The notes under the pieces were generated by a model. That model had not been told where the DNA came from. It saw only the letters and a list, made by a program, of their open reading frames with translations, and did no database searches. The translations under genes were made by a program, and so were the position numbers. DNA of 64,000 bases from a phage: sequence record PZ154897.1. One strand, given 5' to 3'. Shown in pieces: positions 1 through 64,000 of this stretch (position 1 is the stretch's first letter; each line of letters begins with the position of its first letter).

Positions 1-34
1 AATTGAACCTGCTACTAAAGTTTCCATGTTTTCC

Positions 35-415
35 TCACTTAGTCAAATTTTTTACGCATGAATTATAAGAATTTACTACATACTCCATCGGAGCATTTTT
101 ACCGGTACGCCATTGGTAATTATTAGCCCAATTTGCCCAAAGTTCAGCACAGTAGTTTTCAATTTTTTCTTCACGTGTAATCACATCTGAATTACGATAT
201 GCTTGGGCAGATTCATCTGGACGAATAGCTTCGTCAAAATTCGCCTGCATTTGTTCTACTGTCTGTTTTGGAGCCTCTTTATAACACTTAACATTAGGAT
301 TATAAAATTTGCTTGAACAGTTTACAATTTTTCCTACATCAGACTGATTTACTACTGGTCCTTGAGCTACACAACCAGTAAGACCCAATGCAATAACCAA
401 AATAGCGATTTTCAT
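35..415 (-). CDS. putative secreted lipoprotein, Cys-rich (signal peptide + lipobox LTGC)
   Basis: ORF track 35..427 begins at TTG; trimmed to first ATG (413-415) giving MKIAILVIALGLTGC...; GGAG SD upstream; early-promoter element just upstream. Confidence 0.5.
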   Translation of the reverse strand: MKIAILVIALGLTGCVAQGPVVNQSDVGKIVNCSSKFYNPNVKCYKEAPKQTVEQMQANFDEAIRPDESAQAYRNSDVITREEKIENYCAELWANWANNYQWRTGKNAPMEYVVNSYNSCVKNLTK

Positions 416-444
416 TTCATTCTCCAAATCCGTATCAGTTGATA

Positions 445-482
445 GTTATATAGTACCATAAAGGAACCGGGATGTAAACCAT
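445..482 (-). promoter_or_regulatory. early sigma70-type promoter (-35 GTTTAC, extended -10 TGGTACTATA) driving the lipoprotein gene
   Basis: minus-strand GTTTAC (474-479) and TGGTACTATA (449-458); member of repeated promoter cassette also at 16304, 45344, 49367 with shared upstream TTTTCACAAA. Confidence 0.55.
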
Positions 483-566
483 TTTGTGAAAAAATTTTTA
501 ATGAATTCAAAGGGCCCAGAATCATCTATTTTTCCTAAGTATAGATTTATATTACTTGTATGAAAA

Positions 567-584
567 AGGGACCCGGAGGTCCCT
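567..584 (-). terminator. stem-loop (7-bp stem, CGGA/UCCG loop) followed by U-rich tract downstream of gene 43
   Basis: agggacc-cgga-ggtccct palindrome; minus-strand UUUUCAU follows. Confidence 0.5.
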
Positions 585-596
585 AGATTTATTCTA

Positions 597-3293
597 TCAG
601 CCAAACAGGAAGTCTAACGAAGCTTTTTCCTCATAGTCCATACCTGCCGATTCACACATGCCCGCAAGCGGTTTAACAAACGATTTTTGGAACAAAGTTG
701 AGTAGTCAATCCAAGACAGTACATCAGAACGAATTTCTTTTGGAAGTTCCGTACCCGACGGCCAAGCAATGCACTTATCACCAAATGGATTTCCTTCACG
801 TAATGGAAGAACCATTACCTTATTTCCATCCAAAATTGGAGCTACACCTAAACCATTAACAGCTCGACGATAAGTTAGCACCCCACGAATGTGGAACGGG
901 CATTTAAATCCTGGCCAACCTTTATCATCATATTTCGCTATATCGTTCGCAGTTTTTACTTCAGCAATAACTTTATAGTCAAGTTGACGATATTCTTTCT
1001 CAAAGTTCTTGTAGTATTCTTGGACAGACTCTTCACCTTCCTGAAGAATACGACGAATACTTTCTTCGAGAGCTTCTTGTACTGCTTTTGGTGTTGAACT
1101 CTGCTGAGTTTCCATACCCATGATTTTTAGATGTGGTTCAGCAAATCGTTTATCTTCCATATCATAAACGTTCAGAGCATAACGCTTTTTCGCTTTCCAA
1201 AATCCACCAACACCCTTTGAACCAAGTGGAGGGCAAGAAATAGCTTCACGGTCCATATGCATCAGATGCTCGCGGTTATTCATATAATCACATAACTCAC
1301 GATATGCAACATCAATCATAGGTTCCATCTTTTTCTTACCAAACTGATTCATGAATTCAACTAAATCGTTCTGCTCTTTGAATCGGTCAAGACCAACTTT
1401 TTCAACAACTTTATCTACGCAAACATATACCGAATCAGTATCACCTGCTGCGATGAAATCTTCACCATTAGTTCCACACACTTTATTCAGATACTCATTA
1501 ATTTTACGAGCAATCCACTGAATACCGACTTGACCGAAAATTGTGATAGCAGTAGCATTTCGCAAATCATAGTAACGGAAATGAATATTACCAAGAGCAC
1601 CATAAAGACTGTTAATAAGAATTTTACGGTTCAGTTGATTTGTGTTAGCAAGTGTAGCCGCTTTTTCACATTCTTCAATCAGACTATTGAGAACGGATTC
1701 GGTGTAATTCGATAGTTCATTTAAGAAATCATCATTGAACTTAACATATCGTTCAACTTCTGGTTTAGTTGAACAAGACCCTGCGCCTTTCATAATAATC
1801 TTTTTAATAGCTTCGGCATTCATTTCTTCAGCGAACATTTTCTTTTTCCAATCTTTACGCTGGAAAAATACTTTAGCGATTTCCTTTGGAATGATACCTT
1901 CTTGATGCTTATCATACATCCATCCATTCGGAGAGCAAGAATATTCATCACTCGGTTTAGGAGCTGTTCCTGCAATATATTCATGAATTGGATGAACTTT
2001 AAACTGCCCACGAATAGTCTCAGGACTAATGTTAACCTGACGAATAATGCTAGGATACAGAGACGTCAAGTCAAAACTCATAATATATCGACGAGCAATT
2101 GGTTTAGGTTCAAACACAAATGCACCCGGAAAACTCTGTTTAACGTGCGAACCCTGTTGAGGAATAACCTTATGTTCACCTTTCAATGAGTTAAAAATAA
2201 TAGCATCCCAAGTTTTAATAGGACTCATTACACCAGAAAAAGGCATTTTAGCGTAATAAGACATACTTAAAACTAGATCGATAAACCCACGAATTTTATC
2301 AATTGCTTGAACTGATTCTACGTCAATGATGTTATAACTAATGTATCGTTGATGATTAGTCTCACGAAGTTTATTAATAGGACCATCGTACGGCAATTTA
2401 CCTTTTTTGGTTTCATGTTGAGCAACTGATTCCAAAGAGAACGATGGCAAATTAGTAAATGCGAACTTCTTGTATAAATCTAAATAATCAAGAATAGATA
2501 CGCCATCAATAGAATAAATTTCTTTGCTACCGTACATATTTTGAATTAGTTTAGATTTTACTCGACCGATTGGAGAGAAACGTTTCATACTGCGTTCGCC
2601 GAGAACCATTTTAACACGGTTCATGATATACGGAACGTCAAACCCCTCAATATTCCAACCAGTAAAAATAGCAGGTCGTTTCTGTTCCCAGAGATTGATA
2701 TATTCCATGAGCATATCACGCTCATTATCGAATGGCATATAAATTACTCGGTCAAGAATTTCTTGAGGAACTTCATCACCACCTTCACAGTCAAGCTTAG
2801 CAGCTAACTTTGCATCCCATTTTGATACTGAACCGTACATTGAATTCAACAAATCAAAGACGTAAAAACGGTCGTCAATTGAATCATAATGAGTGATAGC
2901 ATCAATTTCATATTCTGCTTTCATTGGGTCAGGAAATTTATCGCCAGTAACCTCAATGTCACAATTAGCTACACGAACAAATTTTCGGTCATAAACAATT
3001 TCTGAACCATACGTATCACTGATATAAGCGAGTTTAAAATCGTTCATACCGAGAGCTTCGAGACCGATGTCTTCCATTCGCTTCATCCAGTCTCGTGCAT
3101 CTTTCATTGATGGAAATTTTTGAGGAGCGCAATTTTTACCATAAATGTCTTTGTATTTTGACTCTTCCTTACAATGCCTAAACATAGTCGGAAGATATTC
3201 TACTTCGCGAGTACGTTCCTTTCCATTTTCATCAATATAACGTTCAACAATATTATTTCCGACTGTTTCGATAGAGATATAAAATTCTTTCAT
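597..3293 (-). CDS. 43: DNA polymerase gp43 (family B, with 3'-5' exonuclease)
   Basis: 898-aa ORF; N-terminus MKEFYISIETVGNNIVERYIDENGKERTREVEYLPTMF matches T4 gp43 from memory; size identical to T4 gp43. Confidence 0.97.
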   Translation of the reverse strand: MKEFYISIETVGNNIVERYIDENGKERTREVEYLPTMFRHCKEESKYKDIYGKNCAPQKFPSMKDARDWMKRMEDIGLEALGMNDFKLAYISDTYGSEIVYDRKFVRVANCDIEVTGDKFPDPMKAEYEIDAITHYDSIDDRFYVFDLLNSMYGSVSKWDAKLAAKLDCEGGDEVPQEILDRVIYMPFDNERDMLMEYINLWEQKRPAIFTGWNIEGFDVPYIMNRVKMVLGERSMKRFSPIGRVKSKLIQNMYGSKEIYSIDGVSILDYLDLYKKFAFTNLPSFSLESVAQHETKKGKLPYDGPINKLRETNHQRYISYNIIDVESVQAIDKIRGFIDLVLSMSYYAKMPFSGVMSPIKTWDAIIFNSLKGEHKVIPQQGSHVKQSFPGAFVFEPKPIARRYIMSFDLTSLYPSIIRQVNISPETIRGQFKVHPIHEYIAGTAPKPSDEYSCSPNGWMYDKHQEGIIPKEIAKVFFQRKDWKKKMFAEEMNAEAIKKIIMKGAGSCSTKPEVERYVKFNDDFLNELSNYTESVLNSLIEECEKAATLANTNQLNRKILINSLYGALGNIHFRYYDLRNATAITIFGQVGIQWIARKINEYLNKVCGTNGEDFIAAGDTDSVYVCVDKVVEKVGLDRFKEQNDLVEFMNQFGKKKMEPMIDVAYRELCDYMNNREHLMHMDREAISCPPLGSKGVGGFWKAKKRYALNVYDMEDKRFAEPHLKIMGMETQQSSTPKAVQEALEESIRRILQEGEESVQEYYKNFEKEYRQLDYKVIAEVKTANDIAKYDDKGWPGFKCPFHIRGVLTYRRAVNGLGVAPILDGNKVMVLPLREGNPFGDKCIAWPSGTELPKEIRSDVLSWIDYSTLFQKSFVKPLAGMCESAGMDYEEKASLDFLFG

Positions 3294-3330
3294 AGATATT
3301 CCTTAGTTTATAGCCCGAGTTATTAGGCTC
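3291..3330 (-). promoter_or_regulatory. gene 43 translational operator (RNA hairpin with AAUAACUC loop abutting the SD)
   Basis: minus-strand reads GAGCCUAAUAACUCGGGCUAUAAACUAAGGAAUAUCUAUG: 5-bp stem, 8-nt loop, SD AAGGAA, start codon; matches the known autoregulatory gp43 binding site. Confidence 0.8.
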
Positions 3331-3352
3331 TTGATATATTATACTCCAAATA

Positions 3353-3368
3353 AGGGGCCGAAGCCCCT
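3353..3368 (-). other. GGGGC-UUCG-GCCCC tetraloop hairpin (intercistronic RNA stem-loop)
   Basis: aggggc-cgaa-gcccct on plus strand = UUCG tetraloop on minus transcript. Confidence 0.5.
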
Positions 3369-3371
3369 TGC

Positions 3372-3593
3372 TTAAATTAATACCAGTTGTCGGTGAAAAA
3401 TTGTCAATCCATCTGCATTAATTGACTTAACCACTGCGGTAAAGTGTTTTTGTTCTGGGTGAACTAATTTTTGAAATTCTACCTGAAATTTTAGTTGGAG
3501 GTTTTCTGGTAAATCAAAAAGTGTTTCTGTTGCAGAAAGATTATATTTTTCTTTAAGAGACGCCATGTATTCTTGCGGAGTTATAGCAGTCAT
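3372..3593 (-). CDS. hypothetical small protein (74 aa) between regA and gene 43
   Basis: ORF 3372..3635 trimmed to internal ATG directly after regA stop (MTAITPQEYMASLKEK...). Confidence 0.45.
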   Translation of the reverse strand: MTAITPQEYMASLKEKYNLSATETLFDLPENLQLKFQVEFQKLVHPEQKHFTAVVKSINADGLTIFHRQLVLI

Positions 3594-3594
3594 A

Positions 3595-3963
3595 TTAATT
3601 ACCAATCGTATATTTAGGAACGAGTTTCCATTCATGTTTTTGTTTAAAAGAAATAACTCGGAAGTTATTAGTTAAATCTTTCATAAAAGTTCTTTGACCA
3701 GGAACGATTTCAATTAGTCCCCAATCTTCTAATAGCCATGCGATTGAATCACGACGAACTTCATCTTCTTCTGTCATTTCAACCTGGCGACCATCCATAC
3801 GAAGCATTTCTTTAAAATGAACGATATAGTATAGTCCTTTTTTCTGAAGAATATGACAGGACTGATACAGAACTTTATCTTTATTATTAGCAATTCCCAT
3901 ACGAGTCAAAGTTTCTTTTACTTTCAGAAAATCTTCAGGTTTTTTAAGAGTAATTTCAATCAT
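3595..3963 (-). CDS. regA: translational repressor RegA
   Basis: 122-aa ORF MIEITLKKPEDFLKVKETLTRMGIANNKDKVLYQSCHILQKKGLYYIVHFKEM...; size and position between 62 and 43 as in T4. Confidence 0.9.
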   Translation of the reverse strand: MIEITLKKPEDFLKVKETLTRMGIANNKDKVLYQSCHILQKKGLYYIVHFKEMLRMDGRQVEMTEEDEVRRDSIAWLLEDWGLIEIVPGQRTFMKDLTNNFRVISFKQKHEWKLVPKYTIGN

Positions 3964-3964
3964 T

Positions 3965-4528
3965 TTACCATTCCAATGCTAGTTTTTTGAGTTGTTTCTG
4001 TTCTTTTACGTTCTTAGTCACTTCTTTCAAAAAATCATCCGTGACTAATCCTTTTAGTTCTTTTAATACTAAAGGTAGTTTTCCGTTTTTAGTAAGAATT
4101 GATTTATAGTTAATTGCATCATTTGTATTAACTTGATACCGTTTAGCAAGTAACTTAATAATCAATACTTCGGTGGAATCTTCAACCAGTTTTGCCCATT
4201 TACCATATCTTTTACCCCGAGGAACAGCAGCCATCAGATAATTAAAATGAGCTTCATCACTTAAACCTGATCCAATTAAATTCATAGCATATACAGCTGG
4301 CATGCACTCTGGAAATTGTGATAATGCATTCTCAACCATGTATTTTGAATAATCTTTTTGAGCAATAGAGCATTTAGTTTTATTATTAATAGCTCCAATT
4401 ATTTCAAAAAACTCATTTTCAGCTTTTTCTTTAAAAGAATCAGCAGCGGATTGGACAGCTGTCCAATCTTTAGAATACCAAGCAACTTGATGCTCGTTTA
4501 ATTGAATATCATCTTCAAATAAGCTCAT
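3965..4528 (-). CDS. 62: clamp-loader small subunit gp62
   Basis: 187 aa from [22 protein letters not shown]...; adjacent to gp44; ORF-track N-terminal extension trimmed. Confidence 0.9.
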
Positions 4529-4529
4529 A

Positions 4530-5489
4530 TCACTTCCACTGCATTTCACATGCCAATTGAATGAAAAGATATGCTAAATGTAATTCAGTATTAGCCGCAA
4601 TTCCATGATACTGGTTATTTTCACCAACAATTTCATACATACGAATAATACTTTGCGGAGTTACGCGTGTATAGATTTCTTCGGCAAGTTTACCTACGAA
4701 CCACGAATAATCAGCCGCATATTTTGGTGCTAAAGCTCTGAGTTGTTTAACATCTTTATTTTTGAGAGACTCAAGAACATCATCAATAGCACCACGATCG
4801 TTAGTAACCAGTGATAAAATACCAGCATCCAAAACACCTTTAGATGAATAACTATCGAGCTCACCAATAGTTTTACGAAAATCAGGAAAATTCTTTTTAA
4901 CCAAAGCTGCTACAACTTTCATATCAGCTATAGCAATTCCTTCATGCTTACAGATTTCAGTCAATCGACGAATCATCTGCTTCATCATTTCAATTTTATC
5001 TTCATCGGTCGGTTGACCGAACGTAATAACTCGACAGCGTGACTGAAGTGGTTTAATAATACCATCAATATTGTTAGCAGTAATAATAATACTACAGTTT
5101 GAACTATAAGCTTCCATAAAGGAACGAAGATGTCGCTGAGACTCTGCTAACCCTGAACGGTCAAATTCATCAATAACGATTACTTTTTGACGACCATCAA
5201 ATGAAGCGGCGCTGGCAAAATTAGTCAAAGGACCACGAACGAAATCAATTTTACAATCTGACCCATTCACAAACATCATATCAGCATTTACATCATGACA
5301 CAATGCTTTTGCTACAGTTGTTTTACCTGTTCCTGGAGAAGGAGAATGAAGAATAATATGTGGAATCTTACCTTTACTTGTAATAGATTTAAAGGTTTCT
5401 TTATCAAAGGCGGGAAGAATACATTCATCGATAGTAGATGGACGATATTTCTGTTCAAGAATGTGTTCTTTTTCATTTATAGTAATCAT
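4530..5489 (-). CDS. 44: clamp-loader ATPase subunit gp44 (AAA+)
   Basis: 319 aa from [22 protein letters not shown]...; Walker [11 protein letters not shown]; Walker B VIVIDEFD; SRC motif (LQSRCRVI). Confidence 0.95.
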
Positions 5490-5523
5490 AATTTCCTCAT
5501 TCAAGTTTTAGTGTAAATTATAA

Positions 5524-5537
5524 AGGGCCGAAGCCCT
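5524..5537 (-). other. AGGGC-UUCG-GCCCU tetraloop hairpin between genes 44 and 45
   Basis: agggc-cgaa-gccct palindrome in 36-bp intergenic gap. Confidence 0.5.
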
Positions 5538-5540
5538 CTA

Positions 5541-6227
5541 TTAAAAATCGTGGGTAGAATCAGCTTCAAGAGCTACTACATAATTCGCATGTTCACCTTC
5601 AAATTTAGCAGCGCCTTGTTTACCTTTTGCCCAGAGAAGAAGTTTATAATTTCCTGGTTGCATTTTCATATTTGCCATATTGATAATGAAATTAAATGTA
5701 TTTTCACCATCATAATCACCAAGAGTCAAAGAATATTTAACACGGGTCAAAGCAGAATCTTCTACTTTGTTAAAACCGTTAATTACAATTTTACCTTCTT
5801 TTACTGTGATAGCAATTGTATCAATCTGCAGACCGCGAGATACACGCAACAGCTGTTGAAGGTCTTCAGCTTTAATTTCAGTAACAACAGATGCTACCGG
5901 GAATGGAATTGGTTTATTAGGAGCAACTACTGTACTCGGATCGGCTGCTGGCCAAAAAATTGTTGAGCGAGCATCAGCAATTTTAATATTACCATCTTCT
6001 GACTGGGAAATTTCTGCATCATCATTAACTAGAGACAGAATACCGAGAAAACCGTTCAAATCGTAAATCGCTACATCAAAATCAATAACGTCAGAAATAT
6101 TTGCTTCCGCATAAGTGGTACCATTAACCGCGCGAGTCATAATAAATTGACCGGATTTAAGCATAATACCGGAGTTAATAGTAGCGAAATTTTTCAAAAT
6201 ATTCAGCGTATCTTTAGACAGTTTCAT
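5541..6227 (-). CDS. 45: sliding clamp gp45
   Basis: 228-aa ORF MKLSKDTLNILKNFATINSGIMLKSGQFIMTRAVNGTTYAEANISDVIDFDVAIYDLNGF...; size/position as T4 gp45. Confidence 0.95.
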   Translation of the reverse strand: MKLSKDTLNILKNFATINSGIMLKSGQFIMTRAVNGTTYAEANISDVIDFDVAIYDLNGFLGILSLVNDDAEISQSEDGNIKIADARSTIFWPAADPSTVVAPNKPIPFPVASVVTEIKAEDLQQLLRVSRGLQIDTIAITVKEGKIVINGFNKVEDSALTRVKYSLTLGDYDGENTFNFIINMANMKMQPGNYKLLLWAKGKQGAAKFEGEHANYVVALEADSTHDF

Positions 6228-6282
6228 GTAATTTCCTTCAATTCAAATGAGATTTAATTTTATAACTAATTTAATAAAGCAA

Positions 6283-6672
6283 TTAACGATTAAAATCAGC
6301 CGCAATTGTTTCCGCAACAAGTTGAGCAGCAACAATTAGACGTTCATCTGCATTACCGCAATATTCATCTTCAAGGCGTTCACCACATGAAGTCATAATA
6401 AATTTAGCACCGGCGTTTAGGGATTCTGTAGTATGTTTGCGCATTAGTTCAATCCATTTATTACTTACTTCACGATCGATAGCTTCATAATACGCATGAC
6501 GAGCAGGTGCAGATTTAATTTTGTTCTGAATAACTTCCATTGCGTTATCAGAAAGAGACAAAACCCATGCTCGACGAATTTTATTTTGGTTTTGTGGATT
6601 TGAATCAGAACGCACGTGTTTTGGCTGAATATCTTTTACATCAACAGTATAATTCACAGTAATTTTAGTCAT
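6283..6672 (-). CDS. rpbA: RNA polymerase-binding protein RpbA
   Basis: 129-aa ORF immediately downstream of gene 45; synteny and size as T4 rpbA. Confidence 0.7.
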
Positions 6673-6681
6673 AATACACCT

Positions 6682-6873
6682 TTAGTCATAATAATCAGTA
6701 ACAGTCCAAGCTTCATTTCTGTTGGACATTATTTTCGTATATTCTGATTTAAATGCATTCTTAAGCATAGATTCAGTAACTATATGCTCTTCATTAGAAA
6801 AATTATTTCTCAGAATATATCGTTTTATTTCAGGAATAGTTAATAGATGCTGTCCAGTTGAATATTCTGCCAC
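6682..6873 (-). CDS. 45.2: small conserved protein (45.2-like)
   Basis: 63-aa ORF in the 45.2 position between rpbA and 46. Confidence 0.55.
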   Translation of the reverse strand: MAEYSTGQHLLTIPEIKRYILRNNFSNEEHIVTESMLKNAFKSEYTKIMSNRNEAWTVTDYYD

Positions 6874-6924
6874 AGTTCCTCCGTATAAATATGTTTATCA
6901 CTCGCTGTATCAAAAGGATATGTT

Positions 6925-7641
6925 ATGAATTATAAACTAATTTATGAAAAGTTAATCTCTAATGCTAAATCTCGAAAACTTGATTGCTATACTGAATCTC
7001 ATCACATTATACCACGCTGTTTAAACGGTAGTGATGATGCTTCAAACTTAGTAGATTTAACGCCAGAAGAGCACTATGTAGCTCATCAACTTTTAGTAAA
7101 AATTTATCCTTCTGAACCAAAATTAGTCTATGCTGCTAACATGATGACAGTTTCTACGAAATACGCTAAACGTAACAATAAAACTTTCGGCTGGATTCGT
7201 CGTAAACTCTGGGAAATAGAAAAGAATAAAGAGTTCTCCAAAGAGACACGAAAGAAAATGTCCGACGCAGTAGCTAATAAAGCAAGACTAACTTGTCCAC
7301 ATTGCGGTAAGTCTGGATTAAGCGGGAATATGAATCGATGGCATTTTGATAACTGCCCAAATCATCCCAATCCTAAAGTTAGACCGCCAATGTCTAAAGA
7401 ACACAGAAATAATATCTCAAACGGGCTTAAAGCAATCGTTCTTGAAGAAACATCCTGCGAATTCTGCGGAATGATAGGCAAGAAATGCGTTATCGCAGCG
7501 CATAGAAATTTCTGCAAGAAAAATCCAAATGGACGCAAGAAAACTGAAAAGACTGGTACTTGCGTCCATTGTGGTAAAGTTACCACTTTCGGAAATTTAT
7601 CAAGATGGCATAATGATAATTGTAAATATAAACCTAGCTAA
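6925..7641 (+). CDS. HNH homing endonuclease (mob-type) with three C-terminal Zn-finger repeats
   Basis: 238 aa; motif [30 protein letters not shown]; three repeats of C-x-H-C-G...W-H/N-x-D/N-N-C; opposite strand to all neighbours; paralog of 51510..52169. Confidence 0.8.
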   Translation: MNYKLIYEKLISNAKSRKLDCYTESHHIIPRCLNGSDDASNLVDLTPEEHYVAHQLLVKIYPSEPKLVYAANMMTVSTKYAKRNNKTFGWIRRKLWEIEKNKEFSKETRKKMSDAVANKARLTCPHCGKSGLSGNMNRWHFDNCPNHPNPKVRPPMSKEHRNNISNGLKAIVLEETSCEFCGMIGKKCVIAAHRNFCKKNPNGRKKTEKTGTCVHCGKVTTFGNLSRWHNDNCKYKPS

Positions 7642-9322
7642 TCTTAGCTAAACTAAATCTACCAACTTTTTCCATTTGAATGTGCTGACCATATTCCTGT
7701 GGGTCATGGTCTTTATGCGAAATTATGAAGAAGTTGGTATCCTTCAAACCATCTAAAATTTTAGCCACATTTTTAATACCTTCAGCATCAAATGCACCGT
7801 CATACACTTCATCAAGAAATAAACAACTTATTTTAACACCTGAAACTTTTTCAGCAATATCACGCCAAGTAAATAAAAGAGCAATATCAATTCGTGCTTT
7901 TTCACCTTGACTAAATGAAGCATAACTAAAATCTTCACGACCACGGGATTTAATTGTCTCATTAAATTCTTCATCTAATGTAAACACATAATCCGCTTCC
8001 ATTATTTTAAGATAATGGTTAATCTGCTTATTAAATAATGGAATGTACTTTTTAATAATAGCACCTTTAATACCAGAATCTTTGAGCATATCAGTCAAAA
8101 TTCCTCGGTGGTATTTTTCCATTACTAAATTAGTTTTTGTCTTAACAATTTTATCAAGTTCTTCTTGAAGCAGTGCTATTTCATCAGCATGGTCAATAAA
8201 CTCAGAAGATGCTTTTTCTATAGCCGCTTTAACCTTTTTAGCTTTATCTACCGTCGTGATTAGAGATTGCTTTTTATTGCGAATATCATTTGCCAACGTC
8301 TGTTGGGTTTTAATATTATCTCGGTATTCATCAACGAGAACTTTTAAATTATCACGATGTGTTGAAAGCTGTTCAAACGAATGCGTGCATTCAGAAACTT
8401 TATCTTTAATTTTAGAAACAACTTTATCACCGGAACTTAATTGTGACAAACAGGTTGGACATAATCCACCTTCGTGATACATATTAATGACTTTATTATA
8501 CGAGTCAATTTTTGATTTAATTAAAAATGCTTCTTGACCGATTTTATTAAATGCATCAGTCGGGTCTTCATCCAAAACAATATTAACTAATCTTTCATTA
8601 GCTTCTTCTATTTCCGATTTTAGCGTTCTAGCTTCTTTTGCCAAATCATCATACATATTCTGCAGACGAGTAAGGTTATCACCAGTTAATTTTTTCTGGC
8701 GTTCAACGTTATCATTATATATTTTAATTTGTTGGATAATACTATCTTTTTTAACATCAAGCACTTGGTTTTGTGAATTTAATTCACGTATTAGTGCTTT
8801 ATTAAGCTTATCCATTTCAGCTAATGTTCCTACCTCAAGCAGGTCTTCCACAAGCTTTCTTCGCGCAGGGGTCGACAAACCCATGAAAGGGGTATACCCT
8901 GCTGTACCAAGGACAACAATCTGCTTGAAACTGGCATATGACATTCCGATAAGCTGTTCAAATTCTGCTTGGAAATCTTTACTGCTGGCAGATTCATTAA
9001 GACGTGTACCGTTAACGGTGATTTCGAAAACGTTTGGTTTTTGTCCTCTTTTGATATAGTACTTTTTCTCATCATATTCCATCCACAGTTCAACTAAAAG
9101 TTCTTTCTTATTTGTGCTGTTTATTAATTGACCTTTCTTTACATCACGGAATGGCTTGCCAAAAAGCCCAAATGTGATGGCTTCTAACATAGTAGACTTA
9201 CCACCGCCATTTCGTCCAGTAATAAGAGTTTTTTGAACCTTATCTAATTGAATGTCAACTCCATTTTGACCAACTGACATTATATTTTTATATTTTACTC
9301 TATTAAGTTTAAATGATTTCAT
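7634..9322 (-). CDS. 46: recombination endonuclease subunit gp46 (SbcC/Rad50-like ATPase)
   Basis: 562 aa; Walker A GRNGGGKST; long coiled-coil middle; CPTC zinc hook; signature SQGE and D-loop FLDEV. Confidence 0.95.
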   Translation of the reverse strand: MKSFKLNRVKYKNIMSVGQNGVDIQLDKVQKTLITGRNGGGKSTMLEAITFGLFGKPFRDVKKGQLINSTNKKELLVELWMEYDEKKYYIKRGQKPNVFEITVNGTRLNESASSKDFQAEFEQLIGMSYASFKQIVVLGTAGYTPFMGLSTPARRKLVEDLLEVGTLAEMDKLNKALIRELNSQNQVLDVKKDSIIQQIKIYNDNVERQKKLTGDNLTRLQNMYDDLAKEARTLKSEIEEANERLVNIVLDEDPTDAFNKIGQEAFLIKSKIDSYNKVINMYHEGGLCPTCLSQLSSGDKVVSKIKDKVSECTHSFEQLSTHRDNLKVLVDEYRDNIKTQQTLANDIRNKKQSLITTVDKAKKVKAAIEKASSEFIDHADEIALLQEELDKIVKTKTNLVMEKYHRGILTDMLKDSGIKGAIIKKYIPLFNKQINHYLKIMEADYVFTLDEEFNETIKSRGREDFSYASFSQGEKARIDIALLFTWRDIAEKVSGVKISCLFLDEVYDGAFDAEGIKNVAKILDGLKDTNFFIISHKDHDPQEYGQHIQMEKVGRFSLAKIS

Positions 9323-9337
9323 TTTGTATCCAATTGT

Positions 9338-10192
9338 TCACAATGAAGAAAATTCTTTAACTAAAGCCTGTAATGAAGCCTCTATTGGATATCCATTCTT
9401 AACTAACATTTTCCTAAACATCACATGTTTAGGACGATTATATGATATCCACAATTCATACAATTTATCTTTATTATCCCAATGATAGCCTTTTCGTCGA
9501 GATGCTATATGAGCTTTTCTAATCTCCGGATTTTTCCAACTAGCAGCTACTGAATTTGATATAGCTATTTTATATTCAGGTTTTGATAAAGCAGCGCGAA
9601 CAGCCCTTTGGTGTTTAATTTTATTTTCTTCGTTATTAAACCATTCCCTTGAAGCCATTGAAATTTTTTGTTTTGTTTTAAAATTATTTAATCTTTCTTT
9701 GTTATCTTTTCTATTTTTTGCTACTGAAAAATATTTTAATGCCCTTTCTCTAGCAGCATTTCTATTTTGCGGATTTGAATAATACTGTTGAAGCCTTTTT
9801 GATATTGTGTCACTTACATCTTGTTTTATAAAACTATATTCAGCAGCTATTAAATCAACTTCGGCTAAAGATAAATTTTTATATGTTTTTCCTGACATCA
9901 TTCTATTTAAAGCATTTAGCATTTTTCCATTTTTACCTTTTGCTAATAAGAAATGTGCTTTGAAATGATTGAAATGACTTAAATTAACTAAATTCCATGT
10001 AGATTTTAAATATTCAGGAAATATTGATTTAGGAAGCACGTGATGTGCTTCCGTTTTACCTGGAGTTTTAACAGTTGAATTCATAGAAATAAAATTAATG
10101 TAAGACTTGGCGTCTTCTTCGCTCAACACTAATTTTTCAACTAATTCCTTTATTAAAAATTCATCATTAATATCAAGTTTAAAATTCTTCAC
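9338..10192 (-). CDS. HNH-family homing-endonuclease-like protein (AT-rich insert between 46 and 47)
   Basis: 284 aa; EAHHVLPKS...NLVNLSHFNHFKAH resembles the HNH motif of the mob-type ORFs; basic Lys/Asn-rich C-terminus. Confidence 0.5.
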   Translation of the reverse strand: MKNFKLDINDEFLIKELVEKLVLSEEDAKSYINFISMNSTVKTPGKTEAHHVLPKSIFPEYLKSTWNLVNLSHFNHFKAHFLLAKGKNGKMLNALNRMMSGKTYKNLSLAEVDLIAAEYSFIKQDVSDTISKRLQQYYSNPQNRNAARERALKYFSVAKNRKDNKERLNNFKTKQKISMASREWFNNEENKIKHQRAVRAALSKPEYKIAISNSVAASWKNPEIRKAHIASRRKGYHWDNKDKLYELWISYNRPKHVMFRKMLVKNGYPIEASLQALVKEFSSL

Positions 10193-10404
10193 AAAAGATT
10201 CCTTTTAATGTATCTTTTAGACCATTCTATCATATCATCATAATCTAAAAAGTATTCATCAAATTCAGCCATGCAAACAACACCTTGTGCTGCTTTTGAT
10301 GTGATATAAATTATTCCAACATATCTAGAATCTTCTTCGGTGTAATCAATATTTGCTATGAATTCATCGTTAATGTCAAATGTCGAAAACTTCACAGTAT
10401 GCAT
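10189..10404 (-). CDS. hypothetical small protein (46.1/46.2 region)
   Basis: ORF 10189..10452 trimmed to internal Met (MHTVKFSTFDINDEF...); start uncertain. Confidence 0.4.
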   Translation of the reverse strand: MHTVKFSTFDINDEFIANIDYTEEDSRYVGIIYITSKAAQGVVCMAEFDEYFLDYDDMIEWSKRYIKRNLL

Positions 10405-10639
10405 CCTTAATACAAGATACAGCCATATCTTGTAATGATTTAGGTGTGTCATTATCTAAAATGTTGAAGTTAAAAGATACAGCCCAGTCAGTGCAGACCG
10501 TGACCTTTTTAATACAATTATCTTCAACCTCTAACGGTTCAAACCAATATTCAATAATTTCTTTATGCCCAATATCATCTTTTACTTCACATTCAAAATG
10601 CTGACTCATCATAACATTTTTAAATTCATCAAAAGTCAT
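10376..10639 (-). CDS. hypothetical small protein (46.1/46.2 region)
   Basis: 87-aa ORF abutting gene 47 stop. Confidence 0.45.
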   Translation of the reverse strand: MTFDEFKNVMMSQHFECEVKDDIGHKEIIEYWFEPLEVEDNCIKKVTVCTDWAVSFNFNILDNDTPKSLQDMAVSCIKDAYCEVFDI

Positions 10640-11655
10640 TGTGTTGCCTCTACATATAACTGATTTGCATATTGAATAAGTGCTTCGCGATCAGAATCAG
10701 TGATGTCTGGAATTGCATTAATGTATTCTTCCATCAACGTCTGAAGAGATTGAACTTCAACTTCTTCGCTATCATCTGACTCGACAGAGTTATCAATCTT
10801 TGACACAACTCGTAATGAATGCACAACTTTTTCTAGTTCAGATTCGAACTTCGTTAGATTTTTGTCTACCTCAGTTACTATAACACGCACTGATAGATTT
10901 GTAAAATCTTTATAGTCAATTTTTCCCTTAAATGGATACTGAATTCGACGATGCCAGGTAGTGTTGTTTGGAATAAATTCCATTCGTTCTGTTTCTGTAT
11001 CAAACATCCAGAACCCGCGAGGGTCATTCTCGTCACCTGCAGTTAGTGTCCATGGTGTCCCAATATATCTGACGTTAGCAGCCTCAGAGATAGTATGGAA
11101 GTGACCAGACCACACCTCTTTATAAGTCTTAAGGAAATCAGGTTCAAGACCGTGAGATTTCATTCCTTTATAAAAATAAAATCCATTCAACTCCCAGTGA
11201 CCAACACAAAAAGAAGCAGATGAAGTTTTGATGTGTTCAAGAATTTCACCAGTATTTTCTTCGCACATCCAAGGAATTAAATCAATCAAACATCCGTCAA
11301 AATCTACTGTAGTAGGCTTATCATATACTTTAACATTAGGATATTTAGCCAAAAGCTCAGTAGAGGCATTTGGATGCATTACATTTTTATAGTGGAGATC
11401 GTGATTTCCTACAATAGTATGTAATGTGATTCCAACGTCATCAAGCATTTGAACTATTTCGCGAGCAAACTCCATAGTTTTATGCGTGATCGCTTTTCGC
11501 ACATCAAAAATATCACCATATTGAATCCATACAGTAATTCCGTTTTTCTTAGAATATTCTATCGCTTGCTTAATTCCATCAATTTGAATACCGCGAATCC
11601 ACTCATCATCAGCTTTAACGCCTAAATGCCAATCACCTAAATTTAAAATTTTCAT
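10636..11655 (-). CDS. 47: recombination endonuclease subunit gp47 (Mre11/SbcD-like phosphoesterase)
   Basis: 339 aa; MKILNLGDWHLG...; calcineurin-like motifs GDIFD, GNHD, GHWE. Confidence 0.95.
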   Translation of the reverse strand: MKILNLGDWHLGVKADDEWIRGIQIDGIKQAIEYSKKNGITVWIQYGDIFDVRKAITHKTMEFAREIVQMLDDVGITLHTIVGNHDLHYKNVMHPNASTELLAKYPNVKVYDKPTTVDFDGCLIDLIPWMCEENTGEILEHIKTSSASFCVGHWELNGFYFYKGMKSHGLEPDFLKTYKEVWSGHFHTISEAANVRYIGTPWTLTAGDENDPRGFWMFDTETERMEFIPNNTTWHRRIQYPFKGKIDYKDFTNLSVRVIVTEVDKNLTKFESELEKVVHSLRVVSKIDNSVESDDSEEVEVQSLQTLMEEYINAIPDITDSDREALIQYANQLYVEATQ

Positions 11656-11815
11656 ATATCAAGAACCGTCATTGAAATGCAAAATAAAATTATTGAAATA
11701 AATCCATCTGGAGTGCTAAAGAACCCAATCCAACATGCTCTAGTGAATAGATAAAATGCAAGAAAAAGTATCACATATCCAAGAAATATCATTATATCAA
11801 ACTCCGTATAAAGCT

Positions 11816-11833
11816 AAAGGGCCGAAGCCCTTT
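11816..11833 (-). other. AAAGGGC-UUCG-GCCCUUU tetraloop hairpin overlapping the a-gt stop codon
   Basis: perfect 7-bp palindrome with cgaa loop. Confidence 0.5.
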
Positions 11834-13034
11834 ATTTTGTAATAATGTCAAACTGTTCTTTAAAGCAGAAGCTTGAATCTTGATGCTGATACAAAAATTC
11901 ATAAGCTTTTTCACGTTCACGGTCATAAAGAGCTCGGTCAGATGACAGTTCTTTAATACGTTCAAATGTTGATTCCATGTCATTTTCATCAAACCAAACG
12001 ATACCGCTATCGTGTGAAATTAATGGAGTATTATCAACACGGAATTTTAAATTTTCGCCAGTACATTTCCAAAATACCGGAATTGTTCCACATGCACCAA
12101 GCTCGAGATGAGTATATTCTAAAGAACGTTGTAGATATTTTTTGTCCAACTTACTCAGCTGATAACCAAATCCGGATTTACTCATGCGTTCAAGCATTTC
12201 GCTATTTACATAACGGTCGAGAATTTGCGTCGGCAAATTAGGAGCAATTTTAATTTGGTCTACTTGGTGAAGACGATAATACTCGTATGGAATTCCTTTT
12301 TCTTTAATAGGAATGAACGCTGGAGAACGTTCCAGACCTTCCATAATAGTACTTAGTCCTGCAGGTTTAAGATGTTTTTCATGAAAATCAAACATCTGAT
12401 AAAAACCTTTCCATGTAGTCGTACGACCAATCCAACGGTTGATATTCATGTTAATTTCAGAAACATCTTTCCAGTAGGTTGACCGAACCTTCGCAATATC
12501 CATAGGAGGCTGAAAGTTATATACTGCCGGTGCTTCTTCAATATCATCAAACAGAGAAACTGTTTCAGGATACCATTCTTTCATCAGAACTTTATTAAAA
12601 TCACCATTATCAGAATGGCTAAAAATAACATCAGCTCGACGAACAGTTTCTTCTAATCCCAAATTTCGGCGCAAAGAAAGAGAAGAATGGTCATGTTGAT
12701 AAACTACAACACGAACAGAAGGTTTAATGTTATCAATAATTTTTTTATAGTTATTAATAGTGTCTTCTTCAACCGAAGTAGCAGGAACTGAATTGATAAT
12801 TAGAATATCACAATCATTTACCAGCTTAAGTGTTTTATCGTATTCTTTTGCCAATAAAACTGGAATTGAAAATGATTTATAATCATGCGCGCAATTACGA
12901 GTAAATGATTTATCTTTAGCATAAACCAAAGTCACTTCATGACCATTTTTAATAAACCAATCACGTTGCTCGAGTGAGAATTTTGTTACACCACAACCTT
13001 CAAGACCTCGAGCCATAAAAATACATACTTTCAT
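11832..13034 (-). CDS. a-gt: DNA alpha-glucosyltransferase
   Basis: 400 aa; MKVCIFMARGLEGCGVTKFSLEQRDWFIKNGHEVTLVYAKDKSF... matches T4 a-gt from memory. Confidence 0.9.
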   Translation of the reverse strand: MKVCIFMARGLEGCGVTKFSLEQRDWFIKNGHEVTLVYAKDKSFTRNCAHDYKSFSIPVLLAKEYDKTLKLVNDCDILIINSVPATSVEEDTINNYKKIIDNIKPSVRVVVYQHDHSSLSLRRNLGLEETVRRADVIFSHSDNGDFNKVLMKEWYPETVSLFDDIEEAPAVYNFQPPMDIAKVRSTYWKDVSEINMNINRWIGRTTTWKGFYQMFDFHEKHLKPAGLSTIMEGLERSPAFIPIKEKGIPYEYYRLHQVDQIKIAPNLPTQILDRYVNSEMLERMSKSGFGYQLSKLDKKYLQRSLEYTHLELGACGTIPVFWKCTGENLKFRVDNTPLISHDSGIVWFDENDMESTFERIKELSSDRALYDREREKAYEFLYQHQDSSFCFKEQFDIITK

Positions 13035-13085
13035 TTAATATCCTCTTTGTTTTGGTTTATTTTACCAAAAATTTATAAAGCAATA

Positions 13086-13103
13086 TAGGAGCCGAAGCTC
13101 CTA
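13086..13103 (-). other. UAGGAGC-UUCG-GCUCCUA tetraloop hairpin
   Basis: taggagc-cgaa-gctccta palindrome overlapping the stop of the 56-aa ORF. Confidence 0.45.
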
Positions 13104-13271
13104 TCCACATAATACGTCATACAGAGGCTCATTTGAACTTTTAAATCGAATGGGCTTGTACGTAATAGTTCCTTCGGCTTTAGCTTTATCATAAGACTCT
13201 TTAAAACGTCTCATTCTTTCTGCTTTGCCTTTACGGATTTTATCGAAATTTTCAGAAGTCTGGGTGTTCAT
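13101..13271 (-). CDS. hypothetical small basic protein (56 aa), not in ORF track
   Basis: manual translation MNTQTSENFDKIRKGKAERMRRFKESYDKAKAEGTITYKPIRFKSSNEPLYDVLCG; ATG at 13269-13271 directly after upstream stop. Confidence 0.4.
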   Translation of the reverse strand: MNTQTSENFDKIRKGKAERMRRFKESYDKAKAEGTITYKPIRFKSSNEPLYDVLCG

Positions 13272-13274
13272 CTT

Positions 13275-13481
13275 TCACAGTTGCCACCATTTTTTGACTT
13301 GATAAGAATCAACCCACACTTTCATATTAGGGTCTGCTCTTACAATAGGAGGATTAACTTCTTTAATTGAACTATCATGGTATTCTTTTTCAGAAATTTT
13401 CACACAAAGATGACCGTTCAAAGATTCAGTAAATCCTGCATTAATTTTAAGACGCTTGAATTTTACGTGTGTAAGCATCAA
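13275..13481 (-). CDS. hypothetical small protein
   Basis: 68-aa ORF in packed minus-strand array. Confidence 0.4.
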   Translation of the reverse strand: MMLTHVKFKRLKINAGFTESLNGHLCVKISEKEYHDSSIKEVNPPIVRADPNMKVWVDSYQVKKWWQL

Positions 13482-13764
13482 TCATATCCTCAATCTGCGA
13501 TCTAGTAGTCTTCCAAAGAATACTAATGAGTTCATCGTTATATGGCTGTTTTAGAATATCCCGACTTTTCTTGATAGCATATTCGTATTGAGCAAAATTA
13601 TTGTTTTCGGCTGCAATCTGAGCATGTTTATAAAGACGGTTCAGTTCGCGTTTATTTTTAGACAATAACTTATTTGCTTTTCTTTCTGCTTCAAGACGGT
13701 TCTTTTCTTCAATAGAAGAAATAAGCTTTTCAACTTCATCATTAATTTCGGATTTATCAGTCAT
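13447..13764 (-). CDS. hypothetical protein (105 aa, helical/charged)
   Basis: ORF in a-gt to 55 interval. Confidence 0.5.
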   Translation of the reverse strand: MTDKSEINDEVEKLISSIEEKNRLEAERKANKLLSKNKRELNRLYKHAQIAAENNNFAQYEYAIKKSRDILKQPYNDELISILWKTTRSQIEDMIDAYTRKIQAS

Positions 13765-13765
13765 A

Positions 13766-13984
13766 TTATTTCTCTAATATAAAATAAAAATCATCATCTG
13801 TTAAATGATACCGATAGTTTAATTCTACACCATTAGATTTAAAAGCGGTATCATACGGATTTTCTGGATCAATATCAATGTCAAGAGCTAAAACTTCCCT
13901 GAGATACATTTTAAGTAAATAGGGAATAGCTTCAACTTCAGGTATTTCTTCCAAGAATCCGGAGAGGTTAATCGTTAGCCTCAT
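13766..13984 (-). CDS. hypothetical small protein
   Basis: 72-aa ORF immediately downstream of gene 55. Confidence 0.5.
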
Positions 13985-14525
13985 ATAAAAAATCCAAACT
14001 AGGAGAATCGTCTACAACACTTTTCTTTTCAGCCCCCGGTGTTCTATAGGTTGATTCTTCGTAATGCGTCATTTTATCGTAGATGTCTTGAATAAAAGTT
14101 TCATCTACTAACGCAACCATATCGTCGTCACGGCTGTCATAGACATTGTGAACGAAGTAACTATATTTCTTTGCAACTTCCTTACGTTCTTTTTTAATAC
14201 GCTGGACGAATGCATTAAAACAAGCTTGAGTTATATACGCATGTGGGTTTTTATATTTCGTTTCATCAAAATTATGAAGCCCCTTAATAGAAGCTTCTAT
14301 ACCATCTGCAATCATTTCTTGTTTCCAAGACTGGGTGTATCCTGAAAAGTTGAAACGTTTAGATAAGCCTTCTGCAATAAGCATAATGGCTAATCCGATA
14401 GTATCATTCTGACGAACTACTTTATTTGGGTCTTTATTATTTGCTAATTCTGTTTTCCAATCAATAATAGCTTGTAAAAGCTCTTTATTGTTTACGTAAT
14501 TATATTTAGGCTTAGTTTCTGACAT
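13968..14525 (-). CDS. 55: late-transcription sigma factor gp55
   Basis: 185 aa from [54 protein letters not shown]...; matches T4 gp55 from memory. Confidence 0.95.
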
Positions 14526-14603
14526 TTTCACCTCTTAGCTCAATTCATAGATCTATTATATCATAATATTTGAAGATCTATCTTAAAGCATAGAGGATAT
14601 CAG

Positions 14604-14873
14604 TTATCTAAGTAAACAGTATGCTTGGAACACTTTCTCCATCATCTTTTTAAATTCATGAATATCTATGTAATGATCATTAATATCAGCACGATATAAA
14701 AAGTCTAAAAACTTTTTATGGGTGTTAGAATATTTACTTTCATTTAATTCAGAAACATGGCTTTCCCAATATCCAACACCAATCTTATTTGGGAAAAATG
14801 AAATTTTCATGTATTGGTCAACATAGAAAATACCAAAATTTTCAATAGCAATAGAAATATTAATTAATTTCAT
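14604..14873 (-). CDS. hypothetical protein (55.x region)
   Basis: 89-aa ORF. Confidence 0.45.
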   Translation of the reverse strand: MKLINISIAIENFGIFYVDQYMKISFFPNKIGVGYWESHVSELNESKYSNTHKKFLDFLYRADINDHYIDIHEFKKMMEKVFQAYCLLR

Positions 14874-15085
14874 GCATTCATCAACTTAGCCGCTTCAAGA
14901 GCTGCATCTAGTGAATCAAATTGGTCAACGTATTCAATCAATTCGCCGTAATTAGCGTATAACCACCATTGGCTAAATTCATACTCAAGGATGAATCCAT
15001 TTCCTTCAATTTGAGTTAAACCAATACCGTTTGTATTTACTTCATATCCGGCAAGACGCAAATCGTTAATAAGAGCTTCGTTCAT
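14870..15085 (-). CDS. hypothetical small protein (55.x region)
   Basis: 71-aa ORF, 4-bp overlap with neighbour. Confidence 0.5.
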   Translation of the reverse strand: MNEALINDLRLAGYEVNTNGIGLTQIEGNGFILEYEFSQWWLYANYGELIEYVDQFDSLDAALEAAKLMNA

Positions 15086-15087
15086 AA

Positions 15088-15414
15088 TTATACCTTAGCA
15101 ATTTTCAGGTCTGCAAATTTTTTCTTGCGTTGATTTTTCATGCGACGAATAGTTTTATCGGAAATTTCATGCTTTTGATAAGCTTTAGATTCTACACCAA
15201 AAGCTTTAACATCAAATTCTGACAAGATATATTGAACCAACAATTCACGGACAGTATTGCGTCCAATCTTCTGATCATTCTGTTTCATCATTTGATGAAG
15301 CTCTTTTTCCCATTTATCCAAAATTTGAGGAGTTACAATATCGCCTTTTTCTAGCAAAGAAACTACTTTATCATATGCGTAAGAATTAATGACGTTTTTA
15401 ATTTGAATAGTCAT
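15088..15414 (-). CDS. hypothetical protein (55.x region)
   Basis: 108-aa ORF. Confidence 0.5.
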   Translation of the reverse strand: MTIQIKNVINSYAYDKVVSLLEKGDIVTPQILDKWEKELHQMMKQNDQKIGRNTVRELLVQYILSEFDVKAFGVESKAYQKHEISDKTIRRMKNQRKKKFADLKIAKV

Positions 15415-15452
15415 ACATTATCCTCAATTACGTTAAAATTTTATTATCCAAA

Positions 15453-15468
15453 AAGGGCCGAAGCCCTT
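15453..15468 (-). other. AAGGGC-UUCG-GCCCUU tetraloop hairpin
   Basis: aagggc-cgaa-gccctt palindrome. Confidence 0.5.
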
Positions 15469-15667
15469 AGCTAAACCGTTTGGCACCCTTCCAGCCTTCG
15501 TACATCATTGCGGCTGATATTAATATTGCTCCTGAGCAACTTGAATATTTGTGATTCCAAAACCAGTTTAGAAAAACTTCATCATCAATACCTTGGGCTA
15601 TCATATTTTCAAAGAACTGACGACGAGCTTCGGCAATTCGTTGTGATAATTTAGATTCAGGATTCAT
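15467..15667 (-). CDS. hypothetical small protein
   Basis: 66-aa ORF. Confidence 0.45.
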   Translation of the reverse strand: MNPESKLSQRIAEARRQFFENMIAQGIDDEVFLNWFWNHKYSSCSGAILISAAMMYEGWKGAKRFS

Positions 15668-15883
15668 TTAAATTTTCCAGTTACCGTTTTCATCAATAAA
15701 TTTAATCCAGTCATTTACTGACCACTTAGTTGTATCACCTTTTGGAGTAACATTTAAAGTGTATAATCCTTGTTTAAAAAGCATTCGTTTGATATTCATA
15801 TTTTCCTCAGCTGTAACGATAACACTCGTTTGATTTACGCTTAGCAACTCGTTGAGAAGTATTATAATCAAAATCATCGTCAA
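15668..15883 (-). CDS. hypothetical small protein
   Basis: 71-aa ORF. Confidence 0.45.
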   Translation of the reverse strand: MTMILIIILLNELLSVNQTSVIVTAEENMNIKRMLFKQGLYTLNVTPKGDTTKWSVNDWIKFIDENGNWKI

Positions 15884-16100
15884 TGTAAACTGATTTTTTC
15901 AACTTTCTTACTTCACTACGTAATTGACGATTTAGCTCATCTTTAACTTCTGAATCAATGCCTTTCATTCTACGCCATTTATCAGAGCGAAAAATGTTTT
16001 CAACCATATCTTTATGACTTACACCATCAGGAGCTTTGCGCTTTCCAAAATAGTCATAATCACGTACTTTTAAATCTTTACGACGATATGTTTTACCCAT
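15807..16100 (-). CDS. hypothetical basic protein
   Basis: ORF 15807..16145 trimmed to internal Met (MGKTYRRKDLKVRDYDYFGKRK...). Confidence 0.4.
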   Translation of the reverse strand: MGKTYRRKDLKVRDYDYFGKRKAPDGVSHKDMVENIFRSDKWRRMKGIDSEVKDELNRQLRSEVRKLKKSVYIDDDFDYNTSQRVAKRKSNECYRYS

Positions 16101-16275
16101 GGAGTTTAATTTCCTTAGCAACTGAACTAAATACAGCACGATCACAAATCATCTGTTTATGTAACTTGAGTATAAGATAATAAACTTCAAAACCGTTTAC
16201 GTAAGTAACACGAACAACATTACCATTAATAAAATAATATTGTCCCTTTTTAATTTCTTTATCAACCACAACCAT
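16093..16275 (-). CDS. hypothetical small protein
   Basis: 60-aa ORF immediately downstream of an early-promoter cassette. Confidence 0.45.
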   Translation of the reverse strand: MVVVDKEIKKGQYYFINGNVVRVTYVNGFEVYYLILKLHKQMICDRAVFSSVAKEIKLHG

Positions 16276-16303
16276 ATCAAATCCTCAAAGGCAATTCATA
16301 TGT

Positions 16304-16335
16304 TAATAATACCACAGTTTGAACTTCTTGTAAAC
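16304..16335 (-). promoter_or_regulatory. early sigma70-type promoter (repeat-cassette member)
   Basis: minus-strand GTTTAC (16330-16335), spacer, TGGTATTATTA (16304-16314); shared upstream TTTTCACAAAGTTGTTTAC. Confidence 0.5.
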
Positions 16336-16405
16336 AACTTTGTGAAAATTATTTTAGGGAACGATAAGAAGGGAACGATAGCTTAGAATGGTAATATACA
16401 GAATG

Positions 16406-16420
16406 TGAGAAAGAAAGGCC
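16406..16420 (-). terminator. GC-rich hairpin downstream of nrdH
   Basis: ggccc-agag-ggccc stem-loop followed on minus strand by UCUUUCUC. Confidence 0.4.
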
Positions 16421-16433
16421 CAGAGGGCCCGTC

Positions 16434-16754
16434 TTAGTCTTCTATGATATCTCTATCATATCCAAGTGAAATGAGAGTTTCTTTGAAGTGTTTAATGTTC
16501 TTTTGTCTAGAATCATTAATGAAAATGACTGGATAACGAATGTTAAGAGATGTGAATCCAGCGCGTTTAGCAAGAGATACAATCAATGGACGATCATACT
16601 CGATCTTACCATTATTTGTAAGAACTTTATAGAAAGTAAAAGGAGCATTGAGCTCCTTTAGAAGTTTTGTAACTGATTGACATCCAGGACAACGACCTAC
16701 TTCATCTGGAATTCCATAGACTTCAATCTTATTCTTTAAGTTCGAGTTTTGTTC
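16434..16754 (-). CDS. nrdH: glutaredoxin-like protein NrdH (CPGC redox motif)
   Basis: C-terminal ~100 aa IEVYGIPDEVGRCPGCQSVTKLLKELNAPFTFYKV... is a thioredoxin-fold signature; start uncertain (ORF-track start would overlap upstream gene; GTG at 16754 proposed). Confidence 0.65.
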   Translation of the reverse strand, partial: EQNSNLKNKIEVYGIPDEVGRCPGCQSVTKLLKELNAPFTFYKVLTNNGKIEYDRPLIVSLAKRAGFTSLNIRYPVIFINDSRQKNIKHFKETLISLGYDRDIIED

Positions 16755-17040
16755 CACGAGAAATAATTCCTTGATAAGCCCAGTATGGCGGGTTAACAGA
16801 ATCATCGCCAGAATTTTCTTCAGGAAAATAAACCTGGATAACAAATCCAGATGCATCAAAGGTAAAATAAACCGTAGGCAGTTCACCTAACAATTCAGCA
16901 CGAGCATTAATTTCTTCGAGATCTCGTTCACGTCCAGCCCAAAAACTAGGATTTAGACTACATTCATAGAAATAATAGTCATTACCAAACATATCAAACC
17001 CCTTCCAACTCTCTACCACATACTGCTCAAAACTAATCAT
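16729..17040 (-). CDS. hypothetical protein
   Basis: 103-aa ORF MISFEQYVVESWKGFDMFGNDYYFYECSLNPSFWAGRERDLEEINARAELLGELP... Confidence 0.5.
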   Translation of the reverse strand: MISFEQYVVESWKGFDMFGNDYYFYECSLNPSFWAGRERDLEEINARAELLGELPTVYFTFDASGFVIQVYFPEENSGDDSVNPPYWAYQGIISRGTKLELKE

Positions 17041-17042
17041 AA

Positions 17043-17282
17043 TTAAGCCTTTTTATCAAGAACAGCATTAAGCTTGTTAGTAATTTTATCCAGACGCTCA
17101 TTGAACTCGCTAGAAGATAAGCCTTTTTCTGGAGAAATTAAGCTAATTACGAAAAATATAGCAATAAAAGGAATAAGAAAAATAGCACCAACTGCCATAA
17201 ACAAAAAGAACGTTACAGTTGTAAGAAAATCAGCTAAACCTTTACGAAATTTATACATATTTACCCTTAATTGATTAACCAA
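17043..17282 (-). CDS. small membrane protein (one long TM segment)
   Basis: hydrophobic core FLTTVTFFLFMAVGAIFLIPFIAIFFVISLI; start may be internal Met. Confidence 0.45.
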   Translation of the reverse strand: MVNQLRVNMYKFRKGLADFLTTVTFFLFMAVGAIFLIPFIAIFFVISLISPEKGLSSSEFNERLDKITNKLNAVLDKKA

Positions 17283-17372
17283 GCATTGATAAGTACTAAA
17301 CTATACTGCGAATAAAATTCTGGACCAAAATGAAAAATCATATCATTTATAGTATCAATAATATAATTCAGT

Positions 17373-17843
17373 TTAATCATGTTTCCACACCCCATCGGTA
17401 TTTGACCAAAGTCGCTGATTATCTGAACCTCGCCACAGCTTTTTGGTTGGAAGATTTTTCTCATACTTCCCATCAATAATAACATCAACATATTTAAGCA
17501 TTTCTAGTTGTTTAATATCTTCAAACTTGTACCCTGTCCACAACCAAATGCTTTTATTTGGATAAAGATTTTTTACAGTTTGAACAATGCAATGAACATC
17601 ATCTCGGTTATCAGGATAAAGAGGGTCACCTCCAGTTATAGTTAATCCTTCTATATAATCATTATTCAAACATTCAATTAATTGTTCTAGTGTTTCACCA
17701 GTAAATGGAACGCCATTTCTAGCATTCCATGTTGATTTATTATAACACCCTTCGCATTTATGCAAACAACCTGTAACGAAAAGAACTGTCCTGCATCCAG
17801 GACCATTAACAAAGCAGCACGGGTATATTCTGTCATAATTCAT
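17373..17843 (-). CDS. nrdG: anaerobic ribonucleotide reductase activating protein NrdG (radical SAM)
   Basis: 156 aa from MNYDRIYPCCFVNGPGCRTVLFVTGCLHKCEGCYNK; Cys cluster CxxxCxxC; start ATG overlaps upstream stop (ATGA). Confidence 0.9.
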   Translation of the reverse strand: MNYDRIYPCCFVNGPGCRTVLFVTGCLHKCEGCYNKSTWNARNGVPFTGETLEQLIECLNNDYIEGLTITGGDPLYPDNRDDVHCIVQTVKNLYPNKSIWLWTGYKFEDIKQLEMLKYVDVIIDGKYEKNLPTKKLWRGSDNQRLWSNTDGVWKHD

Positions 17844-18670
17844 AATAATATCCAATTTTTCCAAGCTTCATCAGTAGAATTACAGCGTTTTAGTATAAGA
17901 TGTCTAGAAACTTTTATGGCATTTGAGCACTTTTTAATTGAATCATATTTAATACCGTCAACTGAAACGGTTTTGCTAGTTGGAGAAATTTTTCCATACA
18001 TTGGATTTTTTGAACCAACTTGAAGTCCTTTTAAAGCTTTTGAAAGCTTTTGTCTAGATTCCAATGACATGGGAGAATTCTTTTTACCTTCAATAATTCG
18101 CTTGCGATGAAGTTCGCGTTCTTCTTCACTCAAAGAATTGTAATATTTTTTAACACCGTTTGATATAGATAATTTATCTTTCTCAGACCGCTCTCCAGCT
18201 AATTTACTTCTAACATCTTTTCGCTTCATAGCTATGCTTACGGCTTTATTTAAATTTGCTTGATGCTCTGGCGTACGTTTATATTTCTTTAAAGCACGTG
18301 AAATAGCTATTTTAGTTTCTTCTGTTCTCTTTTTACCTTTATTTGCTAAACTATTTTTGCGGCGATGTTCAAGTGTCTGTTCATAGGCAGTTCCACCTTT
18401 TCCACCAGGTTTAATATTATATGTATTTTCTTTTAGACAATACTCTTCGGTTACAAGTTCAGCTTCTTTATCATACATTTGTTTTTCATTATCAAAAACA
18501 TGTAAAATTTCTTTATTAAAATTTTTTCTACCATATTTTAATAAAGCGGCACGAATCAATGTTCCTGACCCCATATAACCGTCATTTATGTTATCGGTGC
18601 TATGCGCACCGATATATTCCTTTGAATTAATTATATTTGTTATTTTATAAATTATATAATACCTATGCAT
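17840..18670 (-). CDS. GIY-YIG homing endonuclease (seg-like) with NUMOD-type DNA-binding repeats
   Basis: 276 aa; N-terminus YYIIYKITNIINSKEYIGAHST...YNIKPGG; about half the N-terminal residues match the segB-like ORF at 46478; overlaps nrdD stop and nrdG start. Confidence 0.8.
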   Translation of the reverse strand: MHRYYIIYKITNIINSKEYIGAHSTDNINDGYMGSGTLIRAALLKYGRKNFNKEILHVFDNEKQMYDKEAELVTEEYCLKENTYNIKPGGKGGTAYEQTLEHRRKNSLANKGKKRTEETKIAISRALKKYKRTPEHQANLNKAVSIAMKRKDVRSKLAGERSEKDKLSISNGVKKYYNSLSEEERELHRKRIIEGKKNSPMSLESRQKLSKALKGLQVGSKNPMYGKISPTSKTVSVDGIKYDSIKKCSNAIKVSRHLILKRCNSTDEAWKNWILL

Positions 18671-20480
18671 GTTTTACTCGTTTTACCATTTCTTTCATTT
18701 TACCTAAATTCCATGGAACAACGCTAGGAGTTCCAAGATATCCGCATGTTCTTCTTATTGTGTTCATCTTTTTAGGATCAGTTTCTCCACAAATAGAACA
18801 AACAAATCCGTTTTCAGTAGGAGTCATTTCATGGGTACTTCCGCATGTAAAACATTTATCTACCGGCATGTTAACACCAAAATAATCTAAATGTTGTGCA
18901 GCATAATCCCATATGGCCTCAAGGCCTTTTAAGTTATTTTTCATATCAGGAAGTTCAACATAAGAAATGTGACCACCTGTCGCAATGAAATGATATGGCG
19001 CTTCACGAGAAATCTTTTCAAACGGAGTAATATTTTCTTCTACTGAAACGTGGAAACTGTTAGTGTACCAGCCTTTATCAGTAACATCCTTTACACTTCC
19101 ATATTTTTCAGTATCAAGTTTACAGAAGCGATAGCACAGGTTTTCAGCAGGTGTAGAATACAAGCTAAAAGCAAAACCGGTTCTTTCAGTCCACTGCTTA
19201 AGACGAGTATTCATTTTAGTTAAAATTTCTTGTCCAATATCACGACCAACAAGAATATTCAATTCGTGAATACCAATGTATCCTAGGGACACTGAACTTC
19301 TACCGTTTTTAAATAACTCAATTATATCATCATCGGGTTTAAGACGAACCCCGAATGCACCTTCTTGGTAAAGAATAGGAGCAACAGTAGCTTTAACTCC
19401 TTTTAAGGAACTAATTCTACACATCAATGCTTCAAAACATAAATCAATTCGTTCATTGAACAATTCGGCAAATTTCTGTTCATTGAACTGTGTTCCAATA
19501 TAAGAATCTAGCGCAATGCGAGGAAGATTCAGTGTTACAACGCCAAGATTATTACGTCCATCAAGAATTTCATTACCAGTCGAATCTTTCCATACGCTCA
19601 AGAAACTGCGGCAACCCATTGGAGAAACAGGAATAGATGAACCTGTGATAGCTTTATTGTTCTTAGCCGAAATGATGTCAGGATACATTCTTTTGCTTGC
19701 ACACTCTAAAGCAAGCTGTTTAATATCATAGTTCGGATCGTCTTTATAAAGATTAACACCTTCTTCAACGAACATAACAAGTTTAGGGAAAATAGGAGTT
19801 ATCCCGTCACGACCAAGACCTTTAATACGATTTTTCAGAATTGCTTTCTGAATCATTCGTTCAGTCCAGTCAGTTCCCGTACCAAATGTAATTGTTACAA
19901 AAGGCGTTTGTCCGTTTGAACTAAAGAGAGTATTTACTTCATATTCATAAGCTTGGAACGCATCGTATACATCTTTTTCTGTTTTAGATTGGGCATAATT
20001 CAATGCATCTGCGATTTGCCATTTTTCCGCGTCCTCAATATGTTTCGCATAGGTGCGTTTAACATAAGGAGAAAGTACTTTATCTACATTCGCAAAAGTC
20101 GTTCCACCATATTGATGGGAAGCAACCTGTGCAGTAATTTGTGCCATAATTGCAGTAGCAACACCGATTGATTTAGGAGTTTCAATCTGTGCATTACCGA
20201 GCTTAAACCCGTTCTCAAGCATTCCTTTTAAATCTACTAAACAACAATTAGTAAAAGGCAATGATATACTGTAATCTAAATCATGAAAATGAATTAATCC
20301 GACGTTATGAGCATTTACAATATGGCTTGGAAGAATACTACAAGCGATATGTTTAGAAACAATACCAGCCATTAAATCTCTTTTTGTTGGAAAGACACGA
20401 GAATCTTTGTTGGCATTTTCGGTATTTAATTCTTTATCTTTATTTGAAATAAAATTTAAAACATCTTTCTCTAAAGACAT
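18663..20480 (-). CDS. nrdD: anaerobic ribonucleoside-triphosphate reductase NrdD (glycyl-radical enzyme), intron-less
   Basis: continuous 605-aa ORF; C-terminal Zn-ribbon CFTCGSTHEMTPTENGFVCSICG and glycyl-radical region RTCGYLGTP. Confidence 0.95.
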   Translation of the reverse strand: MSLEKDVLNFISNKDKELNTENANKDSRVFPTKRDLMAGIVSKHIACSILPSHIVNAHNVGLIHFHDLDYSISLPFTNCCLVDLKGMLENGFKLGNAQIETPKSIGVATAIMAQITAQVASHQYGGTTFANVDKVLSPYVKRTYAKHIEDAEKWQIADALNYAQSKTEKDVYDAFQAYEYEVNTLFSSNGQTPFVTITFGTGTDWTERMIQKAILKNRIKGLGRDGITPIFPKLVMFVEEGVNLYKDDPNYDIKQLALECASKRMYPDIISAKNNKAITGSSIPVSPMGCRSFLSVWKDSTGNEILDGRNNLGVVTLNLPRIALDSYIGTQFNEQKFAELFNERIDLCFEALMCRISSLKGVKATVAPILYQEGAFGVRLKPDDDIIELFKNGRSSVSLGYIGIHELNILVGRDIGQEILTKMNTRLKQWTERTGFAFSLYSTPAENLCYRFCKLDTEKYGSVKDVTDKGWYTNSFHVSVEENITPFEKISREAPYHFIATGGHISYVELPDMKNNLKGLEAIWDYAAQHLDYFGVNMPVDKCFTCGSTHEMTPTENGFVCSICGETDPKKMNTIRRTCGYLGTPSVVPWNLGKMKEMVKRVKHA

Positions 20481-21292
20481 AATTCTAATTTATCCTTTTG
20501 AAATTCTTCGTCTAAATATGGGTTCCAACCCATTTTAAACCTTTTGATGAAATTATCAATTCTAAATTTCGGTAAGTTTAAATCCGCAAAAATAGATGAT
20601 TTACTTTTAAAATATGGACCTAAATAATCATATAAAATTTCTGCGTATTTTAACCATAATATACAAGTACCAGATTTAATTGCTCTCGGAGTTTTCCAAG
20701 GTTTTACACCATACATCGGATTTCCACTTCCTTTATGCCTGATAGAAGATGAAATTCCAATTTTAATTTTAGCTTCCTTTGTGTGCGAAAATCCATGATG
20801 TGGATTTTCTTTCCAGTATTTTTTAGAAGCTTCTGATATTTTCTTTCTGGCTAAATTAGTATGATGCTTTCCATAAAATCCATGATTTTTACCTTTATTA
20901 CGATTTCTTTTAATCATGGTTATTGATTGCTTTTCTCTAGTTTCTTTAGAAGGAGAAATACCATACGTTGTAAATTGACCGTCAGCATATGCTAAATTGA
21001 AATACTCTTTATTCCATATATCTTTTTCTATATTCTTTTGAAATTCAGCTTCAATGCTAGTTATTTGTTCATCTCCGACTAATTGAAAATATAATATTTC
21101 AACTTTCGGCGTTTCTTTCAACAGGGCTTTTTGAAATTCGGAAGATGACGAAGACGAATAATAAAATTTACCATTTTTATCAATAATATTCGTTCCGTCA
21201 AAAGTGCAATTGGTTTTACTTCCAATATAATAATATGGCGGGGTTTTAGCATTAATTCTACTAATAAATGATAGTTTATATACTACATTCAT
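20471..21292 (-). CDS. GIY-YIG-like homing endonuclease (degenerate motif) with NUMOD3 repeats
   Basis: 273 aa; VYKLSFISRINAKTPPYYYIGSKTN; repeats NHGFYGKHHTNLARKKISEASKK / HHGFSHTKEAKIKIGISS / GSGNPMYGVKPWK; very AT-rich; overlaps nrdD start by 10 nt. Confidence 0.6.
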   Translation of the reverse strand: MNVVYKLSFISRINAKTPPYYYIGSKTNCTFDGTNIIDKNGKFYYSSSSSSEFQKALLKETPKVEILYFQLVGDEQITSIEAEFQKNIEKDIWNKEYFNLAYADGQFTTYGISPSKETREKQSITMIKRNRNKGKNHGFYGKHHTNLARKKISEASKKYWKENPHHGFSHTKEAKIKIGISSSIRHKGSGNPMYGVKPWKTPRAIKSGTCILWLKYAEILYDYLGPYFKSKSSIFADLNLPKFRIDNFIKRFKMGWNPYLDEEFQKDKLELCL

Positions 21293-21762
21293 TTTAAACT
21301 CTTTCTAAGCTGCTTCTTGAATGAAGCTATTAATTGTGTTTTGGTGTCAGATTCATTATATTCAAATCCTCTTTGAAGCATCTCGGCCATCATTTCCTCT
21401 TTTCCTAAACGAGAAAATTCCTTTGATTTATCTCCAACGAAGTTAGGGTGAATATTATTTTGGGTGTAATCGGATTTTAAATAAGTAAGTAAATTTTCTA
21501 ACCATTCAAGATAATCAACACCTTGTCCCTTTAAGCCAGAACGATTAAATTTGTGCTTCATTTGACCTTCTGCGGCATTGCATAGATTACAAAGCAATCC
21601 ACGTACCTTTCCTGCTTTTGGTCCATTTAATTCATGGTCATGATCGAGGTGATTAGCTTGAACGTCAGGATTTAGTTCTCGTTGGCAAATTAAGCATTTA
21701 CCATTTTGTGCATCATAAAATTTCTGTTTTTCTTCTTTATATAATTTGCCAGTCAATAACAT
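21289..21762 (-). CDS. 49: endonuclease VII (Holliday-junction resolvase) gp49
   Basis: 157 aa MLLTGKLYKEEKQKFYDAQNGKCLICQRELNPDVQANHLDHDHELNGPKAGKVRGLLCNLCN... matches T4 endo VII from memory. Confidence 0.95.
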   Translation of the reverse strand: MLLTGKLYKEEKQKFYDAQNGKCLICQRELNPDVQANHLDHDHELNGPKAGKVRGLLCNLCNAAEGQMKHKFNRSGLKGQGVDYLEWLENLLTYLKSDYTQNNIHPNFVGDKSKEFSRLGKEEMMAEMLQRGFEYNESDTKTQLIASFKKQLRKSLK

Positions 21763-21803
21763 AATAAACCCTTACCTTAAATAGATAAGGGTATTTATTA
21801 TTT

Positions 21804-22289
21804 TCAAGTATTGTAAAACATTTGATTCAATCGCTTATATTGCCGAATCTTTTGGTCAGAAAAAGAAATTTGAGTTTCAAGCCATTCAATATATTCTGCC
21901 GCAGCTTGCATCAAATTTCCTTCATAGCCATCATTGTTTTCTTGCGCAGCTAATTTAGCTAATGCATATGAAATGCGTTCACCTTGAAAAGCGGCTTTAG
22001 GTTTATGAATAGCTTGATCAACTCGTTCTACAACTTCTTCAATTTCGCCGTTTTCTACTGATTCAGTATTCCATAGGCACCAATATGTAATTGGCTTATC
22101 ATAGATGTTAATAACCTTTCCGTCAGAAAGTTCAATTTCAATAATTCCAGTATCAGGTTCTATATCATCTTCACATTCTTTTGCAAGTTCACGAACTTTA
22201 AAGACAGTACCTGCACTAAGTTCCGGCCAGTAATTACACAGCCCTTTATCAGCACGATTAATTCTAAACCACTTATCTACTGTAATCAT
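21804..22289 (-). CDS. pin: probable protease inhibitor Pin (161 aa) by position and size
   Basis: ORF trimmed to ATG at 22287-22289; synteny downstream of gene 49; identity not sequence-verified. Confidence 0.45.
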   Translation of the reverse strand: MITVDKWFRINRADKGLCNYWPELSAGTVFKVRELAKECEDDIEPDTGIIEIELSDGKVINIYDKPITYWCLWNTESVENGEIEEVVERVDQAIHKPKAAFQGERISYALAKLAAQENNDGYEGNLMQAAAEYIEWLETQISFSDQKIRQYKRLNQMFYNT

Positions 22290-22412
22290 GTCCCATCTCC
22301 ATATCAATTATGTCATTTATTGTAGGTTCATTATATACTGTTTCTTCATCAGTGTAAACCGGTTCTTCCGGTTCTGGCTCTACTGTTTCCCATCTAGCCG
22401 CCCACCAAGGTT

Positions 22413-22733
22413 TTATAGCGTAATCCATTCTCGTATTGTCTGAGTTACTACACGTTCACGGGGCTCGACTAATTCAACAGTCGGAACTGCATAATACCAG
22501 TCAGAATGGTAAGAACCTGAGCGAGATTCATTTACAGACACATGAACGTTATGTTTTGGACTAAAATAAACACACTGACGATATTGACATTTACCGTCTT
22601 GCACCCAGTCTTCTATTTCGACAGGTTTAAGATAATCGGAAAAATCGAAATCATAGTTTTCTGAAAATGCATCATGGTCTTCAATGATTTCACTCAGAAC
22701 TGCATCAACATCTAATTTATTTTCAATATTCAT
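22413..22733 (-). CDS. hypothetical acidic protein
   Basis: 106-aa ORF. Confidence 0.5.
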   Translation of the reverse strand: MNIENKLDVDAVLSEIIEDHDAFSENYDFDFSDYLKPVEIEDWVQDGKCQYRQCVYFSPKHNVHVSVNESRSGSYHSDWYYAVPTVELVEPRERVVTQTIREWITL

Positions 22734-22743
22734 TTGTCACCAA

Positions 22744-22953
22744 TTAATTTCGCAATTTATTAAGTTCTTCATAATCAATCCAGGATTCTAGTCCTGATGG
22801 CAAATCAGATTCAATTTCCCAAAGAAGCTCTTCAATTTTCTGAAGACGATCTAATTCTTCGGCTGGAATAGTAACCATTGACGGAGTTCTTGATACACTA
22901 ATATCGTAAATCATATTTACCCCAGTTTGACCATGCAATCGCCATATTTCCAT
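22744..22953 (-). CDS. hypothetical small protein
   Basis: 69-aa ORF. Confidence 0.45.
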   Translation of the reverse strand: MEIWRLHGQTGVNMIYDISVSRTPSMVTIPAEELDRLQKIEELLWEIESDLPSGLESWIDYEELNKLRN

Positions 22954-23132
22954 TTAGAAATAGACTTTTCACCATTAGAATAATAAACTTCGAGTTTAGC
23001 ACGATTATTTTTAATTTGAATAACCTTTGCTGTCATCAAAGTTCCATACCCATAATAAACTGCAACCTCATCACCTACATATACCGCGCTTCCGCGGTAG
23101 TCATGGATATAATCAGTTCCTTCGAGCATCAT
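22917..23132 (-). CDS. hypothetical small protein
   Basis: 71-aa ORF, 4-bp overlap with nrdC start. Confidence 0.45.
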   Translation of the reverse strand: MMLEGTDYIHDYRGSAVYVGDEVAVYYGYGTLMTAKVIQIKNNRAKLEVYYSNGEKSISKWKYGDCMVKLG

Positions 23133-23392
23133 TTAAAGTATTCCCGCAATTGGTCAAATCCACCAATATGACTTCCATCAGGAGCAAATACTTGTGGCAT
23201 CGTCAGTCCAATTTGAGTATCACGACCTAGTTTCGTCAGAAGCTCAGCGATTTTCTCATCATCAAAAACACCTTTTTCCGGCATAATGTTGATAAATTCA
23301 AACGGCTGTTTCTTCACAGTCAAGAGACGTTTTGCATTATCGCAATACACACATTTGTGGATGTTGCTATCATAACCATATACTTTAAACAT
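23129..23392 (-). CDS. nrdC: thioredoxin/glutaredoxin NrdC
   Basis: 87 aa MFKVYGYDSNIHKCVYCDNAKRLLTVKKQPFEF... with CVYC redox motif; matches T4 NrdC from memory. Confidence 0.9.
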   Translation of the reverse strand: MFKVYGYDSNIHKCVYCDNAKRLLTVKKQPFEFINIMPEKGVFDDEKIAELLTKLGRDTQIGLTMPQVFAPDGSHIGGFDQLREYFK

Positions 23393-23393
23393 A

Positions 23394-23651
23394 TTATTCC
23401 TTAATTCCTAGTACTTGTTTAAAAGTCTCGTCGTAATCAAGACTTTGGCCCGTTTGTTCTTTATGTTTGTATATAATATCACTTACTTCTGATAGCATAT
23501 TTTTATATGAACGAGTTAAAGCAGATTTAAGCACGCTGTATCTATCAGGAAATTTACCGTGTTCATTATAATACGCTATTGCTAATTCACGGACTGCCTT
23601 TTCAGCAATCTCCATATATTCTTTACGCTTTTTCATTTTCTTCTCGGTCAA
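23394..23651 (-). CDS. hypothetical protein (nrdC.1 position)
   Basis: 85-aa ORF. Confidence 0.5.
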
Positions 23652-23940
23652 ATCGGTGTTTGCAATGACGACATTTATAACGAAGAATACTAGTCTGCCA
23701 ATGAACTAATTGTACCTGTTCAGTACCACATTTTGGGCAGTTCGGAACATTCTTAGAAGCCCTTTCGCGGCGTTCAACCATAACCATAATAGCATCCCAT
23801 GCCGGAGGTTTAAAATCTAAATCGTCACAACCATGAATCTTTCCACGCATTTCCAGATCGTCTTCTTCACCAGCCATAATAATTTTAATTAGACTAGAAT
23901 TACTTGAAGCTGCAATGTCTTCTAATAGACGCTTTTTCAT
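23623..23940 (-). CDS. Zn-ribbon protein (CPKCGT...CRHCKH)
   Basis: 105-aa ORF with two CxxC pairs. Confidence 0.5.
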
Positions 23941-24866
23941 TTCAATACCTCAATAGCATTACGTAAACCATTTGCTTTTGCATTAAGAGCTTTTAACAAT
24001 TTGGTGTGTTCGGCAATCTGGGCTTCAACTTCAACCAATCGAGATTTGAGATATTCACGTTCTTCACTCAGGTTATCAACCTTTTCTACTTTAGGTTCTT
24101 TTACATCTGGCTTATATGTATTAGGGTTCTTCAGTTTAATTAGAATGCGTGAACTGTATAACATTGAACCATTATCTTCGGTTTCGTCATACATTTCCAC
24201 TACGTCCATAATTTTTAGCATCATGCGGAGTTTATAAGACAACGAACGAATAGTTTTGTTATGCTTATTAATTTCTCTAGCATTCATGGTGCCGAGATTA
24301 CGTGAGTAATAATAAGGAACCTGGATATTAATTAATACTGATGAACCACCTGGCTTGTGTGTTACTTCATCAGCAATAACCCAATCCTTAACATGAACTG
24401 TATTTGTACGGTCATCACCCGCGGTAAACAGTTTGCGAGCATGCTTAAAAAGCATATTCACTTGGTCATTGAATTGACAAGCAAATTTATCAGCAAATTT
24501 AGTTTCAGGAATGGTAGATAACCAATCAGCCAAATGAGTCTTTTTAACATCGTTAACAATAGTAAATTCAACCAAATCAGTTATAGATGTCTCAGATTTA
24601 ATAAAGCTCGGCTTCATAAAGTTTTTAATGTTATCGCGAGCTACAGTAGAAGATAACATACGAGAACGTTTAAACCATTCAAGCAAATTGCCTAACGAAT
24701 GAGAATAAGCGTTTTGAGTATCTTTACAGATATGATTTTCCTGGCCAACATATTGAAGGAAATCACGAAGAATATTATTGATTACTGCTCTGTGCCCGAT
24801 TTGATAATTACGGTGTTTAGTAATAAGACTGTCAAAATAATCAATATAATGTTTACGAGTTTTCAT
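23937..24866 (-). CDS. paralog family member A: ~260-aa N-terminal domain + Pro/Lys linker + C-terminal coiled coil
   Basis: 309 aa; tail ...[60 protein letters not shown]. Confidence 0.6.
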   Translation of the reverse strand: MKTRKHYIDYFDSLITKHRNYQIGHRAVINNILRDFLQYVGQENHICKDTQNAYSHSLGNLLEWFKRSRMLSSTVARDNIKNFMKPSFIKSETSITDLVEFTIVNDVKKTHLADWLSTIPETKFADKFACQFNDQVNMLFKHARKLFTAGDDRTNTVHVKDWVIADEVTHKPGGSSVLINIQVPYYYSRNLGTMNAREINKHNKTIRSLSYKLRMMLKIMDVVEMYDETEDNGSMLYSSRILIKLKNPNTYKPDVKEPKVEKVDNLSEEREYLKSRLVEVEAQIAEHTKLLKALNAKANGLRNAIEVLK

Positions 24867-24918
24867 GTTCTTCTCACTTGGTTAATGATTTATACTCCGA
24901 GCCATCCTTGGCTTTAAA

Positions 24919-25920
24919 TTACTTAATTAATTGTAAAGCTTGTTCCAGACGATCCAGACGATTAACAGATTCTTCCCAAATCCTTTTAGTCTTCTCATAT
25001 TCTTTCTGTGCTTTATTAGAAATTTCTAGAGCTTCTTTATAAGCTTTTTCTAATGCAATAACTTCTGGACGAATTTCTACCGGTTCAGGTGAATCGTCAA
25101 GACATTCCATTAGTTCCTCAAGGGTAGTTTCTTCTTTAGGAGTATTCACAATTTCTTCGCATTTTTGTTGATAAATTTCTTTATCAGTCGGTGAGTACGC
25201 ACGCTTTACTTCACGAAGGCTAATTATAATTTTATATCCTTCCCAACCACACATATTTTTGAAAGGATATGTATGAATACTTTTTACAGTTTCCATACAG
25301 CCCAAAGCCGCCTCTAATTGATAAGTTATAGTGCTAGCAATTGAGAAAAATTTATTAATATTCTTTTGGTTAGCGTTTGGTGTAAAAAATCCATAATTCA
25401 CAAAAATAGCTACTTTATTTTTATCAAGCTCATATTCTTTTACGATAATCATATCAGAAGCCAAAGGATGAATTTGACGATAATCGCCATAGCATAATTT
25501 AGAAGCTGATTTTAGAATTTGTCCTTTAAAAAGTCTGAAATTACTAATCCAACGACGAGTAAAAATATTCTCAGGGTCTTCTTTATTATTAAGATGATAA
25601 GAATTAACATCACCGAACCAATTATATCCTACTACATCTTTAGTTCGTTTAATTTCTTTCCCAAATTTACTAAGAATATCTCTGTTGACTAAGTATGAAA
25701 GAAGACGAGACCCTTTAAAGGTTTTCTTAATGTCTTCTTTATCTGTACGACTAGAAATTTCACGAACTTCATGAATAAATTTGCCAGAAGAAACAATACT
25801 TGCATCAGTATTATTGAGCCATTGATTGATAATAGAAATCAAACTATTCTGACTAGACATAGGTTTAACTTTATCATCAATAACGCTGTTGAACGATTTG
25901 ATATATTCGTTGCGAGTCAT
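24919..25920 (-). CDS. paralog family member B (C-terminal coiled coil)
   Basis: 333 aa from MTRNEYIKSF (ORF-track extension trimmed; GGAG SD); tail ...SPEPVEIRPEVIALEKAYKEALEISNKAQKEYEKTKRIWEESVNRLDRLEQALQLIK. Confidence 0.6.
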   Translation of the reverse strand: MTRNEYIKSFNSVIDDKVKPMSSQNSLISIINQWLNNTDASIVSSGKFIHEVREISSRTDKEDIKKTFKGSRLLSYLVNRDILSKFGKEIKRTKDVVGYNWFGDVNSYHLNNKEDPENIFTRRWISNFRLFKGQILKSASKLCYGDYRQIHPLASDMIIVKEYELDKNKVAIFVNYGFFTPNANQKNINKFFSIASTITYQLEAALGCMETVKSIHTYPFKNMCGWEGYKIIISLREVKRAYSPTDKEIYQQKCEEIVNTPKEETTLEELMECLDDSPEPVEIRPEVIALEKAYKEALEISNKAQKEYEKTKRIWEESVNRLDRLEQALQLIK

Positions 25921-25947
25921 ATTAATCTCCTCAGTAGAAAGTAAGAA

Positions 25948-25978
25948 CATTATACCACATCCTTGTGGCAAAGTAAAC
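25948..25978 (-). promoter_or_regulatory. early sigma70-type promoter inside the B/C junction
   Basis: minus-strand GTTTAC (25973-25978) and TGTGGTATAAT (25948-25958). Confidence 0.45.
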
Positions 25979-27006
25979 TAGTTTAGTGCATTTAGTGCAT
26001 TGTTCAGTTTAGAACGTTGCTTCGTGAGATTTTTGACTTTTTCTTGAGCTTTTTCTAGCATCTTTTCAGCTTCTAGCACTTCATTAGTTGCTTTAACGAG
26101 TTCATCATCTACTGCCTTGATAGACTTCTCAATCGCATCTGCATGCCATTTTTCAACAGGTTTAAGACTCGGATTTTCAACAGGAAGAAAATTCACTTTA
26201 TTGAATTTCCATTCATCCTTATTACCTGAACTATACATCCAAAATTTAGGATCGTTTGATAAGTAATTGGATAAATTTAAATTTAAGTTATCTTGCACTT
26301 CCTGCTTTTTCTCTTGCGTGACTTCGTCCTTTCTCAAAAAATCGTATTTAAATGAAACGATCATATCAAGTTCATATGTTGTTGTGTCTAATTTAAATCG
26401 TTCGAAATGCTGTGAAATCTTAGACTGAACAGCAGCAACAACATCCATATACTTAAATGCTTCTGTCAACTGCGATTTAAGGCATTCGCAAATTGAAAGA
26501 GAATTTTTTGTATTAGGTTTAAAGCTAATTCGTGCGGTTCTATTATTTTCTTTTAATGGTCTTACTTCCATCTGAAGAGTATAACCATCAAATTTCAGAT
26601 TCTTTAAATTAATATCAGAACCTTTTAATCGACTCGCAGTTGATAAAATTTGCTTTAATTGCCTACGGAACAGAGCAATAAATCTCCATTCAATACGATA
26701 ATGATTTGGATTGAAAAATCCAGATGATAAATCGACCTTACTTTGGCCAACGCCTTGAACAAATAGAGGATTTTTATAATCAATAGTTTTACAGAAATCG
26801 GTGAGCTGCTCACGAGCAGTCATTTGTGTAATATATCCCGCTTTATTAAAATTACGCACCCATTCACTGCTATTCGTATACTTAAAGTGATGAATAACAC
26901 GATTAACTTTATCAGGGTCTAAATTATTTTCACACAAAAATGTCATAACATCACGAGTATAGCTGGCATTACGAACCATATCTTCAATTTGAGAACGAGT
27001 TTTCAT
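25978..27006 (-). CDS. paralog family member C (C-terminal coiled coil)
   Basis: 342 aa; tail ...SLKPVEKWHADAIEKSIKAVDDELVKATNEVLEAEKMLEKAQEKVKNLTKQRSKLNNALNALN. Confidence 0.6.
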   Translation of the reverse strand: MKTRSQIEDMVRNASYTRDVMTFLCENNLDPDKVNRVIHHFKYTNSSEWVRNFNKAGYITQMTAREQLTDFCKTIDYKNPLFVQGVGQSKVDLSSGFFNPNHYRIEWRFIALFRRQLKQILSTASRLKGSDINLKNLKFDGYTLQMEVRPLKENNRTARISFKPNTKNSLSICECLKSQLTEAFKYMDVVAAVQSKISQHFERFKLDTTTYELDMIVSFKYDFLRKDEVTQEKKQEVQDNLNLNLSNYLSNDPKFWMYSSGNKDEWKFNKVNFLPVENPSLKPVEKWHADAIEKSIKAVDDELVKATNEVLEAEKMLEKAQEKVKNLTKQRSKLNNALNALN

Positions 27007-27014
27007 GGTATTCC

Positions 27015-27905
27015 TTAAGATTTAAGTAAATCAACAATTTTAATTAACTTTTCACGCTCAGATTTAGCTTTACTACTCAGTCCAGATAGTCTGAAAATTT
27101 CATCGTCATATTGTTGAATAGAAATATTCAGCTCTTCAATCTGCTTATTAAAATAATCAATTTGTTCAGAATGTTTTTCGTTACTACGAACTGGTACAGG
27201 TTTTGTAGGCAATTTAGTTGAACTGGATTCATCCGGGCGATAAATTAAAATACAACTTGAACCAATAGGGCATTTAGCACCAGATGAATATTCTAGTGTT
27301 CCAGCTTCTTTTAAAACTTCAAAAGCTAAACAGAGATGATGACCCATATTGACATAATCTGTAGAGCGAGCTCTGATGTAATAATCATCTCCGCGAATAC
27401 TAAATTTAAAGCATTTAAGGTCTTCTGTATTATTGGTCTTAAAAATCATTTGTTTATCTAGACCTTTAGCTAATCGAGCGCCCAATGCTAATAATCGTCG
27501 TTGATTTTCCCACAAATCCGCAATCATTTGATCGAATGATAATTTTGGCATTAGTCGACCATAAAGGTCATATCCTTTATTATAATTACGAAGGATTTCG
27601 CTCGCATTAATACGAGACAACGCTCCAATTTTATTAAGGGCTTTCATAATGCGATTAGATAAACTCATTCCAGACCCGGTTGTTCGCTGCAAATGTTTTT
27701 CTAATCCAAATCCAATATCAACTTTAAACTTATCTAAAATTTCTGCATGAACATCTTTGTCGATAACATTCAAATCCAAAGTTGGGTTAAATCTATGAAA
27801 AAATTTATCTGGCTCTCCACGGCGAAGTACAGTCCATTCATTCATCATTTTTTTATTAACTAATGATTTAATTACTGCATTGACATTATTAATTACTACT
27901 GACAT
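27015..27905 (-). CDS. paralog family member D (C-terminal coiled coil)
   Basis: 296 aa from MSVVINNVN (GAGGA SD); tail ...TKPVPVRSNEKHSEQIDYFNKQIEELNISIQQYDDEIFRLSGLSSKAKSEREKLIKIVDLLKS. Confidence 0.6.
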   Translation of the reverse strand: MSVVINNVNAVIKSLVNKKMMNEWTVLRRGEPDKFFHRFNPTLDLNVIDKDVHAEILDKFKVDIGFGLEKHLQRTTGSGMSLSNRIMKALNKIGALSRINASEILRNYNKGYDLYGRLMPKLSFDQMIADLWENQRRLLALGARLAKGLDKQMIFKTNNTEDLKCFKFSIRGDDYYIRARSTDYVNMGHHLCLAFEVLKEAGTLEYSSGAKCPIGSSCILIYRPDESSSTKLPTKPVPVRSNEKHSEQIDYFNKQIEELNISIQQYDDEIFRLSGLSSKAKSEREKLIKIVDLLKS

Positions 27906-27912
27906 ATTTTCC

Positions 27913-28320
27913 TCACTCAATTTCAATTTTACTAAATACACAGAATATGATTGAACAGACTACATAAGCGCCACACACGGATTGAACTAATACCATCCCA
28001 AAGAACCAAACAATATTATCAAACAGTGTCTGTTTTACGTCGAAAGGACGTAAACTTACAGTAATATTATCACCCTTTTCTATTGAAGAATACATCTCTG
28101 GGGAAATATATTCACTAAATCTATAACCGTCTTTGAGTTCATATACGGCAATAAACGATAAACTAGACCCCTTTCCTTGTGTTCCTGTAATGGTATTAAC
28201 TACAGTAACATCATAATCTTTATAATGCATATAATCATTAATTGCGTAATAACCGTATGCAACTACTACACATAAACAACATATCAATAAATTCAATCTT
28301 TTAATTATCAACTGTTTCAT
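27913..28320 (-). CDS. membrane protein (N- and C-terminal TM segments)
   Basis: 135 aa; LLICCLCVVVAYGYYAI and IVWFFGMVLVQSVCGAYVVCSIIFCVF. Confidence 0.5.
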   Translation of the reverse strand: MKQLIIKRLNLLICCLCVVVAYGYYAINDYMHYKDYDVTVVNTITGTQGKGSSLSFIAVYELKDGYRFSEYISPEMYSSIEKGDNITVSLRPFDVKQTLFDNIVWFFGMVLVQSVCGAYVVCSIIFCVFSKIEIE

Positions 28321-28375
28321 AATAATCTCAATTAAAAGGGCTTAGAACCATTATACCATCCTTGGTATAAAGCGG

Positions 28376-28903
28376 TTATGCGAGTACCGTCTTTAACCGT
28401 TCTTCAAACTTCCGAAGAGTATTTTGGCGTTCAGCTCTTTGCTTTTTGTAAGTTTCAATACGCTCTGAAATGAGAGTGTATCGTTCATTTACTGATTCTT
28501 TCATAAAATCAGGAATTTCACGAGAAGCTTTAATCTCATCAAATTTATCAATAACAGCTTGCTCTTCAGCAATTAAGTTATCATACATTAAAATATCTTT
28601 CTTGATGAACTCAATATCTTCTTGAGTTACACGAGATAATTTAGATGCTTTATCCTTTTTGTACTGTTCGTTAGTATCACGAGACCAGTGTAATGTACGA
28701 TTTTTATTCGTATTCTTGTAAATTTCTACAATACCAATCTCATCAATAATAACGATCCAATTCCAACGGGATTTGTAAATTTGTCCTCCATCAACAGTGA
28801 TTTCACCTCCGATTGAGATGTCGTTAAAGAACTTACTCTGTACTTCAGATTTAAATTTACCATCGTTGTAATTTACTAAGTTGAAAATATCTTTAGCGTT
28901 CAT
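28376..28903 (-). CDS. hypothetical protein with C-terminal coiled coil
   Basis: 175-aa ORF preceded by early-promoter cassette. Confidence 0.5.
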   Translation of the reverse strand: MNAKDIFNLVNYNDGKFKSEVQSKFFNDISIGGEITVDGGQIYKSRWNWIVIIDEIGIVEIYKNTNKNRTLHWSRDTNEQYKKDKASKLSRVTQEDIEFIKKDILMYDNLIAEEQAVIDKFDEIKASREIPDFMKESVNERYTLISERIETYKKQRAERQNTLRKFEERLKTVLA

Positions 28904-28929
28904 TTTCTGTTCCTCCGTAGTTGATAGTT

Positions 28930-28961
28930 GTATAGTACCACAGAGGAACAGTCTTGTAAAC
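28930..28961 (-). promoter_or_regulatory. early sigma70-type promoter (repeat-cassette member)
   Basis: minus-strand GTTTAC (28956-28961) and TGGTACTATAC (28930-28940). Confidence 0.5.
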
Positions 28962-28963
28962 CA

Positions 28964-29278
28964 CTAAAAGAAACTTCTTTCACAATTTTTTCCACTGAAC
29001 CATGCACTCACTGCTTTCTTAGTCTCAGGAGCAGTGTTATCCATAAACCATTCAAAGGCAGCCTTTTTATGATTCTGGAGGGCTTCTCGGGCTTTAATCT
29101 GCTCACGGTCTATTAACACTAACATATGAGCCTTTCTTGTCACCATGGGCTTCTTATGATTTTTTGAATACTCCCAGTCATTTGTCCATCGCATTGTCGT
29201 TGCGAATTGAAATACAGCTTCTTTAATCTTAGTTTCGTAAATTTCACGAGCCTTTGAGTATAACATCACTACCTCCAT
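28964..29278 (-). CDS. hypothetical protein
   Basis: 104-aa ORF; start may be internal Met. Confidence 0.45.
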   Translation of the reverse strand: MEVVMLYSKAREIYETKIKEAVFQFATTMRWTNDWEYSKNHKKPMVTRKAHMLVLIDREQIKAREALQNHKKAAFEWFMDNTAPETKKAVSAWFSGKNCERSFF

Positions 29279-29367
29279 TCACCAGTTTAATTCTAGTCAT
29301 CTTTTTAATGGCAGTCCATATAATCTATTTCTGAACTGCCTTTTTGTCATAGAAGTCCTCTTATGAA

Positions 29368-30336
29368 TTATTTCAGAAGAGTAACCTCAGCAATTTCTTC
29401 CCAACCGTTTTTGTCGGTCATAATAAAGTCAGCAAGATAAAGAGCAGTACGCAGTGAAACATTGCGTAAACGGTTAACATTAACTTTCATCCATGATAAT
29501 GCTTTATAAGTTTCTTCATCAGAAAGACCGCGCTTTTGCATCATGTCAGTTGAAAGAATAACATCTTCAACCCTGACCATAATTTCTTCATTAGTGTGAA
29601 CACCCAAATCTAAATAAACCGAGCGGGACACTAATGCTTGTAAGTGTGGAGCAAGTTTAGTACCACGGTCTAATTCGCGGTCAATGTCAACGTTTGTGAT
29701 AAAAACAATCGTTCCTTTAAATTCAAACTCACGCTCAATGCCTTTTTCTTCTAAGTAAGAAGATGCAGTGCTCCAGCAGACTTTACGGGTTTCTCCGGTG
29801 TCCAGAGCGGCTTTTAGAAGATTAAGAATGTCCATATCAGAGAAAACATCCACATCATCAATCAAAAGGACAGAATTCTCTTCACGATTATTCCAAAGCT
29901 GCTCATAAAGACCAATACCAGAGATTTTACCATTAATGCTTTTATATTCAATGTATCCAATATCATTTGCTTTATTTAAAGCTTTATCTAAAGAATACGT
30001 TTTACCAATACCTGCTGCGCCAGAGATAATTAATGAACGAATATTTCCATTAATAATACCATTCGTCATCATTCCCATAACATTAAATCTTTTATTAATG
30101 CGGGTTTTCATATCTTCATATGATTCTTTAACTTCTTCAACTTTTACACCATCATATGAAATATCTGATTTGTAAACCCAAACACCGCGACGTTTACCGT
30201 CAATTTCAACAAAAACTTTACCATCTCCTTGTGCATCTACCGGAGCATTATCTGGGAACCATTCGCCTAAGAGCTCAAAAGTTCCAGAGATTTCTTTACC
30301 GAAGTAGATACCCTTATTGATAGTTACAGTTTTCAT
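29368..30336 (-). CDS. P-loop NTPase (AAA-like ATPase) with ~100-aa N-terminal domain
   Basis: 322 aa from MKTVTINKGIYF; Walker A ISGAAGIGKT, Walker B VLLIDDVD, sensor-like ITNVD; ORF-track 5' extension is a translated promoter-repeat copy. Confidence 0.65.
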   Translation of the reverse strand: MKTVTINKGIYFGKEISGTFELLGEWFPDNAPVDAQGDGKVFVEIDGKRRGVWVYKSDISYDGVKVEEVKESYEDMKTRINKRFNVMGMMTNGIINGNIRSLIISGAAGIGKTYSLDKALNKANDIGYIEYKSINGKISGIGLYEQLWNNREENSVLLIDDVDVFSDMDILNLLKAALDTGETRKVCWSTASSYLEEKGIEREFEFKGTIVFITNVDIDRELDRGTKLAPHLQALVSRSVYLDLGVHTNEEIMVRVEDVILSTDMMQKRGLSDEETYKALSWMKVNVNRLRNVSLRTALYLADFIMTDKNGWEEIAEVTLLK

Positions 30337-30398
30337 TTTATTCTCCAAATCCGTATCAGTTGATAGTTGTATAGTACCATAAGCCCGAAGGCTCCCTA

Positions 30399-31412
30399 TC
30401 ATTTATAATAACTTCGATGGTTTTCAAGATAGACCTTCTCAAGGAAGTCATCCCAGAAACTCATGTCTACTGTTTTAGGCATACCGTTCTTAGAAGCTTC
30501 AGTAGATGCTGCTTCTACTTGATCGACCACATCTTCCAAAAACTCTTGAACGGTTTTAAATGGATGTTTACCCAACTTCACGTCGAGAATAAATGGAGCG
30601 TCTTGAAGTGGATAAACCAAGTCACCAGTTTTGTAAATTTCCAATAGTTGAAGTCCACCACGACAAGCATGGCTCAGAGCTTTCCAGTCGATGCCTTCAT
30701 TGGCTTCGGCCTTACGAGCGCGTTCACCATATTCAGCATTTAATTTGTTCAGTGACTGCTTAAGCTCAATAAGAGAAAGCGTTGTCTGATATTTACGACC
30801 CAATACAGTATAGAACGTTTGTGGGCCTGTTTTCTCATGATCATGGAACACCCATTCACAGAATTCGTTTTTTGGAAGACGATGCTTAATATCTTCAACT
30901 TTAGTACGACGCTGCTTAATGGAACCGTCTTCTTGGTAATCAACCCATTGCTCAGGGATTTGATTAACTACTTTCAATACATCACGTAATGCAGCCAAAC
31001 GAGAACCCTTGACACCGTATTTAGAAGCTTGCTTACGGACATATCCTAAATAGGATTTCATGTTAGTCGTATAAAAACGAGAACGGTTGTCTTGAATAAA
31101 CTTCCACACATCAGGCAAATCAGATTTAACCACTAGTTCAGGTGGAGTGTGAAGCATATCCAATGCTACAGTTTCACCATCTGCTGCTAATTTAAAGAAA
31201 TACTTAAGACTATACAATTCGTGGTCAATATCATCTTTAGTGTTTTTAGATGATGTGTTGTTGGTGTTTTTACTCATGTGCTCTTTGACGTTTCCGATAA
31301 GAATATCACGAGCAGGAGGAACAAAAATTTCTTTAAAATCTACATCAGATTCTGGAGTAGAAGTTCCATAAAGATGACTACCAAAATAGCTTTTCATTAC
31401 TGTTTTCATCAT
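30399..31412 (-). CDS. nucleotidyltransferase-fold protein (Pol-beta/CD-NTase-like N-terminus + helical C-domain)
   Basis: 337 aa; GSHLYGTSTPESDVDF fits hG[GS]-x(9-13)-[DE]h[DE]h; third acidic residue in TVALDMLH. Confidence 0.6.
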   Translation of the reverse strand: MMKTVMKSYFGSHLYGTSTPESDVDFKEIFVPPARDILIGNVKEHMSKNTNNTSSKNTKDDIDHELYSLKYFFKLAADGETVALDMLHTPPELVVKSDLPDVWKFIQDNRSRFYTTNMKSYLGYVRKQASKYGVKGSRLAALRDVLKVVNQIPEQWVDYQEDGSIKQRRTKVEDIKHRLPKNEFCEWVFHDHEKTGPQTFYTVLGRKYQTTLSLIELKQSLNKLNAEYGERARKAEANEGIDWKALSHACRGGLQLLEIYKTGDLVYPLQDAPFILDVKLGKHPFKTVQEFLEDVVDQVEAASTEASKNGMPKTVDMSFWDDFLEKVYLENHRSYYK

Positions 31413-31870
31413 TCAGCCTTATATTCAATAACAGGACATACTTTAGCTTTACGCGCTTTTAAAAATTCGACGATAATAGATTTCTTGGGTTGAATAGGTG
31501 GTAAACCTTTATACGCCCTATCAATATTTTCTACATGTAAAGCATAATCCTTTTTCCATTTATAATCTTTATATTTTTCATGCAGCTGTGCAGGAATAAC
31601 AAATGAACCAATAATAAGTAAAACAAGCAAAATGGCAAGTACAAATGCTGATGGAATAAGAGTCCATAAACTACCAAAAATAAGCCATTTCTGTATGATT
31701 TCTGCGCAGATGATAGTTAGACCTGCGAGTATAGTACATCCGAAAAAAGAAACGAAAAATGTAGGGATAACAATAGACCAAAAGTATGCACACAGTGTCT
31801 TAGGTCGTTTCCATTCATCATTAAACATTTTGAATAATTTATAGTGCCAAGAGCTTTCATTAATAATCAT
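31409..31870 (-). CDS. polytopic membrane protein (about 4 TM helices)
   Basis: 153 aa; four hydrophobic segments; 4-bp overlap with NTase start. Confidence 0.5.
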   Translation of the reverse strand: MIINESSWHYKLFKMFNDEWKRPKTLCAYFWSIVIPTFFVSFFGCTILAGLTIICAEIIQKWLIFGSLWTLIPSAFVLAILLVLLIIGSFVIPAQLHEKYKDYKWKKDYALHVENIDRAYKGLPPIQPKKSIIVEFLKARKAKVCPVIEYKAE

Positions 31871-31872
31871 AA

Positions 31873-32394
31873 TTATCCTTTCATTGAAGGTGTAACAGTT
31901 GTTAAATACTTAATCATAGCTTCAGCTTCTGATTTTGATAATGAAATTTCTCCATTGTTTTGACGAATAGAAATAAAATCCGGATGACGGTCACCACCAG
32001 CTTTCAAAACACACATATAAGTATCAGTTTCATCTTCAATATTTGAAATGATTGAAGCAGTTCCACATGAATGCGGTTTTTGATAAATCAATACGGCTTT
32101 TCTTCCACTGTTTGACTGTTCATAAACTTTTAACACATCAAACAAATCACTTCTTTTATCAATAGCTAAGATGTTGTTTTCATCTTCAATGTTAAATCCT
32201 TCGGATACTTCATAAAGTGTCACCCATAAATCACCTATATCGATAGTAGCATTTTCCTTTCCATGACTTTCAAGAGCATGACAAATTTTCTTGATTTCGT
32301 CATAACTCATTTTAATAATATCATCTCCTTGAATAAGGAAGATGTCATTTTTAAATTCAACACGAATTAAACCGCTTTCACTTGAAATAAACAT
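31873..32394 (-). CDS. hypothetical protein, tandem paralog 1
   Basis: 173 aa; shares EGFNIEDENNILAI / ...SKSEAEAMIKYLTTVTPSMKG with neighbour. Confidence 0.5.
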   Translation of the reverse strand: MFISSESGLIRVEFKNDIFLIQGDDIIKMSYDEIKKICHALESHGKENATIDIGDLWVTLYEVSEGFNIEDENNILAIDKRSDLFDVLKVYEQSNSGRKAVLIYQKPHSCGTASIISNIEDETDTYMCVLKAGGDRHPDFISIRQNNGEISLSKSEAEAMIKYLTTVTPSMKG

Positions 32395-32400
32395 ATTTCC

Positions 32401-32964
32401 TCACTTTGAAATCATAGTTGGAATGACAGAATCAAGATAAGTCTTTAGCGCAATAGCTTCGTCTTTGGTAAATGTGACAATATGTGATCGAAAATCGTCA
32501 ATTTGACGAATAGATACTACATCTCCTTCTTCATAGCATTTTGATACATTTAAAACAGTTTCATCATTCTGATCGCACTGATCGCAAGCGTTAGTAATAA
32601 TAGCATTGCAATTTTTAAGCCATTTTAAACTATGTTTTCTTTCATTAGAATAATAAAAATATTTAATGTAAGTTATAAAATTATCCCAATTATTAATTGA
32701 TAAGCATATTGACTCGCTTTCAATGTTAAATCCTGGGCATAAAGAATAGAAATGAATTTTATGCTCATCATTAATGCTTACAATTTTATCAGTATAAGGA
32801 TATTCAATTTGGGTTAAATGAATAATTTCGCTAGGCGTAAAATATAGCATATCATCTTCTTGCGTCAAACGATACATATTATTTACTTTTTCTATAGCCA
32901 ATTCACCAAAAAGTGAACTAACTTCTAATACTAATCGTTTCATATTAATCCTTTTTATTGGCAC
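32401..32964 (-). CDS. hypothetical protein, tandem paralog 2
   Basis: 187 aa; PGFNIESESICLSI / ...TKDEAIALKTYLDSVIPTMISK. Confidence 0.5.
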   Translation of the reverse strand: MPIKRINMKRLVLEVSSLFGELAIEKVNNMYRLTQEDDMLYFTPSEIIHLTQIEYPYTDKIVSINDEHKIHFYSLCPGFNIESESICLSINNWDNFITYIKYFYYSNERKHSLKWLKNCNAIITNACDQCDQNDETVLNVSKCYEEGDVVSIRQIDDFRSHIVTFTKDEAIALKTYLDSVIPTMISK

Positions 32965-33223
32965 GAATTTGTTCTAAAATTTTAGAATATTCCTTTGTAT
33001 CAGATTTACGTACAATTGATACACTATAAGGCATACTATCGGTGTCTTTTATAAAGCGTTCCAAATGACACTCTAACAAAATTTCTGGATTATAAATCGT
33101 GTACATCAAATTACCTGTTGCTCCACGATATTGGCAGATTTCTACTGATTGAACACCATTCCATAATTTTGTTAAAACTAAATCACCTACTTCTAATTTA
33201 GGAAAGCCCATGTTATTCACCAA
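32945..33223 (-). CDS. hypothetical protein
   Basis: 92-aa ORF. Confidence 0.45.
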   Translation of the reverse strand: MVNNMGFPKLEVGDLVLTKLWNGVQSVEICQYRGATGNLMYTIYNPEILLECHLERFIKDTDSMPYSVSIVRKSDTKEYSKILEQIRANKKD

Positions 33224-33398
33224 TTAAAGTTTCAATATAAGAATCAAGATTTACTTTAGCTTCTTCCATAAGAGTTTTGTATTTAATCTTGTTAGCATGT
33301 CCGGAGAAAGCTGATTCATCAATAATTGTTGATGTATGAACAGCTTTACTATACGTCTCAATTAATTCTCTTAATTTAAAAGCCTGCTCACTTGTCAT
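33213..33398 (-). CDS. hypothetical small protein
   Basis: 61-aa ORF downstream of promoter cassette. Confidence 0.4.
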   Translation of the reverse strand: MTSEQAFKLRELIETYSKAVHTSTIIDESAFSGHANKIKYKTLMEEAKVNLDSYIETLIGE

Positions 33399-33530
33399 TA
33401 CATACTCCTTTGAATAATATCAATAATGTTGTTCACTAGATTATAAGTAAACATTGGGTAATTATATTGAATCATCACATACACAACAAACAAAATTTTC
33501 ATTCTCTTCTCCTTGGCAGTTGACAAGATT

Positions 33531-33560
33531 ACTATACCATAACCTTGCCAACTTGTAAAC
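33531..33560 (-). promoter_or_regulatory. early sigma70-type promoter
   Basis: minus-strand GTTTAC (33555-33560) and TGGTATAGT (33531-33539). Confidence 0.45.
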
Positions 33561-33725
33561 CATTAAATGACGTTTTCAATAAAATTCTGAAGCTTTGTGT
33601 GAGCATCAACCATAATTTTCATTTCTTCCTTTGCGAAAGCTGTACCTCTTTCACGAGAAGAATACTCATAGTCAGAAACTGCATTAGCGTATTCTTCAAT
33701 TAGCTTCATTAAAAACATCTGCTTT

Positions 33726-33920
33726 TCAGTTTTCATTATTCCACCTAATCATTTCAAGATATTGAACTAACTTAGCTTTGGATTTATCCAAATCCTTTTT
33801 TGCTGCTTCTATACCATCGTACGAATATCCTTCGCAATGCTCAACTGCTAATTGATATGAATCTATTTCAACATCACGTGCTAATTTAATGATTTTTTCA
33901 AACTGTTCGCGTGTTAGCAT
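33726..33920 (-). CDS. hypothetical small protein
   Basis: 64-aa ORF. Confidence 0.4.
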   Translation of the reverse strand: MLTREQFEKIIKLARDVEIDSYQLAVEHCEGYSYDGIEAAKKDLDKSKAKLVQYLEMIRWNNEN

Positions 33921-33922
33921 AC

Positions 33923-34126
33923 TTACACTCTCGTATTATGATCGATAATTTCATCAAGAAACATATCTAACGCTTCTACAGCATTATCAACTTTAGTTTC
34001 AAAGTCTTTAATGCCTTTATTCGAAATACCCGATGAATACCAAGCAAAGTCAATCAGCTCTTCATCTGCTTTACGAATTAAAGCTACCAATTCCTTGATT
34101 TTATCTGCTTGTTCGATACTAATCAT
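33923..34126 (-). CDS. hypothetical small protein
   Basis: ORF trimmed to internal Met ([13 protein letters not shown]...). Confidence 0.4.
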   Translation of the reverse strand: MISIEQADKIKELVALIRKADEELIDFAWYSSGISNKGIKDFETKVDNAVEALDMFLDEIIDHNTRV

Positions 34127-34359
34127 TATTCCACCACATATGAAAGAGAGAATATTGCACACGCCATGTGAGTTGCAACTTCATCACACATATCATAACG
34201 TTTCTTAAGAAGTTCTACAAGTTCTTCACTAGTAACTTCATCCATGCCGACGAAAAAATCACCATTAATGATGACGTAGATATTTCCTTCTTGATTGAGT
34301 GCTTCAATTTTCATGATGTTCTCCTCTTTATCCGATGGTTGTATAGTATCACAGCTCAA
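34126..34359 (-). CDS. hypothetical small acidic protein
   Basis: 77-aa ORF; start uncertain. Confidence 0.4.
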
Positions 34360-34372
34360 ATGGAAAGTAAAC
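34340..34372 (-). promoter_or_regulatory. early sigma70-type promoter
   Basis: minus-strand GTTTAC (34367-34372) and TGATACTATAC (34340-34350). Confidence 0.45.
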
Positions 34373-34387
34373 CGGTAAAATGAAAAA

Positions 34388-34405
34388 AGTCTCCCGAAGG
34401 AGACT
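34388..34405 (-). terminator. AGUCUCC-UUCG-GGAGACU hairpin followed by U-run
   Basis: 7-bp palindrome with cgaa loop; minus-strand UUUUUCAUUUU follows; downstream of rI.-1. Confidence 0.55.
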
Positions 34406-34409
34406 AATG

Positions 34410-34796
34410 TTATTCGAGGGAAAGAAGATACTTACTCTGGTAAAACATTCCAGTAATATCATCTATCGTGCTTTGAATGGCTGGAGGCATTTCTTTATAA
34501 ATGCTGTTAGATTGGTCTAGTATACGATCAATCATTTTAATTGTGTCGGTAGGAAGTTTACTAGCATCTGGAATTGAAGGTGTGTATTTTCTACCAGAAT
34601 ACCCCAAATATTGCTCACCAAATTTATCAATCAAATCTGGCAACTCGGAGAAAATAAAATCGTATGCTTTGTGTCTAGCATAACTTTTAGTTTCAAAATG
34701 TGCAGAATGAAAATAAGCTTGTGCAGCCATTAATAAACCTAAGTATTCATCTGCCTTTGAAGGTTTTCCACTTTGTGAAAAGTCGCTGAATTTCAT
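34410..34796 (-). CDS. rI.-1: hypothetical protein (rI.-1 position)
   Basis: 128-aa ORF immediately downstream of rI; symbol by synteny only. Confidence 0.45.
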
Positions 34797-35086
34797 TCAG
34801 TCTCCAATTTAATGTTCATAATTCTAGCGTATGATTGTGCCATCTCCGCGCCTCGTTCTATACATTCAAAATCAGAAGAGCACGGGTCATTTTTATAGGT
34901 CGTTCTCATAAAACTATAGAATTGTTCAGACGATTCTACGCTTTTATTTTCAAAAAGCATATAAACGTGCCTAATACCAGATTCCATAAATTTATCAAAA
35001 TGAGGATCGACATTCGCTTCAATCGGTGGAGATAAAACAAATGACAATCCTAGCATGGCAAATAGTGCCGTTGCTTTTAAGGCCAT
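34793..35086 (-). CDS. rI: lysis-inhibition regulator rI (secreted/membrane-anchored)
   Basis: 97 aa MALKATALFAMLGLSFVLSPPIEANVDPHFDKFMESGIRHVYMLF...; matches T4 rI from memory. Confidence 0.85.
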   Translation of the reverse strand: MALKATALFAMLGLSFVLSPPIEANVDPHFDKFMESGIRHVYMLFENKSVESSEQFYSFMRTTYKNDPCSSDFECIERGAEMAQSYARIMNIKLETE

Positions 35087-35098
35087 AAAGGCCTCCTA

Positions 35099-35311
35099 TC
35101 ATTTTTGTCCTGTATTTACTTTATGCCGATGCACGGCCTTAACTTTATCAAGGTATTTTTCAAAATTTCGCAATCTAGTATAGTCTGCCGGAGATTGGTT
35201 GAGTGATACTTCTCGACGCAAAGCTGAAATGATATTTCCAACTTCCCTACGAATTTCATCTAATTGAAGAACAGTAAGATTGCGAAGTTGCTTTTCAGTT
35301 AATTGTAGCAT
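35099..35311 (-). CDS. rI.1: hypothetical protein (rI.1 position)
   Basis: 70-aa ORF upstream of rI; symbol by synteny. Confidence 0.45.
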
Positions 35312-35336
35312 ATATACCCCTTTAGTTAGATAAACC

Positions 35337-35344
35337 TATTTATA
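35337..35344 (-). promoter_or_regulatory. possible late promoter (TATAAATA on minus strand)
   Basis: tatttata on plus strand 26 nt upstream of the 35311 start codon. Confidence 0.3.
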
Positions 35345-35353
35345 ACTTTTGCA

Positions 35354-35935
35354 CTAACCGAGCTTTTTAGTTAATTCATTCCAATGTTTTCTACACAAAG
35401 AAACATAAATTTCATCACCAATACAGATTTGATTACCTTCTTTAACTGGTGTTCCATCTTCCATTAATCGAGCTGTCATAATAGCTTTTTTACCACAATG
35501 ACAAACTGCTTTTAGTTCAATAAGTTTATCTGCAATCGCCAAAAGTTCTTTAGAACCTTCAAATAATTTTCCAGCGAAATCAGTCCTTAGTCCATAAGCC
35601 ATAACAGGAACATTATATGTATCAACAATTCGGCTTAATTGATGCACCTGTTCAGTTTTTAAAAACTGGGCTTCATCTACAAATACACAATGAATATCTT
35701 TTTGTGCTTCAGCCCATTTATAGAACTCAAAAATATCCATATCATCCGTAATAATATTCGCTTCCTGCTTAATTCCAATGCGAGAAACGACTTCACAGAC
35801 AGAATCACGAGTATCAATAGCAGGCTTAAGAACTAATACACCCATTCCGCGTTCTTTATAATTATGCGCAGCAGTCAAAAGAGAAGCAGATTTTCCAGCA
35901 TTCATTGCTGCATAAGTAAAAATTAAACTCGCCAT
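35354..35935 (-). CDS. tk: thymidine kinase
   Basis: 193 aa; P-loop MNAGKSASLL; C-terminal zinc motif CHCGKKA...CRKHW. Confidence 0.9.
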   Translation of the reverse strand: MASLIFTYAAMNAGKSASLLTAAHNYKERGMGVLVLKPAIDTRDSVCEVVSRIGIKQEANIITDDMDIFEFYKWAEAQKDIHCVFVDEAQFLKTEQVHQLSRIVDTYNVPVMAYGLRTDFAGKLFEGSKELLAIADKLIELKAVCHCGKKAIMTARLMEDGTPVKEGNQICIGDEIYVSLCRKHWNELTKKLG

Positions 35936-35944
35936 ATCACCTTC

Positions 35945-36130
35945 TTAAAGCGTATTCACATAAGCTATTAATTCGTTTTCTTTCTTATCAAACCGATCAG
36001 CAAATTCTTCCTGTTGTTCGGGAGATAGCGGGCCGTATTCATCATAAAAGGCGTTTGCTTCTGTATGCTCATCTAGAAGTTCATGGATAAGCTCAAACAA
36101 TTTATCTTTTTGTTCTTTACTCAGACTCAT
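35945..36130 (-). CDS. hypothetical small acidic protein (tk.1 position)
   Basis: 61-aa ORF. Confidence 0.45.
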   Translation of the reverse strand: MSLSKEQKDKLFELIHELLDEHTEANAFYDEYGPLSPEQQEEFADRFDKKENELIAYVNTL

Positions 36131-36300
36131 ATATTAATTTCCAGAAGTTTTAAAATAATTCGCTTTTGCTTAAATATTTCCATAGTTAAATGATCAGTAT
36201 CTTTTTGACCAATTCCGATGGCAAAACCTTTATTAACAGCGAGTTCAATTAAATTATCGAGTTCACGTAACACTTCATATTGTAACTCAGAACTATTCAT
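36127..36300 (-). CDS. hypothetical small protein (57 aa), not in ORF track
   Basis: manual translation MNSSELQYEVLRELDNLIELAVNKGFAIGIGQKDTDHLTMEIFKQKRIILKLLEINI; ATGA overlaps at both ends suggest translational coupling. Confidence 0.4.
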   Translation of the reverse strand: MNSSELQYEVLRELDNLIELAVNKGFAIGIGQKDTDHLTMEIFKQKRIILKLLEINI

Positions 36301-36524
36301 TTTGGTTTACCTTCTTTAACAAAATCGGGATAAGGATAAAATCCTGAATAAAATCCTTCACCTTTATGATTAATGCATCCTTTATTAGAGCAATAGCACC
36401 AATAATCGAAATCACAAGCCATTTCATCATTGCATAAAGCAAAAACAACTGGCCATTTACACTTTTCACAATGTGCATTTTTAAGAATGCTAGTTTGGCT
36501 CATAACCATGTAACCTTTAAGCAA
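36297..36524 (-). CDS. small Cys-rich protein (probable Zn-binding)
   Basis: 75 aa with CEKCKW...CNDEMACDFDYWCYCSNKGC. Confidence 0.45.
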   Translation of the reverse strand: MLKGYMVMSQTSILKNAHCEKCKWPVVFALCNDEMACDFDYWCYCSNKGCINHKGEGFYSGFYPYPDFVKEGKPK

Positions 36525-36712
36525 TATTCTTCTACATGCTGTTTACGACCTTTCTTATCAATAAAGGTATATTCAACGAATGTTCCAATATAGTCTTTAT
36601 CTACATCATGAGGACTATTAATTGGGCATTTAGTACGGCAAATGCGTTCCCATTGACGAATAATTTCTGCTTTGTTTTTAGGATCAAACGGATGCGGGTA
36701 ATGTACTTTCAT
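36500..36712 (-). CDS. hypothetical small protein
   Basis: 70-aa ORF. Confidence 0.4.
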   Translation of the reverse strand: MKVHYPHPFDPKNKAEIIRQWERICRTKCPINSPHDVDKDYIGTFVEYTFIDKKGRKQHVEEYCLKVTWL

Positions 36713-37163
36713 AATCCACCACTATTAAATCAATATCAGGAGTAAACATGTCGATTAATTTAGAAACCTTATCCCAATCACCGCCAGCAATACCACAACC
36801 TATGCGTGGAATGTAAATTACTGGTTTAAACAAAAGGGTCTCTGCCTGTAGATTTAATTCTATCATGCAGTTTACTAAAGCACCATAATCAAGATTAGGA
36901 CCCGGTTCGTATTGCGTATACAGGTTATAGCATATACCAAATCCCGTAGGACTATGTTTAAAAACAATAGACATATCGCCTAATTTATCACGAGAACCGT
37001 ACTCGGTAGTGGTTTTATCTATTTCTAAAATTTTGGGATAGGCCCTCGCTAATTGACCCGCTACACCTGAACCCATAGTATGAAAGCAGTTGCACCCGTG
37101 CGCAATAATATTACCTTGAAGAAATAGGGCGACAATATCGCCCTTGATATATTTTACAATCAT
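36684..37163 (-). CDS. macrodomain protein (ADP-ribose binding/processing fold)
   Basis: 159 aa; GNIIAHGCNCFHTMGSGVAGQLA and IGCGIAGGDW resemble the two glycine-rich loops of macrodomains. Confidence 0.55.
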   Translation of the reverse strand: MIVKYIKGDIVALFLQGNIIAHGCNCFHTMGSGVAGQLARAYPKILEIDKTTTEYGSRDKLGDMSIVFKHSPTGFGICYNLYTQYEPGPNLDYGALVNCMIELNLQAETLLFKPVIYIPRIGCGIAGGDWDKVSKLIDMFTPDIDLIVVDYESTLPASV

Positions 37164-37501
37164 CTAGTACTCAATCCTCGATTATAAGAATCTACCAAAC
37201 GGTCAACCATTGAATGACAAGCGGCTTTATCTTTCTCCTCCGCAACTGAACATTCTAAGGTATTCCACTTTTTAGCATATCGTTTTAATAAAGTATCGTT
37301 CTTGTATCTGCTTGATTTATCTCTTTCTCCGTCTTTATATGCATATATTAATTTCTGCGCAAATTCAGCTTGGCATGCTTTATTTTTCCCGCAATAATCC
37401 GCGGCAGTACGGTTTACATACTCTCTAATTTCAGTATATGATGTATTTGCTAACGCAGAAAATGAAATTAATCCTATACATAAAACCAAAATTTTAGTCA
37501 T
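37160..37501 (-). CDS. small secreted protein (signal peptide); occupies the vs position
   Basis: 113 aa; MTKILVLCIGLISFSALANTS signal-peptide-like; four Cys. Confidence 0.45.
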   Translation of the reverse strand: MTKILVLCIGLISFSALANTSYTEIREYVNRTAADYCGKNKACQAEFAQKLIYAYKDGERDKSSRYKNDTLLKRYAKKWNTLECSVAEEKDKAACHSMVDRLVDSYNRGLSTR

Positions 37502-38039
37502 TTACTATTTCCAAAAGTTTATTATTTTTAAGGTAGTTAGCCTTTTCTAGGACTTCAGAAGCATATTTAGAACCTGCTTTAACATTCCATCCCGAATTAT
37601 AAGAGGATATAGCCTTTCTTATATCGCCCTTATGTATATTTAACCAATAAGAAAGTTCAATGTACGCCCAGGAAGCTGAATTGGACCGTTTATTCAACAT
37701 TCTTTTTATTTCAGCATCGGTCATATTATAACCAAGTTCCTTAACTCTTGCTCGCATTGTCGGCAAATAATTTTGGAACATTCCATAGGCATGATGCTTT
37801 GGTTTAGATTTTAAATTAACTCCGGCAGAGCTTTCTTGCCATAAAATAGCAGCCATTATATGACCTAATCCACCCTTGTGGATATTTTTATGTGTTTTAT
37901 ATTTTCCATCCTTAGAAAATTGTTCCCCGAATTGATACGCGTAACGCATGTTATCGAGTTGGACATTACTGAAAGTATGCTCGGAGCTATGTGCCATCAT
38001 TGAAATGGCCAATAGACCAGCGAGTAGTGCTTTTCTCAT
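37494..38039 (-). CDS. secreted lytic transglycosylase-like protein (SLT family 1 motifs)
   Basis: 181 aa; signal peptide MRKALLAGLLAISMMAHS; motifs ILWQESS, YGMFQ, SYNSG. Confidence 0.6.
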   Translation of the reverse strand: MRKALLAGLLAISMMAHSSEHTFSNVQLDNMRYAYQFGEQFSKDGKYKTHKNIHKGGLGHIMAAILWQESSAGVNLKSKPKHHAYGMFQNYLPTMRARVKELGYNMTDAEIKRMLNKRSNSASWAYIELSYWLNIHKGDIRKAISSYNSGWNVKAGSKYASEVLEKANYLKNNKLLEIVND

Positions 38040-38046
38040 GCTTACC

Positions 38047-38508
38047 TCATTGAGTTTTAATTACTGCTTTAGAAGCCTTTCCTGGTAAACGACGACTGTT
38101 GATAATTGCCATCCTACATTGAAGTGACGGGTCTTTGAACTTCGCATTAGGTTTACAAACTGTAAATCCAAGCCAAAGATTTCCATCAGTGATTTCTAAA
38201 CGCCCAGGACGATATTCAACCCCATCAATAAAATCCTCGTCAATGTCAGGACGCGGAGGCATACTCAGGAATTCATTAACTTCTAAAACATGGTCTTTTA
38301 TTTTATGGAATAATTCAAAAACATATGTCTCATCAATCTCCCGTTGAATTGCACGATCAAGAAGATGTTGAGAATATTTTAGATGAAACGATGAGACCCC
38401 TGCTGCTTTTGATGCCTCACGAATCTCATTGTTAATTTGACGAAACTCCGACTCAAAGTGACGACGAAGCTTATTTCGACGGATAAAAACTTCTGTATTG
38501 ATAGTCAT
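38047..38508 (-). CDS. regB: site-specific RNA endonuclease RegB
   Basis: 153 aa; size and position (upstream of denV, downstream of early promoter) as T4 regB; identity from synteny and partial recall. Confidence 0.7.
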   Translation of the reverse strand: MTINTEVFIRRNKLRRHFESEFRQINNEIREASKAAGVSSFHLKYSQHLLDRAIQREIDETYVFELFHKIKDHVLEVNEFLSMPPRPDIDEDFIDGVEYRPGRLEITDGNLWLGFTVCKPNAKFKDPSLQCRMAIINSRRLPGKASKAVIKTQ

Positions 38509-38533
38509 GTTATTCTCCTCTTAACTGATAGAA

Positions 38534-38563
38534 AAATTATACCACAGTCAAGAGGAAAAGTAA
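38534..38563 (-). promoter_or_regulatory. early sigma70-type promoter upstream of regB
   Basis: minus-strand GTTTAC (38558-38563) and TGTGGTATAAT (38534-38544). Confidence 0.5.
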
Positions 38564-38568
38564 ACAAG

Positions 38569-38847
38569 TTATTCTTTAAATCTAATCAATTTATTCATAG
38601 ACTTTGAAACTTCTGCACGAACCTCATGTAGGTTTTTAAGCTGTTCAAGACGCTGCTCATAGTAAGCAATTTCATCTTCTTCGAGACAGTCCTGTGAATC
38701 TTCTTTAAGATAACGCGCATAGTCCTGGAAAGCTTTACGGACTACTTCCTGGAAGTCATCAAGACTTTGAATTTTCTTAGGAGCAACAGATACACGACGA
38801 GGGGCAGTATAATACTCATAACCAAACCCTGCGCTTAATTGAGCCAT
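38569..38847 (-). CDS. hypothetical protein (vs.3 position)
   Basis: ORF trimmed to internal Met [13 protein letters not shown]... (92 aa). Confidence 0.4.
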
Positions 38848-39149
38848 TAATATTTTTCCTCTGGTTGGAACACAGCACGACAAGCCCACATACTGGCTTC
38901 TTTGAGTTTCGTTTTAGCAATAGTTAACTGATCAAGACTTTCAGCATAATTCTTTGCGAATTCGCAGTCTTCACAATTATCTAATGCTTCCCAGAATTCA
39001 TCGTATAAAGCATCAAAGATAAGTCCTAAACGAACTTCAGCGTCTTTGATAGCATTCACTTTACTGATTTTATCGTCAGTATGTGGCTTATAACCTTTAA
39101 TATCTTCAATCATATTTGACTTCCTCACCAGTGCATAAATCATATTCAA
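38847..39149 (-). CDS. hypothetical ~100-aa protein at the vs.4 position (candidate Acb2-type sponge by synteny only)
   Basis: second ORF after regB; size near T4 Vs.4; no sequence-level confirmation possible here. Confidence 0.35.
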
Positions 39150-39327
39150 CTAAACGAATAGGTTCATGAATGCCATATCCCTGAACAGAAATTTCTGTCG
39201 TAGGATAAATTCCACTAATATCACCCATATTCCACGCTTCATTAAATTGCTGTTCGCCTGAATTACTAAACCATTCGGCGAAAGCATTTAGCACATCTTT
39301 AGAACCTTCAATAATTATCTTTGCCAT
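39106..39327 (-). CDS. hypothetical small protein
   Basis: 73-aa ORF. Confidence 0.4.
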   Translation of the reverse strand: MAKIIIEGSKDVLNAFAEWFSNSGEQQFNEAWNMGDISGIYPTTEISVQGYGIHEPIRLVEYDLCTGEEVKYD

Positions 39328-39689
39328 TACAGACTCTCGGTAAAGGTACGAGCGATAACGTCGCGCTGCTGTTCCGGAGTCAGAGAGTTAAAGCGAACTG
39401 CATAACCGGATACACGGATGGTCAGCTGCGGATATTTTTCCGGATGCTTAACTGCATCTTCCAGAGTTTCACGACGCAGAACGTTAACGTTCAGGTGTTG
39501 ACCACCTTCAATTTTAACTGTAGGTTGTGTTTCAATTTCAATTTCACGGGCATGCAAACCATAGAAAATTTCTGGGTCTACAAAAGAGTCCTCTTTAAAG
39601 GTTTTAGAGACAATAATTCGTGCTTGAATACCGTCTTCAAAATAAATAGTACCTTTATGCGTGCCTTCAAGAATTTGATATGCTTTCAT
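39327..39689 (-). CDS. autonomous glycyl-radical cofactor (GrcA/YfiD-like)
   Basis: C-terminal ~60 aa [59 protein letters not shown] carry the RVSGY glycyl-radical motif; local GC and codon usage enterobacterial-like. Confidence 0.85.
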
Positions 39690-39697
39690 ATAACCTC

Positions 39698-40024
39698 TCA
39701 ATTAGAAAATAAATTTATCCAAGATTGCTCTTTAATTAAAAATGGCTCAGAATCATATGCCATTAAACTTTGGGTAATTAGTCCTTTAAAAGGCCCATCA
39801 ATAAATTCCATGGTAAAATATGGAATTTTATTCATTAATCTTGCATTAGGAGCAGTGCACAAAACTCTGCATCCTTTGAATACGCCTTTTTGTAATTTGT
39901 ATTGCTTAGGATAAAATTCGCTCAAGACGTTGTTATTTGCCAAAATTTCAAAATGATTCACCAATTTATTTTTAATAGTTTTTGGCGAAAAATAAAGATA
40001 TTCGAAAAGTTGCGTGTCTGTCAT
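39698..40024 (-). CDS. hypothetical protein
   Basis: ORF trimmed to internal Met ([15 protein letters not shown]...). Confidence 0.4.
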
Positions 40025-40611
40025 CATTGCATTCCAATCACAAAAAATTGAGGACGAGTAATACCACCAATGCAACATTTACTATTGCAGCAGTACTGTA
40101 CAGTGTCAATATGAGCATCATAAATCTTATCCATATCAGGAGATTTGACAGGCTCATCAATTATATATAAAATTCGCGAAAGAGATAAACCTCTGAACTT
40201 GCTTCCTTTATTACCAATAAAACTACACACAGAATCAGTAAATAAACGAAAACGTATATCATCATTAGAATAACGCGAAAATTCCTTTTTGATGTTATCT
40301 GCAGAAATTTTAGCATAAGCTGAACTATTAGAAAGAACAATAACTGTTCCACCGTCATACAACCAATTAGCGGCAAAATTAGTTACTGCAATTGATTTAC
40401 CGGATTGACGTCCACCATCTAGTCGAAGTGTGCAATACTGCTTAAGTAAGTCTTCAAATGGCAGGATATATTCGTTTTTACAAATTTCTTCTACTCTAGC
40501 ATCAGAATGGTGTGTAAAAGCATTCATCAGGGATAGATAAGGACCAGTTAAAAATGTTCTCATTTTGTTATCTCTAAATTTGGGCCATTCCGTGGCGCAT
40601 GAATTGTCCAT
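40024..40611 (-). CDS. small P-loop NTPase-like protein
   Basis: 195 aa; Walker A-like GGRQSGKS and Walker B-like ILYIIDEP. Confidence 0.45.
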   Translation of the reverse strand: MDNSCATEWPKFRDNKMRTFLTGPYLSLMNAFTHHSDARVEEICKNEYILPFEDLLKQYCTLRLDGGRQSGKSIAVTNFAANWLYDGGTVIVLSNSSAYAKISADNIKKEFSRYSNDDIRFRLFTDSVCSFIGNKGSKFRGLSLSRILYIIDEPVKSPDMDKIYDAHIDTVQYCCNSKCCIGGITRPQFFVIGMQ

Positions 40612-40708
40612 TTCTGTATTTACCCATTACCGCACTTGGGCTCGACCTTATTACAGGTTGGCGGGAATCCCTCATAGAATCATGAGGTCCAGGTTATTCC
40701 CATGTTAT

Positions 40709-41125
40709 TTAAATGTAAATATTTTTGCCGTAATACTTGTACCAGTGTGGCTTCATTAAAATTTTTTCATCGAGTCGTTGTTGACTCAACCTAATAGCTG
40801 ATTTGCATGGATTATAATCATTTTTCCATTCTACTGGAATATCACTGATGTCAGGAACTTCAGTATCTTTTATACTAAACCCGCGTTTTAAGCATTCCGT
40901 TATAATGTCTGATTGACGCTTTCGCAAAAATTCTAACTTATCGTAAAAGAACGTAACATGACCAGAACCTAAAATAAACTCGGAAGATATTTTAAAATCT
41001 TTAACTCGTTTACCATTTGCCACGTGTTTACGAATTATACCAAAAACACGTGGCAATTCACGGTATTCTGCGATTAAATGCTGATCAGCAAGTTCAGATA
41101 CTAAAGTCAAATTAATACGAGTCAT
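40709..41125 (-). CDS. denV: endonuclease V (pyrimidine-dimer DNA glycosylase) DenV
   Basis: 138 aa [29 protein letters not shown]...WYKYYGK matches T4 endo V from memory. Confidence 0.95.
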
Positions 41126-41148
41126 TTTATCCCTCCAAGTAACTGTGA

Positions 41149-41181
41149 ATATACTATCACAGTTACTTGGAGAAAGTAAAC
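41149..41181 (-). promoter_or_regulatory. early sigma70-type promoter upstream of denV
   Basis: minus-strand GTTTAC (41176-41181) and TGATAGTATAT (41149-41159). Confidence 0.5.
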
Positions 41182-41185
41182 AACT

Positions 41186-41716
<531 letters not shown>

Positions 41717-42172
41717 TTAAAAGAGGCTGTTCATTATTCGGTAAAGTGAAGGACCCATCACATATTGCCACTGAGTACGAGGAATAAGAGCAAAAGCATC
41801 CATCTCTGGAATCATAACACCATCTTTATTTTCAAAATAAGACTCGCAATGGCAATTTCTAAACATCTCATGCTCTACTGGAATCGTATAATAAAATAAC
41901 TGTAAGTCTTTATTACTAGAATATTTAAATACACCTAGGTCTTCTAGAAGGTCTGGATTATAATTATTAAAACCAGTCTCTTCTAAGCATTCTCTTCGTG
42001 CTGCATCTAGCGCGCTTAAATCAGAATTTTCTACACGGCCCTTTGGGATATCCCAGCGATGTGCCATCATTCCAGGCTTACGAGAACCAGTAACCCGACC
42101 CATAAATAAATCTTTATCTTCTGTCATAAAGATAATACCAGCTGATAATGTTTTCATTTTAATTTCCTGCAT
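41717..42172 (-). CDS. nudE: Nudix hydrolase NudE
   Basis: 151 aa; Nudix box GRVENSDLSALDAARRECLEETGF. Confidence 0.85.
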   Translation of the reverse strand: MQEIKMKTLSAGIIFMTEDKDLFMGRVTGSRKPGMMAHRWDIPKGRVENSDLSALDAARRECLEETGFNNYNPDLLEDLGVFKYSSNKDLQLFYYTIPVEHEMFRNCHCESYFENKDGVMIPEMDAFALIPRTQWQYVMGPSLYRIMNSLF

Positions 42173-42642
42173 TCAGTGATAAAGTTATTTAAATTTTGAG
42201 TATATTTCTTTTCATCAAAAATCTTTTGTTGTCTGCGTAGCCGCCATGGCATTTCAATGAACGTGTACCATATCCCAGATAATATTGCTGCTGTAAAAAT
42301 ATTAACAAGTATGGTTAAAAGAATCCAATCTCCTATTCTGTCCATTGGATTTTTTATAAAAAAGTAAAATACGAATGATGTCACAGGAAGACTAATAATA
42401 TACCACAGAATCATAATTTTATCTGTGAACCAATCAGCGTTCGTTAATTTAGCGCGACCATTATGAATACATACGAATTTATCATCTGTTGCAGTAGATG
42501 GCTTAACTGGTTGATATCCCATTCTAAACTCCCTAATCAGCAAATTTTTCATATCTTCGGAACAGCCATTCCAGTCAACTCTATCAACTGGAATGCCATC
42601 ATCCCCATCATCTAAATCATACCAGCGAGTTTTTAAAATCAT
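42154..42642 (-). CDS. two-TM membrane protein, paralog 1 (C-terminal FITECRK tail)
   Basis: 162 aa; TM segments + basic WRLRRQQK + ...NFITECRKLK; overlaps neighbours. Confidence 0.5.
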   Translation of the reverse strand: MILKTRWYDLDDGDDGIPVDRVDWNGCSEDMKNLLIREFRMGYQPVKPSTATDDKFVCIHNGRAKLTNADWFTDKIMILWYIISLPVTSFVFYFFIKNPMDRIGDWILLTILVNIFTAAILSGIWYTFIEMPWRLRRQQKIFDEKKYTQNLNNFITECRKLK

Positions 42643-43004
42643 CTGATTTTCCTACAATCACTCACAAACTCTTTCATTGATTCATTTTCAATATAAGACA
42701 TGTAGCTATTATATTCTTTTAATTGTATTTTGTAATCCTTTTTTCTTTGCCAATTTATTTTAAAATTATCATAATGAAAATATAGAATGATACAAAAGAA
42801 TGAAAATAATGAAATAATTTTAGTATAGCGAAGTTCACTCCAAACTTCTATTATATTTACTGTGCCATCGATGTTTAAAATAAAACAGTCGTCAATTAAC
42901 AATCCAAAAAGACTACCCGCAAGAGCTGCAGCCAACGCCACAGCAAAAATTAAAAATGACTCAGGAAGCGAATATTTGACTTTATTTAGTTTTGGCTTTT
43001 GCAT
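42639..43004 (-). CDS. two-TM membrane protein, paralog 2 (C-terminal FVSDCRK tail)
   Basis: 121 aa; ATGA overlap with paralog 1. Confidence 0.5.
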   Translation of the reverse strand: MQKPKLNKVKYSLPESFLIFAVALAAALAGSLFGLLIDDCFILNIDGTVNIIEVWSELRYTKIISLFSFFCIILYFHYDNFKINWQRKKDYKIQLKEYNSYMSYIENESMKEFVSDCRKIR

Positions 43005-43399
43005 CGTGATTCCTTAACAAATTTCATAATTTCATCAAATTCATACGCAGCAAGTTTAAGCTGATATTCCTTTTTAATCTTTTTACACTGTGCTTTCCAA
43101 TCACGTACGCGTTTACGATAATGCCTTCCTTGATACCAGTATCCTACCCAATTTACAGGTACTAATAAAAATGGAACTATTAATGGAAGAATTAGCATTA
43201 ATACAAGTATTTCGCCAGAATCAATATCAGTCATAACATCTAAAACACCTCCAATAATCAATAGAATTACAAATGATATGAGTATAACAGGACCTATTAA
43301 TACATCAGTAGAAATTAGCTGACGCTTTGGTTCATACTTCACAGGTTTACTTGGAAGGTATAGTGATGGCTTTGACATATTCTCTACATTCCTTAACAA
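42986..43399 (-). CDS. two-TM membrane protein, paralog 3 (C-terminal FVKESRCK tail)
   Basis: 137 aa; start uncertain (possible internal Met MSKPSLY). Confidence 0.5.
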   Translation of the reverse strand: MLRNVENMSKPSLYLPSKPVKYEPKRQLISTDVLIGPVILISFVILLIIGGVLDVMTDIDSGEILVLMLILPLIVPFLLVPVNWVGYWYQGRHYRKRVRDWKAQCKKIKKEYQLKLAAYEFDEIMKFVKESRCKSQN

Positions 43400-43955
43400 A
43401 TTTTTCTAATAATAAATCGCTTTCAAAATTAGGATTTTCCACGAATTTATCAAAAAGATCATCAACAATAGTTAAGATATTCTTTTTACTAAGAATACGT
43501 TTATTTTCATGCTTTGTTTCAGAATCAACTATAAGAGTAAAGAAATATTTCTTTCCCTGAAATTTTACCGTAGTATCAATATAGAACAAATTTGACTTTT
43601 GTAAATTACGTTTAAACCATGCGTCACTTAAACTATAAACGCCAAGATAATCATAATCGTCATTTAAATAACAAACCGTCCATTCAGGAGAAATGAAATC
43701 AGTAAATTCAACATCAAAATCACACGTCAATGAATGAATTGATTCAATACTTTTAATGAGTATTCCAGGACGTATTAAAGACTTTTTACCTCTAGAAAAT
43801 CTTCCAGAAAGACTTTCATCAGTTTCATATGAAGACCCCCAATAGTAATTACGTCCTTCTGCCATACGTTTAAGAGCATTTAGTAATTGGTCTGGAACAT
43901 CAACCTGTCTTTGGAACTCTTCAAACATTGAATTGAAATCACTTTGCATTTTCAT
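43347..43955 (-). CDS. hypothetical protein sharing the C-terminal FVKECRE motif with the membrane paralogs
   Basis: 202-aa ORF. Confidence 0.5.
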   Translation of the reverse strand: MKMQSDFNSMFEEFQRQVDVPDQLLNALKRMAEGRNYYWGSSYETDESLSGRFSRGKKSLIRPGILIKSIESIHSLTCDFDVEFTDFISPEWTVCYLNDDYDYLGVYSLSDAWFKRNLQKSNLFYIDTTVKFQGKKYFFTLIVDSETKHENKRILSKKNILTIVDDLFDKFVENPNFESDLLLEKFVKECREYVKAITIPSK

Positions 43956-43975
43956 TCCTATTTACTCCAAGTAAT

Positions 43976-43991
43976 AGGGGCCGAAGCCCCT
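43976..43991 (-). other. AGGGGC-UUCG-GCCCCU tetraloop hairpin
   Basis: palindrome with cgaa loop in 41-bp intergenic gap. Confidence 0.5.
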
Positions 43992-43996
43992 TATCA

Positions 43997-44590
43997 TTAT
44001 TTCAGAGAATTAATGTATTCCTGAACATCGGCAGAGGTAGTTTCAACCCCGGAAATATTACCGTTAAAGGTTTCAACTCGAGCAAGAGTATCTTCAATAT
44101 CAACCTTAGTTAGCGCTGCGATTTCAACTACATCATCGGCAGTACTAATTCCAAGGGCATTTGCTGCACGAGTTTCACGGATATATTCCAATTTAACTGC
44201 AAGTTCTTGACGAGCATCATCTAATTCAACTACTTTCTTGGCGATTTCAATTCGCATTTCAGCATAACCATCAGCTTTAGTAGTCAACTGCTCAGCTGTT
44301 CGACGATATAGTAAACCGAGCTTAGCATGCATTGTTACATCTTGACCTTCGGAAAGAAGTTTGCGAATTTCACGCTCTTTTGATTCGGCTTGTCGATTCT
44401 TTTCGATAACAAGTTCACGAATACGTTTTTCTTCATTAATAGATTTAACAGAAGCAGTTTTTAGATCTTTAATTTTATCAAGCAGTTTTGCTGCTGCAGC
44501 AGTATACTGTTCTTCAACAGATAGATTTTTAGCCATAGCAGAACCAAGTTTAGTGCGAATAAACTCAACAATTTTCTTCAGTGTGTTCAT
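43997..44590 (-). CDS. coiled-coil protein resembling PspA/IM30 (phage-shock protein A family)
   Basis: 197 aa, mostly helical; local similarity to E. coli PspA recalled from memory (LDDARQEL vs VDDTLARM, IRETRA vs [15 protein letters not shown] vs ARFESFERRI). Confidence 0.4.
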
Positions 44591-44616
44591 AGTATTTCCT
44601 TAGATTGATACAATTA

Positions 44617-44647
44617 GATAATATCACGTTTTTAATAGATTGTAAAC
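44617..44647 (-). promoter_or_regulatory. early sigma70-type promoter upstream of the PspA-like gene
   Basis: minus-strand GTTTAC (44642-44647) and TGATATTATC (44617-44626). Confidence 0.4.
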
Positions 44648-44983
44648 TTATTCTTCGTCTAGCTCGTCGATAAAGACGTTGATGGACTCGACAATGGCAT
44701 CGTTAATAGCCAGTAAAATAAAATCGTCGTCAGTACCTTTATAAGATTCTGAAGCATTGATATATGCTTGATTGGCGAGTTCCCAAGCCTTTTTAAAATA
44801 AGGAGCTTCATCATCAGGACAAATATCCCGCACACCTTCAAAGATACGATTGGCATAATCTAACACCCATTGTACAGGTATGTTTTGAGAACGTTCATTA
44901 AACTCTTTAAAGTCCTTAGATTCAAAAAGCTCTTCAGGGTAATCATTTCTATTGCAAAAATCTTTGCTAAAGTTACGTTTCAT
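44648..44983 (-). CDS. hypothetical acidic protein
   Basis: 111-aa ORF. Confidence 0.45.
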   Translation of the reverse strand: MKRNFSKDFCNRNDYPEELFESKDFKEFNERSQNIPVQWVLDYANRIFEGVRDICPDDEAPYFKKAWELANQAYINASESYKGTDDDFILLAINDAIVESINVFIDELDEE

Positions 44984-45038
44984 AATATTTTCCTCAAATT
45001 ATAGGCTCATAATATCTCAATCATGAGCCTATGTAAAC

Positions 45039-45314
45039 TTATTTCATATTATTAAAATATTCTTCTGCGATTTCGTCGTTATCATGGTAAACTTTAGAAG
45101 ACAGTTTAACATAACCTTCAGCAGTGAACATGTTAATCACAACCTTTACAGTATACCACTGACCGTCTTCATTACCCATTACTGCGTAAGTTTCAAACAT
45201 CGGATGGTCAGGACCGATAACTTTAATATCATTCACTGTACGACCGAAATCTTCTGAAACACATTTCATAAAGAAGTTGAACAGTTCGCCGTAATTATCC
45301 ATTTCATTCTCCAA
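45039..45314 (-). CDS. hypothetical small protein
   Basis: 91-aa ORF downstream of promoter cassette; start may be Met5. Confidence 0.45.
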   Translation of the reverse strand: MENEMDNYGELFNFFMKCVSEDFGRTVNDIKVIGPDHPMFETYAVMGNEDGQWYTVKVVINMFTAEGYVKLSSKVYHDNDEIAEEYFNNMK

Positions 45315-45343
45315 GTTATTTTCTGTATCAGTAGTTGATAGTT

Positions 45344-45375
45344 GTATAGTACCATGGAAAAACGGGGATGTAAAC
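45344..45375 (-). promoter_or_regulatory. early sigma70-type promoter (repeat-cassette member)
   Basis: minus-strand GTTTAC (45370-45375) and TGGTACTATAC (45344-45354); upstream TTTTCACAAAACTGTTTAC. Confidence 0.5.
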
Positions 45376-45506
45376 AGTTTTGTGAAAAATTTTTTTAAAA
45401 AGTTTTAGGGAATTCTAGGGTGGGAAGGGGCAATTAAAGGATAGGATAATATATTATAAAGGGTAGAAACTAAATGATGCCTAGAGAGGTCCAGAAAGGT
45501 CTAGAT

Positions 45507-45539
45507 ACCAAAAAGCCCCAACCTTTCGGTCGGGGCTAA
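45507..45539. repeat. 33-bp direct repeat, copy 1 (terminator module)
   Basis: accaaaaagccccaacctttcggtcggggctaa identical to 46050..46082. Confidence 0.8.
45514..45537 (-). terminator. rho-independent terminator downstream of the IP-like gene
   Basis: agcccc(g/a)acc stem with tttc/GAAA loop; minus-strand UUUUUGG follows. Confidence 0.6.
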
Positions 45540-45544
45540 GAATG

Positions 45545-46003
45545 TTATTTGATTTGTTTAGCAGACCAAATGCGGTCTTTAATAATTTTTTGGATGTCTT
45601 CAACATACTCTAGGTCATGAGCATGTGGATTATCTTTAAAACTATAAGCTCGCGCAAGTTTCTGGCCTTCGGTCTTAATTACCAAAAGTTCTTTAAGAAT
45701 TGCTTCATACCTAGAAATAATTCCTTTAGCAATATTTTTTTCTTGTGCTGCTTTAGGGTCAGCCTTAGGAGCAGGTTTACCAGAAGGTTTTTCGAAAGCC
45801 GCACCAGTAGCAACCAGGCTTTTCCAGGCGGTGGTAACATAGTTACCCACAAAGCCTTCAGCTCTCATATCGTCGTAGAACTTGTACCGAGATTCGTCAG
45901 AAGCATCTTTATAAGAATATTTACCAGCTTTAATAGCAGCAGTTGCTACAGCGCGAACATCTGAAGCGGATGCTTCATTTAAAAATTGAGCATATGATTT
46001 CAT
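45545..46003 (-). CDS. internal-protein-like ORF with capsid-targeting-sequence-like leader (MKSYAQFLNEA)
   Basis: 152 aa; N-terminal decapeptide resembles the T4 IP leader MKTYQEFIAE; Ala/Lys-rich; late promoter upstream; flanked by 33-bp repeats. Confidence 0.5.
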   Translation of the reverse strand: MKSYAQFLNEASASDVRAVATAAIKAGKYSYKDASDESRYKFYDDMRAEGFVGNYVTTAWKSLVATGAAFEKPSGKPAPKADPKAAQEKNIAKGIISRYEAILKELLVIKTEGQKLARAYSFKDNPHAHDLEYVEDIQKIIKDRIWSAKQIK

Positions 46004-46042
46004 CTTATTTCCTGTTTTAATTCGTGATTTAATATACTACTA

Positions 46043-46050
46043 TATTTATA
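46043..46050 (-). promoter_or_regulatory. late promoter TATAAATA
   Basis: tatttata on plus strand ~40 nt upstream of the 46003 start. Confidence 0.5.
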
Positions 46051-46082
46051 CCAAAAAGCCCCAACCTTTCGGTCGGGGCTAA
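46050..46082. repeat. 33-bp direct repeat, copy 2 (terminator module)
   Basis: identical to 45507..45539. Confidence 0.8.
46057..46080 (-). terminator. rho-independent terminator at the 3' end of the tRNA/stable-RNA transcription unit
   Basis: same hairpin as 45514..45537 followed by minus-strand U-run. Confidence 0.6.
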
Positions 46083-46084
46083 AG

Positions 46085-46397
46085 CCTTGCGGCAACCTTG
46101 TCGGGGTTCCACCTGCTAAGGCAAGTGTTTGTACGAAACGCCGGGATTCGAACCCGGTTATTAAGCAGTTGACGCTACTTAATATTTTTAAAAGGCCATA
46201 TCTCGACCATATCCGAACGTTCCGTCAAAAACGCTACTCGGCTTACGGCAAAGATATTTCCTCGAATCGATAATTCGGTGCGCCGTTTCTGCTGTGATGT
46301 AAGAGGGCATCAACAAATCATAAAGATTTATTAACGCAATTCCTTACCCAGGGAACATCAGTCCGACGACTTACCGGTAGCGACCCGGTTTCTTGTC
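46085..46397 (-). ncRNA. stable small-RNA region (candidate rnaC/rnaD-like RNAs); boundaries unresolved
   Basis: ~310-bp non-coding, relatively GC-rich tract downstream of tRNA-Arg with a T-arm-like CCGGGTTCGAATCCCGG element. Confidence 0.35.
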
Positions 46398-46474
<77 letters not shown>

Positions 46475-46477
46475 TAA

Positions 46478-47143
46478 TTAAAATTTCATTTTTCGACCTT
46501 TAAACCATCCTTCTGGAATTGGGTCAGTTTTCTTAATACGTTTAGAAACTTTTTCATCTAATGAATGAATCCACATCATACCAAATTGGGAATTCTTTTC
46601 GCCCTGTTGGTGTTTATTTCTGGCGTGAGATTCTTTCATTTTATTAATAGTTTCAGGAGTATGGGTCTTACCCAAGAAAGATTTAATATTTAAAAATTTC
46701 TCTCTATACTTAGGATTATCCCAAAGCTGTTTAAACCTTTCTGAACCCATTTTACGATATTTTTCTTTAAGGTCTGGGTCGTTCTCAAATCTGGTTTTAA
46801 AAGCAGCAGCCCCTTTTAAGGAAGCTTCTTTCTTTTTATCCAAATATTCTTTAGTGTTTAAATGGTCCCAACCACCTTCACCACCTAATTTCAAATTATA
46901 AACATCAGGGCGCTTTAAAAACTCTTCAGTCACAATATTCTTTTCTGACTCAAACATAGAGGTTTTATCGTCAAAGAACTCTAATATTTCTTTAGAGAAA
47001 TTTTCTATACCATACTTGTCTTGGGCTCTTTTTAATAATTTACCAGAACCCATATATCCATCATCTAAATTTTCGGTAGAATGAGCGCCTATATAGATTT
47101 TATTATTAATTTTATTTGTTATTTTATAAGTGTAATGGAACAT
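46478..47143 (-). CDS. segB: GIY-YIG homing endonuclease in the tRNA cluster (segB-like)
   Basis: 221 aa; YTYKITNKINNKIYIGAHST...YNLKLGGEGG; paralog of 17840..18670; sits between tRNA subclusters as T4 segB does. Confidence 0.8.
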   Translation of the reverse strand: MFHYTYKITNKINNKIYIGAHSTENLDDGYMGSGKLLKRAQDKYGIENFSKEILEFFDDKTSMFESEKNIVTEEFLKRPDVYNLKLGGEGGWDHLNTKEYLDKKKEASLKGAAAFKTRFENDPDLKEKYRKMGSERFKQLWDNPKYREKFLNIKSFLGKTHTPETINKMKESHARNKHQQGEKNSQFGMMWIHSLDEKVSKRIKKTDPIPEGWFKGRKMKF

Positions 47144-47184
47144 AAATATCTCCTATTTCTAAGAGTATTTATGTTCCCAAAATA

Positions 47185-47256
47185 TGGCCCTGGGTGGAAT
47201 TGAACCACCATCTGGCGATTATGAGTCGCTTGCTTGAACCTTCCAGCTACAGGGCC
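47185..47256 (-). tRNA. tRNA-Ile (anticodon CAU, AUA-decoding type)
   Basis: hand-folded; anticodon loop CUCAUAA; T-arm GGTGG-TTCAATT-CCACC; acceptor GGCCCTG/CAGGGCC. Confidence 0.75.
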
Positions 47257-47263
47257 TTGATAT

Positions 47264-47335
47264 GCTGATTGACGGAATCGAACCGCCGACATCCTCATTA
47301 CAAGTGAGGTGCTCTACCTACTGAGCTAAATCAGC
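47264..47335 (-). tRNA. tRNA-Thr (anticodon UGU)
   Basis: hand-folded; anticodon arm CCTCA-CTTGTAA-TGAGG; acceptor GCTGATT/AATCAGC. Confidence 0.8.
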
Positions 47336-47342
47336 GAAATTA

Positions 47343-47429
47343 CGGAGGCGATAGGATTTGAACCTATGAGTCACCGGAGCGACTGCCGGTTTTCAAGACC
47401 GGTGCATTAAACCACTCTGCCACGCCTCC
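47343..47429 (-). tRNA. tRNA-Ser (anticodon UGA), long variable arm
   Basis: hand-folded; anticodon arm CCGGT-CTTGAAA-ACCGG; acceptor GGAGGCG/CGCCTCC; 87 nt. Confidence 0.8.
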
Positions 47430-47431
47430 AG

Positions 47432-47505
47432 TCTCCGCGGCAGGATTTGAACCTGTGACATTCTGCTCCCAAAGCAGACGCTCTACCAAACTGAGCTACA
47501 CGGAG
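47432..47505 (-). tRNA. tRNA-Pro (anticodon UGG)
   Basis: hand-folded; anticodon arm TCTGC-TTTGGGA-GCAGA; 2-nt spacer to tRNA-Ser (dimeric precursor arrangement). Confidence 0.8.
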
Positions 47506-47517
47506 TAAATTAAATTT

Positions 47518-47589
<72 letters not shown>

Positions 47590-47595
47590 AAACTT

Positions 47596-47682
47596 TGGTA
47601 CGAGAAGTGGGACTCGAACCCACAAGGAAATCATTCCGCAGCATTTTAAGTGCTGTGCCTTTACCAATTTGACCATTCTCGC
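47596..47682 (-). tRNA. tRNA-Leu (anticodon UAA), long variable arm, CCA encoded
   Basis: hand-folded; anticodon arm CAGCA-CTTAAAA-TGCTG; T-arm GTGGG-TTCGAGT-CCCAC. Confidence 0.8.
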
Positions 47683-47683
47683 G

Positions 47684-47755
47684 CGGGGAATAAAGGACTC
47701 GAACCTTTGCATCTAGCAGTCAAAGTGCTATGCCTTACCAACTTGGCTAATTCCC
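47684..47755 (-). tRNA. tRNA-Gln (anticodon UUG)
   Basis: hand-folded; anticodon arm TAGCA-CTTTGAC-TGCTA; T-arm AAAGG-TTCGAGT-CCTTT; weak 1:72 pair. Confidence 0.75.
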
Positions 47756-47853
47756 AATTATTAACAAAGGCTCTCTAACAAGAACCCTTGATGATAGAGG
47801 GTATTAATCAGTGCGATATGAGTTAATAATAACAAATAATTCTTAAAGCATAT

Positions 47854-48141
47854 TTACCATTTATGATAATACATATTTACGATGCATTCAAGACCCAAAG
47901 AATTCTTGAAAATATCATATTCAAGAGGACCTTTTTCTGTTTCAATAAAGAAATCAAAGTTAACTGTGTTAAATTTACGGTCTTCCTTCACTAATTTAAC
48001 TTGAGAAGATGAACGGTCAACATAAACCTTTTCAACTTCAAAACATGTTAAAACGCCATAATCATCAATCAAGGCTTTAGCTGCTTCTTGATCATATTTA
48101 TATCCATTTTCAATGGATGATACTTTCGCATAAAGAATCAT
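47854..48141 (-). CDS. hypothetical protein
   Basis: 95-aa ORF upstream of tRNA cluster. Confidence 0.45.
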   Translation of the reverse strand: MILYAKVSSIENGYKYDQEAAKALIDDYGVLTCFEVEKVYVDRSSSQVKLVKEDRKFNTVNFDFFIETEKGPLEYDIFKNSLGLECIVNMYYHKW

Positions 48142-48143
48142 TA

Positions 48144-48527
48144 TCAGCCTTCATCAACAATAGTATGAGTATTGGCATTTACAATTTGCCACCAATCAAA
48201 GCGGTTGGAACCATAATCTGGTTTGTTTTCATTTTCTTTGATAATGTCACGGAGTTCATCTTCAGTGGCGGCTTTCGCGATTAAATCAGCATATCCACCA
48301 CGAGGATAATAATTATCACCTGCAAAAAGTAAAAAATTTGGTTTAATATTATTAAACTCTTCAAGAGTAATAACTTTTCCTGATGGTAGTTGAACAATCT
48401 CTACATATTTATATCCTAATTTTTGAGCAGCATCTACTGCTTCAAGCAAAGTATCATGAGCCCATCCAATTTGACAACCTGGCTTTTCAGATGGATTAGC
48501 CTGATAATCCGCGTACACTTTATACAT
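48144..48527 (-). CDS. hypothetical protein
   Basis: ORF trimmed to internal Met (MYKVYADYQANPSEKPGCQIGWAHD...). Confidence 0.45.
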   Translation of the reverse strand: MYKVYADYQANPSEKPGCQIGWAHDTLLEAVDAAQKLGYKYVEIVQLPSGKVITLEEFNNIKPNFLLFAGDNYYPRGGYADLIAKAATEDELRDIIKENENKPDYGSNRFDWWQIVNANTHTIVDEG

Positions 48528-48528
48528 T

Positions 48529-48714
48529 CTATTCACCTTTAGAAATTTTATCCATAACAATAGCGATTAAACCAATTAAAAATGCTACTACAAGTGAAAA
48601 CACATTTTCTGCTGTAGTTAATAATCCACATATAAATCCAACAAACATTGAAAAACTAAAAGCAGAAGCAGAAATTGCAATAGCAACATTTCGAATTAAT
48701 TCACATCGTTTCAT
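48529..48714 (-). CDS. small two-TM membrane protein
   Basis: 61 aa; VAIAISASAFSFSMFVGFICGLL and FSLVVAFLIGLIAIV. Confidence 0.45.
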   Translation of the reverse strand: MKRCELIRNVAIAISASAFSFSMFVGFICGLLTTAENVFSLVVAFLIGLIAIVMDKISKGE

Positions 48715-48737
48715 TTTATTCTCCTCAGTAATTGATA

Positions 48738-48772
48738 GGGTAATAGTATCACACTACTACCCAGAAGTAAAC
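48738..48772 (-). promoter_or_regulatory. early-type promoter, cassette copy 1 of 3 (TGATACTATTACC)
   Basis: minus-strand GTTTAC (48767-48772) and TGATACTATTACCC (48738-48751). Confidence 0.5.
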
Positions 48773-48775
48773 AAC

Positions 48776-49000
48776 TTATTCCGCTCCAGCAGCTTTCAAA
48801 AGCTTTTTAAGATTAACAGTGCCACGAGCAGAAAACGTGACTTTACCATCCTTTTCACTAATAGAGCCAGTTAACTTAGAAAGTTTATCGCTAGGAATTT
48901 TTTTAAAATCACTTAATGTACCATCAAAAGTTTTCGTAACAATTGGTAGTTCATCTTCATGTCTTTTAGCTTCATTGATAAATTCTTGATATGTTTTCAT
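48776..49000 (-). CDS. internal-protein-like ORF with capsid-targeting leader MKTYQEFINEA
   Basis: 74 aa from Met5 of the ORF-track product; leader matches the T4 IP consensus MKTYQEFIAE. Confidence 0.55.
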   Translation of the reverse strand: MKTYQEFINEAKRHEDELPIVTKTFDGTLSDFKKIPSDKLSKLTGSISEKDGKVTFSARGTVNLKKLLKAAGAE

Positions 49001-49030
49001 TTTGATTTCCATTTAGTTTTGTTTTGATAG

Positions 49031-49064
49031 GGTAATAGTATCACAACTAAACCACCGTGTAAAC
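49031..49064 (-). promoter_or_regulatory. early-type promoter, cassette copy 2 of 3
   Basis: minus-strand GTTTAC (49059-49064) and TGATACTATTACC (49031-49043). Confidence 0.5.
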
Positions 49065-49067
49065 AAT

Positions 49068-49340
49068 TTATTTTAAATAAATTGCATATTTTTTATAACC
49101 AGCCGTCTCGTGACGCAGACCTTTTTCATTAGCAAAGCGTTCAATATTATTAATTTGATTCTGATCAAGTTCTGAAATATCAAATACAAAAAAGTTTCGT
49201 TTATTTCCTAACGTTACATGATTCGTCAAATCAATGTTATAAAGATGATTTATATTATCAATCATAGTCTTAACAGATTTGCTAATTTTTACTTCTTCAT
49301 TAAGAGCAGATTCAACGATAAACTCTTTGAAAGTTTTCAT
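49068..49340 (-). CDS. internal-protein-like ORF with capsid-targeting leader MKTFKEFIVE
   Basis: 90-aa ORF; N-terminus fits the IP leader pattern. Confidence 0.5.
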   Translation of the reverse strand: MKTFKEFIVESALNEEVKISKSVKTMIDNINHLYNIDLTNHVTLGNKRNFFVFDISELDQNQINNIERFANEKGLRHETAGYKKYAIYLK

Positions 49341-49366
49341 TTTATTTTCCTAATTAATTTTGATGA

Positions 49367-49400
49367 GGTAATAGTATCACAACTAAAACCCCGTGTAAAC
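49367..49400 (-). promoter_or_regulatory. early-type promoter, cassette copy 3 of 3
   Basis: minus-strand GTTTAC (49395-49400) and TGATACTATTACC (49367-49379); shared upstream TTTTCACAAAGTTGTTTAC. Confidence 0.5.
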
Positions 49401-49412
49401 AACTTTGTGAAA

Positions 49413-50109
<697 letters not shown>

Positions 50110-50110
<1 letters not shown>

Positions 50111-50823
50111 TATAGTACCTTTAGTGTATTTTTAATTTTAGAAAAAAGTTCTTCAAGAGAACCATCGTTTGTAATTACTAAATCGCCATCACGAATTGGC
50201 AATCCAGCTTCTGTAATATGTGTATCATTGGATTTTTGACCAGGACGAACTACATGAATTACTGTAGCACCCATCGCCCTAGCCGCATCCATTTCATGAT
50301 CTTGACGAGTATCAGGAACGATATAATAATCATAACCTGAGTTAAATTTATCAAGATAATCTAAAGCAAATAATTTTACCCAATACATGCGGTCGAAGTT
50401 ATTAACAATCAAATCCGTACCTAGGGCTTGCATCAGACGACGGACTGACCATTGATCTTCAATATTATTTATAACGTCAGCAATCTTGTTAAATGCTACG
50501 AAATTAACTGCGTCATCAAAAACAAACACACCTTTAATTGGGCTTTTACTATTAAGATAGCAAAATGCTTGTTCCATAATCGTGATTACTTCTGATTTAG
50601 TCAGATTTAAATTAGTCTCACGATCATAGTCAATTCCTTCAAACTCTCTACGAGTTAAGCAAGGATAGTCAGTGTTTGCTGCAAATACACCCCATGCATA
50701 AGCCAATGCATCTTTAATAGGACCAGCAAGTTGATATTTAACTGCAGAATAATTATTCATGATAAAATCTGCAGTAGTATCTTTTCCACTACGCTTTACA
50801 CCACTTAAAAAGATTAGTTTCAT
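50110..50823 (-). CDS. 1: deoxynucleoside monophosphate kinase gp1
   Basis: 237 aa; MKLIFLSGVKRSGKDTTADFIM P-loop. Confidence 0.95.
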
Positions 50824-50872
50824 ATGTTTCTCCTCAAATTTAGTTAAGATTATAACACATGAAACTTAAGCA

Positions 50873-51403
50873 TTAAACTTCTGCTATAATTTTGCCATCT
50901 TTTTCTACTTGAAAATACGTATAAGGAATCGTTGCTGTGCATACTAAAGCTGGGTCTGAATCTTCTGTGTAGCTAAATTCTACTTCAGACAGGTCAGAAA
51001 CCCAAGGCTTATAAAAGTTTATTGACATCACGATTTCAGTTTTACTATTATCTAAAATGTAAAGCGTAATGTATTCAGGACCTGTTTTTTGGGCAGTATT
51101 TTCGCCTGTAAGATAGTTACTAGTTCCTAGCATCCATTCATACATTCCTATCCACGACTTAAGTTCTTCATCAACTATAAATCTCACAATGAGTGGGTCG
51201 TACTCAAATGTAACTCCTGGACGTTGTGCTCGGCCCAGTCCAAACGGCCCAGTCACAGTATCAGTAACAGGTATTCTAATTCCTGGAATAGGAACTGACT
51301 GAGCATTTAAAGTAAAAGCAGATGTAGTATTACTATGTGGTATTGATACTACAAAGTTAGTTGTATTTGCTTGGTTAAAAATTTGTTGCAGAGCTTGCGA
51401 CAT
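50873..51403 (-). CDS. 3: tail sheath stabiliser/tail completion protein gp3
   Basis: 176 aa from MSQALQQIFNQANTTNFVVSIPHSNTT (ORF-track extension trimmed; GAGGA SD). Confidence 0.9.
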   Translation of the reverse strand: MSQALQQIFNQANTTNFVVSIPHSNTTSAFTLNAQSVPIPGIRIPVTDTVTGPFGLGRAQRPGVTFEYDPLIVRFIVDEELKSWIGMYEWMLGTSNYLTGENTAQKTGPEYITLYILDNSKTEIVMSINFYKPWVSDLSEVEFSYTEDSDPALVCTATIPYTYFQVEKDGKIIAEV

Positions 51404-51509
51404 ATATTCCTCATAATGCTTTATAAATGTTGGTGGTATAATGGGTCTAAGTCCCTTCCATTCAATTCCAATTAGAACAAACAATAGAAAAGAATGGAAG
51501 ATAATAGAA

Positions 51510-52169
51510 TTAATTTATTAGACTTCTTAAACGAGCAGAAGTCATAAATGGAAATTTTTCTAAAGTTGGCTTTCGCCAATATCTTGGATGACAAGTTGAT
51601 TTAAAATCAAGAACAATTTTCTTTGCTTCATCAATAGTGCTAACTCCAAAGTTATCTAACATTATTTTCTTTTCTTTTTCCCACCGTTTATTAGCTAAAG
51701 CAGATTGAAGCTTTTTGTTTTTAAATGTATCATTTTTTCTAGAATGAGTTGTGCCTTGTGTCGGACTCCATCCTCTTCCTAAAATAAATCCCTCAGGAAT
51801 TATATCTCCATCATGCAATTTTATACATCTTTTACCATTATTATAATATTTTCGTCCAGTTTGTGTATTTGAAATATTATTTGCATGTTTTCTTTTTAAC
51901 CAACCATAAACTTTATTATTTCTCCTAACATATTTAGTTGAAACCGTCATTTTTATGGCCGCATAAGATAATTTTAAAGAATTTGGGTGTATTTTTACTA
52001 ATAGTTGATGTGCAACATAATGCTCTTCTGGAGTTAAATCAACCAAGTTAGAAGCATCATTACTACCGCCTAAACATTTCGGAATAATATGATGTCTTTC
52101 TTTATATCCAGTAAGGGCTCTATTGCGAGCCCTATCAATTAGTGAATTATAAATTTTTTCATAATTCAT
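51510..52169 (-). CDS. HNH homing endonuclease (mob-type) between genes 3 and 2
   Basis: 219 aa from [10 protein letters not shown]; [35 protein letters not shown] nearly identical to motif in 6925..7641; ATGA overlap with gene 2 stop. Confidence 0.8.
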
Positions 52170-52993
52170 CGTACATTGCTCCAAACTTTGTTTGCAGAGA
52201 AACGTTTTCCTTTGGAGTAGAAGCTTTGGAGTGGCATCAACACAACGTTCGCCCAGTCTTTCGGGGCGATTTCAACAAGGCTACCCATAATATTACCAGG
52301 TATATATGCCTTAATCATTTGGTCTGCACCCCTAAATCCTTTCACTTGACTCCAATCAATTTTTAATTTCGTTTTATTAGTAATAGTAGGTGTATTTGAA
52401 TATTGCTTTAAAAGCTCTTCTAGAAATTGCTGACGAGCTTTAGGTGGAATATAGTGCAAGTTCAATCCATACATTAAATTATGTTTACCTAAACCGAGGT
52501 AAATTATCAAAGGAAATTTATCCCAATAAGGAAGAGTTTCCTTGTGTTTAGCATCATAAGCAAAAGCATATATTCGTCCCGGCTGCGGGCGAACAACTTT
52601 ATGTCCTTTTACTTGCTTAATAGTTTCAGCAAACCACTTTCTGGTTTTATTATTAATTGCTGCGCCTTCATTACGAATTTTATCACGCAATGTTTGTCTG
52701 AATGAATTTATCATAAGCAGTTGTCTTTCTTGCTTATTGAGTTTATTCATTGGTTTTGATTCAAGCTTTTGAATCTTTTCAGCCGTTTTAATTCCTGAAG
52801 CATATTTTGACATTGCCGAAGTAAACGTAGAGTATTTGATTCCTCTTTCTTCAGCAAATTGCTTTCCTGTCATTCCTTTTGCTTTGGCCTTTTTGTATTC
52901 AAGACCTATCTGAATCCATTTCTTTTCATTTAATGATTGCTTAACCTTTGGAACTTGGGGAGTGCTTTCATTAATTATTTGAAAAATAGCCAT
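52166..52993 (-). CDS. 2: DNA end-protector protein gp2
   Basis: 275-aa ORF; position between 3 and 4; size as T4 gp2. Confidence 0.85.
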
Positions 52994-53445
52994 TATGCCC
53001 CCTTAAAGCCAAGAGCTCTTAATCCATCTTCTGTTAGAATTCTAAATTTTATTCCACGCTTTTCAGCTAAAGCCTGCGCTGCTTTCCATTTGTCAGTATT
53101 AACAGAATATGTATAAATTTCATTCATAAATCTTTTCTTCGCTGCAGTTGTTAGATGTGCTGGTTTAACTGGTGGTTGTGTTTCTTTTTTAGGTTTTATT
53201 TCAATAAAAAATTCTTGTCCAGAAGAATCTTTCATCCAAATATCCATGAAGTATCTACGTTTTTTCCCTTCTGCATTACAAAAATAAGGAATTACTGCTG
53301 TTTCACTACCCCATGCAATAATTTCTGGATTTTTATCTAACCATTCAAAAAAGAATTTTTCCCAATTTGATCTATACGTAATTTTTTTAGGGTCACCTCT
53401 ATATTTTGATATATTTTTAGGAACCCATTTTCCAGAATATGCCAT
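52993..53445 (-). CDS. 4: head completion protein gp4
   Basis: 150-aa ORF; divergent from gene 53 with late promoter upstream. Confidence 0.85.
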
Positions 53446-53456
53446 TGGATTCTCCT

Positions 53457-53464
53457 TATAAATA
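53457..53464 (+). promoter_or_regulatory. late promoter TATAAATA for gene 53
   Basis: exact TATAAATA 29 nt upstream of the gene 53 ATG. Confidence 0.65.
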
Positions 53465-53471
53465 GATAATA

Positions 53472-53479
53472 TATTTATA
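53472..53479 (-). promoter_or_regulatory. late promoter TATAAATA (minus strand) for gene 4
   Basis: tatttata on plus strand 27 nt upstream of the gene 4 start; back-to-back with the plus-strand late promoter. Confidence 0.6.
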
Positions 53480-53492
53480 AACAGGAGGGCCC

Positions 53493-54083
53493 ATGCTCTT
53501 TACATTTTTTGATCCGATTGAATATGCGGCCAAAACGGTGAATAAAAACGCGCCGACTATTCCTATGACAGATATTTTTAGAAACTATAAAGACTATTTC
53601 AAACGTGCTCTTGCGGGATACCGCTTACGTACTTATTATATTAAAGGTTCACCACGCCCGGAAGAATTAGCAAATGCTATATATGGAAATCCGCAGTTGT
53701 ATTGGGTTTTATTGATGTGTAATGATAATTATGATCCGTATTATGGATGGATTACTTCGCAAGAAGCTGCTTATCAAGCATCTATACAAAAATACAAAAA
53801 CGTAGGTGGAGACCAAATAGTATATCATGTGAATGAAAACGGTGAAAAATTTTATAATTTAATATCATACGATGATAATCCATATGTTTGGTATGACAAA
53901 GGCGATAAAGCTAGAAAATATCCTCAATATGAAGGAGCACTTGCTGCGGTCGATACGTATGAAGCTGCTGTTCTTGAAAATGAAAAACTTCGTCAAATAA
54001 AAATAATAGCAAAATCAGACATCAATTCATTTATGAACGACCTTATACGTATAATGGAGAAATCTTATGGAAATGATAAGTAA
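53493..54083 (+). CDS. 53: baseplate wedge protein gp53
   Basis: 196-aa ORF MLFTFFDPIEYAAKTVNKNAPTIPMTDIF... Confidence 0.9.
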   Translation: MLFTFFDPIEYAAKTVNKNAPTIPMTDIFRNYKDYFKRALAGYRLRTYYIKGSPRPEELANAIYGNPQLYWVLLMCNDNYDPYYGWITSQEAAYQASIQKYKNVGGDQIVYHVNENGEKFYNLISYDDNPYVWYDKGDKARKYPQYEGALAAVDTYEAAVLENEKLRQIKIIAKSDINSFMNDLIRIMEKSYGNDK

Positions 54084-55794
54084 TAACCTTAATTGGTTTG
54101 TTGGTGTTGTTGAAGATAGAATGGACCCATTAAAATTAGGTCGTGTTCGTGTTCGTGTAGTTGGTCTGCATCCACCTCAAAGAGCGCAAGGCGACGTAAT
54201 GGGTATTCCAACTGATAAATTACCATGGATGTCAGTTATTCAACCTATAACTTCTGCAGCAATGTCTGGAATTGGAGGCTCCGTTACTGGTCCAGTAGAA
54301 GGAACTAGAGTTTATGGTCATTTTTTAGACAAATGGAAAACTAACGGAATTGTCCTTGGCACTTATGGTGGAATAGTTCGCGAAAAACCGAATAGACTTG
54401 AAGGATTTTCTGACCCGACTGGACAGTATCCTAGACGTCTAGGAAATGATACTAACGTATTAAACCAAGGCGGAGAAGTAGGATATGATTCGTCTTCTAA
54501 TATTATCCAAGATAGCAATCTAGATACTGCGATAAATCCCGATGATAGACCGTTATCAGAAATTCCAACTGATGATAATCCAAATATGTCAATGGCTGAA
54601 ATGCTTCGCCGTGATGAAGGATTAAGACTAAAAGTTTATTGGGATACTGAAGGATATCCGACAATTGGTATTGGTCATCTTATCATGAAGCAACCAGTTC
54701 GTGATATGACCCAAATTAATAAAGTTTTATCAAAACAGGTTGGTCGTGAAATTACCGGAAATCCGGGTTCTATTACAATGGAAGAAGCGGTAACTTTATT
54801 TGAACGTGATTTAGCTGATATGCAACGTGACATTAAATCACATTCTAAAGTTGGCCCAGTTTGGCAGGCAGTTAATCGTTCTCGTCAAATGGCATTAGAA
54901 AATATGGCATTTCAGATGGGTGTTGGCGGTGTAGCTAAATTTAACACAATGTTAACTGCTATGTTAGCCGGAGATTGGGAAAAAGCATATAAAGCTGGTC
55001 GTGATTCATTGTGGTATCAACAAACAAAAGGCCGTGCATCCCGTGTTACCATGATTATTCTTACAGGGAATTTGGAATCATACGGTATTGAAGTGAAAAC
55101 ACCGGCTAGGTCTTTGTCAGCAATGGCTGCTGCTGTAGCAAAGTCTTCTGATCCAGCTGACCCTCCTATTCCGAATGATTCGAGAATTTTATTTAAAGAA
55201 CCTGTTTCTTCATATAAAGGTGAATATCCGTATGTTCACACAATGGAAACTGAAAGCGGTCATATTCAGGAATTTGACGATACCCCGGGACAAGAACGAT
55301 ACAGATTAGTTCATCCGACTGGAACATATGAGGAAGTATCACCGTCAGGAAGAAGAACAAGAAAAACTGTTGATAATTTGTATGATATAACAAATGCTGA
55401 TGGTAATTTTTTAGTAGCCGGCGATAAAAAGACTAACGTCGGTGGATCAGAAATTTATTACAACATGGATAATCGTCTTCACCAAATAGATGGAAGCAAC
55501 ACAATATTTGTGCGTGGCGATGAAACTAAGACAGTTGAAGGTAATGGAACTATCCTAGTCAAAGGTAATGTTACTATTGTAGTTGAAGGTAATGCTGACA
55601 TTACAGTTAAAGGAGATGCTACCACTTTAGTTGAAGGAAATCAGACTAATACAGTAAATGGAAATCTTTCTTGGAAAGTTGCTGGGACAGTTGATTGGGA
55701 CGTTGGTGGCGATTGGACAGAAAAAATGGCATCTATGAGTTCTATTTCATCTGGTCAATACACAATTGATGGATCGAGGATTGACATTGGCTAA
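54067..55794 (+). CDS. 5: baseplate hub/tail lysozyme gp5
   Basis: 575 aa; N-terminal OB domain; lysozyme domain MLRRDEGLRLKVYWDTEGYPTIGIGHLI; C-terminal beta-helix VEGN repeats. Confidence 0.97.
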   Translation: MEMISNNLNWFVGVVEDRMDPLKLGRVRVRVVGLHPPQRAQGDVMGIPTDKLPWMSVIQPITSAAMSGIGGSVTGPVEGTRVYGHFLDKWKTNGIVLGTYGGIVREKPNRLEGFSDPTGQYPRRLGNDTNVLNQGGEVGYDSSSNIIQDSNLDTAINPDDRPLSEIPTDDNPNMSMAEMLRRDEGLRLKVYWDTEGYPTIGIGHLIMKQPVRDMTQINKVLSKQVGREITGNPGSITMEEAVTLFERDLADMQRDIKSHSKVGPVWQAVNRSRQMALENMAFQMGVGGVAKFNTMLTAMLAGDWEKAYKAGRDSLWYQQTKGRASRVTMIILTGNLESYGIEVKTPARSLSAMAAAVAKSSDPADPPIPNDSRILFKEPVSSYKGEYPYVHTMETESGHIQEFDDTPGQERYRLVHPTGTYEEVSPSGRRTRKTVDNLYDITNADGNFLVAGDKKTNVGGSEIYYNMDNRLHQIDGSNTIFVRGDETKTVEGNGTILVKGNVTIVVEGNADITVKGDATTLVEGNQTNTVNGNLSWKVAGTVDWDVGGDWTEKMASMSSISSGQYTIDGSRIDIG

Positions 55795-55804
55795 TATACT
55801 TCCA

Positions 55805-56323
55805 ATGAGCGCTGATTTAGGAGAATCCATGGAAGGTTCTTCTATCGACGTCACCTTTACCGCTCAATTAGAAACAGGTGAAACGTTAGTATCTATAAAT
55901 ATAACTAGTTACGAAGAAACTCCTGGGGTTTTAGTAGAAGAAAATCGTTTATATGGAACGTATGAATCTGTATTTGGATTTGGAAATGATGCGTTGAAAT
56001 ATCGTTTAGATAATGAATTTAAAACTGCTGCTTCATGGGAAGACCTTCCAACTGATTCTAATACTCAGTTATATTTATGGAAAGCTCCTCAAAACCTCCA
56101 GAAGACATTCACTTACGAAGTAACATTAATATATGACTACCAAGAACAAGGTGAATCTGGAGGTTCTGGCAGTAATTCTAGGTCATCTTCTGATACTACT
56201 GAACCAACGAATCCTCCAGCTCCAATAAGAAAAACTCTTGTTAAAAATTATACAAAAACTATAGTTGGAAATTGGAGTCGTTGGGCTAATAAATTGAGAA
56301 GCTATGTGTATGAGAGGCCATAA
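55805..56323 (+). CDS. 5.1: baseplate-associated protein gp5.1
   Basis: ORF trimmed to ATG after gp5 stop (MSADLGESMEG...). Confidence 0.6.
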   Translation: MSADLGESMEGSSIDVTFTAQLETGETLVSINITSYEETPGVLVEENRLYGTYESVFGFGNDALKYRLDNEFKTAASWEDLPTDSNTQLYLWKAPQNLQKTFTYEVTLIYDYQEQGESGGSGSNSRSSSDTTEPTNPPAPIRKTLVKNYTKTIVGNWSRWANKLRSYVYERP

Positions 56324-56617
56324 ATGTCAGGATTAAGTTACGATAAGTGTGTTACTGCTGGCCATGAAGCATGGCCTCCAACAGTTGTGAATGCCACACA
56401 AAGTAAAGTATTCACTGGAGGAATTGCTGTTCTCGTAGCAGGTGATCCAATTATAGAACATACAGAAATTAAAAAGCCATATGAAACACATGGCGGAGTG
56501 ACACAACCTAGAACTTCTAAGGTATATGTCACTGGAAAGAAAGCTGTTCAAATGGCTGATCCAATATCATGCGGTGATACTGTGGCTCAGGCATCATCTA
56601 AAGTATTCATTAAATAG
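56324..56617 (+). CDS. 5.4: PAAR-like spike-tip protein gp5.4
   Basis: 97 aa; small Gly/Val-rich PAAR-type fold signature. Confidence 0.8.
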
Positions 56618-56625
56618 GATTTAAA

Positions 56626-58608
56626 ATGGCAAATACCCCTGTAAATTATCAATTAACAAGAACAGCAAATGCTATTCCCGAGATATTCGTCGGGGGTACA
56701 TTTGCTGAAATAAAACAAAACCTCATTGAATGGCTTAATGGTCAAAATGAATTTTTGGATTATGATTTTGAAGGCTCAAGATTAAACGTTCTGTGCGACC
56801 TTTTGGCTTATAATACATTATACATTCAGCAGTTTGGTAATGCTGCCGTGTATGAAAGCTTTATGCGTACTGCTAACTTACGTAGTTCAGTAGTTCAAGC
56901 GGCACAAGATAATGGATATTTACCTACTTCAAAATCAGCTGCTCAAACTGAAATTATGCTAACTTGTACAGACGCATTGAATAGAAATTACATTACTATT
57001 CCTCGTGGTACTCGCTTTTTAGCATATGCAAAAGATACTTCTGTTAATCCTTATAACTTTGTATCTACCGAAGATGTTATTGCTATTCGCGACAAAAATA
57101 ACCAATATTTTCCGCGTTTAAAATTAGCCCAGGGACGTATAGTAAGAACTGAAATCATTTATGATAAATTAACACCTATTATCATTTATGACAAAAATAT
57201 AGATAGAAACCAAGTTAAACTATACGTTGATGGAGCAGAATGGATTAACTGGACAAGAAAGTCAATGGTTCATGCTGGTTCTACATCAACAATTTACTAC
57301 ATGCGTGAAACTATTGATGGAAATACTGAGTTTTATTTTGGCGAAGGTGAGATTTCTGTTAATGCGGCAGAAGGAGCATTGACTGCTAATTATATTGGAG
57401 GTCTTAAACCTACCCAAAACTCTACGATTGTTATTGAGTACATCAGTACTAACGGTGCAGATGCGAATGGCGCAGTCGGATTTTCATACGCAGATACATT
57501 AACAAATATAACTGTCATCAACATTAATGAAAATCCAAACGATGACCCAGATTTTGTTGGGGCAGATGGCGGCGGCGATCCAGAAGATATTGAACGTATT
57601 CGCGAATTGGGTACTATTAAACGCGAAACCCAGCAACGCTGCGTAACTGCAACTGACTATGATACATTCGTTTCAGAGAGATTTGGTTCTATTATTCAAG
57701 CAGTTCAGACGTTCACTGATTCTACTAAACCTGGTTATGCATTTATTGCTGCTAAACCTAAATCAGGTCTGTATTTAACTACTGTACAGCGCGAAGATAT
57801 TAAAAATTATCTCAAAGACTATAATTTAGCTCCTATTACGCCATCAATTATTTCTCCTAATTATCTTTTTATTAAGACTAATTTAAAAGTCACATATGCT
57901 TTAAATAAGCTGCAAGAATCCGAACAGTGGCTCGAAGGTCAAATAATTGATAAAATTGATCGTTATTATACCGAAGATGTAGAAATTTTTAACTCATCTT
58001 TCGCTAAATCTAAGATGTTGACATATGTAGATGATGCAGATCATTCTATCATTGGCTCATCAGCGACAATTCAAATTGTTCGTGAAGTACAAAACTTCTA
58101 TAAAACGCCTGAAGCAGGTATTAAATACAATAATCAAATAAAAGATCGTTCTATGGAATCTAATACGTTTTCATTTAATTCTGGACGAAAGGTTGTAAAT
58201 CCTGATACTGGTTTAGAAGAAGATGTATTATATGACGTTCGCATAGTATCAACAGACCGAGATTCTAAAGGAATTGGTAAAGTTATTATTGGTCCATTTG
58301 CTTCTGGCGATGTTACAGAAAATGAAAACATTCAGCCGTATACAGGCAACGATTTTAACAAATTAGCAAATTCTGATGGACGCGACAAATATTATGTTAT
58401 CGGTGAAATAAATTATCCAGCTGATGTGATTTACTGGAATATCGCTAAAATTAATTTAACATCTGAAAAATTTGAAGTTCAGACTATTGAATTATATTCT
58501 GACCCAACCGATGATGTTATCTTTACTCGCGATGGTTCACTGATTGTATTTGAAAATGACTTACGTCCACAATACTTAACTATCGATTTGGAGCCTATAT
58601 CACAATGA
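56626..58608 (+). CDS. 6: baseplate wedge protein gp6
   Basis: 660-aa ORF MANTPVNYQLTRTANAIPEIFVGGTFAEIKQ... Confidence 0.95.
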   Translation: MANTPVNYQLTRTANAIPEIFVGGTFAEIKQNLIEWLNGQNEFLDYDFEGSRLNVLCDLLAYNTLYIQQFGNAAVYESFMRTANLRSSVVQAAQDNGYLPTSKSAAQTEIMLTCTDALNRNYITIPRGTRFLAYAKDTSVNPYNFVSTEDVIAIRDKNNQYFPRLKLAQGRIVRTEIIYDKLTPIIIYDKNIDRNQVKLYVDGAEWINWTRKSMVHAGSTSTIYYMRETIDGNTEFYFGEGEISVNAAEGALTANYIGGLKPTQNSTIVIEYISTNGADANGAVGFSYADTLTNITVININENPNDDPDFVGADGGGDPEDIERIRELGTIKRETQQRCVTATDYDTFVSERFGSIIQAVQTFTDSTKPGYAFIAAKPKSGLYLTTVQREDIKNYLKDYNLAPITPSIISPNYLFIKTNLKVTYALNKLQESEQWLEGQIIDKIDRYYTEDVEIFNSSFAKSKMLTYVDDADHSIIGSSATIQIVREVQNFYKTPEAGIKYNNQIKDRSMESNTFSFNSGRKVVNPDTGLEEDVLYDVRIVSTDRDSKGIGKVIIGPFASGDVTENENIQPYTGNDFNKLANSDGRDKYYVIGEINYPADVIYWNIAKINLTSEKFEVQTIELYSDPTDDVIFTRDGSLIVFENDLRPQYLTIDLEPISQ

Positions 58609-61600
58609 CAGTAAAAGCACCTTCAGTCACTAGTCTCAGAATTTCCAAGTTATCCGCAAATCAGGTGCAAGTACGCTGGGATGACGTTGGTGCTAATTTC
58701 TACTATTTTGTAGAAATCGCTGAGACAAAAACAAACTCGGGGGAAAATCTCCCGAGTAATCAATACAGATGGATTAACTTAGGATATACTGCAAATAACA
58801 GCTTCTTTTTTGATGATGCTGACCCATTGACATCATACGTTATTAGAGTAGCCACAGCTGCGCAAGATTTTGAGCAGTCTGATTGGATTTATACCGAAGA
58901 GTTTGAAACTTTTGCTACAAATGCTTATACATTTCAAAACATGATTGAAATGCAATTAGCTAATAAATTCATTCAGGAAAAATTTACTCTTAATAATTCT
59001 GATTATGTTAATTTTAATAATGACACTATAATGGCTGCATTGATGAATGAATCATTTCAGTTCAGCCCATCATATGTTGATGTTTCATCAATAAGTAATT
59101 TTATTATTGGTGAAAATGAGTATCATGAAATACAAGGTTCTATTCAGCAAGTATGTAAGGATATTAACCGAGTTTATTTGATGGAATCAGAAGGGATTCT
59201 ATACCTTTTTGAGCGCTATCAACCTGTAGTTAAAGTATCCAATGATAAAGGACAAACTTGGAAAGCTGTAAAGCTCTTCAATGACCGCGTAGGATATCCT
59301 TTATCTAAGACAGTATATTACCAATCTGCGAACACAACATACGTTCTAGGATACGACAAGATTTTCTATGGCCGCAAATCGACTGATGTTAGATGGTCAG
59401 CTGATGATGTCAGATTTAGTTCTCAGGATATAACATTCGCTAAACTCGGTGACCAATTACATCTAGGATTTGATGTAGAAATTTTTGCCACTTACGCGAC
59501 TTTACCAGCTAATGTATACCGTATTGCAGAAGCTATTACTTGCACCGATGATTACATTTACGTTGTCGCCAGAGATAAAGTTAGATACATAAAAACGAGT
59601 AATGCACCTATAGATTCTGATCCATTATCTCCGACATATTCGGAAAGGCTTTTTGAACCTGATACTATGACTATAACTGGAAATCCTAAAGCAGTATGCT
59701 ATAAAATGGATTCTGTCGGTGATAAAGTTTTTGCTCTTATTATTGGTGAAGTTGAAACATTAAATGCTAATCCTAGAACATCAAAAATAATTGATTCTGC
59801 TGATAAAGGAATATATGTTTTAAATCATGACACAAAAACGTGGAAAAGAGTTTTTGGCAACACTGAAGAAGAAAGAAGACGTATTCAACCAGGGTATGCG
59901 AATATGTCAACTGATGGTAAATTAGTTTCTCTATCATCGAGTAATTTTAAATTTTTAAGTGATAATGTTGTTAATGACCCTGAAACTGCAGCAAAATATC
60001 AGTTAATCGGTGCCGTTAAATATGAATTTCCTCGTGAATGGCTAGCTGATAAGCATTATCATATGATGGCATTTATAGCAGATGAAAAGTCTGATTGGGA
60101 AACTTTTACTCCTCAGCCGATGAAATACTACGCTGAACCATTCTTTAACTGGTCTAAAAAATCTAACACACGTTGTTGGATAAACAACTCTGATAGGGTT
60201 GTAGTAGTTTATGCTGATTTAAAATACACTAAAGTTATAGAAAATATTCCGGAAACATCACCAGATAGATTAGTTCATGAATATTGGGACGATGGCGATT
60301 GCACTATAGTAATGCCAAATGTTAAATTCACTGGATTTAAAAAATATGCATCTGGGATGCTTTTCTATAAAGCCTCTGGTGAAATAATTTCTTACTATGA
60401 TTTTAACTATCGTGTTAGAGACACTGTCGAAATTATTTGGAAACCAACTGAAGTATTTTTAAAAGCATTTTTACAAAACCAAGAGCATGAAACTCCTTGG
60501 TCGCCCGAAGAAGAGCGTGGATTAGCTGACCCTGATTTAAGACCATTGATTGGCACAATGATGCCTGATTCTTATTTGTTACAGGATTCGAATTTTGAGG
60601 CATTTTGTGAAGCATATATTCAGTATCTCTCTGATGGATATGGAACTCAGTATAACAATTTACGAAATTTAATTCGTAACAAATATCCACGAGAAGAGCA
60701 TGCATGGGAATATTTGTGGTCAGAGATATATAAAAGAAACATTTATTTAAATGCTGACAAACGTGATGCTGTTGCAAGATTTTTCGAATCACGTAGCTAT
60801 GATTTTTATTCTACTAAAGGAATTGAAGCATCATATAAATTTCTTTTTAAAGTTCTTTATAATGAAGAAGTTGAAATTGAAATTGAATCTGGGGCTGGTA
60901 CTGAATATGATATAATCGTTCAATCTGATTCTTTGACTGAAGACTTAGTAGGACAAACGATTTATACAGCTACAGGAAGATGTAATGTTACTTATATAGA
61001 AAGAAGCTATTCTAATGGTAAATTGCAATGGACCGTAACTATTCATAATCTTTTAGGAAGATTAATTGCCGGTCAAGAAGTTAAAGCAGAAAGACTCCCT
61101 AGTTTTGAAGGCGAAATTATTCGTGGAGTTAAAGGGAAGGATTTGCTTCAAAATAATATAGACTATATTAATAGAAGTCGATCATATTATGTAATGAAAA
61201 TTAAATCCAATTTACCTTCTTCCCGCTGGAAATCTGACGTTATTCGTTTTGTTCATCCAGTAGGATTTGGATTTATAGCAATTACTCTTTTAACAATGTT
61301 TATTAATGTTGGTTTAACTCTTAAACCAACAGAGACTATAATTAATAAATACAAAAACTATAAATGGGATTCTGGATTGCCTACTGAATATGCTGATAGA
61401 GTAGCTAAATTGACTCCAACCGGTGAAATTGAGCATGATTCGGTAACAGGTGAAGCAATTTATGAACCTGGCCCAATGGCTGGTGTAAAATATCCTCTTC
61501 CTGATGACTATAATGCTGAAAATAATAATTCAATATTTCAAGGTCAATTGCCATCTGAACGACGTAAATTAATGAGTCCTTTATTCGATGCATCTGGAAC

Positions 61601-61703
61601 AACATTTGCACAATTTAGGGATTTAGTTAATAAACGTCTAAAAGATAATATAGGAAATCCAAGAGACCCTGAAAATCCAACACAGGTTAAAATAGATGAA
61701 TGA
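58605..61703 (+). CDS. 7: baseplate wedge protein gp7
   Basis: 1032-aa ORF; 4-bp overlap with gp6. Confidence 0.95.
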   Translation: MTVKAPSVTSLRISKLSANQVQVRWDDVGANFYYFVEIAETKTNSGENLPSNQYRWINLGYTANNSFFFDDADPLTSYVIRVATAAQDFEQSDWIYTEEFETFATNAYTFQNMIEMQLANKFIQEKFTLNNSDYVNFNNDTIMAALMNESFQFSPSYVDVSSISNFIIGENEYHEIQGSIQQVCKDINRVYLMESEGILYLFERYQPVVKVSNDKGQTWKAVKLFNDRVGYPLSKTVYYQSANTTYVLGYDKIFYGRKSTDVRWSADDVRFSSQDITFAKLGDQLHLGFDVEIFATYATLPANVYRIAEAITCTDDYIYVVARDKVRYIKTSNAPIDSDPLSPTYSERLFEPDTMTITGNPKAVCYKMDSVGDKVFALIIGEVETLNANPRTSKIIDSADKGIYVLNHDTKTWKRVFGNTEEERRRIQPGYANMSTDGKLVSLSSSNFKFLSDNVVNDPETAAKYQLIGAVKYEFPREWLADKHYHMMAFIADEKSDWETFTPQPMKYYAEPFFNWSKKSNTRCWINNSDRVVVVYADLKYTKVIENIPETSPDRLVHEYWDDGDCTIVMPNVKFTGFKKYASGMLFYKASGEIISYYDFNYRVRDTVEIIWKPTEVFLKAFLQNQEHETPWSPEEERGLADPDLRPLIGTMMPDSYLLQDSNFEAFCEAYIQYLSDGYGTQYNNLRNLIRNKYPREEHAWEYLWSEIYKRNIYLNADKRDAVARFFESRSYDFYSTKGIEASYKFLFKVLYNEEVEIEIESGAGTEYDIIVQSDSLTEDLVGQTIYTATGRCNVTYIERSYSNGKLQWTVTIHNLLGRLIAGQEVKAERLPSFEGEIIRGVKGKDLLQNNIDYINRSRSYYVMKIKSNLPSSRWKSDVIRFVHPVGFGFIAITLLTMFINVGLTLKPTETIINKYKNYKWDSGLPTEYADRVAKLTPTGEIEHDSVTGEAIYEPGPMAGVKYPLPDDYNAENNNSIFQGQLPSERRKLMSPLFDASGTTFAQFRDLVNKRLKDNIGNPRDPENPTQVKIDE

Positions 61704-62700
61704 TTCAAGTGTTATCTATCGTGCGATAGTTACTTCAAAATTTAGAACAGAAAAAATGTTGAATTTTTATAATTCAATTGGAAGTGGTCCGGATAAAAAC
61801 ACTATCTTTATCACATTTGGAAGATCAGAACCATGGTCATCAAATGAAAATGAGGTGGGATTTGCCCCACCTTATCCCACCGATTCTGTATTAGGTGTAA
61901 CTGACATGTGGACTCATATGATGGGAACCGTGAAGGTTCTTCCATCTATGCTTGATGCAGTTATTCCTCGTCGAGATTGGGGAGATACTAGATATCCGGA
62001 TCCATACACATTTAGAATTAACGATATTGTAGTATGTAACTCAGCTCCTTACAATGCTACCGAATCAGGCGCAGGCTGGTTAGTATATCGTTGTTTAGAT
62101 GTTCCTGATACCGGAATGTGTTCAATTGAGTCTTTAACTAATAAGGATGAATGCCTTAAGTTAGGTGGAAAATGGACTCCTTCTGCTAGGTCAATGACTC
62201 CTCCTGAAGGTCGAGGAGACGCGGAAGGAACAATCGAACCTGGAGACGGGTATGTATGGGAATATCTTTTTGAGATTCCGCCTGATGTATCTATAAATAG
62301 ATGTACGAATGAATATATCGTGGTTCCTTGGCCGGAAGAATTAAAAGAAGACCCAACTAGATGGGGGTATGAAGATAATCTCACTTGGCAACAAGATGAT
62401 TTTGGATTAATTTACCGTGTTAAGGCAAATACTATCCGTTTTAAAGCATATTTAGATTCAGTTTATTTTCCTGAAGCTGCACTGCCGGGAAATAAAGGAT
62501 TTAGGCAAATATCAATAATCACGAATCCTCTTGAAGCTAAAGCTCATCCAAATGACCCAAACGTTAAAGCTGAAAAGGATTATTATGATCCGGAAGATTT
62601 AATGAGGCATTCGGGAGAAATGATTTATATGGAAAATAGGCCACCTATTATCATGGCAATGGATCAAACAGAAGAAATCAATATTCTGTTTACATTTTAA
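61696..62700 (+). CDS. 8: baseplate wedge protein gp8
   Basis: 334-aa ORF MNDSSVIYRAIVTSKFRTEKMLNFYNSIGSG... Confidence 0.95.
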   Translation: MNDSSVIYRAIVTSKFRTEKMLNFYNSIGSGPDKNTIFITFGRSEPWSSNENEVGFAPPYPTDSVLGVTDMWTHMMGTVKVLPSMLDAVIPRRDWGDTRYPDPYTFRINDIVVCNSAPYNATESGAGWLVYRCLDVPDTGMCSIESLTNKDECLKLGGKWTPSARSMTPPEGRGDAEGTIEPGDGYVWEYLFEIPPDVSINRCTNEYIVVPWPEELKEDPTRWGYEDNLTWQQDDFGLIYRVKANTIRFKAYLDSVYFPEAALPGNKGFRQISIITNPLEAKAHPNDPNVKAEKDYYDPEDLMRHSGEMIYMENRPPIIMAMDQTEEINILFTF

Positions 62701-62703
62701 CTT

Positions 62704-62729
62704 AAGGGAGCCCATGGGCTCCCTTTTTC
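62704..62729 (+). terminator. rho-independent terminator after gene 8
   Basis: gggagcccatgggctccc perfect palindrome followed by TTTTT. Confidence 0.7.
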
Positions 62730-62731
62730 TT

Positions 62732-62739
62732 TATAAATA
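62732..62739 (+). promoter_or_regulatory. late promoter TATAAATA for gene 9
   Basis: exact TATAAATA 25 nt upstream of the gene 9 ATG. Confidence 0.65.
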
Positions 62740-62763
62740 CTATAAACTCATAAGGAAACCGCT

Positions 62764-63630
62764 ATGTTCATTCAAGAACCAAAGAAATTGATTGATACCG
62801 GCGAAATTGGTAACGCTTCTACTGGTGATATCTTATTCGACGGTGGTAATAAAATTAATAGTGATTTTAACGCAATTTATAATGCGTTTGGCGATCAACG
62901 TAAAATGGCAGTAGCAAATGGAACTGGAGCAGATGGCCAAATTATCCATGCTACTGGATATTATCAAAAACACTCTATCGCAGAGTACGCAACTCCAGTA
63001 AAAGTTGGCACTAGGCATGATATTGATACCTCTACTGTAGGTGTTAAAGTTATCATTGAAAGAGGCGAACTTGGTGATTGTGTTGAATTTATTAACTCAA
63101 ATGGATCAATATCAGTTACTAATCCTTTAACAATTCAAGCCATTGATTCAATTAAAGGTGTTTCAGGTAATTTAGTAGTAACTAGCCCATATAGTAAAGT
63201 AACTTTACGTTGTATTTCATCTGATAATTCTACATCGGTGTGGAATTATTCTATTGAAAGTATGTTTGGTCAAAAGGAATCACCAGCTGAAGGTACATGG
63301 AATATTTCTACATCCGGATCAGTTGATATTCCACTATTTCATCGTACTGAATATAACATGGCTAAATTGTTAGTTACATGCCAATCAGTAGATGGAAGAA
63401 AAATTAAAACGGCAGAAATAAATATTCTTGTGGATACTGTTAATTCAGAGGTCATTTCTTCTGAATATGCTGTCATGCGGGTTGGGAATGAAACCGAAGA
63501 AGACGAAATCGCTAATATTGCATTTAGTATTAAAGAAAATTATGTAACGGCGACTATAAGTTCTTCAACTGTCGGTATGAGAGCAGCAGTTAAAGTTATC
63601 GCTACGCAGAAAATCGGGGTGGCTCAATAA
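62764..63630 (+). CDS. 9: baseplate protein gp9 (long-tail-fibre socket)
   Basis: 288-aa ORF MFIQEPKKLIDTGEIGNASTGDILFDGGNKINSDF... Confidence 0.95.
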   Translation: MFIQEPKKLIDTGEIGNASTGDILFDGGNKINSDFNAIYNAFGDQRKMAVANGTGADGQIIHATGYYQKHSIAEYATPVKVGTRHDIDTSTVGVKVIIERGELGDCVEFINSNGSISVTNPLTIQAIDSIKGVSGNLVVTSPYSKVTLRCISSDNSTSVWNYSIESMFGQKESPAEGTWNISTSGSVDIPLFHRTEYNMAKLLVTCQSVDGRKIKTAEINILVDTVNSEVISSEYAVMRVGNETEEDEIANIAFSIKENYVTATISSSTVGMRAAVKVIATQKIGVAQ

Positions 63631-64000
63631 TGAAACAAAATATTAATATCGGTAATGTTGTTGATGATGGTACCGGTGACTACCTGCGTAAAGGTGGTAT
63701 AAAAATAAATGAAAACTTTGATGAGCTTTATTACGAGCTTGGTGATGGAGATGTTCCATATTCAGCCGGTGCCTGGAAAACTTATGATGCTTCATCTGGT
63801 CAAACACTAAAAGCTGAGTGGGGGAAATCATACGCTATTAATACCTCTTCTGGAAGAGTAACTATAAATCTTCCAAAAGGAACTGTCAATGATTACAACA
63901 AAGTAATTAGAGCTAGAGACGTATTTGCTACATGGAACGTTAACCCAGTTACATTAGTAGCTGCTTCCGGTGATACGATTAAAGGGTCTGCAGTACCAGT
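63630..64000 (+). CDS. 10: baseplate protein gp10, 5' part (runs off window end)
   Basis: ATG overlaps gp9 stop (TAATG); translation MKQNINIGNVVDDGTGDYLRKGGIKINENFDELYYELGDGDVPYSAG...; not in ORF track because no stop in window. Confidence 0.85.
   Translation, partial: MKQNINIGNVVDDGTGDYLRKGGIKINENFDELYYELGDGDVPYSAGAWKTYDASSGQTLKAEWGKSYAINTSSGRVTINLPKGTVNDYNKVIRARDVFATWNVNPVTLVAASGDTIKGSAVP

Follow-up and report, generated by a model that had tools for sequence, protein, structure and literature searches.

Organization of the rnaC/e.8 region

The window, by which we mean the whole 64,000-nucleotide stretch of phage DNA that was analyzed (sequence record PZ154897.1), belongs to a Tequatrovirus, and a 1.9-kb query around the site described here matched 782 phage records at 80–99% identity. 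The whole region is transcribed from the minus strand. Along this strand, the order of the elements is that of phage T4, namely, tRNAs, segB, tRNA-Arg, rnaD, rnaC, a terminator, and e.8, to which a unit containing one further gene (gene A) is added. The features are listed below in the direction of transcription.

47756–47185, minus strand: seven tRNA genes
46478–47143, minus strand: segB homing endonuclease gene (ORF; the T4, T6, and e11/2 annotations place segB here as well)
46474–46398, minus strand: tRNA-Arg
46277–46393, minus strand: rnaD (species 2 RNA) homolog, with 111 of 116 nt identical to the annotated T4 rnaD
46132–46270, minus strand: rnaC (species 1 RNA) homolog, the upstream neighbor, with 136 of 139 nt identical to the annotated T4 rnaC
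46048–46082, minus strand: right 35-nt repeat copy, the predicted intrinsic terminator of the tRNA/rnaD/rnaC unit (stem 46080–46057, GAAA loop, U-tract)
46043–46050, minus strand: T4-type late promoter motif TATAAATA, overlapping the right repeat by 3 nt
46010–46013, minus strand: Shine-Dalgarno sequence AGGA, 6 nt 5′ of the ATG
45545–46003, minus strand: gene A, an ORF of 152 aa with the leader MKSYAQFLNE↓A (first 10 codons at 46003–45974), assigned to phrog_2280
45505–45539, minus strand: left 35-nt repeat copy, the predicted terminator of the gene A transcript (stem 45537–45514)
45346–45374, minus strand: sigma-70-like early promoter (TTTACA-17-TACTAT) that belongs to e.8 and lies ~130 nt past the left repeat
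45039–45302, minus strand: e.8 homolog, the downstream neighbor, which matches T4 e.8 at 259 of 264 nt; e.7, e.6, and e.5 come next

The synteny with T4 identifies the right copy of the repeat as the predicted terminator of the tRNA/small-RNA unit. At the other end, the early promoter of e.8 is kept in all of the Tequatrovirus relatives examined. The segB gene lies 400 bp from the gene A cassette, and SegB could drive the co-conversion of the cassette region.

Two predicted terminators of identical sequence bracket gene A

We found exactly two copies of the 33-mer ACCAAAAAGCCCCAACCTTTCGGTCGGGGCTAA in the window, at positions 45507–45539 and 46050–46082, with 0 mismatches. No further copy with three or fewer mismatches was present in the window, and 100 dinucleotide-preserving shuffles yielded 0 matches. 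The identical 33-bp direct repeats of the original prediction were therefore borne out, and the exact repeat proved to be 2 nt longer. The perfect direct repeat is the 35-nt sequence ATACCAAAAAGCCCCAACCTTTCGGTCGGGGCTAA (ATACC...CTAA) at positions 45505–45539 and 46048–46082, with a start-to-start spacing of 543 nt and an insert of 508 nt between the copies. The coordinates of the ORF and of the late promoter motif also agree with the proposal that the repeats lie upstream and downstream of a leader-bearing 152-aa ORF and its late promoter.

Do the repeats have the properties of terminators? Read on the minus strand, both copies form AGCCCCGACC-GAAA-GGTTGGGGCT followed by TTTTGGTAT, which corresponds to a 10-bp stem with 7 GC pairs, a GAAA tetraloop of the GNRA type, and a U-tract directly on the 3′ side (tail UUUUUGGUAU after the stem in both copies). 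A terminator scan combined with RNA folding gave −20.3 kcal/mol for the left copy and −22.1 kcal/mol for the right copy, with a z-score of about −3.8 compared with shuffled sequences. The left copy is located 7 nt past the stop codon of gene A, the right copy ~50 nt past the rnaC homolog, and the site of the right copy is labeled "pot. stem-loop structure; pot. terminator" in the T4 record X03016. These folds and the T4 annotation are in line with the earlier description of the repeats as terminator hairpins. Both hairpins fit the consensus of intrinsic terminators and would presumably end transcription at these points. The only Rfam matches were tRNAs; rnaC, rnaD, and the hairpin matched no family there.

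The 5′ end of the late promoter motif TATAAATA lies 47 nt upstream of the gene A ATG. The motif occurs 13 times in the window compared with 11.6 times expected, i.e., it is not enriched, and the support for a promoter therefore comes from its position and conservation. The sequence (T)ATAAATA is retained at the promoter position in all 21 of the distinct relatives that were read, amid variable surroundings, and the stretch ACAGGAAATAAG-ATG is likewise conserved among the relatives. On these grounds, TATAAATA may be active as a late promoter.

Precise presence and absence of gene A among relatives

The unit of terminator, late promoter, gene, and terminator had been proposed to be a portable cassette that could be gained or lost by recombination between the repeats. 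As expected for such a unit, relatives with a precise absence of the inter-repeat segment exist. In T4, T6, and PST, a single 35-mer separates rnaC from e.8 and gene A is missing, so that their arrangement equals that of the window minus exactly 543 bp. In a four-way alignment, T4 and T6 differed from the window by a single gap of 543 columns, the edges of which lie inside the repeat, with collinear flanks on both sides.

Empty sites were collected with a 115-nt query made from the T6 junction (40 nt, the repeat, and 40 nt) at an E-value limit that only an uninterrupted junction could pass. The uninterrupted empty junction was found in 77 phage records, including T2, T4, T6, PST, RB3, RB5, RB6, RB9, RB10, RB55, RB59, ACG-C40, and Sf24. 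Gene A, or the inter-repeat segment, was found in 471 records at 72–98% nucleotide identity and once per record. These record counts include duplicates and laboratory strains and are not counts of independent lineages. Scans of IMG/VR contributed only 5 and 8 loci. Furthermore, we examined 15 loci across the interval from rnaC to e.8 and read 21 distinct loci around gene A. Each of the 471 records has a single copy of gene A, and all 21 of the loci read, two of them from distant Tevenvirinae lineages, place it at the same site. Consequently, the portability of the cassette holds for gain or loss at this site, with no sign of movement to other loci.

The interval between rnaC and e.8 was found in several states. 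In the empty state (state 0), the terminator stands alone. State A, in which gene A is the only addition, is found in the window, e11/2, SP21535, Maryam, teqsoen, and G8. KRT47, Phaginator, UFV13, and ZN18-like phages are in state A+B, in which the second terminator copy is followed by another gene (gene B; 187–188 aa), whose product starts with MKTYAEFLTE↓A. The 3′ end of gene B is formed by a different hairpin, the tail of which (TTTTTGGCATCTAGG in KRT47) rejoins the T4-type flank. Gene B was found in 165 records at 90–100% identity. GRNsp7 and several genomes of the Mosigvirus type are in state A+C, in which an unrelated terminator comes after gene A, and after this a 184-aa gene (phrog_2143) and a hairpin of the CCGAAAGGTTGGG family. 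In all four states (0, A, A+B, and A+C), the junctions lie at hairpins of the terminator family. The neighboring cassettes at this site use other hairpins.

Could gene A also be missing from the A+B arrangement? We built the predicted A-deletion junction of an A+B site in silico and searched for this 111-mer at the same stringent cut-off. It was found in 36 records, at an identity of ≥99% in 13 of them (Shfl2, IME340, WL-3, P922, and others) and at 94.6% in RB69. These records provide a second instance of precise presence and absence at this unit. The Shfl2 sequence, which reads rnaC, terminator, gene B, hairpin, and e.8, verified the B-only arrangement. Thus, each of the four combinations of A and B (0, A, B, and A+B) is represented, and the junctions at the repeat are exact to the base.

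The match to phrog_2280 spans the full length of gene A and of gene B. As a pair, they are not clear paralogs: BLASTP sees the leader only, and hhalign gives a probability of 36% over the C-terminal helix. They are probably distant paralogs, possibly from an old tandem duplication.

Gene A as a candidate internal protein

Could gene A encode an internal protein that is packaged in the capsid? Its N-terminus, MKSYAQFLNE↓A, fits the leader M-K-(T/S)-(Y/F)-x-(E/Q)-F-(I/L)-x-E↓(A/S) and was aligned with those of T4 IPI and PST IpIII, IpIV, IpV, and IpVI. The ORF, which had been called leader-bearing and IP-like, carries a leader of the capsid-targeting type, in line with that designation. When the 64-kb window was translated in all six frames, the strict form of the motif was found only three times, in each case at the start of an ORF, and the other two occurrences are in the ipI locus; 200 shuffles contained none. 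At the sequence level, residues 8–11 (L-N-E↓A) form a site of the prohead protease type, i.e., hydrophobic-x-Glu followed by a small residue. In relatives of 157 aa, the VLNE↓A site is present twice owing to an insertion of 5 aa. Across Tequatrovirus and Mosigvirus, the protein is 77–98% identical. Remote homologs (26–50% identity) keep a leader-like N-terminus, and in the homologs below 50% identity, the leader ends in hydrophobic-x-E. Like the variable, nonessential internal-protein genes, gene A is absent from T2, T4, T6, and PST and present in the 471 records.

Little else can be read from the protein. Gene A matches phrog_2280 (1e-53) and had no match in Pfam. Its AlphaFold model is all-alpha (pLDDT 74) and had no match among the PDB folds at E ≤ 0.001. 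An HMM search of 1.8 billion representatives returned 12 proteins only, and every database source names the protein "hypothetical protein". PST IpIV (157 aa, encoded in the ipII position) was considered as a gene A located elsewhere and rejected, being unrelated apart from the leader motif.

Based on the leader, the product of gene A, and that of gene B in the relatives, is most likely an internal protein that would be packaged in the capsid, processed by the protease, and co-injected with the DNA. It is possible that gene A instead encodes some other late accessory protein with an N-terminus that merely resembles a capsid-targeting leader. Such a reading gains from the fact that the homology to Ip1–3 is confined to the leader, and from a protein that is hypothetical throughout the databases, with no match in Pfam or among known folds and no proteomic evidence found for its product. 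The known internal proteins, however, are likewise non-homologous to one another beyond the leader. A chance resemblance also sits poorly with a strict motif that recurs in the window only in the two ipI-locus genes and in none of the 200 shuffles, with the retention of a leader ending in hydrophobic-x-E in homologs of less than 50% identity, and with the conserved late promoter motif upstream. We consider this alternative unlikely, while giving it some weight.

Direction of change and possible exchange between the repeat copies

Two of the remote homologs, P0013 and P0021, had contigs that could be read, and in both, the gene is found at the same locus in another Tevenvirinae lineage, one Karamvirus-like and one an unplaced T4-like lineage. 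In each case, it follows the tRNA/small-RNA region, lies between two terminators, and is upstream of an early promoter. The presence of gene A homologs at the same locus in distant lineages indicates that the gene is old at this site, and the empty state of T2, T4, and T6 would most simply be explained by loss. In the rnaC-side flank, T4 was closer to the occupied genomes (3.2–3.9% divergence) than to T6/PST (5.2–5.8%), which places empty sites on at least two flank backgrounds, a suggestive observation in phages that recombine freely.

The two hairpins that flank the gene A homolog in the distant-lineage contigs are unlike each other. Similarly, GRNsp7-type and some Mosigvirus genomes have an unrelated terminator behind gene A. 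It follows that the unit can do without the repeat. Furthermore, a comparison of the window with SP21535 revealed a breakpoint inside gene A, which indicates that flank and intragenic recombination occurs.

Where the repeat is present, its two copies differ in the relatives by 0–3 nt. A 2-nt stem variant that keeps the pairing (GACC to AGCC) affects the upstream copy at three loci of two phages, two of these loci being on a single contig, and other phages carry it in their downstream copy. In the Mosigvirus Shf125875, both copies carry a TTCC stem variant that creates a mismatch. The occurrence of AGCC in either copy and of TTCC in both hints at an exchange between copies. Strict concerted evolution of the copies has partial support and is not general, since the copies in one locus (L025) are unlike and those of many genomes differ by 1–3 nt.

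A model for loss and regain through the terminator repeat

Why is the terminator present twice? We consider it probable that gene A belongs to a terminator-bounded late accessory unit that is lost and gained via recombination between the repeats and whose leader-bearing product is packaged. The repeat would be twofold because a small late accessory unit, inserted between rnaC and e.8 and consisting of the late promoter TATAAATA, a Shine-Dalgarno sequence, the 152-aa gene, and a terminator, carries its own terminator. The right copy would halt the tRNA/small-RNA transcript, and the left copy would halt the late transcript of gene A before the early promoter of e.8. With terminators on both sides, the unit would be transcriptionally insulated, and as a result of this, its presence or absence would leave the neighbors undisturbed.

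Unequal homologous recombination or copy-choice slippage between the direct repeats would remove one copy together with the gene (543 bp) and would lead to the arrangement of T2, T4, and T6. Regain could occur by the re-integration of an excised circle at the single terminator or, more often, by crossing over in both of the conserved flanks when phages co-infect a cell. The same junction logic would place 0, 1, or 2 genes at the site (0, A, A+B, B-only, and A+C), and the resulting copy-number states would then be exchanged among co-infecting phages through the conserved flanks. Unequal recombination or slippage in a tandem array of insulated late-gene units is the most likely account of these states. 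From the comparison of the genomes, we infer both the recombination and any gain, rather than loss, of the unit. No evidence was found that gene A was acquired through circle integration or moved between loci, as it is single-copy in the 471 records and was seen only at this locus.

Alternatively, the duplication might be static. The two copies would then be kept to terminate their own transcripts, and the states would go back to one or a few ancient events that were spread by flank recombination, possibly boosted by SegB. The comparative pattern would be produced equally by one or a few old events spread later by flank recombination or by SegB co-conversion. The e.8 and rnaC flanks, which are 90–97% identical across hundreds of phages, offer ample homology for such spread; segB is 400 bp away; the breakpoint between the window and SP21535 lies within gene A; and in the two contigs from distant lineages, gene A keeps its place although identical hairpins are lacking. 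What a static history explains less well is that the edges of the indels fall exactly within the repeat in two contexts, namely, state 0 compared with A and state B-only compared with A+B, from which it follows that at least two separate events used the repeat. The empty sites on two or more flank backgrounds and the occurrence of the 2-nt stem variant in either copy also argue against it. On balance, we regard a static duplication, the main alternative, as improbable.

A transposon-like or site-specific element inserted in the terminator, with the 35 bp as a target-site duplication, would also account for direct repeats around the insert and a single copy at the empty sites. However, the 508-nt insert codes only for a 152-aa alpha-helical protein, with no transposase, integrase, or terminal inverted repeats, and 35 bp far exceeds typical target duplications. 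Gene A was never found at another site, and the neighboring cassettes use other hairpins. We consider this origin very improbable, and we did not assign the unit, confined as it is to a single site, to the transposable or site-specific elements. An assembly artifact or a chance repeat was rejected as practically negligible, since the 100 shuffles gave 0 matches and the same two-copy architecture recurs in 21 distinct related loci, mostly from separately sequenced genomes.

Implications

The loss and regain of insulated units through the repeat, if it operates as proposed, has a clean natural example at this site. The 0, A, A+B, and B-only arrangements have all been sequenced with base-exact junctions, which makes the site convenient for measuring recombination at a 35-nt repeat. 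Genes A and B also represent two unannotated leader-bearing families, and thereby candidate injected proteins, that are carried by most wild Tequatrovirus and Mosigvirus phages and are missing from T2, T4, and T6. They bear on the host-range differences among therapeutic T4-like phages.

Could the rnaC/e.8 junction be a third, unannotated internal-protein locus? We put this forward tentatively, as a possibility rather than an expectation: the site would accommodate up to two leader-bearing phrog_2280 genes, and their products would be anti-defense proteins that are packaged, cleaved, and injected. Ip1, Ip2, and Ip3 are specific inhibitors of different GmrSD restriction enzymes (PMC12373910), which makes genes A and B reasonable candidates for anti-defense functions. 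By analogy with Ip1–3, gene A would be an anti-defense factor. If the proposal is true, the products of genes A and B would inhibit particular nucleases, of the GmrSD type or others, as Ip1–3 do. The locus would have gone unnoticed because the site is empty in each of T2, T4, and T6. The terminator repeats would then constitute an array of variable copy number (0, A, B, and A+B) that allows the quick shedding and regain of such factors.

Comparison with known systems

The homing endonuclease SegB acts on the same neighborhood; Brok-Volchanskaya et al., whose 2008 study is among the references of PMC4122927, are said to have reported that it drives the inheritance of the T4 tRNA region. SegB could thus spread a cassette state that is linked to segB. 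On the other hand, it would account for the spread of such a state and not for an indel that is bounded by the repeat.

The site can also be compared with the deletion of sequence flanked by short direct repeats, through T4 recombination or replication slippage, which PMC2839356 and PMC4122927 attribute to Singer et al. (1982) and Albertini et al. (1982). Here, too, perfect 35-nt repeats lie 543 nt apart, and relatives carry the exact deletion product. The difference is that the repeat is a functional element under selection, and what is seen is a stable polymorphism and not a one-off mutation. Because the repeat is maintained by selection, the substrate for recombination would persist.

The internal-protein loci of T-even phages are polymorphic, according to Repoila et al. 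(1994) as cited in PMC4122927 and PMC12373910, and internal-protein genes are a classic example of variable units in T4-type genomes. The site studied here shares with these loci small nonessential genes that have a leader in common, vary in number and kind between close relatives, and form independent units. In the ipI locus of the window, two leader-bearing genes are each preceded by a 48-nt repeated promoter element. In contrast, the rnaC/e.8 site is distinct from the two loci of T4 (ipI and ipII-ipIII; PMC12373910), its genes belong to phrog_2280, a family that is nowhere annotated as an internal protein, and its units are bracketed by a terminator rather than a promoter. The modestly new part of our analysis is the possible third locus.

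A close parallel is provided by the PeSL (promoter-early stem-loop) cassettes of T4-type phages, in which repeated promoter/stem-loop units flank variable ORFs (Arbiol et al. 2010, PMC2839356; Comeau et al. 2014, PMC4122927). Recombination between PeSLs deletes ORFs and yields mini-circles detectable in ~1 in 1e5 virions, and less than 50 bp of homology suffices for T4 recombination (PMC2839356, PMC4122927). The mechanism is thus already known, and recombination at stem-loop repeats is accepted for the plastic regions of T4-type genomes. As in the PeSL cassettes, repeated elements with a GC-rich terminator stem-loop surround nonessential ORFs in a plastic region, the indels of relatives cross over in the element, the ORF is insulated, and recombination would take place between the copies, possibly with the release of a circle. 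There are, however, differences. First, the repeat here is the terminator alone, with no sigma-70-like early promoter directly downstream. Second, the right copy abuts the late-type motif TATAAATA, and the left copy is separated by ~130 nt from the sigma-70-like promoter at 45374–45346, which is outside the repeat. Third, the stem sequence is that of the rnaC terminator and not the PeSL consensus given for PST and T4. The site therefore behaves like PeSL-type shuffling, although it is not a canonical PeSL.

Variation in Gene A and Gene B

When gene A, the 152-aa leader-bearing ORF between the two terminator copies, was compared with its counterpart in phage SP21535, the rnaC flank and the 5' two-thirds of the gene were found to be identical, whereas about 8 positions differed in the final 140 nt of the gene (region 45545-45690) and 3 in the left terminator copy. 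This pattern indicates a recombination breakpoint inside gene A. The 152-aa form is found in the window and in SP21535; in most relatives (L002, L010 and others), the product is 157 aa long owing to a 5-aa insertion, AVLNE or VVLNE, directly after the leader (window 45974-46003). Judging from its sequence, this insertion gives rise to a second potential protease site.

Gene B is the second leader-bearing gene at this junction in relatives. In RB69 (L031 1659-2221), which has gene B without gene A, the annotation of the gene B region shows two overlapping ORFs, ORF149c and ORF148c, which points to a copy that is frameshifted or decaying.

Elements Between the Genes

Two distant T4-like phages (L026 665-745; L029 2392-2465) share a conserved ~50-nt segment, ATTCGTGG.TTT.CCTGAGCC..AGGTGCGCG..GG.CGAATATG, which follows the upstream terminator and precedes the gene A homolog's late-promoter-like ATAAATA. 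The segment, which is missing from the window, includes an ATTCG/CGAAT inverted repeat; it possibly forms a structured RNA or serves as a regulatory site. An unrelated 5-kb viral contig (L006, IMG/VR 3300032282_001984, 5-76) also contains an exact copy of the terminator's 28-nt hairpin core, and a second tandem copy with 3 mismatches follows 17 nt after the first.

The RNA genes upstream of the cassette include:

46277-46393, rnaD homolog
46398-46474, tRNA-Arg (UCU) gene

The tRNA-Arg gene gave no local nucleotide alignment with T4 tRNA-Arg, unlike the neighboring rnaC and rnaD, which are 96-98% identical to those of T4; the gene seems to have been replaced or to represent a different allele. 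In a T4-like phage evolved on ECOR34, a convergent SNP was reported in rnaD and described as lying "between two hypothetical genes" (2025; PMC12685909). The gene A homolog may be one of these two genes and, for this reason, a functional link between the small RNAs and the cassette is possible.

Other Internal-Protein Genes

The window also covers the regions of the T4 ipII/ipIII and ipI loci:

40709-41125, denV
41186-41680, lysozyme gene e
49340-49068, first ipI-locus gene, 90 aa, leader MKTFKEFIVE|S
49000-48776, second ipI-locus gene, 74 aa, leader MKTYQEFINE|A

denV adjoins e (40709-41680) with a gap of only 60 nt, and ipII and ipIII, which lie between them in T4, are missing there. Therefore, the leader-bearing genes of this phage are gene A and the two internal-protein-like genes of the ipI locus (48730-49405). 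At the latter, a 48-nt sigma-70-like promoter element occurs in three copies (73-90% identical), one preceding each of the two genes and one the next gene. The ipI-locus units are thus bracketed by promoters, a counterpart to the terminator-bracketed unit of gene A.
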